From positions 1 through 64,000 of IMG/VR virus record IMGVR_UViG_3300021197_000841: a stretch of 64,000 nucleotides of DNA; one strand, given 5' to 3'. This document shows positions 1 through 64,000 of the stretch, piece by piece. The position numbers and the translations under genes are program-made. The number at the start of each line of letters is the position of its first letter. Positions within the stretch are counted from its first letter, which is position 1. The notes below the pieces were generated by a model. The model was not told the DNA's origin. It was given only the letters and a program-made list of their open reading frames with translations, and ran no database searches. Source of the stretch: a virus.

Positions 1-111
1 GTTACTATAATCAGAACGGTTATTGTGCTAGTTAATGTAGTATGTGCGTTCTTTATTATGACTAATATCGTACATAATTGGTAAAATAATCCAAAAAAAG
101 TGGCAAAAAGG

Positions 112-140
112 TTGACCTCTACCTGGTATTTTGCTATAAT
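112..140 (+). promoter_or_regulatory. Host sigma70-type early promoter
   Basis: TTGACC (112-117), 17-nt spacer, TG-n-TATAAT extended -10 (132-140), A-tracts upstream; AGGAG RBS at 166-170 before ATG 176. Confidence 0.85.
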
Positions 141-175
141 AGTTGTATAAGTTAAATAAAAAGGTAGGAGTTTTT

Positions 176-592
176 ATGTTTGTAATAGTAGATAAAAGTA
201 ACACTTCACTTCACAGTGAACCAACTCGTAAGTCATATCGTTCTAATCAGTATAAAACTGAAGCGGCGGCTAAGGCTGGTATCACTAGGACTGTTAAGTT
301 CTATGACAAGGCTAAGGCACAGGTTGCTGAAGTAGTTGCTGAAGGTAAATCAGAGTATTATGCTCCAATGTATAATGCGTTCAGAGACGCAACTGATAAG
401 GATTTAGGCAGAACTCATTGTGCTAATAAAGATAACTATGTTGTTATGTCATATGTTGACTACCAAGCAATTGAGCCCATGATTACTAGAACTGGTATTT
501 GCCCAGGGAACGGTAAAGAGATTACTGTTACCGAGAGCATCAATCAACCTCACTACTTGTCACCACTTAGTGAATCTTACTGGAGTGCGTAG
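176..592 (+). CDS. Hypothetical early phage protein (138 aa)
   Basis: ORF track 143..592; start moved to ATG 176 because of the AGGAG RBS and promoter position; no recognisable family. Confidence 0.8.
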   Translation: MFVIVDKSNTSLHSEPTRKSYRSNQYKTEAAAKAGITRTVKFYDKAKAQVAEVVAEGKSEYYAPMYNAFRDATDKDLGRTHCANKDNYVVMSYVDYQAIEPMITRTGICPGNGKEITVTESINQPHYLSPLSESYWSA

Positions 593-735
593 TGGGTAGT
601 ATTCTTTCAGCAATTTTAAATTTTTTACTTACATTTAATTTTATTGTGTGGGCAATTATTTGCTTCGCAATATTTGGTGTAAATTTTTGGACTATATCTT
701 TTGGTGTATTATCAATCTGGTCAATAATTAATTAA
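592..735 (+). CDS. Small hydrophobic membrane protein (47 aa), absent from the ORF track
   Basis: GTG overlaps the previous TAG (TAGTG); GGAG at 582-585; MGSILSAILNFLLTFNFIVWAIICFAIFGVNFWTISFGVLSIWSIIN has no charged residues and fills the gap exactly to the convergent gene. Confidence 0.65.
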   Translation: MGSILSAILNFLLTFNFIVWAIICFAIFGVNFWTISFGVLSIWSIIN

Positions 736-2144
736 CGTTGGTTATGTTTTTTATCAGGTCTACTAAACCACATCCAAAGTTCAGGATGCTGTCTATAGAT
801 ATCACCCAAAGTTAATCTTCCGTTTTCGCCATCCTTTCTAATATTGTGTATTATTTGTTGATATCCACGACCATTAAAAAATTGATCTTCTGCTGTATCA
901 GGAAATTCTTCTTGGAACGTAGGTGCTGTTAGCATACCTTCGAGTTCTCTAATAAGTGTTTGCTGTTTATCTGTTACAATTGGCCTAGCATAATCTAAAA
1001 CATCGTGTACAATTTCATCTAGTATGTGTCTAGGCCATGCCATAGGTGATAATACAATATCCGGATGAAACGCAAACATACGTTTTGTTTCTATTTTTAC
1101 ATCTAACTCTAAAGCATAGTCTAAGAAGTTTTTAAGATCAAACATTCCAGGACCTGTAATTGTTAAGTCCATTATCATTTTATCATGACCACCAGGTAGT
1201 GCTACACCTTCTCTAAAGTTGCGATCCCACTCATCCCATTTAAGTCCTGTACGAATAAATTCACCTATAGGACCTGTACCGTCAATACTAGCACACATGG
1301 TCCAATCTTTTGCTTGTGGTAACCAGTCATATAAATAATAGTCTTTGTATCTAACTCTACTTAGATTACTGTTATAACGTAAATGTACTTTGTGTAAATT
1401 ATTGTCTGACTGTAGTCTGTCCATTGACTGCCAATGTATGTCGTACATAAGAGGTTCGCCACCTACCCAATATAATTCTTCTACTGTACCTGACTTAATG
1501 TATTCCCAAAATTCTTCTTCTACTACTTCCTTCTGAAACTTCTCGATGATCTTCTTGTTCTCAGGAACCATAAACGGCTGTTGCTCCGGAGTCCAAAGGT
1601 TATGTTTTTTCTTTTCTGTTTCCCAACTTGAACTAAGTTGCTCGCCACACATACGGCATTTAAAATTGCATAAATTACTGTACCTATAATCAAAAGATAT
1701 AGGCTCCATTGTAGTTCTTCCATCTTCGTCTGTCTCCTCAAAGCACTGATCTATTTTATCATTGAATAAAAATCCTGTAAACCATTGTCTATATGTACTG
1801 CTACTTAATATACTATCGTTACACACATCACATTGTGGTATCTTTTCGCCTGCCATAAGTTTTTTTCTTATGTCCATCATGTAAGGCGAGTTCCAATGTT
1901 CTTTTAAACTTACTGGCTTGTAATCATCTATAGTACCAGACTCTCTTACTTCGCCGTACTTTTCGTCATTACTCGCATCAATGTACTGCTTTTGAAACTG
2001 GTGTTCCTCTCTACTGGCGCAACACATACGTCTTTCTGATTGCGGACTTATATAAGTATGCGTCCATGGAGCAGTACAGAATACCTTATTAGGCGAGTCT
2101 GGACTTACCGAACCGTGTTCCCAAATGGGTTTTATTTTACTCAT
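732..2144 (-). CDS. Radical SAM enzyme with N-terminal Twitch/SPASM-like Fe-S domain
   Basis: CNFKCRMC (CxxxCxxC), GGEP motif, N-terminal FCTAPW...MCC...CDVC. Confidence 0.9.
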   Translation of the reverse strand: MSKIKPIWEHGSVSPDSPNKVFCTAPWTHTYISPQSERRMCCASREEHQFQKQYIDASNDEKYGEVRESGTIDDYKPVSLKEHWNSPYMMDIRKKLMAGEKIPQCDVCNDSILSSSTYRQWFTGFLFNDKIDQCFEETDEDGRTTMEPISFDYRYSNLCNFKCRMCGEQLSSSWETEKKKHNLWTPEQQPFMVPENKKIIEKFQKEVVEEEFWEYIKSGTVEELYWVGGEPLMYDIHWQSMDRLQSDNNLHKVHLRYNSNLSRVRYKDYYLYDWLPQAKDWTMCASIDGTGPIGEFIRTGLKWDEWDRNFREGVALPGGHDKMIMDLTITGPGMFDLKNFLDYALELDVKIETKRMFAFHPDIVLSPMAWPRHILDEIVHDVLDYARPIVTDKQQTLIRELEGMLTAPTFQEEFPDTAEDQFFNGRGYQQIIHNIRKDGENGRLTLGDIYRQHPELWMWFSRPDKKHNQR

Positions 2145-2809
2145 ATTAAATCCTTTAATGGTGTGATAATATTTTTTAAATCGCCACCTCTACCATTTCT
2201 ATTAGCGGCATCTTCTTCTTCAATTTCTTCCCATGTACTAATATTGTAACCTGTACTAATACGCATAGCATCTTGCGGATTTTCATCTGCCCAATGTAAT
2301 ATGTGTGCTGGCATAAACGTAAAATGTCCTGAAAAGTTTTTTAGTGGTACTACCATTTTTTTGCCGTCTTTTTCATATGTATAATATGTAGTAGTACCTG
2401 TATCATTTATAACATAGTAACCGTGCCATGTACCATAATGGTTATGCGGTACTATTTTCTGTCCTTTGGGCCATACGTTTATCCAACTCTTAAAATAGTA
2501 GTCTTCATAATTATCGCCTGCTATCTCTAAACATTTCTTAATGTAAGGAAATATTAATTTCAAATTAGGAAATACATCAATACATTTATATTGATGATAT
2601 GTTGCCCAATCATAACTAGGATAATCATAGTTTAATTCATTAACAGTATCACTATTAGGGTACACTTCGAATCTTCTGTGTACTATATCATGATATATTT
2701 CACGCAAGTCACTAGGTATAATGCTACCTTCGATTAGTAGTTCATCACCTATTGATTTCTCGTCTAGGTGATATTCTATTGTTCTATTGTCCGCCAAGTC
2801 CGTCGGCAT
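2141..2809 (-). CDS. 2OG-Fe(II) oxygenase superfamily protein (TIGR02466-like)
   Basis: SWINV...PHNH...GYYV...FMPAHILHW...RIS pattern; start uncertain (ATG 2809 preferred over 2878). Confidence 0.7.
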   Translation of the reverse strand: MPTDLADNRTIEYHLDEKSIGDELLIEGSIIPSDLREIYHDIVHRRFEVYPNSDTVNELNYDYPSYDWATYHQYKCIDVFPNLKLIFPYIKKCLEIAGDNYEDYYFKSWINVWPKGQKIVPHNHYGTWHGYYVINDTGTTTYYTYEKDGKKMVVPLKNFSGHFTFMPAHILHWADENPQDAMRISTGYNISTWEEIEEEDAANRNGRGGDLKNIITPLKDLI

Positions 2810-4442
2810 CTGGATCCCATCCAATACTGCTACCCGACTTCTTCTTATAGTCCGGTTCGTCAGCATATTTTTTATCATCGTAATTATCTTGACTTTCGCC
2901 TGTTTTTCTAGTACGTTGTCTTACTTCTTTAACTTCCACAACACCGTCCTCATCGACTTCTCTGTGAGCAAAAACTTCTACATCACGCAACCCTTTTGGT
3001 TTTTGTATGTCGTCCTCAGGCTGTTCTAATTCAGTAAACGCCAAACTATCATACCATTCCACCATTCTTGGAAATGCTTTTCTAAAATCTAGTCCACGTC
3101 TTTTATCATACTGTTCATAAAATACTCTAAAGTCATGCTCTAGTAGTTCTCTATCAGCAGTATTTCTATGCGGTGTTTTAACAACATCTAAATATTCTAT
3201 TAGCCTAGTTAATTGTTCTTGTTCCCATGGTGCTACAAGATCTTGACCCCATGGATCTTTTTCATCTTTTTCTCTAACACCATTTAACCAGTCTTTAAGT
3301 TCAGTATGATATAATTGTCTTAAATGATCTGGCAATGTTAAAGCACTTTGAAAACTTGGGAAACGTAATATGTTTACACTAAATCTAGGTTTACTTGCCC
3401 CAAACTCTCGCTTCATTCCTAACATCCAATCTAAAAATTCTACTATGCTGTCTAAACATAAAGCATTAATTGTCATCATCATATGAAAGCCTTCCATATT
3501 ACCTTCACGAATCATTATAGCACAATTTTGTTTCCATTCTGACCAATTCAACCCGTCTCTAATGTATTCGCCGCCTAGTCCTGTAGCCTCGCCACTGGAA
3601 TATAAATGAAACTTTTCAACATGCTGAGTTGCTTCTGCTAGTTTTCTAATTAATGCCGGTTTGGCTCCTAGGTTACTGTTAATAGCAAAACGCATAGTCT
3701 TAGCATTAGGATGTATATCTCTATTATCTTTAAACCATTCAAACAGTCCCCATACACTATCACTCATTGTCGGTTCACCACCTGTGATTCTTAGTTCTTC
3801 TAATTCTAAACTTAGTTCAGGCCACCATTCCCAAAATGCTTTTACATAAGGATTTTCTTCATCTTTATCAAACGGATCGGCGTATGGAGCATCATCAATA
3901 AAATGGCCTCTAGCATCAGACTTGATGTTTTCATACCCGCCAAACTTTCTAATATCTTTTACCCATGTACTACTAAATGCTGGATTACAATAACTACATG
4001 CGAATTGGCATGTTCTATCAAACGCAATTTCTAATGTTTTTAAGTTTACATCATCCATTGGATCCATAGTAGCAATTTTTTCTATTTCTTCATCTGAATA
4101 TATAACAGTTTTAAATGTTCTGTCACTTACAGGTCTATGGCCGTCTGAGTCTTTTTCCATATCTTCAATCTTCCAGCAGTACTCACACTCTTTAGGGCGA
4201 GTACCCTCTAACATCATTTGACGCATTTTCTTTTTGTGTCTAGTATTATGTATTGCTGAAGGATTAGTTTTAATTTCTTCTTTGTCTATATTATGTGCCG
4301 GGGGATGGTGACAACTTGCTGTGCCTCCGTGACCTAACCATATAGTTGCGTTAAGCCATTTGGCCGCACAAAACGAATCTGATATAGGATCAATTACCCT
4401 ACTTCTATATTCGTTATCACTTTCATTTGCTTTTCTTGGCAT
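2784..4442 (-). CDS. Radical SAM enzyme with N-terminal Twitch/SPASM-like domain
   Basis: CQFACSYC, ITGGEP, FCAAKW...SCHH...CEYCW; C-terminal YDKRRG motif followed by a charged tail. Confidence 0.9.
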   Translation of the reverse strand: MPRKANESDNEYRSRVIDPISDSFCAAKWLNATIWLGHGGTASCHHPPAHNIDKEEIKTNPSAIHNTRHKKKMRQMMLEGTRPKECEYCWKIEDMEKDSDGHRPVSDRTFKTVIYSDEEIEKIATMDPMDDVNLKTLEIAFDRTCQFACSYCNPAFSSTWVKDIRKFGGYENIKSDARGHFIDDAPYADPFDKDEENPYVKAFWEWWPELSLELEELRITGGEPTMSDSVWGLFEWFKDNRDIHPNAKTMRFAINSNLGAKPALIRKLAEATQHVEKFHLYSSGEATGLGGEYIRDGLNWSEWKQNCAIMIREGNMEGFHMMMTINALCLDSIVEFLDWMLGMKREFGASKPRFSVNILRFPSFQSALTLPDHLRQLYHTELKDWLNGVREKDEKDPWGQDLVAPWEQEQLTRLIEYLDVVKTPHRNTADRELLEHDFRVFYEQYDKRRGLDFRKAFPRMVEWYDSLAFTELEQPEDDIQKPKGLRDVEVFAHREVDEDGVVEVKEVRQRTRKTGESQDNYDDKKYADEPDYKKKSGSSIGWDPDADGLGGQ

Positions 4443-4443
4443 T

Positions 4444-5982
4444 CTATTCTCCTGTTAAGGCATTCGCCTGTTCGCACATATTCCACCAATCTTCCATCTC
4501 AGGATATGTTGCTAAAAAGTCTGTGCCTCTTCTAGCATCGTGTTGAGTAAAGAACTTGTAAAAATTTGTCCTTGATTTTAACTGTTCTTCTTGTGACATT
4601 TTTCTACCTTCCTTCATCCAGGCAAGGTTTCTTCTAACCTTATCTATTTCGAAATCTTTAAATCCTCTATAGTCTATATTTACTTCATCTGCCTCATTTA
4701 ACTCCATAAATGCGATGGCTTCTTCTAGGTAATCCTCGTACTGTTGTGGCATTGTTTGTATACATTGCCAAAGTGGTGCTCTCAGTAAAGGAATATCAAA
4801 CCATATACGTTGCTTAGGACGAATTTCATAATCATCATGTTTATGATCACCGTTGTCAGGAATAGGTATATACTTTGTTCCTTGTACATCTTTAGCATAC
4901 TGTTCTCTTAAGTCTAGTATCCATTGTAAATAGTCACGTAAACTTGTAAGACTAAGCGAGTTAAATGTATTAATAAATGTTATTGTAGTATTATCTGTTT
5001 CAGTTAATATACGTTGTACATTATCCTGTAGCATTTGAAAATCCAGTCCGTTACGCATATACTCTGCTTGTGAGCCAAAGCCATCAACACTTACAAATAC
5101 TGCGAAGTTCTTACATGCTGGTGCTACATACCAGTTATTCCCTGAGTTTGGATTAAACTTTTCCGGGTCCTCCCATATTTGTATCTCTTCTAATTTCTGT
5201 AGCGATTCAATGAACTTATCCATTAGCACTGGCTTAGGTGGACACATATTAGATGTCACACTCATTTCTAACCATGCATTAGGGTTAGCATACACATAAT
5301 CTAAAACTTTAAATGTATTGCTATCCATTAACGGCTCACCGCCTGTCATACGAAAAACTTCTAAGTCTTTGTACATTTCAGGCCACCATTTCCAAAACGC
5401 AGTAACGTATGGATTTTCTGCTTGTGATAATTTTAAAGGCATCAGTCCAGCATTCTTTAAACTGTTAATGTTGTTGTGTTCGCCACCAACTATATCATAC
5501 GGACCGTGCTCTTTTATTTCTTTTTCCCAACTGTTGGATAGGTGAGGCGAGCAGTAACTACACTTGAAATTACATGCTTGGTTGAAATTTACTTCAACGT
5601 AACGTGGGTTGATGTTTCCATCAGCACCAGCATCAGCGATATCTTCCCTGGCATTTTGTGCCCAGTACTCGCCACTCCTATAAACTCTATCACTTCTACC
5701 GCCAACATCTTCTATACGCCAGCAGTAAGAACAACCATCAGGCCGTTCGCCTGCTAACATTTGTCTGCGTTGTTCCTTCTTTTCTTCAGTATTATGTAAT
5801 GCTGAAGGATTAACTTCTAATTCTTCTAATGGTATTTTATGTGTAGGCGGATGATAACAACTATGTGTCATTCCATTATGTAAATGCATAGACACCTGTG
5901 CCCATTTGGCATAACACATGCTAGGACTAATTGCGTCTAATTGTTCGTTGGCCTTATCAGCGGCCTGATCATAATTACTCAT
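4444..5982 (-). CDS. Radical SAM enzyme with N-terminal Twitch/SPASM-like domain
   Basis: CNFKCSYC, MTGGEP, MCYAKW...SCYH...CSYCW; clear paralogue of 2784..4442. Confidence 0.9.
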   Translation of the reverse strand: MSNYDQAADKANEQLDAISPSMCYAKWAQVSMHLHNGMTHSCYHPPTHKIPLEELEVNPSALHNTEEKKEQRRQMLAGERPDGCSYCWRIEDVGGRSDRVYRSGEYWAQNAREDIADAGADGNINPRYVEVNFNQACNFKCSYCSPHLSNSWEKEIKEHGPYDIVGGEHNNINSLKNAGLMPLKLSQAENPYVTAFWKWWPEMYKDLEVFRMTGGEPLMDSNTFKVLDYVYANPNAWLEMSVTSNMCPPKPVLMDKFIESLQKLEEIQIWEDPEKFNPNSGNNWYVAPACKNFAVFVSVDGFGSQAEYMRNGLDFQMLQDNVQRILTETDNTTITFINTFNSLSLTSLRDYLQWILDLREQYAKDVQGTKYIPIPDNGDHKHDDYEIRPKQRIWFDIPLLRAPLWQCIQTMPQQYEDYLEEAIAFMELNEADEVNIDYRGFKDFEIDKVRRNLAWMKEGRKMSQEEQLKSRTNFYKFFTQHDARRGTDFLATYPEMEDWWNMCEQANALTGE

Positions 5983-6586
5983 TTTTATATTTTAAAAGAT
6001 CTATAACGATCTTATCCATGCCTAGGTCAATAAGTGCTAGGTCTGTTTTTTTATTTACAAGCATTACAAGGTCTTTTGCGTATTGCTTTATATTATTGGT
6101 ATCAATACCGCTAGGACTAACACAAAATGCTGTAGTGACGCTGTTAGACGCACTAAACACTACTTGCTGTAGCATACTTCTTAGTACAGCATACATTACA
6201 TATTGGTTAGACTTATATGGCCATGATGTAATTGAACTACTTATAGAACATATATTAACTGGCTCGTTTCTGCTTTCTAGCCATTTAATTAGTTTAACAA
6301 AGAATAGAAACACAGGAGAATAAGTTGTCAGCATATTAGACATATCTTCTACACTGATATCTTTATAATTTTGTGTGTCTATTTGTAATGCTATACTTTC
6401 TTCTATGTTAGCATTTAATATAACTATATCCGGTATTACTTTACCGTCTATGAATAAATCAAAATTGTTATAGTCTATATTGTCTCTGCCAAAACCATAT
6501 GTTGATATGCCTTGACTTTCCATTTCAAATCGTATGGCCTGCGAGAAGTTAGACGTATTACCAAAGATCCATGCTAATTTTTTCAT
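5975..6586 (-). CDS. Divergent short-chain dehydrogenase/reductase-like (Rossmann) protein
   Basis: AWIFGNTSNFS, VILNA, ISSS, YAVLR (YxxxK position holds R), VSPSG; ATGA overlap with the upstream gene sets the start at 6586. Confidence 0.55.
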   Translation of the reverse strand: MKKLAWIFGNTSNFSQAIRFEMESQGISTYGFGRDNIDYNNFDLFIDGKVIPDIVILNANIEESIALQIDTQNYKDISVEDMSNMLTTYSPVFLFFVKLIKWLESRNEPVNICSISSSITSWPYKSNQYVMYAVLRSMLQQVVFSASNSVTTAFCVSPSGIDTNNIKQYAKDLVMLVNKKTDLALIDLGMDKIVIDLLKYKNE

Positions 6587-7542
6587 CTTCCAATTAGACC
6601 CTGCTCTAATAAATCTTGTATTTGTCTTTCTGTTACCATTGCTCCCCATCGTTTAGGGTTTACAAAAGTTGCTTTGAAGAATTTACTCATTTGATCGTTT
6701 GGATCAAACAACATCATTCCTTGTACTTCTTCATTTAGTCTATTACCGATAGCAATAGTTTTTTCTATTAGATGTTGGTCGCTGTCTATGTAACTTCTTT
6801 CTTTTTCGAAGAAGTCTTTGAACCAATCGTAGTCTGATATTTGATTTGTGTCCCAATCACTAAGTACTGTTTTTTCACATCCAAGTCTTGCTCCGTATAT
6901 TGCCCACCATCCGTTCTCAACGTCTGTGCCAACATTACACCAAACATTTAGTCTGTTGAAATTACCGTACCATATTTTATCCTGGAACTCATGTGCTTTT
7001 ACTCTAGCACCTTGATCTAAACTTAGTTTAACACCTTCTCTGAATCCTGCTCTAAAGGCCTGGAAAGGACTTGCTGTCTGATGTACTTCTGAGAATATAT
7101 CATTCATTTGTATGTAGTTTAACTTCCAACAAAACTCCATTCCTTCGCCATCTACTGCGGCTTCGTGGGTGTTAATACCCAGTGTATACTCTTTAGGCCA
7201 GCACTTTAAACCGCCGTTTCCGTATACTAATCCATTTAATAAGTTCTTGGCGTTCCAACTAAATATGCTTTCTGATATATCATTACCGTCATGATCCTTT
7301 TCAGGAAACTCTAATGTATTCTCAAAGAACTCATCCATAACAATGTTATCACCATCTACTGTGATAAAGCGATCTGTTTCTGATTGTTCAGCACATGCCT
7401 TGTGTGCGGCATCAAAACCTTTTACACCGTGTACTCGTTTCGCCCAAGGGACCTTGTTTAATAAGTCTGCCCAGTTTTCTTCACAGTTAGGTTCGTCATA
7501 ACTGATATAAAAAATGTCTAGTTCTGTTACGTCTATTTTCAT
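6583..7542 (-). CDS. GT-A fold glycosyltransferase-like protein
   Basis: DIFYISYDEP...GFDAAHKAC...FITVDGD (DxD)...YGNGGLK...QAFRAGFRE. Confidence 0.65.
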   Translation of the reverse strand: MKIDVTELDIFYISYDEPNCEENWADLLNKVPWAKRVHGVKGFDAAHKACAEQSETDRFITVDGDNIVMDEFFENTLEFPEKDHDGNDISESIFSWNAKNLLNGLVYGNGGLKCWPKEYTLGINTHEAAVDGEGMEFCWKLNYIQMNDIFSEVHQTASPFQAFRAGFREGVKLSLDQGARVKAHEFQDKIWYGNFNRLNVWCNVGTDVENGWWAIYGARLGCEKTVLSDWDTNQISDYDWFKDFFEKERSYIDSDQHLIEKTIAIGNRLNEEVQGMMLFDPNDQMSKFFKATFVNPKRWGAMVTERQIQDLLEQGLIGR

Positions 7543-8177
7543 GTTGTTACCTTATACTCATACTTATCAAATATTTTCTTAGTAAACAAATCACATTCTG
7601 ATAATTCGCTACTAACCTTATATACTTGCTTTCCTTCTTTAAATAATTTTACTAAGTCAACTTTTATACTGTCAAACATAAAGTGCGGATCATTCGCTGT
7701 AGTAAAATACAAATTTATAAAGCCTACACCTTTGAATGTAAAATTATTAATATCCAGATTCTGTGTAACGTTTGACCGCAGTTTTTCATTTATGGATACT
7801 ATTAAATTTACTAATGGATCTGCGGGAGTATATTCTATTTTAATGTCATAAGCAGAAGTTAATGATGTTTTCTTTTTAACAATGCTTAACATACTAGTAG
7901 CAGACTTAAATGATTCTAATTCTATTTGTTTGTTTACTAATGTAAATACACCTTCTGTAGTAGGATCAACAATAATTAAAAAATCATTAACAGTCTTATC
8001 TGGGGACTCTTCTATAATTCTACATTGTTCATATGATAAAACAGCATGATTTGATTGTACATACTCGTCTGATTCGGATCTACCGTAATATAATATGCTA
8101 CCAGAGTCATCAAAGTAAAAATGTTTATCACTTTGTTTTTGTGCCTTCCTTGCTAGTTCTAACTCATGTAATTTCAT
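7539..8177 (-). CDS. Hypothetical protein
   Basis: 212-aa ORF overlapping both neighbours within the operon. Confidence 0.8.
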   Translation of the reverse strand: MKLHELELARKAQKQSDKHFYFDDSGSILYYGRSESDEYVQSNHAVLSYEQCRIIEESPDKTVNDFLIIVDPTTEGVFTLVNKQIELESFKSATSMLSIVKKKTSLTSAYDIKIEYTPADPLVNLIVSINEKLRSNVTQNLDINNFTFKGVGFINLYFTTANDPHFMFDSIKVDLVKLFKEGKQVYKVSSELSECDLFTKKIFDKYEYKVTT

Positions 8178-9027
8178 TTTCTAAACTCTTAATAATATCG
8201 TCTGTTAACCAATTTTTATCTACATAATGAAACGGGTATTGCTGTTGAAAGTTTCCTACTTTAAATGTTTTTATGTTGCTAAAATATGTAGGCATACTAA
8301 GTGTCCACTTCTCATCTAAGAATGAACCACTAGGCACATCTTGTATAAAACTTTTCATATGTGTAAATGTAGGTAATTCTTTTAAGTCATTTACTGTTGC
8401 TTCTTCCTCAATACCTAAAAGTTGTATTGCTAGAGCGTACACGACGTCAGCACTTAATTTTTCAGGCTTGCCGTTTGGCATGTATTTAAAAAAGAAACGT
8501 TGCCAATTTTGGAATATAATTTCAACAAATTTAAAAAACTCTGTGGCCTTTTCTGATTTTTTAAAATAAAAGAAAGCAGTATAAACATTTGGCATATTAT
8601 TTTTTATAAAATATTCTCTGTAATACATATTATGATCTACAGCATTCTCGCCTCTATATGTTTTAACATTTGTACATGCCCATATATCTCTTTCGCATAA
8701 TGTGTCCCACCAATGACTAACGTCTGTAGGGAATACCATATCAGTATCTAATATAACTGTTTCATCATATGGTGACATATAATAGTATTTCCATTTGTTA
8801 TCTATTTTCCAATCAGAATCTTTAGCATCATCTTCCCATGGTATTTCAACAACTTGATCAAATACTTCTAAATATTTTTTAGGTACTTTAGTTCCCTTGT
8901 CCACACATACACACAGATTGCTTACAGTCGTCTGTGTTGCTTTTAAACTTAATGCTAGACCATATGCCATCCTTAAATAATCTGTATCTCCTGAGTTTTG
9001 AGCAATAACAATATATCCCCTACTCAT
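8164..9027 (-). CDS. GT8-like glycosyltransferase
   Basis: YLRMAYGLALSLK...KW..Y.MSPYDETVILDTD (DxD)...FHYVDK; start at MSRGY. Confidence 0.7.
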   Translation of the reverse strand: MSRGYIVIAQNSGDTDYLRMAYGLALSLKATQTTVSNLCVCVDKGTKVPKKYLEVFDQVVEIPWEDDAKDSDWKIDNKWKYYYMSPYDETVILDTDMVFPTDVSHWWDTLCERDIWACTNVKTYRGENAVDHNMYYREYFIKNNMPNVYTAFFYFKKSEKATEFFKFVEIIFQNWQRFFFKYMPNGKPEKLSADVVYALAIQLLGIEEEATVNDLKELPTFTHMKSFIQDVPSGSFLDEKWTLSMPTYFSNIKTFKVGNFQQQYPFHYVDKNWLTDDIIKSLENEIT

Positions 9028-9898
9028 AATACATCTCCAACAATGTGTCAGCATGTCTTTGTAATGCCCATTTGTTCATTATATGTAAGTCAACATCTTT
9101 CCACCTACACAAATGAAAGTCAGCATTTGTTCTAACTTTTTCAACAAACATCGTAATATCATTTACGTCATTAATTGAATGTATGTCATCCCAATCAAAT
9201 GTTTTATACATTCTTTCTATTGGTAGTTGTGGCTGTGCTTCACTTTGAAATCCGTTCATAACATGTGCGGCAACACTAAAACTATAATCGTTTCTGTATA
9301 TAGAACCTGGTAAGTTATATAAATCTTTATAAAAAGGCCAATTCTCTTTTACATGTTTTACTATTTCAAAGAAACTTTGAGTGTATGCTGTCTTTTGAAA
9401 ATAACATACAGTTGCCCAATACATAGTTATTCCTATGTCGTCTACACGCCTCCAGGTATTTTCTCTTTTAAATTGTATATCCTGTACATTGTGGTGTAGC
9501 ATTAATTCGTTTTTGTGACCCCAGCAGTTGTTTAAACTGTCGCTGAGTATCAAGTAGTCTACATCTAAAACTATGGTTTCATCATATGGTGAAATATCAA
9601 ATGAGTCACATCTATTAGCATTGTAAAATGATAAACTTTTTACACTATGATTAGTGTCTCTAAAGTTTCTATAGTTTTTACGTTTGAATTCTTGATCCTT
9701 ATCGGTAAGGATAATGTTAGGTATATACTTGTCTACGTTTAAATTTTTAGAAGTATATTCAAGTGAGTTAGAATCAGTAACAACCGTTATGTTCTCTAAG
9801 CCTAAATTATACCTAGCCATAGTGCTAGACATACAAGCAAGTTTTAGATAATCTATTTCTGGATTGTTATGAGCAAAAAATAGTAGTCCTTTAGTCAT
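9020..9898 (-). CDS. GT8-like glycosyltransferase (paralogue of 8164..9027)
   Basis: SPYDETIVLDVD (DxD), YRNDYSFSVA, HIMNK. Confidence 0.7.
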   Translation of the reverse strand: MTKGLLFFAHNNPEIDYLKLACMSSTMARYNLGLENITVVTDSNSLEYTSKNLNVDKYIPNIILTDKDQEFKRKNYRNFRDTNHSVKSLSFYNANRCDSFDISPYDETIVLDVDYLILSDSLNNCWGHKNELMLHHNVQDIQFKRENTWRRVDDIGITMYWATVCYFQKTAYTQSFFEIVKHVKENWPFYKDLYNLPGSIYRNDYSFSVAAHVMNGFQSEAQPQLPIERMYKTFDWDDIHSINDVNDITMFVEKVRTNADFHLCRWKDVDLHIMNKWALQRHADTLLEMYYE

Positions 9899-10253
9899 CC
9901 TGCTCTATGTCCAAAAGTTTATGGACTTTACGAGCCTGTCTTAACTTAACATATTCAGCATGGTAATCGTTTGTAACTTCAAAATATTTGCTTGTGATGT
10001 TTTCAAGGAAGTCTGCTAAATCGTCGATTTGAATTGGGTTTTGGAAGTTGTCAATTAGTATAACATCTTCTGTATATTCTTGACGAATAAGAGAGTCAAC
10101 AAAAGTAATCAACTCTCTTGAAATTGTAAAAGTACCGCCATTGATACTGTAAATTAATTTTGTTTGTAGTTTAGATCGCAACGATACTAACTGATTATTA
10201 AGTGTTAACCTGTAATTAGCAAACTCTAATGCTTTAGTAAGTCTTTCGCTCAT
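9891..10253 (-). CDS. Hypothetical protein, first gene of the modification operon
   Basis: 120-aa ORF with AGGA RBS and an upstream TAAATA box. Confidence 0.8.
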   Translation of the reverse strand: MSERLTKALEFANYRLTLNNQLVSLRSKLQTKLIYSINGGTFTISRELITFVDSLIRQEYTEDVILIDNFQNPIQIDDLADFLENITSKYFEVTNDYHAEYVKLRQARKVHKLLDIEQDD

Positions 10254-10280
10254 GTAAGTCCTGTGTGTAGTTTATAATAC

Positions 10281-10286
10281 TATTTA
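10281..10286 (-). promoter_or_regulatory. Putative late promoter (TAAATA)
   Basis: CATAAATA on the minus strand in the intergenic gap above the 10253->732 operon; similar to the T4 gp55 promoter TATAAATA. Confidence 0.65.
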
Positions 10287-10323
10287 TGCATTATAAAGCC
10301 GCCTTAACAATAATTAAGAACTA

Positions 10324-11217
10324 TTATAAATCTGAATTAGTTGTATAAGTCGGTGTTGCTACAGTTACAGTATAACCATTTGGCAAAGTACCACTGTTAG
10401 GTCTTGCTTGACCTATAACACTTTGTAATGTTCCGTCAACACTATCAAAGTAACCTCTACCTGTATGCGAGTCACCAAACGTAATTAAGAATCTTAATGT
10501 TGTTGAGTTATCTGCTTTTGCTTGTATTTGATAAAAGTTAGTTGAGTATGACCCAGAACCTGCTTTAGTGTATATGGTTTGGTAACTGGTTGTTAAGTCA
10601 CTGTTACCTATACTTGTAGTTGTACCTGAACTTGCTGTTGTGGCTGTATAAGCCATTTGAACTGTACCGATAGCACTTAACATATTAGTCCAGTCAGTGT
10701 TCTGATCGTTACTTGAACCACCACTTCGTGACGCACTAAAGTTTAATTTACCGCCAGCATTAAAAAATGCTTGTCTATGTGCCGCATTACTAAATGTTAC
10801 AGTACAATCATGAGTAACTGTAGTACTCCATGCCGCTGTTCTAGTACTTGTATCTTTGTTTTCTGTTGATAAGTAAGATGCGTCAGCAGTTAATCTGCTA
10901 TTATATCCGTTAGTAATTGTACCTTGAATATTATTTAAATCTGTTTCCTGTATAGTACCAGCATTAGCAACATCAGAAACTGTGTTGGTTGCTCCGGCAT
11001 ATACCGCTATATCCTGAGCGGCATTAATAATGTCATTAGTGTTTGTATCTGTAATTGTGGCTCCAGCGGCTGGATTGTAAACACTCCAACTTTGACCCCA
11101 CCCTTCGGTGCCGGATGCTGTGCCAGTAATTAATAAAATATTGTTTCGTGTAATATCCCAATCGGACGCAGTTATTGTGTCTCCTGGTGATCTATTTGTC
11201 ATTGTTGATAATGCCAT
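10324..11217 (-). CDS. Virion structural protein (Thr/Ser/Gly-rich, fibre or baseplate associated)
   Basis: Beta-rich composition, GWGQ and FFNAGG motifs, late promoter, AGGAG RBS. Confidence 0.6.
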   Translation of the reverse strand: MALSTMTNRSPGDTITASDWDITRNNILLITGTASGTEGWGQSWSVYNPAAGATITDTNTNDIINAAQDIAVYAGATNTVSDVANAGTIQETDLNNIQGTITNGYNSRLTADASYLSTENKDTSTRTAAWSTTVTHDCTVTFSNAAHRQAFFNAGGKLNFSASRSGGSSNDQNTDWTNMLSAIGTVQMAYTATTASSGTTTSIGNSDLTTSYQTIYTKAGSGSYSTNFYQIQAKADNSTTLRFLITFGDSHTGRGYFDSVDGTLQSVIGQARPNSGTLPNGYTVTVATPTYTTNSDL

Positions 11218-11268
11218 CTGTAATATCTCCTACTTTATACAGCACATTTAATGTGCTCTCTTCGTAAG

Positions 11269-11274
11269 TATTTA
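11269..11274 (-). promoter_or_regulatory. Putative late promoter (GATAAATA) with a leader hairpin
   Basis: TAAATA box; inverted repeat AGCACAT-TTA-ATGTGCT at 11241-11257 lies between it and the RBS. Confidence 0.6.
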
Positions 11275-11288
11275 TCAAATAACTTAAA

Positions 11289-13226
11289 TTATGAGTCTTG
11301 AGTAAACCTTTTTGTCCATAGTGTAAGACTGTATTTAACGCCTTCTTCCAACTCTTCACATACATGCGGGTGGGTAACTTGTCCGGGCCACAATAGCATA
11401 ACGCCTCTGGGTACATGCCTATTTGTGAAGTGCTGTCTGGGGAAAGTTAATTCGGCACCCTGGTAGTCTTCATTTAATTTAACACTTCCACTTACCATGC
11501 TGGCATCGTTATGTAAGTTTAATGATGTTTGTGTATCTAAACTGTAACGCATAGCAAAGTAATCTCTTATACCGTACATGCTCATAGGCGGCCAATATGC
11601 TTCTAGTTGCGGCCAAACATGCTTTGTTAAATTCTTTTCCATTTCTTTATAAAGATTAGGACAAAGTTTTTGTATTCTTATTTCCTGTGCCGGATAGGCA
11701 TCGTCAGGTCTAGGTTCCCATCCACCGAGTTGGTCACATGCTCCAATAATATCATCACACATTTGAGGTGTTAAATATTCACATGCTACTATATCATCTG
11801 CTACTGTCCAAATTTTATGATACCTAGCAAAGTTAATAGGAACAACCGCACCTCTATTAAATAGTTGGTTTACTAGACGTTGATATGCTTTTTTATCTTC
11901 GTCGCCACCATTACCATGTAACACACAACTATAGCAACCTGTTTCTTTATTGTATACTTGGTTATTATCTGACACACTTAAACTGTTAGCAGTACCACTC
12001 ACACATTGAAATATATAATTTTCTATATCTAATTTAATATTCCAATTGCCTGATAAAAATAATTTTTGATAATATAGTTGATCGTCATCTGCTTTATTAA
12101 TATCCGTGCGTAACATTTCTTTTATAACACTTGCTTTACCAATAAACCCGCCACTGTTTAAAAATCTATTCCTTGTGTGTACTTGTGGGAATTGTTCTGC
12201 TATACTATTGTCTGGCCATATTAACGGTTCGGCGCCAAACACTACATCTGCTCCAAACTGTTTAAAGCGATTTACCAACTCTGTTTCCGTATCGTTGATA
12301 ACAACATCGTATCCGTCGACAAACATAACTATATCGCGGTCATCGACATTACGCAATCTACTTCTTAAATAATGTACTTTGTGACCTCCGCCTGGGCCAT
12401 CTGCCATTACACCGCCTTGCCATTTTTCGCCTACGCCTAACATTTCTAAATGTAGATTATGTATCTCGCAACTCTTAATAAGTTGTTCTGCTTTTTTACT
12501 CTCTGTTGCTACAGTAAACAATCTAAAGTCTTTCCATTCCTTAAATCTTAGATTATTTTCTGTGTCTGTTTTACCTATTGCTGTTTCTCTTTTGTGAGGA
12601 GTAAAAATATTATTTTTATATGCTAAGCCTTTTAATTTTGGTAAATCTTTAAACTCTGGATATAAGTCAGCATGTGGACTTGTACCTAACATCATTGGCA
12701 AATATTCGTCTGCTGGTATAATGTTTTTTACAGCGACATTGTTTAATAATTTACTTGCTCCTTGTACACTTAATGCGTATGCGGCCGTCCAATAACAGTA
12801 TCCTGGTATTTCAAATAAATCATCAAACCCTTGAGCATTATTATCCATATTATACTTGGATAGATACACTAAGTCAAATTCATCTAGCCGTTCTGATATC
12901 TGAGTAATATTATAGTTGTCTGTGCTATGATATAAATCATCTTCTATGATGATGCCTGGCTTGCCACTAGTAACAATTTTACTCCAGGCAGTAATATGGC
13001 TTAGTGTACATCCTACTTCGCCTGGTGTAAGTGGTCTATCTTCTATTGGGTCTAACCATCTACTATTAACCGCCATCTTATTATCTAATACTTTTTGATA
13101 ATCTACTAATGTTCCGTCTACGGCATTGATACGTTCAAAGTCAGATATATCTAACTTTTCAAATAATTGCTCAGTATTCTCTTTGCGGTCTATTCGTTTT
13201 TCTAAATTAATATAATAGTGCTTCAT
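11289..13226 (-). CDS. Three-domain fusion: GT25 (COLGALT-like) + PLOD-type glycosyltransferase + lysyl-hydroxylase-like 2OG-Fe(II) dioxygenase
   Basis: GT25: YINLEKRIDR, AVDG, GEVGCTLSH, EDD, YWTAAYALS, IPADEYLP. PLOD GT: TVAT, WQGG..GPGGGHKV, MFVDGYDV, FGAE, RFLNSGGFIG, DDDQLYY. Hydroxylase: RYSLDTQTSLNLHNDAS, PGQVTHPH, GVKY. Confidence 0.85.
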   Translation of the reverse strand: MKHYYINLEKRIDRKENTEQLFEKLDISDFERINAVDGTLVDYQKVLDNKMAVNSRWLDPIEDRPLTPGEVGCTLSHITAWSKIVTSGKPGIIIEDDLYHSTDNYNITQISERLDEFDLVYLSKYNMDNNAQGFDDLFEIPGYCYWTAAYALSVQGASKLLNNVAVKNIIPADEYLPMMLGTSPHADLYPEFKDLPKLKGLAYKNNIFTPHKRETAIGKTDTENNLRFKEWKDFRLFTVATESKKAEQLIKSCEIHNLHLEMLGVGEKWQGGVMADGPGGGHKVHYLRSRLRNVDDRDIVMFVDGYDVVINDTETELVNRFKQFGADVVFGAEPLIWPDNSIAEQFPQVHTRNRFLNSGGFIGKASVIKEMLRTDINKADDDQLYYQKLFLSGNWNIKLDIENYIFQCVSGTANSLSVSDNNQVYNKETGCYSCVLHGNGGDEDKKAYQRLVNQLFNRGAVVPINFARYHKIWTVADDIVACEYLTPQMCDDIIGACDQLGGWEPRPDDAYPAQEIRIQKLCPNLYKEMEKNLTKHVWPQLEAYWPPMSMYGIRDYFAMRYSLDTQTSLNLHNDASMVSGSVKLNEDYQGAELTFPRQHFTNRHVPRGVMLLWPGQVTHPHVCEELEEGVKYSLTLWTKRFTQDS

Positions 13227-13795
13227 CGCCAATGTGGGCCTTCCACCCATGTTACTAAACTGTGTCTTATTCCGCTGGTAACTGGTGTTACTCTGTGCCT
13301 GTGAAAACTTGGAAATACAATTATTGAACCTTTGTGAAATGCTTCAGGCGGTAGTACCGGTAAGGTTGGATCAAATTCAAATTTGCCACCTTCGTACTCA
13401 CTTGGATCAGTTAGTTGAAATACTAAACTTAACTTTCTATGGAATGCTCTAGGTTCTGCCCAATCAACATCGTGATGCCAATCATACTTACCAGGAGTAT
13501 CTGGGTCACCTATATATTTTGTAAATTGAATTTCGTTAACATATCGTAAGTCTAAATCAAACGAGTCTCTATTAACTTGATTAGCATAGTGCCATATTTC
13601 GTCGACTATTGCTTTTTCGCTTTTAGAATTTAACCAACGTATTTCACTTTTACGATAGGACGAATCTTGTTTGCCGTTTTCAAATCCTATAATTGCTTCG
13701 TTGGGTGTATAATTTTCTGTTGCGTACTCGACAATGTAGTCACACCAACTAGGGTCTAATGCTTTGTCAAAGAATAACCAGTAATCTCCTTTCAT
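13223..13795 (-). CDS. 2OG-Fe(II) oxygenase, prolyl-4-hydroxylase/PKHD-type
   Basis: YDWHHD (HxD), RKLS, YEGGKFEF, VFPSF.RHRVTPVTSGIRHSLVTW. Confidence 0.85.
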   Translation of the reverse strand: MKGDYWLFFDKALDPSWCDYIVEYATENYTPNEAIIGFENGKQDSSYRKSEIRWLNSKSEKAIVDEIWHYANQVNRDSFDLDLRYVNEIQFTKYIGDPDTPGKYDWHHDVDWAEPRAFHRKLSLVFQLTDPSEYEGGKFEFDPTLPVLPPEAFHKGSIIVFPSFHRHRVTPVTSGIRHSLVTWVEGPHWR

Positions 13796-13800
13796 ACTAC

Positions 13801-13806
13801 TAGTTA
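13801..13806 (-). promoter_or_regulatory. Putative late promoter variant (TAACTA), leaderless
   Basis: CATAACTA-GTAGT-ATG; no SD sequence. Confidence 0.5.
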
Positions 13807-13831
13807 TGACTTTTTAAGTTACGTTAAGTGA

Positions 13832-16237
13832 TTATTTGACGCCGACTACAACTTCAACAACACCATCATCAAAGGTATCTTTATTTGTTAATGCTCTACC
13901 AATAATACATCTCATATCGTAATCGTTATTGCCTAGTGCTTTAGCAAAACCTGGTTTACTACCACTTACTAGTCTTTCGCCTTTCTTAATACGGCCTTCG
14001 ACCTTACATGGTACTCTACCTGTTAATGCTACCGGCAAACCTTCTGCTTCACTGTTCATTAAGTATGCTGGGTTAGTAGATACTACTCCAAATACATTGG
14101 CATCATTGAATCCAGTTGTTTGTGTAACTTCTGCTGATCCGCCTAACTTAACAACTGTGCCTGCTTCGTAATCCTGATCTGCTGAATATATCTCAGCCAA
14201 ATCCGCATATTGAGCCGATGTTGCTGTACCATTAAATGTAGTTGCGTACACATCGTTCCATTTGTTACTGCTTGAACCTAAGTCATGAGTATTGTTTGTT
14301 TTTGGAACCACGTTAGTTGTTATACTACCTTGTATGCTTACATCATCTGATGCGGCGTTACCAAATTGAGTGTTACCAGTAAACGTACCACTTGTACCAG
14401 ATACAGCACCACTAAAGGTTCCTGCTACACCCGACACATCACCACTAAAGGTTCCTGCTACACCCGACACGTCACCGGCTGATGACAAACTACCTACAGA
14501 TGTTGCTCCTGATATATCGGCGACGCCATTAATGTCTAATGAGCCACCTTCAATTTCGCCTGACGCAGTAATTGTTGTTGCTCCAGAAATTGCTCCATTA
14601 ATAGTTAAATATGAGCCACCTGTGATCGAACTACCTGCTACTATTGTTGTTCCAACGTCTAACGCAGTTCCAACAAAGGCTTTTTTCCTAATTACAGCAC
14701 CACCTTGTGCTCTAAAGGATACTGAATAATCATTGTTGTTGTCAGCATCTGCTGTGCTTTCAATATGGAATGCTCCGCCAATATTAGCAGTATCAGTAAC
14801 ATAAACGTTGTCAACAAATAATTGTCTCCATCGATAGAGATCTGCACCAATATCAAATTGACTGTCTTGCCTTGGTCTCATACCACTTATAATGTCTGCT
14901 ACAAATTCAACACCGTCTGATGATGAATCACCAACTCTAACACTACCGTTAAGATTTGTTTGTCCAGTTACAGTTAATGTAGATGAAACATTTGCATATC
15001 CAGCCACTGTTAAGTAACCTAAACTGCTTATGCCGTTAGTTGCTGTAATAACGTTTGATATAGTAGCATCTGCTGATGTAAAATCATCAAAGTTAATATC
15101 TGCTGTTACACTATTAGCAACAATGTTACCTGTAACAATTAAGTCTTCAGTTACATTAACGTCAGCAAAGTTACCTGTAGTAGCATTTGTTGTTGTAGCA
15201 TGTATTTGATGTATCTTATTGCCGGTTTCACCTATGCTAAGTTGAGCACCCGAAGCCGGTCTAATTAAACTTGAACCACCATTTTGACCAAAGTATGCTG
15301 TGCCGTTAAGGTGGAGGTCTTGCCATCTGTTCGTACTTGAACCTAAATCATAGTTATCACCTAAGTCTGCTACAATATCAGCACTTGATCTAACAATAGT
15401 ACTAATTGGGTAGTAAGAACTACCAATTTTTAAATTTCCTGTAACACTATCTGCTTCGATGGCTCTATCTGCTAGTGCTATTGATGTGTTAGCATATTCG
15501 TTTCTTAGGTTAAAACCTTTTTTGATTTTACCTGATGTTCCGTCGCTTCCTTTAAAGCCGGCGGATGATACAATTTGATCATACCAAACAAAACTAGATG
15601 TATCATCATCTGTTTGAGATACAACATCTGAAACTAAGAATTCAGTGTGATCACTGAATATAGCCATAATGGTTTCACCATTTGGATGTTCAGCATCTGT
15701 TTCTGAATTATTAACATAAGTCAAGGCATGTACTGCTCTGGCCACACCTGCTGAATCTTTTAAGAATATTGTTCTGCCTCGTGTACCATAGGATGATGGC
15801 GTACCTAACGCACTGACTAACTGATATTCATCTGTTACAGTACCTGAGTAACTCGCATCATGGAAAGCACCGCTACTGTAAATTTTTAATTTATTATCGG
15901 AAGTATCAAAATATGAAACTCCATCTGATAGACCGTCGCTTGGTGGAGTTTCTGATACTACGGTAGAAACCCTTACCCAACCTTCTGTGCCTTTATAAAC
16001 TCTTAGGACTTTGCCTGTTTTGTCATACCACAACTGTCCAATTAATGGAGATGCTACACCTGGTGCGGTTGCACTAGCAAAGTTTTCTAAGTGCCTTATA
16101 GAATTTTTAACAAACACGTCACCGTAGTTTGTTACATTCTTACCAATAAGTGTAACAGAATATGTTGTAGTATCAAGAGTTCCGTCAGCAACCGTTATTG
16201 TACGAGTGCTGTCTGTATTTGAAACTGTATATGCCAT
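13832..16237 (-). CDS. Tail fibre / virion structural protein
   Basis: N-terminal LIGKN..YG...LENFA...GQLWYD; DLGSS..W repeats; C-terminal YADLAE...VALTGRVPCKV.G...GRAL module typical of phage fibres. Confidence 0.75.
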   Translation of the reverse strand: MAYTVSNTDSTRTITVADGTLDTTTYSVTLIGKNVTNYGDVFVKNSIRHLENFASATAPGVASPLIGQLWYDKTGKVLRVYKGTEGWVRVSTVVSETPPSDGLSDGVSYFDTSDNKLKIYSSGAFHDASYSGTVTDEYQLVSALGTPSSYGTRGRTIFLKDSAGVARAVHALTYVNNSETDAEHPNGETIMAIFSDHTEFLVSDVVSQTDDDTSSFVWYDQIVSSAGFKGSDGTSGKIKKGFNLRNEYANTSIALADRAIEADSVTGNLKIGSSYYPISTIVRSSADIVADLGDNYDLGSSTNRWQDLHLNGTAYFGQNGGSSLIRPASGAQLSIGETGNKIHQIHATTTNATTGNFADVNVTEDLIVTGNIVANSVTADINFDDFTSADATISNVITATNGISSLGYLTVAGYANVSSTLTVTGQTNLNGSVRVGDSSSDGVEFVADIISGMRPRQDSQFDIGADLYRWRQLFVDNVYVTDTANIGGAFHIESTADADNNNDYSVSFRAQGGAVIRKKAFVGTALDVGTTIVAGSSITGGSYLTINGAISGATTITASGEIEGGSLDINGVADISGATSVGSLSSAGDVSGVAGTFSGDVSGVAGTFSGAVSGTSGTFTGNTQFGNAASDDVSIQGSITTNVVPKTNNTHDLGSSSNKWNDVYATTFNGTATSAQYADLAEIYSADQDYEAGTVVKLGGSAEVTQTTGFNDANVFGVVSTNPAYLMNSEAEGLPVALTGRVPCKVEGRIKKGERLVSGSKPGFAKALGNNDYDMRCIIGRALTNKDTFDDGVVEVVVGVK
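14407..14470. repeat. 33-bp tandem duplication (encodes GDVSGVAGTFS)
   Basis: CACCACTAAAGGTTCCTGCTACACCCGACAC occurs at 14407 and 14440. Confidence 0.9.
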
Positions 16238-16251
16238 CTTTTATTTCCTCT

Positions 16252-16908
16252 TTATGTCATCTGTATACGCAATGTATACACGACTTCTATTATTCTGTTT
16301 AAACTTTTTTGTACTGGGTGAAATACAACGTGTGTTAATAAGTCGCCGCTTGTACTCGCAGTAGTGGCATTCGCGCCATCTACATACGTCATAAGTCCTA
16401 ATTCGTCAAATATATAATCACCTTCGTTATTTGAAGATGTATCAAACGATTGTTGTCCTGAAGGTTCGTTAAGTCCTAATGTACATGTAATTTTCATGTC
16501 AGTAAAACCTGATCCTTCAATAACTTCTAACTTGTTACTTGATTGATCATTGTTTTGTGCCGTTGTACTAATTACTTTAGCAAACGTTTTTCTATACAAT
16601 GATGCTGATGTCTCTCTGCTTTCGCTAGTGTTTGTGCTTTTGTAAATTACTTTACCCGAACTATCTACACTTGTTGCGCCGTTTCCGAATGCCATAAAGT
16701 GTATAATTTTATTGTCCTGGTTTCCTAATGCCTGTGATATTAGATAACCTAAGTTACCGTAGTGAATAGCATTTCTTTTGTTTACTAGTTCCTCGCCAGT
16801 TTCCTTATCTCTAATAAGTATATGACCTGAAACATCAAACCCTATGCTATCAGTCATTGGATTGTCTGAATTTTCTACTTTTTCGTTGTTGTTATCTTTA
16901 TCGTTCAT
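16252..16908 (-). CDS. Virion structural (baseplate-associated) protein
   Basis: GHILI.D...NAIH...MAFGNG...FDELGL...LTHVVFHPVQKSLNR; lies inside the structural block. Confidence 0.65.
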   Translation of the reverse strand: MNDKDNNNEKVENSDNPMTDSIGFDVSGHILIRDKETGEELVNKRNAIHYGNLGYLISQALGNQDNKIIHFMAFGNGATSVDSSGKVIYKSTNTSESRETSASLYRKTFAKVISTTAQNNDQSSNKLEVIEGSGFTDMKITCTLGLNEPSGQQSFDTSSNNEGDYIFDELGLMTYVDGANATTASTSGDLLTHVVFHPVQKSLNRIIEVVYTLRIQMT

Positions 16909-16913
16909 ATCAG

Positions 16914-16919
16914 TATTTA
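16914..16919 (-). promoter_or_regulatory. Putative late promoter, leaderless
   Basis: GATAAATA-CTGAT-ATG. Confidence 0.65.
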
Positions 16920-16954
16920 TCTCTTTTATAAAATAGTCCGTTTATTTCTCAACC

Positions 16955-19900
16955 TTAATCAAAGTAAGATCCTGGTTTATCTTTTAGGAATCGAGCAATA
17001 GTGGTGGTTGAATCTGCTAATGCCACATTTGCTTGGTTCCAATATGCTTCTTCTGGGTCATTATTACTGCTACTGAAAGCCTGTGACCCGATTTCTATTC
17101 TGTTTTGTTCACTAGCATCAATCACTTTTGTTCCTGCTGGATGTGATTCAACACTAGTACCTAAAGTACCACGTGAAACGTCTTTTAATACATTTCCGTC
17201 TATAGCACCAAATGTTATTCTTTCGTCGCCTATATAAATTACACTGGCCTTACTACCTGAGAACGGTAATGTTACCTTTGTTGCGTCAGTTAATATAATA
17301 GTACTATCTGTTTTAGATATTGCTGTTGCTAGTGTTGTTTTAAATTCGTTTGATATTCTAGTATATTCTACAGAACCATTTAATCCTAAGAACATCTTGT
17401 ACGATACATTAGCACCGCCACTTTGTGATCCAGATTGTACGTTAAACTGTAAACCTTCGAATGCGTTAAATAATACATGCTCTGGTGGTCTGGCCGGGCC
17501 AGCATATCCTTTAAAGAATGTATTACTGTCAAATCCAGCATACGTTATTGAATCTCTTACTAGTTCGCTATCCAATGTTGTATTAGCCATATAATTGTTT
17601 ACAACTGTATCGCTATCGTATCCATCACCGTCAAACGCAGTTTGATCGTAACCAAATTCAGTTGCTAGTATCTCATTGCCTATGCGATCATAATATGATT
17701 TACTAAACAAATCAGCATTAAGTTCTTCACCATTGAAATCCGCGTAGGCAAGTATTTTTAATGTAGTAAGCCTAGTTGCCTTGAGTCCTGTAATAATATC
17801 ATTTGAGAATGATGTATTGGCAATCTTTGTGTTTAGATCCATTATTGTTGGATGATATACAAATAGTCTTTCTATGTGATTTATAGGTGTAGCATTTGCT
17901 GAGTCTGTTAGTAACTGAGACATTCTTGCTTCAGCAGTTAAACTTGTTGGCTGACTGTAAGCATTTGCTAATGATACATTACTAGCATCACCTAATGCTA
18001 TAATATCGGATTGATTCCTGTCTATGTAAACTTTTTCAGTAAACGTTCTAATTTTTGTTGTACTATTTAATGTAGCATTCCCCCAATTAGAATATTCCGA
18101 ATCAGTACTAATAATATTAGCATCTGCTACAGAGTTAGGATCAAGTATTCTTGCTTGTACTGATAAGTTCGGTTGATACGGTGGCTTATCAAAGTCTGTA
18201 GCAAACGATTTAGTAATTTCTGTGTGAGTTTTTCTATCATTGAAATCTCTTAACTTACTAGTATATGGTTTTACCGTTTTTATGTAATCAGACATATCGC
18301 CAAACGGATCAATCTTGGTTGTAATTTTTTGTTCTAAATTATCAGCACTTTGTCTAATATTAAAGTATGATGATTTAAAGAACCACTCAGTTTGATACTG
18401 TTCTGTTAGAATGTAATTTAACATTGTGAAATACAGTTTGTTAGTTAAGTTAGTAGACTTAAATACATTAGTAATTATAGCATCTATTAGTTGTCTAATT
18501 TCTGTTGCTAACACTGAATTTTGTGCGCCATTATAGAACTCTTTCTTAATCTGTATAGTACCGTTAATAACTTTAACTAATTCGTAATCGTCTGTAACGC
18601 CATTATACTCAAATATTCTATCAGGATTTATATTGTCCACTACTTGTACAAATACACCATCGTCAATTCCTGTTAGAGCAAACATATCTTTAAGTGTAGT
18701 TACATTTAATCTTGCTTTAACATTACTAGATGTGTAGCCTTCTTTTACCCAGTCTGTAACTTCATACAAGTTCGACGTGCTTACATAAGCATTCCAACCT
18801 TTATATACGTCACCCGTTAATATTATTTTTGCTAACTCTCTATTTAGGAATGATCTAGCAGTTCGTTTTGCTTCAGTAACTTTCATAAACATAGTCTGAC
18901 GAGGTCTAATACTTATTCCGTACTTCTCAAATTTGTTTAAATGTATATCAGGTACAACATTACCTTGCTTGTCTTCACCTGCTAAACTATCGATTAGTTT
19001 ATTAATAAACTCTCTTGGTATTCTTGACAGTTCAGCATTTTCGCCAAGTAATATATACGACTCGTGTTTGTTTTCGTACTTAGTATCTTTCCTAGAAAAG
19101 TTTGTTTGTAGAACACTATTGTCATCTGTTAAGTAAGTCTTAATATTATTAAATACCATAGTGTTATTGTCTGCTACACCATATGTAGGTAATCTTTCTG
19201 CTCTAGGTGATTCAAGTAATCTTGATACCTGTTTTGCTGATATTGTTCTGTTCTTAACATTTTGAGGTACTGAGTCAATATCTTTAACCCAATAATAATA
19301 TGTGTTACTGTAAGTATTTGTTTTAGTATTAAATACTTGATCTACTAAATAATTCATTGCTGATAATGGCGTACCTTTACCAGTGTAGTCACTTGGTGTT
19401 TGTTTACTTTCTATCCATTCGTATACATCAAAACTTGAACCTGTGACATATGAACCCCAGTAATCTGCTCTATAATCTACATTTGCTTGTTCATACCAAC
19501 GTACTCGCATTGTGCTGGTATTCCACCATAATTCTCCAACATTAACTTTACTAAAGTTACTGCCGTCATTATTATAATATACTGGATCACCATCGCTGAT
19601 ATATTCAATATTTCTTTCTGCTTCTGGAATAATAAATCCTTTGAACGGATCATGTAATATTACATCGGTTACTCTTTCGCCATTATCCTTTTGATATATT
19701 AAAGCATTCTTTAATTTACTGCTATCAATTAAAGCATCTTGTCTGAGTTTAACAGAGCCATCTTCTAAGTGTGCCCAACCGGTAACATCATATTCGTCAA
19801 TCCAAGTCTTACCAACTGATCGAGCATTGTCATACAAGCCTTTATATCTTCGCGACTCGAAGTATAATACATCTACATCAGACTGTAATTTGCTATTTAA

Positions 19901-22900
19901 AATACTACTATCGTCAACTTTGCTTAGATCATATTTGTATATATCGCCAAATGCTGAACTTGAAAGTCCTTCAAACTCTGGTGGTACTGTAGTGTTGTAC
20001 ATAACTAAACTATCACCGTCGCCTGATCTATTAAACGGATTACCGTCGCCAGTGTTATTACCGTCGCCTAGGCCAAAATCACTACCTGGGTTACCAATTT
20101 GTGATCTAAAGCCAATTGATTGAGGACTATATTCGCCAGTAGGTATACCAATAGCATCTAGTGTTCCTGGAACTACATCTTCTAAATCAAACCCATCACC
20201 ATCTGAGGTAAATGTTAATACTTGTACGTCAGGATTAATATCAACTACATCTGCTGTTAATCCGCCGTCTGGTCCTATTGCTTCATTAATAACATCCGCC
20301 AGTGCTTCAGCAGGTGTCTCTGGTCTAGCCGGACCGGCATTATTTGCTACTAAGGCCGGAGGTTGTCTACAGTCAATAACACTTCTTGATGAAGCAATAA
20401 CTCTAGCACCAAATCCAGGCCCTTCAAGTCTTTGAGACGCATCGCCGTCGTCTACATATTTTAGAGGTATTCCTCTTTCTTGTTCTGCTGGGAATATTTC
20501 ATATACTCCTCTATCTAGTATTCTTAATTTTGTAATACTACCAGATGTATTAATTTCTGCAACTTCAAATTGTGCTGATTGTTCTACAATATCTGGATTG
20601 TCTTCGGCAATTAACTCCCCTTTGCTTAGTATTGCTCTTGCTTTGAATCCTTGACCCGAACCAATTGCTTTAACTATCCAATTTCTCATTGAGAACTCTG
20701 CTTGGAATCCACCTTTCTGTATAATTTCTAACCTTGTAATTGTATCTTTATTAGCAGTTTCATAATTTGGATCTTCGCTTGGTGACACATAACTAATTTT
20801 TATGTTAGGTGTTTTAACTGCTGTAGTATATTCTGTTATACCTACATTTGTAGCACCTTCTGGTCTTCTAGAAAGTATGTTACTGTCATTTATTAAATTA
20901 AATACTCGTCCTGGTCTTGTTACTTCAACATACCATGTACCTTTAATCTGTCTATTTTTACCAATTTTATATGTTGTTAAAGTTAAGCCTAATCTAGGAT
21001 CAGCATTAACAATTTTATAATCGCTGTCATTGGAATATATTTCCCATCTATTAGTTGCGCCTTCACTAAATCTTGCTTTAATAAACTTGTTGTTTAGATT
21101 ATTTACAGCATCAATTACTTGTTGTAATGACATTGTACTTGTTACAGGAACGGTTAACGTCTGTGTACCGCGATCTGTGTATTCTATTGTAATACCTGTG
21201 CTTAATGATATACTGCTAGGATCTGCTATTACTGTGCTGTACGCAACATTCTCGCCGCCTTGTAGCCACTTTCTTAATACGTTGTTAGTATTATTCCAAT
21301 ATGCGCCAGTTGCCTGTGTTAATGCTGTACCGTTACTACTATCATAATCGCTACTGTAAATTGTGCCGTTTAAATCTTTACCTTGATTGCCTGCTTGTCG
21401 TTTCCAGTTACCAATCCATGGTTTAACCTTTGTGCCGTAACTAACTAAGTTGACACCATTTGGTTGAACAGTTTCTGCTTGATCTTTACTGGTTACCGAG
21501 AATATCATTTCTTGTGGGCCGTTATTATTTTTCTTATAATCATACCCAGGCATAAATCCGCCTTGATCGTTTTGCCCATTTGCTCCGTATTTTCCTAAGA
21601 ATTGCATTAATGGCATTCTAGTACCATCCGGTGCTTGTAACCATATCATACCGTAATCGCCGGGCATAGTACTTCTCATAATAAAGTCAATATCTATATC
21701 CTGAATTATAGCATCATCGGGTATCTTATCAAAATTAAATTTAAATACCAATGCTTCAGATTCTCCCATCTTAACATACGGACTTGACATTGGCCTATAG
21801 ACCGTGTTATAATGTATTTTGTTCATGGCCTTTGCTAACTGAAATGCTGGCACTGGCTCTACATCTCTTACTTCGTTACCATCGGCATCTTCTGTAATTG
21901 TAATAAGTTCGTCCGGTAAATGTACTGTATATGGTACTCTTAAATAACTCTGACTAATATCTTTCTGTATAACAAATATATCCCAATTTTGTTCTATTGG
22001 ACTAATTGGTAATGTGGAATTTTGTCTGGACGCATTAACATCAACACTTATGTATTGATCAGTACCTGATTCTACACTATCAAATTTAAATGTGTTGCTG
22101 TCAACCTGTGTCACATTTAATGAGTTAGCCATATCAATTGACACACTAGTTGTTAAACTATGTGCTTCAGACTGATCTTGATATGTTACAGTTTTAGTTG
22201 TCTGGTTCTGGAACTCACTTATAGTATCAATTGGGTAGAATCTACTCCATAAATTTGTAAAGTCTGGTACACCGTATGCTTCAAAGTTAGGTGCTTTTTC
22301 TAAGCCTAATGTTGTTTCTACTTTAAAGAAAACTCTATTATTACTAACTCTTAAGAAAGTAACAATTCTACCATTGAACCTAGTTAGTGTCTGACTTAAG
22401 AAATGCTTGTATTCGTTACTTGTATCGCTGTCGTATACTTCAGCATCATGGAAAACTTTTAGTAATCCTTTTGTGTTTTCTGGCATTGCCGCAAACTTTG
22501 TGGATGGATTATGACCATTTGGAAATACTGTTCCATTTGGTATTTCCCATACACATAACCATGAACCATTAAGATTACTTAGTTCTATTTCATTGAACAC
22601 ATCATAAACTTTACTGTTCTTAATTAGTTCGGTTCCTAACTCGCCTTTGTCATGAATACCTAAGCCAAACATCATCATTGCTCCGGCATTTTCATAATCT
22701 CTTGTTCCAACAAACAGTTTATATTCTCTACTACTGTTTACTAAGTCTGCTCTTGAACTGATTTTAAATGTATCTTTTGCCGATAACTCATCTAATGCTA
22801 TATCAGATCTTTTGCGATCAATTTCTAGTTCATTAATTGATGATGAGTAAGTATCAATGTAGTTTGGAACTGTTTCGCTATTGATCCAATCCTTATCGGT

Positions 22901-25900
22901 ACCGCCGCCTTGTTCGATATATTCTCTATAAAAACTGTGATAGTATGACGTTGCTGATCTACCTGCTACTTTTAATGTAGGCTGTAATCCAGTTGTGCTT
23001 GGTGCGTAAACACCTCTAACTGTTACGCCTGGTAATTTATGTTTAGGATCATTCTTATCAACAATTTCAAATCTTGTATCTGCTGGGTTGTATCCAATAC
23101 CTGGATTTTGTATATCAACTCTATCAAGGTAGTAAGCACTATTATCTAGTGTTTTAGGTTGGCCACCTACTATAGCAAGTTTATCACCTATTCTATAGTT
23201 AAAGCCTGTACTATCCTCTATTGATCCAGGATTAAATGCTACATTTGAATTTGCGTCAAAGGCACCGCTTCTGGAACCTTCACCTGATCTTGGTGTTATT
23301 GCTAATCCGTCCATTCTTAAATAGTCTGCTGTCATAAATGGGTTACTTTGACTCGGTACACCAACAGACTCAGCAAGTTGTATAGTACCGCTTGATGCTT
23401 TAGTTGTTAATACCTTAGGAGCAGAGAATCCTGTTCCTGTAGACTTTGATTGTAACTCTTCGTTAGTTAGATTTGCTCCTAGAGCCAAGTTAGCACTAGC
23501 AACTGATTTCTTTTCAACATATGGCATAAAGTCGCCTACTTCAGCAAACGGACTTCTTGAACACCCCATGCCTAAACTAAATGGTACAGCACTCTTGATC
23601 TTGACAGCCTGTAAAACAGGAATATCGATATCAGTGAAACAGCCTGCTTTTCTTCTTTGCTGTACAGGATGTATATCCCATAATGAGGTAAAGAAGTATC
23701 CACTACCTTCATTATCTCTGGTGTAGTAACTTCTGTCTTTTTCATCACCTGTGTCTGGGCCACCCATCTTTTCGCCGTAGCCTACAATCTTCTTATACTT
23801 CCAACCTGTTTCGTCATTAGTGTAGTCTTCAAATTTAACGTATTCTTCCAGGCCGCCATAACTAAATACTGTTCCTCTTACAAGTAACCCTAAAACTAAG
23901 TTTTGTCCAAATCTTGTTGGCTTATGTCTGTTCCTACCTTCTTTAGTAAGATCGTAATTCATTTGTTTTAATCGTTGTGTTAAAGGATTACTACCACTAG
24001 TATCGTCCTGCTTACTAAGTTGTAGTTCTAATTTATACCAACTAATACCAGGCTTAAAGCCTTTAAATCTAATTTCTGCTCCACCTAGGTTTAATCCTTT
24101 ACCGCCTTTGGAACGCATTTGTTTGAAATCTACATTAATCCAATTACAAGTATCGTTACCATATCCTCTAATATCGTACCATTTAGGCTGTGTACCAGAA
24201 CCGGAACCTTGTATAGTTTTATTAACAATATCGCCTTTCTTTTCAGATGAGGGTATTAATCGTAAAACAATAGTTCTATATCCGCCTTCTATTGGGTCTA
24301 CGCCTCTATCATTTAATATTTGTTCAACTAACATACCAAAGCCTTTGCCCGGAGGGGATGAAGGAATACGGACTGTTAGCGGATCGTGTCTGTTTTCTAC
24401 TTCTGCCCAGCAATCTGTAAGATATCTAGTGTTGTCGCCTTTAACTTTTGGCTTTTTGCCGCCCCACCTTAAACTTTCTTCTATTAAGTTAGAGCCTGTT
24501 GTTGGATCTACAACTTCGCCAAATGCTGTTTCGCCCCAACCTTGGCCGCCACCTGGTATAACACAATTAACTTCTTCTTTGGTAGGTTCGCCACATATTG
24601 CTCTATAGTCTGAGTTCTGGGAATTGATGCCATCTGCTAACGCACATGGATCACAATTATCATTTAAATTAATTCGTTGATTTCCGAGGAACATTACCTC
24701 GCCGCTGTTTGAACATAGATCGCCGTCTAGTACTTTAACGTATCCTGGATCGGCCTCGCATAAGTCAACTATTGCTTCATTGTATTTAATTTTTTGTTCT
24801 GACGTTGCCATTGATCCGTTAACATACGCCAAGTATTGAGTCCATTGACTATAATTGCCACCTGCGGCCTGGAAATCTCTCCATCCTACTCTAATTCCTT
24901 GATCGTATGTATCGTAGTAAGAACCATTTTCATTACCAATACCTGCGCCGCCAATAATGAAGTTATAATATTGTTGTGCTATTGCTAACAAGTCGGCGTC
25001 AAAATCTTGTACTGCCGCGGCTTCTCCAGCATTGTTTATATCATATAGTGATATCTTAAATGAGCCGCAATCTGGGCCATCATCAACTACTGGTCCCTGT
25101 GGTCCTTGTGGTCCTTGTGGTCCTTGTGGTCCCTGTGGTCCTTGTGGTCCTTGTGGTCCTTGTGGTCCTTGACCTCCTGAATAGCCGCCGCCTCCGCCGC
25201 CGCCATTTAATTTAATTAACTCGCCCTCTGGCTCGCCAAATGCTGAAACAGTATTAAATGTCTGGTAACCTGGATTGCCTGTGTAAATTCCATCCATACC
25301 TTGTAATTCAGCATACTTCTTATAGGCATTATGTGCGCCTTTGGCCACATCTTTGTTTAAATAAGGACTTGTTGACGATGACATAATATTGTTATGATAT
25401 TCGTTAACTGTTTTGTTTTTTGCAGAAAGTATATCAAGTGTAGGAGCATTACTTTTACCGCCACCTATTCTAGTTAGTTTTCCTGCTTTTTTGCCTTTAT
25501 CTATAATCTGCCCTAGATTGTCTTGGTCAATCATGTATTGGCCACTTAACGCCGCTGAACCTAATTTGGATTTATTGTTTACTAGTATCTGATTAATATA
25601 ACGTGGAACACCATTTTTAACGGCATTACCCGCATTGTTAGTATCAAATTTTACTGGTTCTAAGTTTGTTAAGTTGTTTGGTACACTAACAAACTTCTGA
25701 TTATAAGCCGGATTTAATGGATTGTCTAGTTTAAAGTTTCTACTACCAAACATGAATCCTGCTGTTATACTTCCTGTACTTTGTATAACACCTTCTTTAT
25801 ACCTTGCGGCAAAGTTTAAACTGTCGCTGACATCTTGTATAGATTTAGTATTAATTAGTGTGGTTTTTGCTCCATTAACTTTAACAGAGTTCCAACTATC

Positions 25901-28900
25901 TAATGAGTATTCAACATTTTGTTCTTTAAGATCGACACGTTTATCGCTGTTAGCAAAACCGTAAACTGGAATCACTGTTGATTCACCTAAGTCTGGGTCA
26001 TCTGAGAAAGGCGATGCTGACACCATTGATTGTGCCGCTATTCTATATTTTGCGTTTAGGTTTCGTTGTATAGCACCGGATATAACCATAGAGTCAAATC
26101 TAGGACGTAATTTCATTTCTGATCCTAAGTCTGATGTGCCTTTTACAAGTATAATATCGTTGACCCAGTATCCTTCTGTATCTACTGGCAATGCTCCTAA
26201 GTAAGGTGTTTCGACAGTAATTATATCTTTAGTTACAGCAGACGGTGTAGCAAACCCTGTATACTTACCGTTCTTAGTAAGTTTGATTGCTCTGTCTTTG
26301 TTTGGTCTGTATGCTGTATATGAAACAGAAAATTCATTTGTTGTTGCCGTAGCACCCGGAGCCTTAATTGTGTAAAACTGATCTCCTTGATCGCCATCTT
26401 CGTCTATAATCACAATAAAATCAAGTATATCAAATTCGTTACCACTTAACGCATGTCCGTTAATACTGTTTGAGAACTTCAATTTGCCTTTCTCGTAAAG
26501 TCCTAAGCCGCCATTGCTTATACGGATATTTACTAGTCCTTCTGAACTTGCGGCTGTTGTACTTACTACTTCGGCATGTATAGTGTATTTTCCTATGCCG
26601 TGATCTACTGAAACAAAATCAGTAGCAGTAAATATGTTAATTGGCAAATATGTTTCACTTGACGGTATTGTATTTCCTAAGAATCCGCTAAATGTAGCAT
26701 TTGTATTAATACCACCTATACTATCAAAAGTGCTAATATTAATTTCTTTGTCGCCTGTAAATGATGCCCATTGTACTTCGTTACTAGGCACTCTACCATA
26801 TAAATTATTGATAGTATACTTAGGTGGCAATGAGATAACATTTTTATTTAAATCGTCAGTATATCTAATAGTTAAATTCGATGTTAGTGCTGTAGGCATA
26901 GTACTTAGTGCTATACTTAATGATCTATCTGTTCCAGCAAATACTTCTGCTGTCGTGCCATTTAGACTTGCGGTGTCTACACTACCAGTATAGAATGTAA
27001 CGTTGTCTTCAGGTCCAAAAATATTATTGTGATTATTACAACTTAGATGATATATTTTTCTAGGTTCTACAAAATATTGCACATCTAAATTTCCATTTGG
27101 ACTATTAAATACCGCGGCATATTTTAATGATGAAATATCGCTTGTTGGTATAACAGATGTATTCGCTACACTTACTTTAAATGTATTTTGTGTAACTTCC
27201 TTAACTATAAATGACGTATTGTTTAAATAATCGCTGTTGTTAGTTGTACTAAATATTACTTTTGAACCTACTATCATATCATGAAGAGGATCAGTAAAAG
27301 TTACTAAGTTTTGGTTCAGCGAACTGTTTGAAATAATTTCTAAACTTGATGCGTTTGCTACTGGTATAGCATGATTAATTATATTTTGTGCTGATCCTTT
27401 AGCAATAGTAATATATGTTTTACCTACACTTGTTACATTGGCCTGTCCTTCAATACCGCTTACATTTAAGGTGTCGTTGATTCTAACTATATCTGTGTTT
27501 GACATTCCTTCGACATCAGTATATATTTTGCTTTCATTTTTATATGTCGCCATTCTAATAGTGACATCAACCTCTGTAATTACTGGTTGATTTTTGCCTG
27601 TATAGTTTAAAGGCAAGTACTTAATATCAGCATTCAGATCATTACCTAAAATTCCTGTTATAGGTGTTGTCGACGTGTTAGGTATACTAACTAAGAAACT
27701 ACCAGCAGTTGTAATATGTTCTGGCTTATCAGATACATAACCAAATACAGTACCTGTATTTAAAATACTGTTTGCGTCAGTTGTTGTAAACAATGTAGCA
27801 CAATATCCTTTATCAGTTGGATCTGACATTTTGATAGGACTAGTTAAGTCATTAACAATAATTTGTTTATTGTTATTTTCGTCTATTCTATATAATACAG
27901 CCTTAACATCACCTGACAGTTCGTCTGCCGGTATAGAGTTATCGCTATTATCAACTGTAAAGAATGTATTATCTACACTTTCAATTTTTCTGTCGACTAC
28001 TTGTGACAAGTTGCCACCAATCATCGATACTCTTAAATTATCTAATTTAAGATTTGTAACAGGCGATAATGTATAGTTGACTTTAATATTTTTAACTATG
28101 ACTATAGGAATGATATATTCCTCGCCTATCGATGATGGATATACTGACACTCCTTCGTCGTATCCTAATTCTATTCTAAATTTGTTTGCCTCACCTTGAA
28201 CCAACACACTTTTAGCATCATTGCTCCACCACTCTAATGGTCTATTTGTAGCACTAGGATGATGAGGCTGTATGTCGAATTGGTTTTGTTTGTTCTGACT
28301 TTTCAGTTTATGTCTATTTTTATATTTTTGAGTACCGTGATAATCACTGGTGTTTTCGACTCTACTTAAAAACTCAATACCTTCAGAAATACCTGCTCCT
28401 CTATCATTAAAATTAAATTTAACTACCGGATTAGCCTCGTTGATATTGCCGCCAATTTCTGAAACTGTGACATACTTGGATTGCGGATGAGCATAATTTG
28501 ACGAATTGTGTTCGCCTGGATATCTTTTCCATAATTCTATTCTACTTGAAAAGTTTCTGCTACTTGAACTATTACCACCACCTATCACACTCATGTCTAC
28601 GCGGAATCCATCCAGTGACGGTTTGTTCATAGGTTTTGTATATGTATCAACCCACCAATCAACATCTACATTTTTGTTAAAGGCAATCGGTGAATCATCT
28701 GTTGGTAGTATACTTCTATTTTCGCCATCAAAGTTTGTATTCTGTAAGTACCTCCTAGGATCTCTAGGTAGACTAGCAGGCGATGTTAATTGCTTTAATG
28801 TTTCTAAATCTGCTGGTGTAACATATCTGAATTCTAATTCAAGTTCTACGTTATCAATACTTCTAAATGATTCTGGCGGTTCAGAAAATATATTTTCAAA

Positions 28901-31900
28901 ACTTAATTTATTATTCCCTGCTAGAGCACCAATATACATTGGCTTATTATTGTATTTGCTTGACCACTCATTTATTTTACTGCCGCCGGAGCCACCATAA
29001 TTAATATTAGCACCTTTTAACAAATCTTGTTTTCTTGTAGTATTTCTACTAGAAGTGAATAATAATTTCTTAAGATCACCAGCAGTAACATCTTCTCTTA
29101 GTCGGATGTCTGCTGTATTATTAGTTGTGTCTTTATCAATATCAACTTTAAATCTTGTTGTTAAATCCTTAACACCGGCACTTGGGTTCATAACCACTAA
29201 TCCGTCTACTGAATCAGTTGCCGAAGGCTTACTAAATATAAATTCTTTATTTGTTATGTTTGAAACTTGATCGTCTGAAACCTTAGTATTACCGTTTAAG
29301 AATTTAAATCCTCCTAAACCATATGTACCAATCTTTGTGTTATCAAAATTGTTTATATGTAATATGCTCGGTGATTGTAATCTTGTAATATTTCCTTGTA
29401 AATTTTGATATTCGCCTTTATATACAACCACATTAGAATTTGTTACAGCACTACCTGTTGGTTCAGCAATACTTGAATATGTAGTACCAGAATCACTAGT
29501 TACCTGTGATTGTATTACTGGGTATACGTTACCAGAGAATTGTGTACTATCTGTCTCAAAATGTACAAAGTCAGGTGTATTAAATTTCTTAACTGTTGCG
29601 TTACCTTCTATAGTTACAGCATCTCTCCATGCGCCTTGTATTTTGTCAGACGCTCCGTCTGTAATTAGTACATGAATGCCGCCACCCATTGGCACACTTA
29701 GAACTGATAATTTATTGTGTGCTGATTTGGCAACACTCGCATCATGGAATCTTAAATCACTACTTGTGATACTAAATGTTTTAGCCGCAGTATCTACATC
29801 AGCAACTGTATAAAATTGTGCTGGTATTGTATCAACTGATGAGTTATCACTAGCAGTAGATATTGATACGTTTGTGCTGTTTGTTAAATCTGTTAAGTCA
29901 CCGGCTTTGAATACAACTTTATTAGTACTAGGTGTTATGCCAGTAATTTCTGCTCTTGTATCTTGTCTTAATACAGATTCAAAACCAACATAGCAATTTC
30001 CTGTGCCTATTCTAGCAAAAGATGTTGCTGTAATATTTGCTTCTGTAATATAAAAAGTACCTGCTCCGTTATCGTCTGTAACAAAACCAGCAACGGCATC
30101 TATAGGATATTTTTTACCTACAGTCAAGTTTGCCGACGTTGCTCCTGCTCCGTAAAAGTAAACATTATCTGGATAATCATTTTCACCGGTTCCTGGTTCT
30201 AGACCTTCTATATTGTCCACTGTGATTTGAACACTATTATTAACAGTAGCAATTCTTCTATCTTTGGTAACACCTGCTGGTCTATAAAACTCTACATTAG
30301 ATAGCGGTACTTGTAATTTACCAAAGATTCTTTTTGTTGATCTTGCTTCTGTGTTAGGCAATGCTTCTGTGATAACACCCGTGGCACCCGGCGCCACACT
30401 AGTGATCTTTCTACTAATTCTTTTTAGTGGTACATACATACCTGTAAATACTGTTCTTGGTGTAGCAACTAATTGTTCGTTACTCCATTTTAAAACTATA
30501 TTCGATAATTCAGCATTTTTAACAACTATGTGATTATCAAAATATCGTTTATTGTTAAGGTCATTGATATCGTTACCATCGGAATATAACGACAATGGAT
30601 TATTAGAAAATAATGTAGTCTGACCGTTAACTGTGTCTACAAAGTTTTTAGCAGGAACTAATCCGCCTGCCCTGTTTTGCTCTCCGTGTAAAACTAATTC
30701 ATACACATTCCAATCTTCGTTCTCTGCTTTAGCAAGATGTAAATGCTGACCTTCTATTGGATTTGTTCTCTTTCCACTAGCAATAATATTATCAAAATTT
30801 TGTATGTTAAATGCTTCCCATTCTACATTTGCTCTGTTTACATAACCTGCGTTTGGTATTGAAAATATAGTGTTGCTTGTAGTTGGCCATATACCTTTAT
30901 CAACTGTATTAGTTGGACGTTTAAGCATTGTTTCAGTATTGTCAATATCAATAGTGATCTTGTTATCTGTTGGGTCGTCATCTATAACTTTGTATGTTCT
31001 TATGCTAGTTGTGTTAGCAATAATTGTATCATTAGCAACTGATTTGATTGATAATTTAGCACCAGGTATATCTGTTGTTAATGTATTGTTAAATTGTACT
31101 GTACCCATTTCCGAAATAGTTACGTTAGCATTAATGTTTATATTATTAGCATATTGAGAAACATTTGAAAATGTAACTCTGGTTGTTCCAGCAATAGCAT
31201 TAGATACATTAACTGCTCTATAACTAGGCGTGTTTTTAATTTCCTTGCCGTCTATGTAAAATTCAATATACGGATACTGGCCATCAATTTCTACAACGTT
31301 GTCGTCTAGCATTTCTGATGTGCCTGTTAGATCAACTGTAAATGTATCTGAAGATATTTTAGAATTTAACTGCGATGAAGATAGTAAGTTAATACTTCTA
31401 TCACCGTTATCAAAGCCAAAGTAACTTTTTGTTACACCTACACCGCCAATTGTAACTACAATGTCATTGATTGTAGTATTATTAGCAGTTTGTATTGGGA
31501 ATCGTTGTTGTGGCTGATATCTGCCGGGTGTCATATTTAATACAGATAGTGAAGTACTTGGGTTACCACCTGGTAACGTGCTTTCTGCTAACTGGAAGTC
31601 ACTACCTCTAATATATAATCGTTTGTCGCCACCCGATCCATAAACTTCTAACGTTCCTGTATCACCTGATATAGATGAACCATATGTTACAGGCAGTCTT
31701 AACGACGGATCTTGATACAAATCAAACTGTGTTGTTGAATGCCCTGTTCTAGATACTGTGACACCATTAATAGTAACATTATAGTTTCTACTCGGATCAT
31801 GATCTACATAATAGTTGCCATCAGGTATACTAGTTAAATCTTTAACTTTTACAAAATCAACGTTAGCACTAGCATACGCATCGCCGCCATTTGCTGTTCC

Positions 31901-34900
31901 TGAATTAGAAATTGTGTTTGCGCCTATGGACAATGCTTTGTCGGTATATAATTCGTATTGATAATCAGTACCAGTTTCTTTAACATAGAACGTTGTGTTG
32001 TTTAATCCGTTAAATCCTGTACCGCCAACTACATTTTGTAGTAATACTGTATCTCCTGTGCTAAATGAACTTGATCCTATATTAGCAGTGAACAATGTTA
32101 AAATAGCAGTACTGGCACTAGTTATGGCCTGAATAGACGCATTTGCTCTAGTATTGCTAGGCGAATTAAAACCATGAACACTTCCTGTTGTGACTAATAA
32201 TGGTAAAGCATTGTGTACATTAGTTACATCAGTTATACTTGCTTTTTCTAAATCAGTATCTAAATCACTAAATGCTACAACATCTGTGACACTTGCCAAA
32301 GATAGTTGCTTGTTAATTTGTGTAACAGTATGCTCTAATGATCTAGCATTTGCTAAGTCAATGTCGACACTGGTATTTGATGTTGTTGTATAATCTGTAA
32401 TAGTTATATTAGATAACGCCGACGTTCCAGTTAACGGTACATCTACATCTGCTGTACTAAATGCTAGTCCATTTTGTAATACTTCGTCGATTCTAGCAAC
32501 AACAATATTACCTGTAATGACTGCTACATTTGGCTTACTGGAATATCCGTCTCCACCTGAAGTAATTGTAACACTTTCTAGCAAAGCATTACTGTACAGT
32601 TTTGCTGTTGCCAGTGCGGCATTACCTTTTGTAGGTGGATCAATTTCTATAGTAGGTGTCTTAAAGTAAGTAGTATTTCTCTCGTAAACAAATATGTTAC
32701 TAACAGCACCAGTAATATTTTCTGGATATAGTATTTCTACTTGTTGATTATCTGTTATAAAGTCACTTTGCTTCAGTGATATATCCATACTCTGATGGTT
32801 AAATACATCGCCAAACTGTCCACGTTTAATTGCCCATTCTTCGCTTATCTCGATATTCTTATTTGTATTAACAACATTTGATCGTAGCACACTTGTTATA
32901 GAATTGGCAGTACCTTTATTTTTAATTATACCTTTATAGAAATCATATTGTGCCGAGTCACTAAGTTTAATATTTGCTAGGCTGTTGTTTTTCTCAAAAC
33001 CAATAAGTCCTCTAGCAAGATCAGTTTTTACTGGATCAATAGTCTGGAAGCCGTTTTCATGATAGAGACGTATATTGTCTACTAACAAATCAAAGTTTGG
33101 TAGTACACTACCTGAACTGCTTATAATTAAACCTTCAGCATTGTATCTGCCGTCCCAATTCTTGCTTCGTTGTGTGTGAATTTCTAATCTTTCTTGCCTG
33201 ATACCAATAACGTTATTATAAATTAAATCATTAAATGCTGTATTATTATTAAATACCGCGGCATGTTCAACTAACTCTGTATGTATTAAACAGCCAAAAA
33301 TTTGTCTTTCTGTTGGCGCAGTAATAGTTATTGTATTATCTTGTCTTACAATAGAGCAATCTCTAATGTTAATCATTTTCCCGTCGCTGTCTACTAATGA
33401 ATTTTGTTCTTTAAGTGAATTTTTTATTTCTGATATTTTACCAGTAGAACTTTCAAACGTTATAGTGTTTGCCATTGGACTTAACACAATACTATCATTT
33501 TGTATATGATTCTCTGTAGTCCAAAATAATAGTCTTCTACCGGCAAGTAGCCAATCATTTACATCAGCAATAGATGAGTCAAACTCGCCAAAATCATAAC
33601 CAGACAATTTCTGGAATCTACCAATACCAATTAGTAAATCAAATACGTCTTCGATTCTCTCGTAATGTTTATTATACGGAACCTTCTCTGTTTTGCTCAG
33701 AGGACGTTGATAAAGTGTTGCCTGTGCTCCACCTTCAGTAGGTAAGTCTGCTAATCGTGTCCATTGTGACGGATTAAATGTTCCAGGTAATACTTGCTCG
33801 TTTGCTCTATAATATGCACTACCTAGTTTTACATAACTGTTCACAGGATAAGACGTTTCAGTATTAAAGTTACTGTGAGAAATCGGTGTCCCGCCTTCTG
33901 CTACACCTTGTACTGGGCCTGACTTATCACTTGGTATAATGTCAAACATTTGCGATACTGTGTCATAGCCGGTTACTGAATAACCAGTTGCTGTTTTAAT
34001 AACCTTAACACCTGTATAAAAATTACGTGAATTATAACCGCTAGTATGAACTGCTGTTACTACATCTTCTTTTGGTATTCGCTGGCCTGCGGAGAATCCG
34101 TCGACACTTAAACTGTCGCTGAATACTTTTAAATTTTTATCGTTAATAAATCCACCAAACTTATGACCTAATCGTGTATCAATTGTTCTGATTGGATTTG
34201 CTATCTCTGTATTAGTGTTAAGCGACTGGAATGTCAAGTAACTATCTGTAAGAGTGCTTAATCCAAATTTAATTGTAATATTTCTATTTTCTGGATTAAT
34301 GTATCCGTGCGGTTCGTAATTATCAAACCCTACCCTTTTTCTCGTAGACTTACTAACTGCCTGTAACGGTGAAGCAGAAAATCTTACCTTGTCACTTTTA
34401 TCATAAAATGTTGAGAAGAACAATGCTGGTCTTGCCAAGTACATTGCTTCTGCTACAGCAAACGGATAGTACGAACTCTTCTTCCAGGCGTATTCTGCCG
34501 GAGAGCCGTCACCAAATTTCCAATTATTTCTAGTTGTTATGTTGCTTGCCAGGACAGAAGTATGTGTTATTTCTTGTGGCGGTCTTAAATTTCCGCTACT
34601 ATCCACAGGTATTGCTACATTAGGCCTTGCCCATCTTTTGTGATAACCTTTTTCATCGCCTGCCGGTATATAACCATTTTGTACATTCTGCCAAAATGAT
34701 GTGTAACTACTTGTTATTGCCATTGGATATTGTGTAGACCACCATGTTGGTTTTTTAACATAGCCAAACATTTCCCATGGTGTAGTATGCGGAGTTTGTG
34801 TATCGTAATAATATTCATACACTCCTCTCCAATGTCCTGGTAACTTATGGTCTGATTCATAGTTCCAAGTAAATTTGTTAGAGGAGTCGTAATTGGAATT

Positions 34901-37900
34901 ATCTCTCCAATCAACACCTGTTGCTCTAACCCACTTGTTAAAATTATTTTCTAGTAAGTCGTTAATTTCAAACCAATCGTAATCTGTATCGCTATATTTT
35001 GAAGGTTTGAGATCTTTTATAAAACAGTACTCTTCTGATCTGTTTGCTTTTCTGTATTCGTCTTTTATATTATTATATATTAGTCTTTCAAAGTCTAAAA
35101 TAACTTGATCAATTTTATCACCTTGTCTAGGTACATAACTACCGTCATGGCATCTAATTACATCTAGGTCTTCTTGATAAGATGTATCTGAAATAAATGC
35201 TGGTTCGTATGCTGTTGCTATACCAAGTTTACTTAAACTTGCTGGTATCAATGCTGGTTCAGAATCTTCGTATATTCTTAGTTCTACAATATCATTCTTA
35301 TTCAATGATACACTACTGTCAAATTTTATATCTAGTGGTGTTGATGATTCTATTTTAAAATCTTTTTCAGAACATAATACAGAACCATTATGAGTAATAG
35401 TATATAATGTTGTATCTAAATTAATATTAACAGTATTACTAAATGTATAATCCAGTACTGATGCGTTGCTTACACTAACACTTGATGTAGTGTAGTTTGT
35501 ACCAATAGGTGCCATATAAGAAAGTTTATGAGCATCTTTTGAAATCTTAGAACTTTTAATAGTTTTAAGAATTGTGTCAATAATTTCTAAATTTGTTTGA
35601 CTAAGATAATCATTATTATTAAGATACGATTCTGCTGTACCAATAAACTTGTTTTTAAATTTAGTATATTCGTTGCTACCAAATCTTAGAGCGTTTACAA
35701 ACTCTCTGGATGGTGCTTTTGACATATACATTGCTGTAATTATATCGTCGGATGTTTGAGCAATCATTGCCTGTGTAGTTGCCGACTTGGCAGTATCTTT
35801 ATAATTGTTAGAGCCACTTACTGACCCAGTAAAGCCTGATTGGTTCTGTACTACTGTATGGAAATGACCGATCATATCACCAAAGGAAAGATTGTTAATT
35901 GATGTATTTTTAGGATTAAACTTTAATACTTCTGGTATTTCAAAAAATCCATACGCATCAATTGTGGTTAATCTATCTTCCTTTGTGTAGGTCTTAACAT
36001 TTATAAGATCGCCTTTTTGTAAAGTAACAGTATCTAATAATCTAATTCCTTGATCCTCGGTTACGATATTATAATCAGTTCCTAATTTTAATAATTCATC
36101 ATTCTTGTAAACAATAATATCATTATTATATGGTTTAGCACTAGTTACTAGTACATTACTTGATACTGTTGTATCAGTAATTTGAATTACATCTTCGACA
36201 TATTGCTTAGATGTTACTGGAAACTTGTCCTCATAATAATCATAATCAGCAATATCAAATTGACCTGCTGTAAGATCTGACTTTGCTACAAAATATGAGT
36301 TTTCAAACTTTACTACTTCGTCTTTGTGATATGTTGCTACACTATTAAAGTCTCTGTAATTTGATGGCAACTGTATTGGATGCCAATTATTTCTAAGTAA
36401 TGCGTTGTCTCTACCTTCGTAATCCTGATTTAAATCTTTAAAATAAAAATAACCTGGTATTGTAGTTGGGTCTGCTATAGCAGATGTTTTATACGTTACT
36501 GTATGATGCTCTAAATGATTATGGAACGTAGGTTCACTGCTAAACTTACCACTTTGATAAACAACATTTGCCTTTAAAACAGTATCATATGTTCCTGTAC
36601 TGTCGTTTGTATTATATGTAAATACTGGACAGCCTGTAAAATCACTATTTGGGTATTTTGCTATGTCGTCAACCTTAACACCCTCGTCATCGTATAACGT
36701 AAATTTAGGTGCTTGTTGAATTTTAATTTTTTGTTGTGCTTGTTCCCATCGATTACCATTCCAGAAATAGTCTTTACCTGCGTTGGTTCCGCCAGTACTA
36801 AAAACATGTCCGCCTGTTACCACAATTGACGATAATGATGTTACATCGTTAAATTTCATTAATCCTGTTTTATTAGTACCAATAGTTTTTACAGTTGCTT
36901 TACCAAGCACTATATTGTCTACACCTACAGTAATTAATATATCGCCAACTGAAGGTGTGGTTAGTTTATTTGCATAAATTATATTAGTGGTTGTAAGGCT
37001 ATCAGTGTCTGTTATAAGTCCAGATGTTGAAGCATTTCCTAATATAGGTGTTATATTACTTGATACACTGGCGTTTGCTATAGCATCAGTATCAGCAGAT
37101 GGAATAATTAATACCTTATCATCAATTGAAATTACTCCTGAAAAATTTTCTACTTCTAGTTCTTGTCCATGATTATATATTTTGTAAATTTTCTTTGCTG
37201 TAGTAGATTCGTTGTTAGGGAAAATTATTGTAGACCCGGCACTACCACTACTACTGTTTATAGGAAAGCCTATTGCTAACCCTTCTATTTCTTCTTTTGG
37301 CTTATCAGCAATAATGTCAACTGTGGATATAAAACTGTTACCCCAATTATGTAATTCCAGGTCTCTGTTAAATTCTAAAATTGGTCTTGTTGCTCTGATT
37401 GCTCCTACTGGTATACTAAAGTTAGAACTATTATCTGCTAATGGTTCTTTGAGAGAATCTGCGTGGTACCAGTAGTTTAATCTGCTCCACGGATTTTTAT
37501 TTTTAGAGCCTCTTTCTATTACCATATAGTCAGCAATATTCTGAATTGGTGTGTTATCCCATGTGCTAACTTCCCAAGCATACGATAATACGGCGCCTGT
37601 TTGACTAACATCATATTTAATTGTTTCAACGTTGGCTGTTTGTAATGTTGCTAGAACATTTGCGGCTGATTCTACATCGCCTGCCGCATTAAGAAATACC
37701 GGGTATAAAGTATAATTAAATTTACCTGTTCTTGGGTTTACAAAGTTATCACCTGATTTTTGACCACCGTATTCCGAAGTTCCTGTGTTTATATAAAACG
37801 TCTTAGTATCCGGTGTGCCTATAACAGTTGTTTCTGTTCCTGCTGTTAATGTTCCTATTGTTTTGTCAAAGAACACTTTTGCTCCTGTGGCCATTGAAGG

Positions 37901-39676
37901 CAACATACTAGGCATGTCATCTGAATATATTTGTACTTGATTATCTGACAAGTCACTACCGTAGTTTATAAAGGTAGCATTTGTATTTCTTGCTCTTGCT
38001 GTATCACTGCCGCTTAAAACAATATCAAAACTATTGCTAGTCTTATTTGATATCACATGACTTGATATATTGCTTGTATCAATTGCCGAAGTAGTACTGG
38101 CTAAACCAGATGTCCCACTGGCGCCAGCAAAAGGATTGTTTCTAGCATCACCTGTTACATTTGTAATTGTGACAGCATTACCGTTTGCTTCGATTATTTG
38201 TAAACTGCTTGTTGTAGCAATAGCACTTAAATTATCTATTCCTTCGTCGTTGATAGCATTCATTAAGTCTAAAGGAGATGCGATCAATGCCGCATCGTCA
38301 ACACCAGTATATGTGTTCAGGTCTGCAATTTTTAAATCTGATCCTAATGTACCGCTTTCAACTGTAATAGTTTTAGCACCTGATCCACTACTGATTGTAA
38401 ATTGTGGTTTTTGATTTTCAAAACTTATGCTGGTTTGTGAGTTAGTATATATTGTAATGCTATGACTAAGTACAACATTGTCAGCATTAACTGTTGTTAC
38501 AGTTGCTTGTCCTACTTCAGGATGGTTAACTGCTACACCAGGTTGTATGCCGCCTGTGCTACCTAGATATAATGTGTTTGTTATAATCTCAGAATCTACT
38601 GAACTATCGCCTCCGGCATTACTAAAAGTACTGGAAATATTTAAACTGGTTGTTGGTTTAGTACCATCAACTAAGGTTAAATATGTACCAACAAATCCAT
38701 ATGGTGTGCCAACATTGCTACTTATAACTTTATTTGTTGTATCGAATATATCTAATCTTACATTGTCACCATTAAGTAAGCCTTGTCCGTAGTCACCTGT
38801 GAACGTTGCTGTAATTGTTGTGCCTGCTGTATTAGTGTTTAGTTCTACTGGTCGTGCTATGCCAAAATCAAAAGTTGCGTGGTTGACATTTGTATTAGCA
38901 AATGTTAATATATTACTAACACCTAAAGATGCTATTGGATCTACGTTGCTCTGTGTGCCAGTGGATACTCCATTTGGTACAGCATTAGCATCATATGGCT
39001 GAGTTTTAAATTCGCCATAAGCACTTATTGTGGTTTCTGCTGTGGGCACGTCTTCTAGTATTATAGATCTACCTACTCCTTCTACAATATACGACTGGCC
39101 TATATTATAACTACCTGTAGTAATATGAGAACCAGCAAACTGTATTACCATACCTGACTTAAATACAACTCCATTGGGCGATGTATAGTTAGATGTACCT
39201 ATAATATCAGCAACAACTACTTGGACTGATGCGTTGCCTAAAACCTCAATAGGTTCTGGTCCTGCCGCATACCAATAGTAATTGTGATAATTTATAAACT
39301 TATCTAAATCAATCGGTGGAGCAAAATTGTATTGCTCTGTTTTAAAAATTCTATCATGGTTTCCTATCAACCCACCATTGGTTCTGTGATTGAAAATAAA
39401 GTCTTCATAGAAAACAAAATTGTCAGCCTTACCACTTGACCTATTAATAGTTGTAACAGTTGGCTCTAAATTATAAAACTCTCTGTTAGGTGCTGGTTGC
39501 TCTACAAAAACTGTATTAGGATTTGTGTCAACGTTTGGTATCTTCCTTCCTATATAGCCTGAAACATCTTCAATATTTGCTTTGGCAAATAATTGTTCTA
39601 CGGTGCTTTCAAAAAAGTTCTTGTTTACACCTGTCTGATGCTGTATTGGCAATAAGTCAAAATATTTTTTATTCAT
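16955..39676 (-). CDS. Giant (7573 aa) virion structural protein, baseplate-wedge associated
   Basis: Uninterrupted 22.7-kb ORF translationally coupled (TAATG) to the gp6-like gene; [14 protein letters not shown] and KPYTSKLR terminal motifs; beta-rich repeats; collagen segment. Confidence 0.85.
25088..25177 (-). repeat. Collagen-like Gly-X-Y repeat, GGQ(GPQ)8GPV
   Basis: Nine 9-bp units TGGTCC(T/C)TG at 25091-25171; preceded in the protein by poly-Gly. Confidence 0.95.
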
Positions 39677-42600
39677 TAGTAACTACTTCCGCTTGATCCA
39701 CTACTACTGCTACCACTACTAGAAGAACTACTTGACGAACTGCTCGTAGCAGTTGTACTAGTTGTTCCCTCAGTTGGTGCTGTTGATTGTTTTAAATTGA
39801 TGCTTGTTAAACTCTTAACAACTTCTACGTTGTCGACTGTGGCTGTACTCATAAAGAATTCGTCTGGCTCACACCTGACTTGATATAAGTCTCCAAAGTT
39901 AGATTGTGCTTTACTTGGTACTATAACTACAGTTGCTACTTGTCCGCCTAATTCTTGGTGGATAAAAGCACTTAGTTCTGAGAAGTAAAATGTTTCTCCA
40001 AAGTCCCAGTTTGAAATACTAAAATATTGATCTATTAATTCAAGTACAGCACTTCTAATTTCTGTATCGCTTGTTGTAGTATTTGGTAATTTTACTACTT
40101 TAATTTGTGCCTGTACTTCTTCGCCGGCATCCGAACCAAACAGCAATTTAAATTTGCCACTTGTGAATACCATCTGATCACTTAAACTTTTATAATTGTC
40201 TAAGGACGATAATTCTTGTGCTAGTTCATCTGACGTAGGATGCTCTGGTAATTTACTAACAACTTTATTTTTGTATTCTATCATACTATTGTAAAAACTT
40301 TTTGTAATAACAAACATTTCTATGATGTTACTGATGCTTGGATCTATTCGAACATCTGATGGCGCAAAATGATTCCATTTAAAACTACAATTTCGTGGAC
40401 GAGGTTCTAATATATTTTGTGTAAATGATCGTCCTGGCTTAACATTATACGCATTGTTTTCTGATAGTATAACTAGTTTAGGTGTTGTTAAATCATTTAT
40501 TAATTCGTAGACCTTAGGTAGTTTTGCTACTGGGAATACTAATTTATGTATTAATTTACCTACACTATTACCTAAAAACTGTTGTGCTATTTCTAAACTT
40601 TTTACATATATTAAATCAAAATCTGAAAATTTTGTTGTGTCATCTGGGTTTGAACCAGGTGCTATGGTTTCTAAACCAAAGTTTACACTAATTTCGTCTT
40701 CTGCTTGTAAATCTAAAATTTTAAATTTAGCAGGCTTCTCATAACTATAACCATCTAGATCAACTTTAGTTTCAAAAAATACAAAATCTGTTGAAGCGAC
40801 AAAGTCGTCAAATAGTGATGGATTATCTGGGAATCCGTCATAATTGCTGTCTAAAGGAGCAACTATCATTTTTGATGGATCTGAATATCCATCGTTATAC
40901 TTGTATGGGTCAACTACTTCAAACTGTAATGGCTCGTCTAATGTTTCTTTAGAATTTCTATAAATTACATCAAGTCTGTCCTTGTGCCTAAATCCTTGCC
41001 ATCTATTTGTTAAAGTATCAAAATCCGAAATCTTAATACTGCTGTTTGATAATAAGTCAATATGTCCTTCATTTGAATAAGCACCTACTTCATACGAGGT
41101 TGTTGTAGCATTGCCTTGATATGTTTTATAACTGGAACTACCAATGTCCCACTTAACATACGCAATGTTGCCATTTGCTCCGCCGGTTACACTTTCGCCT
41201 ATTTGCGATACTGGTATTTGTATTTCGCTTGGGAAAGTTGTAAGTGTGCCGCTATTAGTTCTAACTACTGCTTTACCTGTAGAAGCACTAACTGGATCTA
41301 CCTTAATGGGTATTTCTACCGGGGATATAAAGTCACCTTGGGCATAATTAGATGAACCACTTATTGTTGTTTCACCGTTCTGTAATATACCAAAGTTACT
41401 AATAAATCTTAATTCTAAGTCTTTTGCTTTAGAGTTTCTGCCTCTTAAAACAATGTTTTGACTTGCGCCTGATGGCATATATGTTGCGTCGGAATCAACT
41501 AACTTCCATGAATCTGATATTCCGTCCTCGTCAGTGTCTTCCCAAATATATGTTTCTTTAATCTGAGGCTTAAAATTCTCTGTGGTTAATTCTATGATGT
41601 CTTTTTTAATTTTACCTGTTGTGCTATCATATGTTTTTTCATCATTGCTAAAATAAAATTTAATATCATTTAAACTTTCAAAAATATACCTAGAACCTCT
41701 GCTGGTAAATGTATACTTAGAAATAGTACCTTGAGATTCGGCCATGTTATATTCTGCTTTGATTAGCCAACTAGCACCTGACTCTCTTTGAGCAACAAAA
41801 TTTTTGTCTTTCTGTAATTGGGTGTTATCAATAATGTACCAATGACTATCAGCAACATTTATTGGATTGTAATCGTAACCTATACCAAAGTCTTCGTTGG
41901 CTTTAATCTTGTTTTGAAACTCTACAGCAATGTCCTGCTCTAATAAGTCTGCGTTTAGTGACGGTAGTATTTCATATGCTAACCAGCCATTTGGAATATC
42001 TCTACTTAATTTAACTACTCCTGTTGAAATTGCTAATTCGTTTAACGGTACAGCACTATTTTGTATTTCTGTAATACTGGCTAACAATTGATCTGTTGGA
42101 TCATTTGGATTTCTAAATCTCAAATACGATCCTTCTTGAATAATTCTGTTATCATTAGCACTATTGTTTAGAATTTCTCTTGTTCCGCCATTTAGTGTTG
42201 TGAAATAACCTGTTTCATTTTTAGGAGCACTTGGTTGTGTTTTCCATAATATATCTTTTTGTAATAAGTCAAACGCACCTGGGTTACTAGCATTGTGTAC
42301 TTTTCTAAAGTCATCGTAAATGTAGTTTTGTAAACTATAATGCTTAGTTATATTACTAATATCATCCTTTAGAATTTGTGTTTCTGTTTTATTCAATCCA
42401 AAAGTAATAAACGTTTGAAATGGTTCGTCGTCTTTGTACAATGCGCCATCATCAGCATATGAAGTAACTTTACTAAATCTACCTGTAGGATCTTCAATAT
42501 CAATATACCTACTATGCCCAGCATGTGTTCTGTTTGTTGCTTTTAATTTTAATATGTTTACACTCTGACTTAATGGATAAACATTATAGTCCTGAGCACT

Positions 42601-43896
42601 TACCATTCTATCTTGAGTGTAGTATGTTTGGGGAGCATTGTTTTTAATACTACCTAAACTTTCTGCTGGTGCTGAATTAAATACTGAATTCTGTAATTCT
42701 AAACTAATTGTTAAATTATGTAATTCGTTTGCCGAATTGAAATAAGGTATGTCTATTGTCAAGTTGTTAAAGTTTTCTGGTCTTAAAGTTAATGATGTGC
42801 CAGCACTTTTTCTATAGTATAATCTAAATATGCCTGTTGGTACATTACCAAGGTTACCATCTGAAAATTTAATTCGTATGCCGTCGTTAATAGTGTTTTC
42901 TACACTATACACATTTCTATCATTTAATGACAACGAGTTGTATGCTAATGTTTGTCCTGTTAGATTAGGTACTTGTTTCCATGATGTTTTTCTTACAGCA
43001 TTTTCATCTAATTGCTGAAAGTATACATCTGTTTCGTTAATGTTTGTATCATTAACGTCAATAAATCTGTTTGCTAATGCTCTATCAAATATATAATCTT
43101 CAAATATAAGTTCGCCTTGCTTAAACATAAAAAAGAAACCAGTGTTAGCACTATCTAATCCTTTCTTATCATTTCTATATACAAATCTAATTGGCTGATA
43201 AACATCTGGTTGTGCTTCTCTGAAAACATTATTCTCGTTAATGTCCGAACTTACTATTTCAAAAGGATATGTTTCGCCGTTTACACTTGCTTGAAACTCA
43301 TACCCTATAGTTTTACCTGTTTGGCTGTTGAGAGCATATATTTCTGTTGGGATTGTTCCTACATTTTTTGATATAATAGGTTTAGTAAACGGATTATTAT
43401 TTGTCATAGCACTATTAAGAATAGCAACAAACTTATCAAAACTATCAGGGTCTTCTTCGTCGTCCCATTCTATAGTAGTATTTTGTAAATTAACACCCGA
43501 AGTATCTAATATTGGTTCGGTTGTAGATATTGCTGTTACTTTGATTAATCCACTTGCTGGTATATTACGTTTAGGAGTGTATCCTAACATATTAGCAAGT
43601 CTTAAAATACTGTCTTTGCTTTCTGCTGTTGATAAAAAGTTTTCTCTAGTGTTTAGATCTACTCTGAATGCTAAACTTTGTGACAGGTACGAAAGCAATT
43701 CAATGATTGCTACAAACTCTGAACTTTCAATATAGTCATTGAAACTTTCAGGATAATTTTCCCTTATATAGTTTAACATCGCCGATCTCATTGTACTGAA
43801 ATCGTATGCTTTAAAACTTACATTTGTATAAGCCGAGTAGGCTACTTCCCAATTCTCCGCGGCAAATAAATTACTATTTCTTTTACTGATTGCCAT
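39676..43896 (-). CDS. gp6: Baseplate wedge subunit (T4 gp6-like)
   Basis: YDF..MR...YPESFND..ESS...ELLSY...ENFLSTAE...SILRLA.MLGY.P; QDRMVSAQDY; WDFGETFYFSEL. Confidence 0.8.
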   Translation of the reverse strand: MAISKRNSNLFAAENWEVAYSAYTNVSFKAYDFSTMRSAMLNYIRENYPESFNDYIESSEFVAIIELLSYLSQSLAFRVDLNTRENFLSTAESKDSILRLANMLGYTPKRNIPASGLIKVTAISTTEPILDTSGVNLQNTTIEWDDEEDPDSFDKFVAILNSAMTNNNPFTKPIISKNVGTIPTEIYALNSQTGKTIGYEFQASVNGETYPFEIVSSDINENNVFREAQPDVYQPIRFVYRNDKKGLDSANTGFFFMFKQGELIFEDYIFDRALANRFIDVNDTNINETDVYFQQLDENAVRKTSWKQVPNLTGQTLAYNSLSLNDRNVYSVENTINDGIRIKFSDGNLGNVPTGIFRLYYRKSAGTSLTLRPENFNNLTIDIPYFNSANELHNLTISLELQNSVFNSAPAESLGSIKNNAPQTYYTQDRMVSAQDYNVYPLSQSVNILKLKATNRTHAGHSRYIDIEDPTGRFSKVTSYADDGALYKDDEPFQTFITFGLNKTETQILKDDISNITKHYSLQNYIYDDFRKVHNASNPGAFDLLQKDILWKTQPSAPKNETGYFTTLNGGTREILNNSANDNRIIQEGSYLRFRNPNDPTDQLLASITEIQNSAVPLNELAISTGVVKLSRDIPNGWLAYEILPSLNADLLEQDIAVEFQNKIKANEDFGIGYDYNPINVADSHWYIIDNTQLQKDKNFVAQRESGASWLIKAEYNMAESQGTISKYTFTSRGSRYIFESLNDIKFYFSNDEKTYDSTTGKIKKDIIELTTENFKPQIKETYIWEDTDEDGISDSWKLVDSDATYMPSGASQNIVLRGRNSKAKDLELRFISNFGILQNGETTISGSSNYAQGDFISPVEIPIKVDPVSASTGKAVVRTNSGTLTTFPSEIQIPVSQIGESVTGGANGNIAYVKWDIGSSSYKTYQGNATTTSYEVGAYSNEGHIDLLSNSSIKISDFDTLTNRWQGFRHKDRLDVIYRNSKETLDEPLQFEVVDPYKYNDGYSDPSKMIVAPLDSNYDGFPDNPSLFDDFVASTDFVFFETKVDLDGYSYEKPAKFKILDLQAEDEISVNFGLETIAPGSNPDDTTKFSDFDLIYVKSLEIAQQFLGNSVGKLIHKLVFPVAKLPKVYELINDLTTPKLVILSENNAYNVKPGRSFTQNILEPRPRNCSFKWNHFAPSDVRIDPSISNIIEMFVITKSFYNSMIEYKNKVVSKLPEHPTSDELAQELSSLDNYKSLSDQMVFTSGKFKLLFGSDAGEEVQAQIKVVKLPNTTTSDTEIRSAVLELIDQYFSISNWDFGETFYFSELSAFIHQELGGQVATVVIVPSKAQSNFGDLYQVRCEPDEFFMSTATVDNVEVVKSLTSINLKQSTAPTEGTTSTTATSSSSSSSSSSGSSSSGSSGSSY

Positions 43897-44270
43897 TAAA
43901 CACTATCCCCTTCAAAATTAAAATCAAATTCGGCTATGAGTGTATCTTCTGTTAGATTTGCTTTATATTGTAAATACATTTCAACTCGTAAAGTATGCTC
44001 TAATTCTGCTACATTTAGATTGATTAATGATACTCTAGGATCGCCATTTACTATTCTTATACAGTCATCTTCTATATCTTGTACAGTCAACGCATCTAAT
44101 GGTTGCATTAGACTTTCTTTGATTATGGAGCCAAAATTTGGCCTCATGACTCTCTCACCCTTACTGGTGTTTAATTGATTAAGTAAATCCTGTTTAACTA
44201 AGTCTAGATCGACTAGGTTGAATGGTGGTTTTACTTTTCCGTCTGTACTAAATCCAATAAATGTAGCCAT
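43896..44270 (-). CDS. gp25: Baseplate wedge / sheath initiator (gp25-like)
   Basis: LVKQDLLN.L.TSKGERVMRPNFGS...DPRV. Confidence 0.85.
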   Translation of the reverse strand: MATFIGFSTDGKVKPPFNLVDLDLVKQDLLNQLNTSKGERVMRPNFGSIIKESLMQPLDALTVQDIEDDCIRIVNGDPRVSLINLNVAELEHTLRVEMYLQYKANLTEDTLIAEFDFNFEGDSV

Positions 44271-44275
44271 ACAAG

Positions 44276-44281
44276 TATTTA
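44276..44281 (-). promoter_or_regulatory. Putative late promoter, leaderless
   Basis: GATAAATA-CTTGT-ATG. Confidence 0.65.
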
Positions 44282-44329
44282 TCAGGTTTATTAACGGATG
44301 CTTTAATGATGGGGGTTTTTAAGTAGGTT

Positions 44330-44887
44330 TTACGACTTAGACTGTAGATACTGTAAAGCCTTGGCTTGCATTTCAGGATCTAATTTATCTAACGCACCTT
44401 TAAGAGCGGCATCTTCCGGAGAAAGTGTACCGTCGCCGTTCTCATCGCCTTTAACTTGTGAGTCTGAACCTGTCTCGTCGCCGTTAACTTGTGAGTCTGA
44501 ACCTGCTCCTGTGTCGTTCATGTCTTTGTATACCATTGCCATGAATACTTTATCTACATCTTCCGGAGTTAGTATTCTGGTTCCTTTGAGTAAAGGTGCT
44601 ATAGAGTTAAGTCCTTGTGCTAGGGGATTAGAAATTTGGTATTTCTCTTTTAAAAATTTGGCGAGCTCGTTGCCTGTGGTCACAGTTATGTCTGCCTGGG
44701 GGAATCTTCTGGTTTTCCATTTGATAAAGTCATTGGATATTTTTTTAGCAAGAGGTTTTGCCTGTTTTATTTCTTTGTTTGCTAGCCGCCTGGTGCCAAA
44801 GTTTTTTATACCCTGCTTTACGCCGGCATACCTTTGTTTTATGTCGTCTAGACCAAATTCGTTAATAATTACTTCATCAATACGCAT
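44330..44887 (-). CDS. Hypothetical late protein, possibly an internal head protein
   Basis: AGGAG RBS and GATAAATA (44908-44915) place the start at MRIDEVIINE. Confidence 0.7.
   Translation of the reverse strand: MRIDEVIINEFGLDDIKQRYAGVKQGIKNFGTRRLANKEIKQAKPLAKKISNDFIKWKTRRFPQADITVTTGNELAKFLKEKYQISNPLAQGLNSIAPLLKGTRILTPEDVDKVFMAMVYKDMNDTGAGSDSQVNGDETGSDSQVKGDENGDGTLSPEDAALKGALDKLDPEMQAKALQYLQSKS
44441..44506. repeat. 33-bp tandem duplication (encodes GSDSQV(N/K)GDE)
   Basis: TTAACTTGTGAGTCTGAACCTG occurs twice, 33 bp apart. Confidence 0.9.
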
Positions 44888-44969
44888 AGTATTTTTCTCC
44901 TGCCAGTTATTTATCACTTTTTTGTATCTTGGTGCTTAAATATATGTTGAACTTATACAAGGAATATAT

Positions 44970-45521
44970 ATGAAATATGTTTTAGCAGTTGCTCTTGCTG
45001 AAGAACTCGAGGGCATTAAAGGTGATTATAATATAATCTATACTGGTGTAGGCAAGGTCAATGCCGCAATTACACTTACTAAATACCTATCAGAAAATCC
45101 AGACACAGAATTAGTAATCAATTACGGTACTGCTGGTGGTGTTGATCCTGATATGAAAGGTATGCTCCATATAGGCAAATTTGTACAAGCAGATATGGAT
45201 TGTAGAGAATTTGGGTTTGAAAACTTTCAAACACCGTTTGAGTCACTAACAACGCAAATAGTGGTTGACCATAACGGTTTTACATGTTATACTCAGGATA
45301 AGTTTGCCACAGTTGCACCCGAAGGGTATTGTAATTGTGTCGACATGGAATCATACGCACTAGCAAAAGTATGTACGATTTTTGATATTAAATTTAAATG
45401 TATGAAGTTTATTAGTGATATTATAGGACAAGGAGATCAAACGTCAGAATGGGAAGCCAATAAGTCGTTAGGTGTAGAAATGTTTGAAAGTTCACTGAAA
45501 GACTTAATTGGAGAAAAATAA
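44970..45521 (+). CDS. mtnN: 5'-methylthioadenosine/S-adenosylhomocysteine nucleosidase-like (PNP/UDP family)
   Basis: TGVGKVNAA, INYGTAG, VQADMD, VDMESYALAKVC, KFISD. Confidence 0.8.
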   Translation: MKYVLAVALAEELEGIKGDYNIIYTGVGKVNAAITLTKYLSENPDTELVINYGTAGGVDPDMKGMLHIGKFVQADMDCREFGFENFQTPFESLTTQIVVDHNGFTCYTQDKFATVAPEGYCNCVDMESYALAKVCTIFDIKFKCMKFISDIIGQGDQTSEWEANKSLGVEMFESSLKDLIGEK

Positions 45522-45523
45522 AA

Positions 45524-47239
45524 ATGAACGAACAAGATAAGAACTTTTTAATAAACTTTAGTCCTATGCTTGCCGCGGCGGTTATTGGATTTTTATTGCT
45601 TGTGGCTTTTGAGGCCAAGGCAGAAGATATAGAGGAAGTGATTGTGGTTGCTCAACAGGTTGAAACCACAGAAGCAGATGCTTTAACAACTACTACTATT
45701 ACAGAAAGTATTTTACCAGAGTTTACTTGGACAGCAGGAGGCACTGGTGCCTTTCAAGGTTACAATGAACGTGGTGCTCAAGCAGTACATACGTCAGTTT
45801 ATAAAAATGGTATTCCATCTAACACCCCAGGTTCTGCTTGGTATGACTTTGGACACGAAATTGTAAGTGGTCAAAATGTTAAAGTTATTTCAGGTGCTAA
45901 TGGAGTCATGTATGGCTCAGGTAGTATTGCTGGCGCAGTATTAATTGAGGATACTATCGAAAGAAGTATCACAGCAAAGTTAGGTAGCAGTCAAGAAAGA
46001 TATATTAGTGTTGCTCCTACATCATGGTTTCAGTACACAGACTACACAACTGACCAACAAGCAAGAAACGACAACACGGAAAGTGACACATACAAAAATC
46101 AAAGTGCTAAAATTATCGCTGATGCCGGAGACTTTGAATTAATAGTAAGTGCTACAGATTACGCATATGATTATGATAATTGTTATACTGCTAGTTTTAG
46201 TCAAAGTAATGACTGCTTACAAGACGGCGAAAAGTTTACTGTTAGTGTTAGAAATGAATATTTCACTATAGGCAGAACAGAAGACAAAGCAGAATACTTC
46301 ACAGAAGGTGTTAGCACATATCAAAACGAAAGCAGTAGAGATTATTTTAGAGCAGGCGATACAGTAGACTTGTCTAAGTTATTACAAGTTACATACGGTG
46401 TCGACGGCAGTAAAGATCAATACAATGAACATGAGCAAGACAACTATGGTGCGTTTTTAAGTATCAATGCCGAATTTGCCTTGAAGTATAACTTTGGATT
46501 TAGAGTAGGCAATGCTGATCAAAACGCAATGAGAATTGGTATAGAAAGCGGACAGTTCTTTATGAATGTTGGTACAAGTTTTAGACGTCCTAACTTATAT
46601 GAAGTATACGGTGATAACTGGGTAAGTGCTAATGAAGAACTATTACCAGAAGAAGGCACAGGTTACGAAATAGGTTTTGGTGCTTTAAGTATATTCATGT
46701 ACGACTTTGAACAAGCAATTGAATATGCTAGTGGCTACACAACTACAAACATTATTACTCCTGAGATCACCACAACAGATCCTGATACAGGTGTAGTTAC
46801 TGTAACGCCTGCTGTAACAGAAGATATCTATACACCTGCTATGTATTACAATACCGGTAACTATTCAACACAGGGCGTTAGATTTGCTAACACGTGGGGT
46901 CCTATTAGCCTTATGCTAAAAGTCAACGACACAGAACAAGTTAGAATACCAGAATATGTTGCTGTGATATCATGGGAACAAAATTATAAAGGTGTGGATT
47001 ACAGAATCAAATACTCAGGGCAGTTTGACAGAGTACCAGGGCAGTATGACTTCTTACCAGAAGGACAGGAATACTTAGACGACTTAAAGAAACTAAACAT
47101 TTATGTTGGTAAGCAATTTGCGTCTGGCTTAAATCTCAACTTTACTATTGATAATATTACTGACCAAGAGGTCGAAGTATTACCTGGCTATGATAGCCAA
47201 GGCAGAGAATATCAATTAACAGTACAGTATAATTGGTAA
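45524..47239 (+). CDS. TonB-dependent outer-membrane receptor (BtuB-like)
   Basis: Signal peptide ending AKA, TonB box EEVIVVA, plug motif ISGANGVMYGSGSIAGAV, TSFRRPNLYE, C-terminal NITD..E..PGY...GR...QYNW ending in an aromatic residue. Confidence 0.85.
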   Translation: MNEQDKNFLINFSPMLAAAVIGFLLLVAFEAKAEDIEEVIVVAQQVETTEADALTTTTITESILPEFTWTAGGTGAFQGYNERGAQAVHTSVYKNGIPSNTPGSAWYDFGHEIVSGQNVKVISGANGVMYGSGSIAGAVLIEDTIERSITAKLGSSQERYISVAPTSWFQYTDYTTDQQARNDNTESDTYKNQSAKIIADAGDFELIVSATDYAYDYDNCYTASFSQSNDCLQDGEKFTVSVRNEYFTIGRTEDKAEYFTEGVSTYQNESSRDYFRAGDTVDLSKLLQVTYGVDGSKDQYNEHEQDNYGAFLSINAEFALKYNFGFRVGNADQNAMRIGIESGQFFMNVGTSFRRPNLYEVYGDNWVSANEELLPEEGTGYEIGFGALSIFMYDFEQAIEYASGYTTTNIITPEITTTDPDTGVVTVTPAVTEDIYTPAMYYNTGNYSTQGVRFANTWGPISLMLKVNDTEQVRIPEYVAVISWEQNYKGVDYRIKYSGQFDRVPGQYDFLPEGQEYLDDLKKLNIYVGKQFASGLNLNFTIDNITDQEVEVLPGYDSQGREYQLTVQYNW

Positions 47240-47284
47240 TGTAATAAATAATATTTGTAAATTAACTAACATTGTAGGACCACA

Positions 47285-47554
47285 ATGACCACAGATAAAA
47301 TTATTAAAAAAATTATTAGCACGTTTAAAGAATTACAATTACGTTCTAATGAAATCAACCACGCATCAGGCGAACTTGTTTTAGCAACATGTATTCAAAA
47401 AGATAGAAGAGGAAAGTATGACAGTTTAGGCTTTTACAATGTAAAAACTAAAAGATATGCTTTAGTCTTTATTCGTGATTATATTGCTAGGAATGTTAAT
47501 CATATTCCAGAACTTGATCAGATGCGTTCACTTGTAAAAGAATCTGCTCTATAG
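47285..47554 (+). CDS. Hypothetical protein
   Basis: 89-aa ORF with AGGA RBS and TAAATA at 47245-47250. Confidence 0.7.
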   Translation: MTTDKIIKKIISTFKELQLRSNEINHASGELVLATCIQKDRRGKYDSLGFYNVKTKRYALVFIRDYIARNVNHIPELDQMRSLVKESAL

Positions 47555-47559
47555 AAGCA

Positions 47560-47766
47560 ATGACTAATAACAGAATTAACAATTCTCTAAATAACACACT
47601 TGAAGAAGAACTTAGGGTTATGCTTGTAGAAAAGAATAACGAAAACCGAGAGTTAAGAGCACAAGTTAAAATTTTAGAGGATTGTGTTGCTGAAGAACAA
47701 GAAGCAAAATATAGAGCATGGGTTAAATTAGCCGATCTTAAAAAAAGTACTGGTACTACAGAGTAG
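47560..47766 (+). CDS. Small coiled-coil hypothetical protein
   Basis: Heptad-like LEEELRVMLVEKNNENRELRAQVKILE; follows the previous gene by 5 nt. Confidence 0.65.
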   Translation: MTNNRINNSLNNTLEEELRVMLVEKNNENRELRAQVKILEDCVAEEQEAKYRAWVKLADLKKSTGTTE

Positions 47767-48580
47767 AAAACAGTTCTGCTTCTACAAGTCTCTTATTATA
47801 TAATTCGTGATTAACAATCTCTTTGTCTTTTTTAATGATACTAGAGAAATCTAAAAAATGAGATGCTACCTTATTATAATGCTGATTATTAAGAGTTAAT
47901 ATAAGATTACTATTAATTAATCGTTTTTCTTCTACATCGAATGCTAACGATATAAGAGCCGCAAACTGAGATTTACTTATTGGAACTGTAACTAAACGTT
48001 GAATCGTGTTGATTGCTAATTGTAAATCGATAGTAAATAGTTTTCTGATCGTGTTGTTATCAACTCCATTTTGAAAACTACAAACATATATTCCGGTATC
48101 TTTATCAAATACTTCTAATTCGCTAAAGTTTGCTAAAGAAAAACTATTCTTAGTAAATACATTGCTTCCTTTTAATTCCTGGAACTGCTGTTTAATAATA
48201 CGTTGTACTTCGCTGTTATCTAAAGATACATAACCATAGTCGCGATAAGCAATCATGTTATTTGCTATTTCCATTTGTGTTAGTTTGTGTTCGAAGCCAA
48301 TGTATGTTTCTCTGTTATATTGTTGTGGGTATGTGTATACTGGCACAATAGATTTAATAAACACCTCTAACTCTTTCATAAAAACAGGTTCTAATGTATG
48401 GTCAGTAGGTAATACTAAATTAGTTTGAGCAGTACTTTTATTATATTCGGGTATAACTTCGCCTGTAGACCAATTATATGCTGTACCTAAAAAATATCCA
48501 TCCGGTGATGAATAGTTTGCTGGCTTTTTGTCTGAAAAGTCAATTTGTCCAGGTAGCAAATCTGTTTGAGCATTTATCAT
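47756..48580 (-). CDS. Degenerate GH24 lysozyme-like baseplate protein
   Basis: TYIGFEH (cf. TIGYGH), SQFAALISLAFDV, LYNKRLVEAELF; directly downstream of the gp5-like gene. Confidence 0.6.
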   Translation of the reverse strand: MINAQTDLLPGQIDFSDKKPANYSSPDGYFLGTAYNWSTGEVIPEYNKSTAQTNLVLPTDHTLEPVFMKELEVFIKSIVPVYTYPQQYNRETYIGFEHKLTQMEIANNMIAYRDYGYVSLDNSEVQRIIKQQFQELKGSNVFTKNSFSLANFSELEVFDKDTGIYVCSFQNGVDNNTIRKLFTIDLQLAINTIQRLVTVPISKSQFAALISLAFDVEEKRLINSNLILTLNNQHYNKVASHFLDFSSIIKKDKEIVNHELYNKRLVEAELFSTL

Positions 48581-50268
48581 TTAAATCCACCTTTGAACGG
48601 CTTGTCTTTCTTAGACGTACTAGGTTCTGGTTGTGGTACTCTAGAAAGAATAGTTTTTACACCTTTGTTGATCATTCCTTCCCACTTTGGTACCCCTTGC
48701 GGACTACCGGGCGGAAATATCATACGAGTAAGTGTTTTACCTTGTACTTGCTTACCTGGCTGTTCCGGTAACGGTACCGGGAGAGGTATAATATCAAAGC
48801 CAAATAGTGTCATAGGCTTGAATTTTGTTCCTATATAATCTGATACTTTTAATTCTGGAAATTCTAATACTGGAGTAAATGCCTCTGGAGCAATATCTAC
48901 CATGGCTCCTTCTAAATTAAGTTTTGCCATACCTTGAACAACTGTGTTAGTACTTGTAGCAGTTAAAGTGCCTAATGGGCCTGTGACTAAATTAATTTTA
49001 CCAGGTATTGGATTACCCATTACAACTCTGCCGTCTGCTTGACCTATAATATTTTGCGATTTTATTTTTGTTTCGCCTGCTGAGTTTAGTAAAATCTTAC
49101 CCTGTGTACCAGTTAATTTTAAAAACGGCGATGGTTGTGCTGAGAACTCTAAGTTTTGTCCTTTAATGTTTACATCTTTGTAACCTTCAATGTTGACTGT
49201 GCCTTTTGTAAGAGCGGCAACAAAGAGTGGGCCTGCTTGTGGGTCGGCCATGGCTAAATCTACCTCCTCCACTATGCCACCTAAGCCTCGACCTTCATCC
49301 AATGGATGGGGAGAATTATTAGCGGCCTTTATATTAATATCTTGGCCTGCTTCAATGTTTACATTTTGATCTGCTCTTAAATTTAAGTCGCCCATAGTTC
49401 TAACATTATAACTGCCTTTGCCGAATATATCTATATTGCCTTCACCATCTATTTCAATATACCCTGTTCCTTTTTTGTTCACAATATAGATAATATCGTT
49501 CGTATCGTTTAATAAAATCTGCATACCCTGGCCTGTACGCAATCTAATTAAATTATTATTATCATTGTCATCCATTACGAACTGATGGCCTGGATTTCTT
49601 GCCTTGGGATTTCCATCTTGTCTAGAGCCCGGTGTTAATATACCAAATACTTCAGAAATATCTTCTCGTCTGGCACCACTAGTACTTTGCCCTCTAACAA
49701 AATCATCTGCCAATCCTTGATGGAATAAATTATCTGCTAATGGGTGTTGAGGCCTCTTTGACGACTTGGGCACAGTTTTTGTGCCTTTATACTCATACTC
49801 CATGTCAAAATTACTTGGATCAGAATTCAGGTTTACTTCTGTAACAGCATCGGGCAATCCATTTGTAGTTTGTCCTGCTGGAATACCTGGCACCATAGAG
49901 TTTCTTAAAGAGTGAAATAAACATGATATAATTACTGGTATCTTTTTTGCGTTCTTAAACACAATGCCTACTATAACTTGAGTACCAGGGTCTGGTGGTC
50001 TCATCCACATACCGTAACTGGTTTGTGCCGCTGTAGGATCTGCGTCATCTGTGTTTGCGCCTAATTCCGTTGCTCCAGCAAATGGCGAAGACCATTGACA
50101 GTTAAATAATGCGTCATCGGTTTCATCTGACCCTGTTATCTCTGGGATATGTACTAACATATTTCCGTTGCGGGTTGTATCTATAACTTTCTTGATTGTG
50201 CCAATCCAGAGTTGCTTAGTTTCCAATACTGAATTGTAGTGCTCTCTTAACTTATCTTTTCTTGCCAT
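48577..50268 (-). CDS. gp5: Baseplate central spike/hub (gp5/VgrG-like OB fold plus beta-helix)
   Basis: D..RNG...V.IP, SYGMW..PPD.G..V, GHQFVMDD, IRLRT..G, IEIDGEGNIDI repeats. Confidence 0.75.
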   Translation of the reverse strand: MARKDKLREHYNSVLETKQLWIGTIKKVIDTTRNGNMLVHIPEITGSDETDDALFNCQWSSPFAGATELGANTDDADPTAAQTSYGMWMRPPDPGTQVIVGIVFKNAKKIPVIISCLFHSLRNSMVPGIPAGQTTNGLPDAVTEVNLNSDPSNFDMEYEYKGTKTVPKSSKRPQHPLADNLFHQGLADDFVRGQSTSGARREDISEVFGILTPGSRQDGNPKARNPGHQFVMDDNDNNNLIRLRTGQGMQILLNDTNDIIYIVNKKGTGYIEIDGEGNIDIFGKGSYNVRTMGDLNLRADQNVNIEAGQDINIKAANNSPHPLDEGRGLGGIVEEVDLAMADPQAGPLFVAALTKGTVNIEGYKDVNIKGQNLEFSAQPSPFLKLTGTQGKILLNSAGETKIKSQNIIGQADGRVVMGNPIPGKINLVTGPLGTLTATSTNTVVQGMAKLNLEGAMVDIAPEAFTPVLEFPELKVSDYIGTKFKPMTLFGFDIIPLPVPLPEQPGKQVQGKTLTRMIFPPGSPQGVPKWEGMINKGVKTILSRVPQPEPSTSKKDKPFKGGFK

Positions 50269-50273
50269 ACTGC

Positions 50274-50279
50274 TATTTA
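50274..50279 (-). promoter_or_regulatory. Putative late promoter, leaderless
   Basis: TAAATA-GCAGT-ATG. Confidence 0.55.
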
Positions 50280-50286
50280 ATCTCCA

Positions 50287-53247
50287 TTATCGAAATCGAC
50301 TGCCGGATCTGATCGAGGAAATGTAATTAACCACATTGTCTACGTCTTGGTTAGTATCTGCCTGTGGTTGTTCACCACCTGCCTGTGGTTGTTCACCGCC
50401 TGCTTGTGGTTGTTCTTGCCTCGGGTCAATTACAGCAGGTGCTTCAAGTACTTCGGCTTGAGCCTGATCTTCTGATTCGTTGTCATCGTCGGCATATACA
50501 GGGTGATTGGGTTCTTTTTGATTTTTAATACATTTCAATAATTGTTTAAACTGCCCACCGCTAAATTTATGCGTTACTTCTGTAATCATATAGTATCCAG
50601 AATACGATGGATCTATTTGTTTAATATCTACTATACCAGTATGCTGTTCAAAGTCATCAGCATAATGTTCATACTCTTTAGGGAAAACATATCTAAATGC
50701 TGTAAATACCGAGCCGTTACCATATGGCGCGGATGTTTTAGACTCTCTATCTGTTGTGTATTCTTCTTTCCATGTATTTGGCTCAGTCTTATCCTCAGGT
50801 GTTACCAATATAGACGGAGTGCTATTTTCATTTTTTGAATAGTCTTCTCTACCAAACCAATACGGATCACCTTTAACAGTTAATTCCATCTGGACCAAGT
50901 AGGGTATGCCTTCTTTTTTATATGAAAGCATTGTTGAAGCATAATGTTGTTTAGGCGTTACATCGTTTGAATTGGGATCTTCACCTACAGGAACACCTTC
51001 CACTTGGGTGTAAGAAAAATCAAATGCGTCAGGATCAACTCCAGAAAAATCCATTTCTTCTAAATATGTTAATTCGTGTTCTGGAGCACTCGAAGCCTCT
51101 AACATTTCAAATGTAAAACTGTTTTTATTAATAGCAGGTGCTCCGGAAAATCCTGGCGGTGCCGTGGCAAATTGTGCTATTTCATCAATTAGTGTTTGTG
51201 CTTCGCCTAGACCCGGTATATCATCTGGACTTAAACTTAATCCGGTTCCGGCAATTACTTGATTTACGTTGTCAACTAAACCGTCAATCCCACTACTGAG
51301 AGATGTCAGTCGTTTTGCTAAGCCTGATGTAAATTCAAACGGACTAGATGCACCCGTAATAATCTGTGCTATTTGTCCAGCCGCAATGTTTAAACCACCA
51401 GCAAGGTCCCCTGCTGTGTCTTCTAGCACTGATTGAAAGTCTTGTATATCAGCAAATAATCCATCTACTACTTGCGTGCCTTTGGCAACTGATTCTATTT
51501 TGTTAAAAATTGCTATAGGTGAACTTGGTAATCTTCGAGATAATGTAGTACCCGATATGCCACCTGCTACACCAGATGCTGTTGCTTGTATCTCAGCAAT
51601 TCCTGTAATTGCGTCTCTTGTATTTTTACCTAATGAGGAAACTGTGGATTTAAGATCACTTCCTAATTGTTTAAAATGATTAAGTAATGTTTCGGTGGAG
51701 GCTTTACCAGCCTTGGCTTGCTGTAATAGTCTGGTTGTGGTTTTTTCTCTGGCTTTCTCGAGGCTCTTTGCATCCACTTGCCTTGCCTTAGAATCTTGAT
51801 AAGTAGGTTGTATTCCTCCATACGCAGGAAATATAAATACCTGCCCTGTGGGGAAACTTAAATCCACATCTAGTACTTGATCGTTAATACCAGTAAACAT
51901 GTAATCGTATTGTTTAACAATATTCCATTTATCAATTGCTTTCTTCTTTTTGTCTTTTTCGTCGTTGCTAAAGTTTTCTGTGTTACATGTTGCGCCGGCT
52001 TGTAATTGTAAATCCAAAATGTATATAACGTTAAATGCCGGAGTTCCAGTAGGCAACGAGTCAGCCTGAGGTTTTTTAATAACAGATGATCTTATTACTG
52101 GTGCCCATATGGCATCATTGCATTCTTTAGTTGCTATAATATTATCTTCAGATGCTATGGCTTTTATGTCTGTTACATAATCTACAAAGTAAGCACTCTT
52201 TTTCATTATATCTTCAATGGCTTGTTCTATACTTGTGCCTTTTTTAATGTTATGTTCAACCTGGAGTTTTTCTACTCCTTCAATTGTTGATGGATCTTTA
52301 ACTGGATCTGTTTCCTTGTTACCATTAATATGAAATTTTGGATCAATCTTAAAATCTTCAGGTTCCAATGGGACTTTATCTTTTATGCCGTATTTTTTGC
52401 CAAGACCAATTCCTATACTATGAAAACCACTAAGTTTACTACCTGATGGCGAATCTAACTCTATTCCTTTCTGAGTTAACATCTCGGCGAATTTTTTTAA
52501 CAGACGTTCAGTAGTTAAGGTGGCCGACTGTTTCGGGTCGGCTTCGATCGTTATAGTCATATCTTCTACTGCTCTTTTAGTATAGTCAGGTAACTTTGCG
52601 CCAATTTCGGTAAATGATACGCCGGCCAAATTATATTCTGTGCCATCAGTAGTAGGATTGAAATCAAAATTTGTTAACCAAAACGGCCATGCCCATGATC
52701 CGAGTATTTCATAATCTTGTGACGGCATGCCATCAGTGTCGACTAGTTCTTTTTCGTCGGTCGTCCAGTCTCTGTATCCAACTAAATCTACTTCTATTAG
52801 ATATGGAAGATCTAATGGTCCTTTGGATTTGCCTTTATCATTTTTATATAACTTGTCTACATCAAACTTAGATTCTTGATCCATCAATCTAAGTTTGTTA
52901 AATGCTATTTGAATTAACGTAAAGAAACTGGCACCAATCGGCTCGGTGATTGTAAATGCTATTTTTGTCGAATATCCTTTGCTATTATCAGGTGTACCTA
53001 AACCATATGTGTCAACTACTGTTTGTATATCTAAGTTATCTATATTAAATTTTGTAGTTACGCCTGTTTGAGCAATGATAACTTTTTTTGTGCCCTTGGA
53101 AACTCCTAAAGGCAATATACCAGATTGGTGAAAACTGTTTGGTAAAGCACTGAATGTAATATTATATGTATAACTAGATAGATAATCTAAAGAATTCGGC
53201 ATTGGATCACCGCTAGTATACAAATTATTTTTATCTGTATCTGCCAT
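50287..53247 (-). CDS. Baseplate hub protein (gp27-like)
   Basis: N-terminal SYTYNI, KQYDYMFTG.N, LTVKGDPYW, SGYYMITEVTHKFSGGQFKQ.L; lies between gp53-like and gp5-like genes. Confidence 0.6.
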   Translation of the reverse strand: MADTDKNNLYTSGDPMPNSLDYLSSYTYNITFSALPNSFHQSGILPLGVSKGTKKVIIAQTGVTTKFNIDNLDIQTVVDTYGLGTPDNSKGYSTKIAFTITEPIGASFFTLIQIAFNKLRLMDQESKFDVDKLYKNDKGKSKGPLDLPYLIEVDLVGYRDWTTDEKELVDTDGMPSQDYEILGSWAWPFWLTNFDFNPTTDGTEYNLAGVSFTEIGAKLPDYTKRAVEDMTITIEADPKQSATLTTERLLKKFAEMLTQKGIELDSPSGSKLSGFHSIGIGLGKKYGIKDKVPLEPEDFKIDPKFHINGNKETDPVKDPSTIEGVEKLQVEHNIKKGTSIEQAIEDIMKKSAYFVDYVTDIKAIASEDNIIATKECNDAIWAPVIRSSVIKKPQADSLPTGTPAFNVIYILDLQLQAGATCNTENFSNDEKDKKKKAIDKWNIVKQYDYMFTGINDQVLDVDLSFPTGQVFIFPAYGGIQPTYQDSKARQVDAKSLEKAREKTTTRLLQQAKAGKASTETLLNHFKQLGSDLKSTVSSLGKNTRDAITGIAEIQATASGVAGGISGTTLSRRLPSSPIAIFNKIESVAKGTQVVDGLFADIQDFQSVLEDTAGDLAGGLNIAAGQIAQIITGASSPFEFTSGLAKRLTSLSSGIDGLVDNVNQVIAGTGLSLSPDDIPGLGEAQTLIDEIAQFATAPPGFSGAPAINKNSFTFEMLEASSAPEHELTYLEEMDFSGVDPDAFDFSYTQVEGVPVGEDPNSNDVTPKQHYASTMLSYKKEGIPYLVQMELTVKGDPYWFGREDYSKNENSTPSILVTPEDKTEPNTWKEEYTTDRESKTSAPYGNGSVFTAFRYVFPKEYEHYADDFEQHTGIVDIKQIDPSYSGYYMITEVTHKFSGGQFKQLLKCIKNQKEPNHPVYADDDNESEDQAQAEVLEAPAVIDPRQEQPQAGGEQPQAGGEQPQADTNQDVDNVVNYISSIRSGSRFR
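50359..50415. repeat. 21-bp tandem repeat x2.7 (encodes EQPQAGG)
   Basis: TGCCTGTGGTTGTTCACC(A/G)CC units. Confidence 0.9.
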
Positions 53248-53248
53248 G

Positions 53249-53551
53249 TTATCCCCTAGTTAGGTTTTCTACTGTTTCTTTACTTGGAACTTTAATTTCT
53301 ATTCCTGCCTGGAAATCCATTAGCGGATCTTTTATAATGTCTAAATTGCGTAATGTAAAGACCCACCAAAACTCAACATTATTGTATAAATCGTATGCTA
53401 GTAGATCAGGCCGCATACTGTATTTTTCTTGTAGTATAATAGTCTGATCAGTAATACTCTCTTTGATTCGAGGTAAATTAGCATAATTAAGACCTGTATA
53501 AAAAGACTTATTAGGTGCCGAATTAAGGAAACTGTTTTTTGAATATGCCAT
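53249..53551 (-). CDS. gp53: Baseplate wedge protein (gp53/LysM-like)
   Basis: RPDLLAYDLY....WWVF..RN...DP..DF.AG..I.VP. Confidence 0.75.
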   Translation of the reverse strand: MAYSKNSFLNSAPNKSFYTGLNYANLPRIKESITDQTIILQEKYSMRPDLLAYDLYNNVEFWWVFTLRNLDIIKDPLMDFQAGIEIKVPSKETVENLTRG

Positions 53552-54258
53552 TAAATAAATCCTATGTTTTTGCCACGTTTCATATCATCAAGACTAAAAT
53601 CTTTACGAATTCGTCTAGGTGAATATTGCGGTGTAAGGTTAATTGTAAATTCTACATCGGTTGGCACATAAGTAACACTCTTATCACCAAACGCACTAGC
53701 AAAGATGCCCGAAGATATTTTCCCGTCTTTATCCGGTTGTTGTCCTGTGGGCGAAGCCGGTACTGGAACATAATCAACCTGATTCGAGAGCATCATGTTA
53801 AAGTCTGTTAGTAGAACTGGAACTCTATCAAATCCAAAAGGCCCTAAGTATGAAAATTGCATCAACGGTGGAGGCGCACCAAATTTCTTAGATGCTATTG
53901 CTCTTTCACCAAAATCACTTTGGGTCATTGCATTTAGGAATCTAAATGTTGCTAATAAGTATTGTGCTTCTTCTTTTGAACTTGCTGTAAATTGTGCTAT
54001 AAGAGGTATAATTGGCGGAGCAGAGTTTATATAACTATATATAGGATAGTTTGCTCCTTTAAAATCCATCTGCCCATAATTTGCCGATCTGGCAAAGTAA
54101 AGGTTTGGTGTATACGGAAATACAATTCCTCTATTTGCTTTTAATGGGAACATTACATTACCTTCTTTAACTGTCTCGTCAAAGAATGATTCAGAGTACT
54201 TTTTAAACAACTGTAACCTTGCTCTATAATCAGAATTTAATGTTGTTTCAAAACCCAT
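53551..54258 (-). CDS. Tail tube initiator-like protein (gp48/gp54 type)
   Basis: FPYTP, PPPL..F...GP..F..VPVL..DF; GGAG RBS sets the start at 54258; GATAAATA at 54290-54297. Confidence 0.55.
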   Translation of the reverse strand: MGFETTLNSDYRARLQLFKKYSESFFDETVKEGNVMFPLKANRGIVFPYTPNLYFARSANYGQMDFKGANYPIYSYINSAPPIIPLIAQFTASSKEEAQYLLATFRFLNAMTQSDFGERAIASKKFGAPPPLMQFSYLGPFGFDRVPVLLTDFNMMLSNQVDYVPVPASPTGQQPDKDGKISSGIFASAFGDKSVTYVPTDVEFTINLTPQYSPRRIRKDFSLDDMKRGKNIGFI

Positions 54259-54343
54259 ATGCTCTCCATTTTTATAAAAGTATGTAATGTATTTATCGAT
54301 TTCAATAAAACTACACTTAATTCCTAAAAGTGGATAATTATAC

Positions 54344-54371
54344 TTGACTTCTGAAAAAATAAATGTATAAT
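54344..54371 (+). promoter_or_regulatory. Host sigma70-type promoter of the gp55-gp47-gp46 operon
   Basis: TTGACT-N16-TATAAT, then GGAG RBS before ATG 54395. Confidence 0.8.
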
Positions 54372-54394
54372 ACATTAAACGGAGATTACAAACA

Positions 54395-55240
54395 ATGGCA
54401 CAAAAATATCTTAATAATAAAGACTTACTGAAAGAAATTCATAAAAGTAAAATGAGTTTTTGCTGGATTAAGTCACCACAGTACGACAGACCCGACATTA
54501 TTGTCAACGACGTCAGCGAAATAAACAAATCTGTATATGATCAAGCAAAACAAAATAAAGCAGGTCGTATGAAGGATCTAGCATACCAATCGGCAGTAAA
54601 AGGATACGAGGGACCAGCAAACAAAAAGCCTAAACAGAAGGATTTTTTAGTTGAACCAGATTCTATTGCTGATGAAGAGATTACTATTAGAGTAATGGAT
54701 ATGGAACACATTCCACTGGAGCCAGGCAGAAAGAAAAATCCCAGGAACGAAGCAGAAACAAAAGCAAAGTGTAACTTTCCAGCATTTAAACACTATGCTA
54801 AAGTAAATGGAGAGATTACAGAAGTTGCTAGAAGTCACTGGAAGGGCGGACTTAAGAGTGGTAAGTTTAATGTCGAGCACGGAAGTATTACTAACGAACT
54901 TGGCAAAATGTATCTCAAACTAGTAGAAAGATATAGTCAGAGAGCAAACTGGAGAGGCTATACATACATTGATGAAATGCGTGGACAGGCACTATTGCAG
55001 TTAGCAATGATAGGCTTACAGTTTAATGAAGCAAAGTCTGACAATCCGTTTGCTTATTATACAGCCGCAATTACAAACAGTTTTACAAGAGTTCTAAACA
55101 TTGAGAAAAGAAATCAGAATATCAGAGACGATATACTTATTGACTCAGGACATTTACCGAGTTATGGTAGACAGATTAAGCACGAAGAAGAAATGAAAGC
55201 ACAAAGAGAAGAAGCACAAAATTCTAATTCGGATGCTTAA
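54395..55240 (+). CDS. gp55: Late-transcription sigma factor (T4 gp55-like)
   Basis: YLNNKDLL, NWRGYTYIDEM, FNEAKSDNPFAYYT; precedes gp47/gp46 as in T4-like phages. Confidence 0.85.
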   Translation: MAQKYLNNKDLLKEIHKSKMSFCWIKSPQYDRPDIIVNDVSEINKSVYDQAKQNKAGRMKDLAYQSAVKGYEGPANKKPKQKDFLVEPDSIADEEITIRVMDMEHIPLEPGRKKNPRNEAETKAKCNFPAFKHYAKVNGEITEVARSHWKGGLKSGKFNVEHGSITNELGKMYLKLVERYSQRANWRGYTYIDEMRGQALLQLAMIGLQFNEAKSDNPFAYYTAAITNSFTRVLNIEKRNQNIRDDILIDSGHLPSYGRQIKHEEEMKAQREEAQNSNSDA

Positions 55241-55242
55241 TT

Positions 55243-56256
55243 ATGACAGATAACTTATTCAAAAAAGCCGCAGTCTTTACAGACATACATTACGGCCTAA
55301 AACAAAATAGTCATCAGCATTTAAAAGACTGTAATAATTTTGTTGACTGGTTTATTGCCGAAGCAAAACTAAGAGAAGCAGAAACATGTTTCTTCTTAGG
55401 CGACTGGCATCATCACAGAGCAAGTATTAATATTGCTACAATGAATGCTAGTTTGAGAGATCTTAAAAAACTAAATGACGCATTTGAAAAAATATATTTC
55501 ATAACCGGCAACCATGATTTATATTACAGAGATAAACGCGAACTTAACAGTATAGAATTTGCTCGTGACTTACCTAACTTTATTATGGTAGATGAGATAT
55601 TTGAAGAAAAAGGTGTATCTATAATACCATGGTTAGTTGGAACAGAACATAAAAAAGTTGCTAAGATCGATTGTAAATATATGTTTGGCCATTTTGAACT
55701 GCCGTTCTTTAAAATGAATGCAATGGTAGAAATGCCAGACCATGGTGGTATTACAGCAAGTATGCTTGACAAACCAGAATATGTTTTTACAGGACATTTT
55801 CATAAACGTCAATACAACCATAACATACATTACATAGGCAATGCGTTTCCGCATAATTACGCAGACGCACAGGATAACGATAGAGGATACATGTTCCTAG
55901 AGTGGGACAAAGAACCGCAATTTGTTAATTGGCCTGACTGCCCTAAGTATGTTACATGCGGTCTAGTAGAACTTATCGATGATCCTGCTAAATTTTTAGG
56001 CGCAACAACGTATGCTAGAATCAAATTAGATGTAGACATCAGTTATGAGGAAGCATCTTTTATTAAAGAAAACTTTATGGACAAATACAAGTGTAGAGAA
56101 ATACAACTTGTACCAGTCAAGGAAGTTGAGGAAGAATACGAAGCAGGCGAAATACATTTCGAAAGTGTCGAACAAATTGTTATCAGTCAATTACAAACGA
56201 TTGAAAGTAGTACCGTAGACACTGATAAACTTATTAACATTTACCAGAACTTATAA
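55243..56256 (+). CDS. gp47: Recombination endonuclease, Mre11/SbcD-like
   Basis: TDIHYG, LGDW, GNHD, GHFE and GHFH metallophosphoesterase motifs. Confidence 0.95.
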   Translation: MTDNLFKKAAVFTDIHYGLKQNSHQHLKDCNNFVDWFIAEAKLREAETCFFLGDWHHHRASINIATMNASLRDLKKLNDAFEKIYFITGNHDLYYRDKRELNSIEFARDLPNFIMVDEIFEEKGVSIIPWLVGTEHKKVAKIDCKYMFGHFELPFFKMNAMVEMPDHGGITASMLDKPEYVFTGHFHKRQYNHNIHYIGNAFPHNYADAQDNDRGYMFLEWDKEPQFVNWPDCPKYVTCGLVELIDDPAKFLGATTYARIKLDVDISYEEASFIKENFMDKYKCREIQLVPVKEVEEEYEAGEIHFESVEQIVISQLQTIESSTVDTDKLINIYQNL

Positions 56257-56257
56257 T

Positions 56258-58030
56258 ATGCTAAACATAAAAAACATCAGTGTGAAGAATTTCATGAGCG
56301 TTGGTAATAACGTTCAAGGTGTTAGATTCGACGACAAACACTTAACACTTGTATTAGGAAACAACCTAGACCTAGGTGGTGACGGTAGCAGAAATGGTAC
56401 AGGCAAGACTACTATTATTAACGCTCTAAGTTATGCGTTATACGGCGAAGCACTAACCAACATTAGACGTGATAATTTAATTAACAAAACAAACGGCAAG
56501 GGCATGATTGTTTCTTGCGACTTTGAACTTAACGGTATAGAGTATCGCATAGAAAGGGGAAGACGTCCTAATGTGTTACGTTTATTTGTTAATGGTACAG
56601 AACAAGAAGATCAAGAACAGCAAGGCGATAGCAGAGAAACACAAAAACAAATAGAAAAAATTATCGGCTTTAGTCATCAAATGTTTAAGCACATTGTTGC
56701 TCTAAATACTTACACAGAACCTTTCCTTGGTATGAAGAATAACGACCAACGAGATATGATAGAACAGTTGTTAGGTATTCAAGAACTTTCGCAAAAAGCA
56801 GAAATTCTAAAAGACAGAATGAAGGACACTAGAGATAATATTAAAGAAGAAGAATTCCGTATTAGTGCTATGAAAGATAGCAATGAGCGTATGGACAAAA
56901 ATATCAAAGAACTAGAAAGTCGTAGCAATGCCTGGGAACGAAACAAGTCTGTTAAACTAAACGAAATGGCTGATGCGTTAGAGCAACTAAAAGAAATTGA
57001 TATTGATCGCGAGGTTGAAAAACATAATACATTAGTTGTTATTAAAGATCACGAAGCAAACTTAAATATATTATCAAACAATTTAACAAACACCCTTAAC
57101 TCTTTTAAAAGAAGTAAAACTAAACTAAGCGAACTAGAGGCTAATTTAGTTAAAGCAAAGGAAGGCGTGTGCCCCACATGTGAACAAGGTACAGCACATT
57201 TAGACACACATGAAGCATACACAAAAGATTTAGAAACCAAGATAGCAGAAGAAAAAGAATACTTCACAGGTTTAACTATTAAAGAAGAAGATTTAAAAGA
57301 TGGCATAGAAACACTAGGACCTGTTGAAGAAAGACCCAGTACGTTTTATAAAACATTAGAAGAAGCACTTACACATCGTAATAATGTTGATAATTTAATA
57401 GACAGCATTAGCACAAAGCACACTGAAGAAAATCCATACATAGAACAAATAGAATCTATGAAACAAAGTGGTATACAAGAAATCAGTTGGGACACAATCA
57501 ACGAACTCACAGCACTAAAAGATCATCAAGAATTTTTATATAAACTACTAACAAGCAAAGACAGTTTTATCAGAAGACGTATTATTGATCAAAACATTGC
57601 TTACTTGAATCACAGATTAGCACACTACTTAGATGCTATTGGCTTACCGCATGACGTTAAATTTAACAGCGACCTAAGTACAGAGATTACAGAATACGGC
57701 AGAGATTTAGACTTCGATAATCTAAGCAGGGGCGAACGTAACAGACTTATACTGAGTTTGAGTTGGGCATTTAGAGATATATTCGAAAGTCTTAATCACC
57801 CAATGAACTTCCTGTGTATCGACGAACTTATTGACAGTGGCTTAGATGCTACAGGTGTCGAGAATGCGTTAGGTATACTTAAGAAAATGAGTAGAGAGCA
57901 GAACAAAAACATTATGCTTATATCACACAGAGAAGAACTAAGTGGCAGAGTTAATGATGTATTGTATGTGATCAAGGAAGGAGGCTTCACTAGTTACAAC
58001 ACGGACACAGAATATGTAGGCGATAAGTGA
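56258..58030 (+). CDS. gp46: Recombination ATPase, Rad50/SbcC-like
   Basis: Walker A NGTGKT, zinc hook CPTC in a coiled coil, signature LSRGE, Walker B LCIDE, ISH. Confidence 0.95.
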   Translation: MLNIKNISVKNFMSVGNNVQGVRFDDKHLTLVLGNNLDLGGDGSRNGTGKTTIINALSYALYGEALTNIRRDNLINKTNGKGMIVSCDFELNGIEYRIERGRRPNVLRLFVNGTEQEDQEQQGDSRETQKQIEKIIGFSHQMFKHIVALNTYTEPFLGMKNNDQRDMIEQLLGIQELSQKAEILKDRMKDTRDNIKEEEFRISAMKDSNERMDKNIKELESRSNAWERNKSVKLNEMADALEQLKEIDIDREVEKHNTLVVIKDHEANLNILSNNLTNTLNSFKRSKTKLSELEANLVKAKEGVCPTCEQGTAHLDTHEAYTKDLETKIAEEKEYFTGLTIKEEDLKDGIETLGPVEERPSTFYKTLEEALTHRNNVDNLIDSISTKHTEENPYIEQIESMKQSGIQEISWDTINELTALKDHQEFLYKLLTSKDSFIRRRIIDQNIAYLNHRLAHYLDAIGLPHDVKFNSDLSTEITEYGRDLDFDNLSRGERNRLILSLSWAFRDIFESLNHPMNFLCIDELIDSGLDATGVENALGILKKMSREQNKNIMLISHREELSGRVNDVLYVIKEGGFTSYNTDTEYVGDK

Positions 58031-58677
58031 GCGGTTGGGAAGGCGATAACACACAACGGCTTATAGAACTTGTAGGCGGTGATGTTCACGAAGACTTCCA
58101 GGCATTAAAGCAACGGTCTATAGATGCTCACAATCTTAGATTTGCAGACTACATAAACACCAGTGATATAGTTCTAGACTTTGGCAGTGGATTAGGCTTT
58201 GGTGCCAACGCATTTGCTGACACCGTATCGCAATACATTTGTGCCGATGTATCTAGATCTATGCTGATGTCCGCACACCAAAATATATCACACCATAGCA
58301 ATATCGAACTTAAACTTATATCACGCAATAATTTGTCTGCTTTAAAAGATTATAAATTTACAAAAATAATTTCACATGCTGTTTTTGTGCACTTAGAAAT
58401 ACCTGAAATAATTTACTATCTAAAACAATTTAAAAACATACTAGCAGACAATGGGGAAGTATTATTTACATACAAAAACTTAGACTTATTAAATGTAAAC
58501 GATCACTTGCTTACAGAACACACAGAAAGACTTATGCGTAATAGAGAATTTCAAACTCGCAGTATAAGTTATGTAAGTCCTACCGTTATTAAGAATGTCG
58601 CAGAGCAATTAGATTATAAGTATATAGAAGTCGAATGCGATGAGTTTGATCGTACAGCGAGATTAATTAATGAGTAA
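58027..58677 (+). CDS. Class I SAM-dependent methyltransferase
   Basis: VLDFGSGLG, ADVSRSML, HAVFVHL; no DNA-MTase catalytic motif (DPPY/NPPY/PC) seen. Confidence 0.8.
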   Translation: MSGWEGDNTQRLIELVGGDVHEDFQALKQRSIDAHNLRFADYINTSDIVLDFGSGLGFGANAFADTVSQYICADVSRSMLMSAHQNISHHSNIELKLISRNNLSALKDYKFTKIISHAVFVHLEIPEIIYYLKQFKNILADNGEVLFTYKNLDLLNVNDHLLTEHTERLMRNREFQTRSISYVSPTVIKNVAEQLDYKYIEVECDEFDRTARLINE

Positions 58678-59095
58678 ATGGTTACACAATGGTAAAGCAA
58701 TAGAATCGCTACCGGAAGATTGCGAAGCATTTGTATATCTTATTACTAATAACACAAATGACAAAAAGTATGTTGGCAAGAAACTAGCAAAGTTTAAAAC
58801 AACCAAACCCCCACTGAAAGGCAAAAAGAACAAACGTAGAGGCACCAAGGAATCAGATTGGCAAACTTACTGGGGCAGTTCAGACAATTTAAAAGAAGAC
58901 GTTTTAGCACTTGGAGAAGATAAATTTACCAGAGAAATTTTATACTTTTGTCCTAGCAGAGGCGTCGCTAGTTACCTAGAGGCTAGAGAACAGTTCGAAA
59001 GAAGAGTACTACTCTCAGATGACTACTACAATGGAATTATCAACGTTCGAGTTGGTGGTTCAAAAATCTTACGTGAAGGTCTCAAAGACCGATAA
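58670..59095 (+). CDS. Stand-alone GIY-YIG (Seg-like) nuclease domain protein
   Basis: AFVYLITN...KKYVGKK, SDWQTYWGS, FTREIL, LEAREQ, YYN. Confidence 0.75.
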   Translation: MSKWLHNGKAIESLPEDCEAFVYLITNNTNDKKYVGKKLAKFKTTKPPLKGKKNKRRGTKESDWQTYWGSSDNLKEDVLALGEDKFTREILYFCPSRGVASYLEAREQFERRVLLSDDYYNGIINVRVGGSKILREGLKDR

Positions 59096-59130
59096 CTAAT
59101 TGCTGAAGAACACAAAAAAACACGGCAAAT

Positions 59131-59600
59131 TCAGACACCAAGTCTAACTCACATTACGGCACACACATAGGACTATACACCCGCCCCAACAGAGGCATTG
59201 AATATCTGGCTCCTCGACAATCCGGCAATGGAAACACCCGGTGCGAGATTATTGGAGATGTATAGCGGCAAAGATACAAACACACGACAAACAGTATTAG
59301 AAGAATGTAGGCACTGAGAAAAAGCAACCTACAAGTTTGTATAACAGAACTCTACAATGTTATACAGACTTCCGTGAGATTCGAGACGGTAGTGTATGGG
59401 GAGAGAAGGCTCACCGCTTCCTAATAGCACCCGAGTTAGAGATGGTAATGGTTCACTTGATGACCCCTTTCATTGTTCTCCTTGCTTAAGGAGAATTATG
59501 GCTCAAGTTACTTGATAACTTTAATCTTAAAAACATTGCAAACAAAAACGATATGAACGAAGTGAATGAAGTTTGTAGTTGGCAAAGACACGAAGTGTCT
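59131..59600 (+). ncRNA. Candidate large structured non-coding RNA (or structured ssDNA/origin element)
   Basis: ~530-nt gap in a gene-dense genome with nested long-range helices (59137-50/59433-46, 59168-72/59419-23, 59173-83/59387-99) and local hairpins (59306-33, 59333-71, 59476-95, 59586-600); G-U pairs and a GAAA loop favour the + strand. Confidence 0.6.
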
Positions 59601-59615
59601 AATAAAGTAAACACA

Positions 59616-59621
59616 TAAATA
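59616..59621 (+). promoter_or_regulatory. Putative late promoter, leaderless
   Basis: CATAAATA-TTAAT-ATG (ATG at 59627). Confidence 0.6.
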
Positions 59622-59626
59622 TTAAT

Positions 59627-60535
59627 ATGATACCAGTACAAGATAATTGGATGCACATAAAAAGTGAATTTATAGATAGTTGTGAGTCTGATATCAACAA
59701 CATACAAAAATTCAAACAACTGGGTTTATTCAAAATGTTATTGCCTACTTCAATGGGTGGTATAGATGGTCACTTACAAGACTTACTGGAATGTCAACTA
59801 CAGTTGAGTCAGCATTGTGTAGACACAGCAAACAAGTATATACGTTGTGCGAGTGCTCCGTATTTGATAAAACAGTTCGGAGAGGAAGTATTCCAAGAAG
59901 TATACGGGCAGGATAACGATGCGTTGGTATTGTTGTACCCCGGAGATCTAGAAACTGCTAGAACTATGACAGTAGAGTCTATATACGATTGGATTATAGT
60001 ACAACATGATGCGGATTACTGTTTGCTTAATGTGGCGGATAGAAATTTTGGGCCGGAGCGGTATGTACTAAGCCTCGACACAATGTACAACAACACACAG
60101 ATACTATCTTGGTTTCAACTGTATAATAGAGTGCTTACAGCAAGTGCTATTGGTAGCCTGGAACATGTATGCCGCATACTGATGAACACCGCTTACAACG
60201 ACTTATACGCAGTCTTAGGCATGGTTTTAAGTGAGGCCGATGAAATGAAACTGGTGTTACACAGGAATATAAACCACGCATTGCTACACATACAGGATGG
60301 TGAACAAATACCTTTATATGATCGTACCAAATACAAGGTACAGAGCACACATTCATATATAAAAGCAGTAAAATACCTGAAAAAAGTCGTTAATTTAACC
60401 GATAACAAAGAGGTTAGGAGTATATATGCTCAGGTTAACTCAATGGATTTAGAGCATTTAAATAACGTTAAACAGGATTATAAGGGGTATATTATGTATC
60501 TTAACAGCAATATACTTGTCGATACATACTTGTAA
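59627..60535 (+). CDS. Divergent acyl-CoA dehydrogenase / flavin monooxygenase-fold protein
   Basis: GLFKMLLPTSMGG N-terminal motif, DWIIV, helical C-terminal ASAIG...; shortened middle domain. Confidence 0.5.
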   Translation: MIPVQDNWMHIKSEFIDSCESDINNIQKFKQLGLFKMLLPTSMGGIDGHLQDLLECQLQLSQHCVDTANKYIRCASAPYLIKQFGEEVFQEVYGQDNDALVLLYPGDLETARTMTVESIYDWIIVQHDADYCLLNVADRNFGPERYVLSLDTMYNNTQILSWFQLYNRVLTASAIGSLEHVCRILMNTAYNDLYAVLGMVLSEADEMKLVLHRNINHALLHIQDGEQIPLYDRTKYKVQSTHSYIKAVKYLKKVVNLTDNKEVRSIYAQVNSMDLEHLNNVKQDYKGYIMYLNSNILVDTYL

Positions 60536-60787
60536 TTACATTTGTTCTTGTTTCATTTGATTTTTACCGCCCGGATTCTTTGCCGCTACATACTCTTCAA
60601 ATGTTTCTATTAGTAATAATCTATCTTCGGAATCGATGCCCCAAGCATCTTCCATTCGTACGGAGCCTTCGCTGAAAATAACTAATTCGAACACATTCTT
60701 TGTGATCGCTTTAGATTGCTCTTTTAAGGCTCCTAGGTAGTTCCTGATATCTTCAGGCTCTGCTCTATCTAGGAAGTTAAGAAAAAA
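60536..60787 (-). CDS. -1 frame extension of the gp26-like gene (83 codons, no start of its own), absent from the ORF track
   Basis: Open frame FFLNFLDRAEPEDIRNYL...EDAWGIDSEDRLLLIETFEE...QEQM* begins at slippery T TTT TTC; in-frame TGA six codons upstream. Confidence 0.75.
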   Translation of the reverse strand, partial: FFLNFLDRAEPEDIRNYLGALKEQSKAITKNVFELVIFSEGSVRMEDAWGIDSEDRLLLIETFEEYVAAKNPGGKNQMKQEQM

Positions 60788-61620
60788 GTTACTGGGTCGA
60801 AGTCAATTGGTACTTCGTATTCTGCGTTGCACTCGGCACATGCTGTTTTGTGTACTTTATTAATACCACCATTATTAATACTGCTAACAGCATTATCAAT
60901 TTCTTTGCCTAATGTTGATTCAATGTTGTCTACAAAGTCGACAATCTCTTCGTATTCATCAACTACCACATCACTATCTGGTATTTTAATATATCTAATA
61001 CTGTTTACAAGTACACCGTAATTAAATTGTGCTAATTTTTCAAAAGCAATACCAATATCAGCAATTCTTTCGTCTTCGCTTTCAAAATCCTCATTGCTTA
61101 TTTTAGCCAATTTATTTGCTTGTTCCAGCATTGCTTTGGCAGTTTTAATACTATACAAATAATTTGCTGGACGTATTCCAATTTCCAAACCATTTGATAA
61201 TGTAAATTCGCTTAATGATTTAATTTCTTCAAAGTCTTGTACAGCAAGACCAAGATCCATATCAAATGAATTTTCATGCCCACATTCTGGACAATCACGA
61301 TCTACTGTTAATGTGCGATCTTTTTCAGAAGCGGCTCTTACTGCTACTAAAATTAACTCCATATCCGGCGCAATAATTTCCGCAGGTTTTTTAATAGTTG
61401 GTACACAACTTTCGATGACTTTGAGAACAGCATCACCATTAAGTAATGCGTCAGGGTTTCTGACGATAAGTTCGTCTTTTGGTGTCATTGCTAATACAGG
61501 TAATTCGCCGCTTTCCGGCCAATCAATAACGTCATCGTCATAAAATTTACCGCCCGACGGCAACTGTATGTATAACTTAGGGGACCTATAAAAGTCTTTA
61601 AGTGCTTGTTTGTTTGTCAT
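60769..61620 (-). CDS. Baseplate hub / tail assembly chaperone (T4 gp26-like)
   Basis: YIQLPSGG..Y, MTPKDEL, PDALLNG, CPECG and CAEC zinc pairs, C-terminal DFDPVTFF. Confidence 0.75.
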   Translation of the reverse strand: MTNKQALKDFYRSPKLYIQLPSGGKFYDDDVIDWPESGELPVLAMTPKDELIVRNPDALLNGDAVLKVIESCVPTIKKPAEIIAPDMELILVAVRAASEKDRTLTVDRDCPECGHENSFDMDLGLAVQDFEEIKSLSEFTLSNGLEIGIRPANYLYSIKTAKAMLEQANKLAKISNEDFESEDERIADIGIAFEKLAQFNYGVLVNSIRYIKIPDSDVVVDEYEEIVDFVDNIESTLGKEIDNAVSSINNGGINKVHKTACAECNAEYEVPIDFDPVTFFLTS

Positions 61621-61650
61621 TTTAACTCCATTATAGCATATTTTAATTTT

Positions 61651-61702
61651 ATCGATAAATACTACTGTGTCGATAAATGCTCTTGTAAGACTATTTATCG
61701 AT
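61651..61702. promoter_or_regulatory. Face-to-face pair of late promoters forming an 11-bp inverted repeat
   Basis: ATCGATAAATA (61651-61661, +) and TATTTATCGAT (61692-61702, -). Confidence 0.65.
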
Positions 61703-61731
61703 CATAAAGCACATACTTAATAGGAAAGTGA

Positions 61732-64000
61732 ATGGCAAACGATCAATTAACAACATATAACGGTGTAGGACCAGACGGTAACTTTAGTATCGACCTGCCA
61801 GGTTGGGCAAGAGAAGCCACACAGGCTAAAATGCTAACACAACTCCGAACTATGAATAAGGAGTTTGGTAATCTTCCTAAGAATATGGAAACTGCTGTTT
61901 CTAATGCTTTAAAAGGTAATTATAAACTCTTGAAAGATTTGAATAGTAAGCAAAAGGAAACTACTAAGAATAAAAAACAAGAGGATAAAAACCAGAAACA
62001 AAATCAGAACAAAACTCAAAAAGCACAAGAAGATACTGCTAAAGCATTATTTTCCAATGCTCAGGGTATTAAAGAACTACTTGATTTAACTAAGAACGGA
62101 AATAACAGCGACAAGCAAGGAGACGGCAGTCTACTTGATTTGGCATCAAAAGTAAATCCAGTTGCTAAGATGGTCAACGGTCTTTTCAGGGTTGTTGGCG
62201 CACTTGCTGGAGTAGTAAAAGGAATACTTGGTGTAATGACTACTTTTGCTGGTTTTACCATCAGAGAGTTTTTCAAAGCATTTAATTTGTTAAATAAAGG
62301 TCTGCGTGACGGCACAGGTATGCTTGTTGGCTCATTTACTGAATCAGCAGTTAATGTAGCAAAACAGGCCGCTAGAGCAGGTCTAGGCCTATCGGAATTT
62401 CTTGACGCATTACGCGATAACTCCGAAGAAATCAGAGTGTTAGGTACAAAAGGATTTGTTGACTTACGAAATAGTGTAAGAGATGCGTCTGATGGTTTTT
62501 TTGATATGGGTTACCAGAATGAAGAAATAACAAAACTACTTGGTAGAGAAATATCGATAAGGTCATTGTTAGGTATGCGACTAGACATGGCTGGAAAAGG
62601 TTTATCAGAAGATGTAGTATATGTAGGGAAACGATTACAAACAGTTGGAGCGGCGGCAGGTATGAGTATAGAAAACTTGTATGCCGCGTCTAAATTAAGC
62701 GACGAAACAAACTCATTAATAGCCGCCAGGGCACGAAACCTAGGCGACGATGGTATATCAGCACTACAAACAAGTATAAGAGATTTATCATTGAGAATGG
62801 TAGCACTATCGCCAACTTTTGGTGCTTCCATAACTGAACCCTTGGTTAACGCCATGATAACAGGTGCTGTTGGTTTAGATCAAGGTTTTACTGATTTAGT
62901 TACTGTATTCCCTGGACTAGTAGATGCGTTTAGAATGGGCAGAGACGAAATTGCGTCAACTGGAGAATTAAGTGCCGATGGCATTACTAGCATTATTGAA
63001 TCTTTAGCAGACACCAGCGATGAAGAATTTGATAGGGCAAAAATGCTTGCCTTAATGACAAGAAATCAAACTGCAATTCAGGCAGTGAATTTTGCCAGTG
63101 AAGCACGAGCAAGAAAAAGTTTAATGGACGCCATTAATAAAGAATCGTTAACAATTAATTCAGCGGCGACTATAAGTTCCCAGGCAAAAATATTCTTTGA
63201 TTTATTAAAAGCACCATTTGAAACAATGGTTCCAAACTTTATAATGAGTGTGCTAGGTGTGCCTTCAGGAAAAGATGCTAACTTGGCCATGGTAGTAGCG
63301 AAATTTGGTGAAGAAACACAAAGGTTTTTAGTAAACCTGCCATTGATTGGTAAAGCCTTTGAAGGTGATTTCTTTGCTAATCTTTCCGCGGCCGTAGAGG
63401 CTTACTTTGATCCAGACTCAAAAGCTCAAGACCGCGAAGATGCCACAGCAAGAATAAACATAATGGTAGCAGATATGATTTCTCGTGTAGGCACAGCATT
63501 AGGTGATGGTTTGCGAGCCGGCACCATAGGCCAATCAATTGCTAAAATGTTTAGAGATTTATTCGATGACATTATCGCAAATATATACGAATCGTCAGGT
63601 GGTGTGCTCATGAAGGAATCTATGATGGGTGTCCACCTGAGAAAAGGCAACTTTAGAGAAGCATTAGAAATTGATCCTATATTTGGTAGCAATATGATGG
63701 AACAGTTGGAACAAGATTATATTAAGAAGACTGAAGATATAATGTTAGATGCTGGAGCCAATTTGGGGGCTTCTCAACTAAAAAGAGGATTTTGGGAAGA
63801 AGTTTTCATGGGCGAGATACTGGATTGGGTTGATTTTGGCAAGAACATGGGTAAAGTATTTAACGACGTCTTTGACCCGGACATGCCCGAGGATGTAAAG
63901 AAAGATATGATGGCCCGTCTTGCGGAAAGAGATCAGGATTTTGCAGATTTATTTAATGACAGTGGCTTTACTGACAAGTCCGGCAATAAAATGACTCCGG
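61732..64000 (+). CDS. Tape-measure-like protein, 3' truncated by the window edge, absent from the ORF track
   Basis: AGGA RBS, ATG 61732 MANDQLTTYNGVGPDGNFSIDLPGWAREATQAKML...; frame open at all points checked through 64000; helical Ala/Gly/Leu-rich; next to the frameshifting chaperone. Confidence 0.7.
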   Translation, partial: MANDQLTTYNGVGPDGNFSIDLPGWAREATQAKMLTQLRTMNKEFGNLPKNMETAVSNALKGNYKLLKDLNSKQKETTKNKKQEDKNQKQNQNKTQKAQEDTAKALFSNAQGIKELLDLTKNGNNSDKQGDGSLLDLASKVNPVAKMVNGLFRVVGALAGVVKGILGVMTTFAGFTIREFFKAFNLLNKGLRDGTGMLVGSFTESAVNVAKQAARAGLGLSEFLDALRDNSEEIRVLGTKGFVDLRNSVRDASDGFFDMGYQNEEITKLLGREISIRSLLGMRLDMAGKGLSEDVVYVGKRLQTVGAAAGMSIENLYAASKLSDETNSLIAARARNLGDDGISALQTSIRDLSLRMVALSPTFGASITEPLVNAMITGAVGLDQGFTDLVTVFPGLVDAFRMGRDEIASTGELSADGITSIIESLADTSDEEFDRAKMLALMTRNQTAIQAVNFASEARARKSLMDAINKESLTINSAATISSQAKIFFDLLKAPFETMVPNFIMSVLGVPSGKDANLAMVVAKFGEETQRFLVNLPLIGKAFEGDFFANLSAAVEAYFDPDSKAQDREDATARINIMVADMISRVGTALGDGLRAGTIGQSIAKMFRDLFDDIIANIYESSGGVLMKESMMGVHLRKGNFREALEIDPIFGSNMMEQLEQDYIKKTEDIMLDAGANLGASQLKRGFWEEVFMGEILDWVDFGKNMGKVFNDVFDPDMPEDVKKDMMARLAERDQDFADLFNDSGFTDKSGNKMTP

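What the first reader, a model, noticed from the sequence alone, without database searches (positions are those of the whole stretch)
59096..59615. Candidate novel large structured ncRNA downstream of a minimal GIY-YIG nuclease
Seen: the only long gap in the window folds into nested helices. The outer helix is ACCA-AG-TCTAACTC (59137-50) with GAGTTAGA-GA-TGGT (59433-46), 4+8 bp around a tandem purine mismatch. Inside are TAGGA/TCCTA (59168-72/59419-23) and CTATACAC-CCG/CGG-TA-GTGTATGG (59173-83/59387-99). Inner arms: CTCC-TCG..CCGG..TG-GAAA-CA..CCGG..CGAG..GGAG (59210-57), TGTAT/ATACA (59259-78), TGTAGG/CCTACA (59306-33) and a 14-bp stem with one G-U (59333-71). 3' hairpins: TTCTCCTT-GCTT-AAGGAGAA (59476-95), AAGTTA/TAACTT (59505-21) and AGACAC-GAA-GTGTCT (59586-600). 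It matches no tRNA, tmRNA, RNase P or intron consensus I recognise. The upstream 141-aa GIY-YIG lacks the DNA-binding modules of homing endonucleases, and I see no terminator between them. Inference: a ~310-470-nt RNA co-transcribed with the nuclease, possibly its RNP partner or guide scaffold, or a ribozyme. An alternative is a replication origin or primer RNA beside the recombination genes.
Basis: partly seen in the sequence, partly recalled or inferred. Interest (0 to 1): 0.85.

Follow-up and report, generated by a model that had tools for sequence, protein, structure and literature searches.

The report
Twin-box knotted RNA beside phage nuclease
The gene-free stretch behind a small nuclease gene of this uncultured marine T4-like phage encodes a real, intricately folded RNA of about 450-500 bases that is in no RNA catalogue, is shared by well over a hundred related phages, and has a job that is still unknown.

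Summary
The 531-nt ORF-free gap (59096-59626) is real and encodes, on the + strand, a large structured non-coding RNA. In 70 diverged copies, 78 base pairs in 14 helices, two of them pseudoknots, are paired in 98.3% of cells. Fifty-two pairs show compensatory changes (0 of 500 shuffles as high). Its outer closing helix and four others are no better than shuffles. The folding energy of the single sequence is weak evidence (z -2.09 and -1.03).

No Rfam family matches. The RNA is under purifying selection: 78% identity against 54% at third codon positions of the neighbouring gene.

It always lies 3' of a 141-aa SegE-type GIY-YIG gene, in 101 of 101 copies with room and in 59 of 59 loci chosen by gp46 alone. 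The pair lies between gp46 and a baseplate gene, in either orientation.

Two 13-nt boxes inside the RNA stay identical to each other while changing between lineages.

Function is unknown. I read it as a trans-acting folded RNA. A role as the nuclease's partner is possible but not shown.

This scan has reported the same 'twin-box' RNA on other phage DNA many times. A proposed link to Polynucleobacter-1 (RF01718) was not reproduced here.

The parts
58670..59095 (+). 141-aa SegE-type GIY-YIG nuclease gene, catalytic domain only. It is the constant upstream neighbour of the RNA.
   Evidence: Pfam PF19835 E 9.7e-33, residues 4-124. PHROG 447 E 7.6e-36. Present upstream of the RNA in 101 of 101 copies with room.
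59091..59106 (+). Conserved 5' box GATAACTAATTGCTGA. It holds the nuclease stop codon. It stays with the RNA when other genes are inserted between the two.
   Evidence: T14 A15 A16 A19 are invariant in A1. In L003 and L004 the box lies after the inserted antisense ORFs, at the RNA's 5' edge.
59107..59165 (+). C/A-rich variable leader with short repeated words (CAGACACCAAGTC / AAGGCACA types). No conserved pairing.
Evidence: Alignment A1 columns 20-120.
59173..59265 (+). 5' domain. Helix Hm (59173-79/59259-65) closes a junction that holds hairpin Ha (59190-93/59205-08) and the arm TCC/GGA (59211-13/59254-56) + CCGG/CCGG (59222-25/59238-41). The arm is capped in this copy by a GAAA loop (59231-34).
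   Evidence: Hm: 6 bp paired in 66 of 66 rows, 3 pairs with compensatory types. Ha: 4 of 4 pairs covary. TCC/GGA: 2 of 3. CCGG: 2 of 4.
59273..59298 (+). Hairpin Hc, GATAC/GTATT.
   Evidence: 100% paired. 2 of 5 pairs have a change on both sides, in 1 and 3 of the 70 sequences, so support is weak.
59306..59370 (+). Hairpins Hd (59306-11/59328-33) and He (59334-46/59358-70).
   Evidence: Hd: 3 of 6 pairs compensatory. He: 12-13 of 13 pairs compensatory.
59350..59441 (+). Pseudoknot 1. The He loop CTCT (59350-53) pairs with AGAG (59438-41).
   Evidence: 100% paired, 4 of 4 pairs with compensatory changes.
59374..59433 (+). Pseudoknot 2 and the long hairpin. GTGAG (59374-78) pairs with CTCAC (59410-14), which lies in the loop of the stem CGG/CCG (59387-89/59431-33), GTGT/GCAC (59392-95/59427-30), GGGGAG/CTTCCT (59398-403/59417-22). 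An internal loop UAUGG/CCUAAUAG resembles a tetraloop receptor (a recalled motif, not tested).
   Evidence: 100% paired. 3 of 5 pairs are compensatory for the pseudoknot, 3 of 7 and 3 of 6 for the stems.
59451..59519 (+). Twin-box module. R1 GTTCACTTGATGAC (59451-64), hairpin Hj (59476-82/59489-95), R2 GTT-ACTTGATAAC (59507-19).
   Evidence: Same-base covariation of R1 and R2 gives the top two corrected mutual-information pairs of the whole alignment. It also holds in distant homologues. Hj: 3 of 7 pairs compensatory.
59536..59600 (+). 3' trailer. Long irregular hairpin Hk (59536-43/59578-85) and terminal hairpin Hl (59586-91/59595-600). Conservation ends after 59600.
   Evidence: Hk: 7 of 8 pairs compensatory. 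Hl: 4 of 6. Flanks diverge after Hl.

Best explanation
Window 59091-59600 (+) is the gene of a non-coding RNA of about 430-510 nt from an uncatalogued family, the 'twin-box' RNA. I put the odds that it is a real, selected, structured RNA at about 0.95.

Shown:
- Selection preserves the fold, not just the letters.
- The RNA has a CA-rich leader, a 5' junction domain, a hairpin, a 3' core locked by two pseudoknots, a module that shows the same 13-nt word twice on either side of a hairpin, and a hairpin trailer.
- The RNA and the SegE-type GIY-YIG gene directly upstream form a two-gene block.
- The block is fixed in a clade of uncultured marine T4-like phages, between gp46 and a baseplate gene. 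It occurs in either orientation and is reshuffled among phage backbones.

Inferred, and my committed reading at about 0.45: the RNA is a gene in its own right. It acts in trans as a compact folded particle, and its two identical boxes are read by one external partner. That partner could be a dimeric protein or two copies of one nucleic-acid site. On this reading the nuclease gene is a permanent neighbour, kept adjacent because the two lie in one small recombination-prone block. It is not an obligatory partner.
For: Structure. 78 pairs in 14 helices on 70 sequences (under 97% identical to each other; 70 of 86 full-length distinct copies, of 107 distinct copies found) are 98.3% paired. 52 pairs have changes on both sides. 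0 of 500 shuffles reach any of the five measures. Slid controls are 34-45% paired. The 3' core alone: 41 pairs, 98.7% paired, 29 compensatory. Helix Hm is paired in 66 of 66 rows.

Strand. Invariant or common G-U pairs (for example columns 382/400 GU in 70 of 70, and 379/403 GU in 60) fit only the + strand.

Selection. Mean pairwise identity of the RNA core is 0.78. Codon positions 1, 2 and 3 of the adjacent gene are at 0.82, 0.89 and 0.54 (3240 pairs of 81 loci). There is no conserved ORF.

The nuclease does not need this RNA:
- Proteins 70-85% identical to the window's stand beside small ORFs, not an RNA. This holds for groups D and E (9 of 80 loci), which show no gp46, gp47 or baseplate match nearby, and for Melnitz, where the gene follows nrdB with only a 150-nt gap.
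- Cyanophage homologues have no gap after the gene.
- The protein stays 76-85% identical while the RNA diverges beyond BLAST range (groups B, F) or has its centre replaced (group C).

No special co-descent. Spearman GIY-RNA is 0.34, GIY-gp46 0.41 and RNA-gp46 0.27. Box columns show no association with nuclease residues (ranks 55-155 of 187).

Separable. In about 10 of 101 copies, 0.55-1.5 kb of other genes lie between the two. These are antisense ORFs of about 170 aa with no Pfam match, or an IMPDH-like gene.

Presence in RNA libraries. Contigs from 4 runs of 4 studies lie on the element. This is weak evidence, because DNA carry-over is not excluded.
Against: The linkage to the nuclease gene is absolute in what I could sample. 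All 101 copies with room have it upstream on the same strand, mostly within 5 nt of its stop codon. All 59 loci picked by gp46 alone carry both. I saw no RNA without the nuclease gene.

The pair keeps its internal order in both orientations relative to the flanks. Near-identical RNAs sit in both arrangements. That also fits a functional module.

The nuclease has no DNA-binding domain and carries a Lys/Arg-rich loop.

No transcript ends, promoter or terminator are established. No partner for the twin boxes was found.

Single-sequence folding energy is not clearly better than shuffles.
Confidence: 0.45

Rival explanations
1. The RNA is the partner of the GIY-YIG nuclease in a ribonucleoprotein. 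It supplies the nucleic-acid recognition that the domain-only enzyme lacks, as a scaffold, activator or guide. The twin boxes or a flanking segment would pair with the target.
For: Absolute co-occurrence and same-strand adjacency: 101 of 101 and 59 of 59. The order nuclease then RNA is kept in both orientations and in distant groups B, C and F. The protein is a bare catalytic domain with a basic loop. The two identical 13-nt words evolve fast between lineages, as guides would.
Against: Close homologues of the protein (70-85% identical) exist without the RNA. The protein is almost invariant while the RNA's centre is replaced or diverges. Nuclease residues do not co-vary with box columns. No complement or extra copy of the box was found in the RNA or in the 64-kb window beyond chance: 16 matches against 14.1 expected. 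Antisense genes lie between the two in some phages. No paper on an RNA-guided GIY-YIG enzyme came up in the one search made (listing and abstracts only).
Confidence: 0.27
2. It is a cis-acting end-of-operon element. It would be a long structured 3' untranslated region that stabilises, processes or terminates the gp47-gp46-nuclease transcript at the point where it meets the convergent structural genes.
For: It lies at a convergent junction after the last gene of a rightward block. The C/A-rich unstructured leader comes right after the stop codon. RNA-library contigs bridge the gene/RNA boundary (58679-59181) and the 3' boundary (59118-59662).
Against: About 400 nt with two covarying pseudoknots and twin boxes is far more than a stabiliser or terminator needs. 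No terminator-like site was found. The element keeps its own 5' box when antisense genes separate it from the nuclease gene. In 33 loci the block is inverted, so its upstream neighbour is a baseplate-family gene.
Confidence: 0.1
3. It is a ribozyme or the relic of a self-splicing intron of the kind that carries GIY-YIG homing endonucleases in T-even phages.
For: It has pseudoknotted, GNRA-capped, receptor-like architecture next to a GIY-YIG gene. That T-even phages carry group I introns with such genes is recalled knowledge, not tested here.
Against: No group I, group II, RNase P or small-ribozyme model of Rfam matches, even at E up to 10 on 231-901 nt. There is no split host gene: the flanks are separate genes and fall into 4 different downstream types. 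No contig with the element spliced out was seen (table 5).
Confidence: 0.07
4. It is a replication element: an origin with iteron-like leader repeats, or a structured primer RNA beside the recombination genes.
For: It lies next to gp46/gp47. Short words are repeated in the leader.
Against: The constraint is on RNA base pairs, including strand-specific G-U pairs, not on DNA words. The leader repeats differ between close relatives and are not enriched elsewhere in the window: 11 matches against 11.1 expected. No origin-specific test was possible.
Confidence: 0.04

Closest known systems
GOLLD (RF01998) and ROOL (RF03087), large ornate RNAs often carried by phages and prophages
   Same: Several hundred nucleotides long, many helices with pseudoknots, phage-borne, abundant in environmental sequence, no known function. 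That comparison rests on recalled knowledge plus the abstract of bioRxiv 10.1101/2024.12.08.627333 seen in the listing.
   Different: Neither Rfam model matches. This RNA is fixed next to one particular gene and carries twin identical boxes. No evidence for multimeric assemblies was sought or found.
HEARO/omega RNA with IscB and reRNA with TnpB (nuclease-associated RNAs)
   Same: A structured RNA encoded directly beside a small nuclease gene, on the same strand. For TnpB the RNA also lies at the 3' end of the gene. This is recalled, with the reviews listed seen only as listing and abstracts.
   Different: The nuclease fold here is GIY-YIG, not RuvC or HNH. No transposon ends, no guide adjacent to an element boundary, and no target match were found. 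The same nuclease family occurs without the RNA.
Free-standing Seg (GIY-YIG) endonuclease genes of T4, for example segB inside the tRNA gene cluster
   Same: A small free-standing GIY-YIG gene of a T4-like phage sits next to structured-RNA genes, in a region with mosaic inheritance. The T4 details are recalled.
   Different: T4 Seg proteins carry a C-terminal DNA-binding part and are sporadic. This gene is catalytic domain only and is fixed: 59 of 59.
Polynucleobacter-1 RNA motif (Rfam RF01718; listed in Weinberg et al. 2010, PMC2864571, table entry read)
   Same: Earlier notes of this scan on freshwater phages say that the first third of their twin-box RNA matches this motif. It is an orphan motif from freshwater and estuarine sequence.
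   Different: Not reproduced here. RF01718 gives no match in the window at E up to 10 or in L033. It gives none in 5 and 50 related viral records, or in 16 further loci at E up to 0.5. No positive control was available, so a distant relationship is neither shown nor excluded.
Candidate structured RNAs mined from IMG/VR (PMC10690425)
   Same: That work used the same data source (intergenic regions of IMG/VR contigs) and a covariation-based screen. Passages were read.
   Different: Its 8495 candidates are 29-151 nt long. No full-length description was found.

Membership tests
Any Rfam 15 family (4227 models) | Score at or above the family's gathering threshold | tested here: not met
   0 matches in the whole window. 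At E up to 10 on 58900-59800 there were only six chance-level hits, the best being SNORD111 at 20.3 bits against 46, E 1.1. 0 matches on 59090-59320.
Group I intron | Match to the conserved core (P3-P8, P4-P6, guanosine-binding P7), as modelled by Rfam | tested here: not met
   No hit at E up to 10.
Group I intron | Interrupts a host gene whose two halves flank it; spliced junction in RNA | tested here: not met
   Upstream there is a complete nuclease ORF. The downstream flanks fall into 4 unrelated types. No contig joins across the element (table 5). Contigs cannot prove absence.
Polynucleobacter-1 (RF01718) | Match to the 141-position covariance model (gathering score 37 bits) | tested here: not met
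   No match in the window's record at E up to 10, in 55 related records, or in 17 loci by cmscan. No positive control.
GOLLD / ROOL | Match to RF01998 or RF03087 | tested here: not met
   Both are part of the Rfam scans. No hit.
Guide RNA of an RNA-guided nuclease (omega RNA / reRNA type) | A variable segment complementary to the nuclease's DNA target, next to a conserved scaffold | tested here: inconclusive
   The twin boxes vary between lineages. No complementary or identical site beyond chance was found in the RNA or in the 64-kb window. Complete genomes of phage and host are lacking.
Guide RNA of an RNA-guided nuclease (omega RNA / reRNA type) | Physical complex of RNA and nuclease; RNA-dependent cleavage | not testable with these tools
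   Needs biochemistry.
SegE-type GIY-YIG proteins (Pfam PF19835 / phrog_447), for the neighbouring gene | Match to the family profile over the catalytic domain | tested here: met
   PF19835 E 9.7e-33, profile positions 1-123 of 123. phrog_447 E 7.6e-36.
Box C/D RNA | C box RUGAUGA paired with D box CUGA in a kink-turn, twice | tested here: not met
   R1 contains UGAUGA in this copy. No D box follows it, and the word is AGAUAAUG or ACAUGAAG in homologues. snoRNA models score far below threshold.

The most novel reading that the evidence does not exclude
The twin-box RNA is the nucleic-acid-recognition subunit of the domain-only GIY-YIG enzyme. The two identical, fast-evolving 13-nt boxes would act as paired guides, or as guide and decoy. 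They would direct the nuclease to a lineage-specific DNA or RNA site. This would be the first RNA-guided GIY-YIG nuclease, fixed in a large clade of ocean phages.
Probability: 0.1. Interest if true: 0.95.

Novelty: new variant of a known kind. Interest (0 to 1): 0.7.

Why it matters
Large, multiply pseudoknotted RNAs are rare. Those already explained are ribozymes or RNP cores, and the rest (OLE, GOLLD, ROOL, raiA) are open problems.

This one is abundant in marine metagenomes. Twenty of the 24 runs listed, from 11 studies, hold the stretch or a part of it. More than 100 distinct copies were found in viral contigs. It is under selection as strong as a protein's first codon positions. It also has an unusual, testable signature: two boxes that are kept identical to each other.

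It gives RNA structural biology a new target, and it gives phage biology a conserved non-protein gene of uncultured T4-like ocean phages. If it works with the neighbouring nuclease, it would open a new class of RNA-dependent nucleases.

Tried and rejected

2. Hidden protein gene or decayed C-terminal nuclease domain: no conserved frame in about 40 copies. Rejected.

3. Known RNA families: Rfam at gathering and at E up to 10 found nothing. ARAGORN found nothing.

4. Cultured phages:
- blastn of the region and of a divergent copy against 50,697 phage records found only the nuclease gene of four Melnitz records.
- Model R1 found nothing in the whole genomes of Melnitz, P-SSM2 and S-B05. There was no positive control among those three.

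5. Cellular genomes: one pattern scan gave 2 hits (Syntrophales and Acidobacteria MAGs). Model R1 did not confirm either, and I take them as chance matches. The claim in earlier scan notes that the RNA occurs in bacterial islands without the nuclease could therefore not be checked.

6. Polynucleobacter-1 lead: not reproduced. The tool itself warns that an empty answer shows nothing.

7. Partner of the twin boxes:
- No covarying complement inside the RNA.
- Partial complements at about 59560 in some subtypes only.
- Local hairpin and palindrome models fit some variants (CATG, TCGA) but not others (CTTG, CGTG).
- No extra copies in the window.
- No association with nuclease residues. A high normalised MI of a few other RNA columns with residue 71 looks like a subclade marker.

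8. Leader words as genome-wide motifs: at chance level.

9. Promoter and terminator scans: 3 promoter-like sites against 3.8 expected, and 0 terminators. Nothing usable.

10. RNA-library contigs:
- Summed contig depth in run X15 is 66-129 over 59160-59471 against 0-14 on the flanking bins. The tool states that contig depth cannot rank genes and that it sums relatives, so I do not use it as evidence of high expression.
- Bins without cover are not interpreted.
- A contig of X18 begins at 59118 directly after adapter letters. That is one observation, not a mapped 5' end.

11. Empty site: none among 59 gp46-selected loci, so the borders of a mobile unit could not be read off.

12. Alignment of the 5' domain by MAFFT misplaces 13 short-type sequences. 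I therefore counted helix Hm with a script anchored on invariant letters. For the TCC/GGA arm I relied on A1.

13. Rows dropped: A1 uses 70 of 86 full-length distinct copies (those under 97% identical). One search uses 70 distinct of 104 loci that had all three genes. In the tree the neighbour type was inferred from baseplate orientation where gp46 was off the locus. One such locus (L172) has baseplate-like genes on both sides.
Full report
WHAT IS THERE

The window is part of a 72-kb IMG/VR contig of an uncultured marine T4-like phage. The local gene order is:
- a possible gp55 (my guess from position; no Pfam match)
- gp47 (55243-56256)
- gp46 (56258-58030)
- a methyltransferase (58027-58677)
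- a 141-aa protein (58670-59095)
- a 531-nt gap (59096-59626)
- an unknown 302-aa ORF
- a convergent T4-baseplate-family gene (60769-61620)

The 141-aa protein is a single SegE_GIY-YIG domain. The gap is the only long stretch of the window without an ORF. The one other stretch free of ORFs of 90 aa or more holds ORFs of 89 and 68 aa.

IS IT MORE THAN CHANCE?

Single-sequence folding energy says little. The z-score is -2.09 for the 531 nt on the + strand, -0.84 on the - strand, and -1.03 for the 436-nt core.

Comparative evidence is decisive:
- blastn and an nhmmer profile found the gap sequence in 107 distinct copies among 204 loci fetched from viral contigs. Those loci were collected through the nuclease protein, the downstream ORF, or a DNA pattern inside the element.
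- No reading frame is conserved.
- Mean pairwise identity of the element core is 0.78. Codon positions 1, 2 and 3 of the neighbouring gene are at 0.82, 0.89 and 0.54. The element is therefore constrained about as strongly as first codon positions.

THE FOLD

I aligned 70 copies that are under 97% identical to each other, with mean pairwise identity 66%. RNAalifold predicted 71 pairs, 45 with compensatory changes. A scan of all column pairs and inspection by eye added two pseudoknots and one closing helix.

The final set has 14 helices and 78 pairs. It is paired in 98.3% of 5414 cells, and 52 pairs have changes on both sides. No shuffle out of 500 reaches any of the five measures. Partners slid by 1-3 columns give 34-45% pairing. 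The 3' core aligned alone gives the same picture: 41 pairs, 98.7% paired, 29 compensatory.

In window coordinates:
- Conserved 5' box: 59091-59106.
- CA-rich variable leader: to about 59165.
- Helix Hm, 59173-79/59259-65. It closes a junction with hairpin Ha (59190-93/59205-08) and the arm 59211-13/59254-56 + 59222-25/59238-41.
- Hairpin Hc: 59273-77/59294-98.
- Hd: 59306-11/59328-33.
- He: 59334-46/59358-70.
- Pseudoknot 1: the He loop 59350-53 with 59438-41.
- Pseudoknot 2: 59374-78 with 59410-14. The latter lies in the loop of the three-part stem 59387-89/59431-33, 59392-95/59427-30 and 59398-403/59417-22.
- Box R1: 59451-64.
- Hairpin Hj: 59476-82/59489-95.
- Box R2: 59507-19.
- Trailer hairpins Hk (59536-43/59578-85) and Hl (59586-91/59595-600).

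Optional GNRA-capped stem extensions appear and disappear between copies. Frequent conserved G-U pairs show that the + strand is the RNA.

Six of its elements are confirmed:
- the CTCC/GGAG stem
- the CCGG/CCGG stem
- TGTAGG/CCTACA
- the long stem
- TTCTCCT/AGGAGAA
- AGACAC/GTGTCT

Five are not: the outer helix, TAGGA/TCCTA, CTATACAC-CCG/CGG-TA-GTGTATGG, TGTAT/ATACA and AAGTTA/TAACTT. Together these are 77.8% paired against 77.6% in shuffles, with no excess covariation. Their strands have other, covarying partners.

AN UNEXPLAINED FEATURE

R1 and R2 are direct repeats of about 13 nt. They are identical to each other apart from one extra C and one fixed G/A difference. They differ between lineages at six or more positions.

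These same-base pairs are the top two of all corrected mutual-information pairs in the alignment, and several more box pairs rank in the top 30. The same holds in distant homologues with quite different words.

I found no complementary partner inside the RNA. I found no extra copy in the window and no link to nuclease residues. Each box follows the 3' strand of a helix and an AUGG-containing linker, so the module looks internally duplicated.

The simplest reading is that one external reader sees the same word twice.

CONTEXT

All 101 distinct copies with enough upstream sequence have the GIY-YIG gene upstream on the same strand. In most, the RNA's first conserved box contains the gene's stop codon. 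In about 10, other genes of 0.55-1.5 kb are inserted: antisense ORFs of about 170 aa with no Pfam match, or an IMPDH-like gene plus a 142-aa ORF.

Of 80 loci chosen only by gp46 similarity (67-100% identity), 59 have at least 1100 nt downstream. All 59 carry both genes. In 2 of them the pair is inverted.

In 33 of 135 loci the upstream neighbour is a baseplate-family gene and gp46 lies convergent downstream. That is, the pair is inverted as a unit. On a tree of 86 RNA copies this arrangement label needs 7-9 changes, of which 4-6 are forced by well-supported branches.

Pairwise identities of nuclease, RNA and gp46 correlate only weakly: Spearman 0.27-0.41. The region is a recombination mosaic, and the nuclease and RNA do not share more history with each other than with gp46.

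WIDER FAMILY

Almost all of the 80 closest nuclease loci have a 400-900-nt ORF-free stretch after the gene. These stretches fall into at least six sequence groups.
- Groups B and F, and part of C, come from phages whose gp46 is only about 52% identical. They are distant homologues of the window's RNA. Covariance model R1 gives E 2e-8 to 5e-4 for ten loci. They share blocks, hairpin Hj and twin boxes.
- Part of group C shares only the leader and trailer and has a different centre.
- Groups D and E show no gp46, gp47 or baseplate match nearby and have small ORFs instead.

The nuclease proteins of all groups, and of Methylophilales phage Melnitz, are 70-85% identical. In Melnitz the gene follows nrdB with only a 150-nt gap. 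Cyanophage homologues (about 40% identical) have no gap. So the protein family does not depend on this RNA. I never saw the RNA without the protein gene.

EXPRESSION

Twenty of the 24 public runs listed, from 11 studies, hold the stretch or a part of it. Six of them are RNA libraries.

Contigs of four RNA runs from four studies lie on the element. One bridges the nuclease/RNA border and one bridges the 3' border. No contig skips the element. These are contigs, and DNA carry-over is possible. This shows presence in RNA libraries and nothing more.

WHAT IT IS NOT
- No Rfam family matches, at gathering or at permissive thresholds.
- There is no tRNA or tmRNA.
- It is absent from 50,697 phage records by blastn.
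- The only two pattern hits in 185,579 cellular genomes were not confirmed by model R1, and I take them as chance matches.

EARLIER NOTES OF THIS SCAN

After my own analysis I looked these up. The same 'twin-box' RNA has been reported on other phage DNA many times: 119 notes in at least 111 genomes match the search words.

My results agree with those notes on three points: the double pseudoknot, the twin boxes and the constant nuclease neighbour.

Some notes add two claims. One is that in freshwater phages the first third matches the Rfam motif Polynucleobacter-1. The other is that nuclease-free copies sit in bacterial islands. I could not reproduce the first on this window or on 72 related records and loci. 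I could not test the second. I do not use either as evidence.

MECHANISM
- Shown: a selected, doubly pseudoknotted + strand RNA, fixed beside the nuclease gene.
- Inferred: it acts through its three-dimensional shape, in trans, and presents one word twice to a partner.
- Open: whether that partner is the neighbouring nuclease.

The protein's independence of the RNA elsewhere, its near-invariance while the RNA changes, the lack of special co-descent and the intervening genes all speak for a gene in its own right (about 0.45). The absolute linkage, the preserved order in both orientations and the bare catalytic domain keep the RNP reading alive (about 0.27). Within that, an RNA-guided nuclease stands at about 0.1. 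A cis-acting operon end (0.10), a ribozyme or intron relic (0.07) and a replication element (0.04) are less likely.

NOVELTY AND SCORE

The family is not in Rfam 15. I found no description in three literature searches or in the passages read from PMC9602691, PMC2864571 and PMC10690425. Short pieces may be among the 29-151-nt candidates of PMC10690425, whose supplements I could not open.

It is a new family within the known kind 'large ornate phage-borne RNAs of unknown function'. Interest is 0.7.

Noticed in passing
window 59451-59464 and 59507-59519: Two direct-repeat boxes inside the RNA stay identical to each other in every lineage while differing between lineages. No partner was found. The mechanism that keeps them alike is unexplained.
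   Followed up: partly
L003 1402-1923 (-); L004 2349-2858 and 2908-3426 (-): One or two antisense ORFs of about 170 aa have been inserted exactly between the nuclease stop codon and the RNA's 5' box in some relatives. They look to me like 2OG-Fe(II)-oxygenase-type proteins, but Pfam gave no match.
   Followed up: partly
L163 4122-5153 (+): An IMPDH/GMP-reductase-family gene (Pfam E 2.4e-72) and a 142-aa ORF lie between the nuclease gene and the RNA in one relative. This is an auxiliary nucleotide-metabolism gene at this hot spot.
   Followed up: no
window 58027-58677: A SAM-dependent methyltransferase gene lies between gp46 and the nuclease gene in this phage. Of the relatives sampled, only two others have it (L235, L238). 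This is another insertion at the same junction.
   Followed up: partly
L016 about 3510-3900 and relatives (group C): These copies share the leader and the 3' trailer hairpins with the window's RNA. Their central roughly 400 nt are unrelated in sequence and match no Rfam family. This may be a second structured RNA in the same frame.
   Followed up: partly
L172 (IMG/VR contig, 13.9-kb locus): The nuclease-RNA pair is flanked on both sides by T4-baseplate-family genes, and gp46 is absent from the locus. This is a third arrangement of the block.
   Followed up: no
window 59133-59145 and 59586-59600: The small leader hairpin AGAC-ACCAA-GTCT resembles the terminal hairpin AGACAC-GAA-GTGTCT, so both ends of the element carry similar stem-loops. 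Group C copies carry the leader word twice.
   Followed up: no
nuclease genes of all groups (for example window 58670-59095 against L033, L071): The GIY-YIG protein is 76-85% identical between phages whose gp46 is only about 52% identical. It is either unusually constrained or exchanged horizontally.
   Followed up: partly
window 59627-60535: A 302-aa ORF with no Pfam or PHROG match lies between the RNA and the baseplate gene. It is present in only 28 of 136 loci.
   Followed up: no
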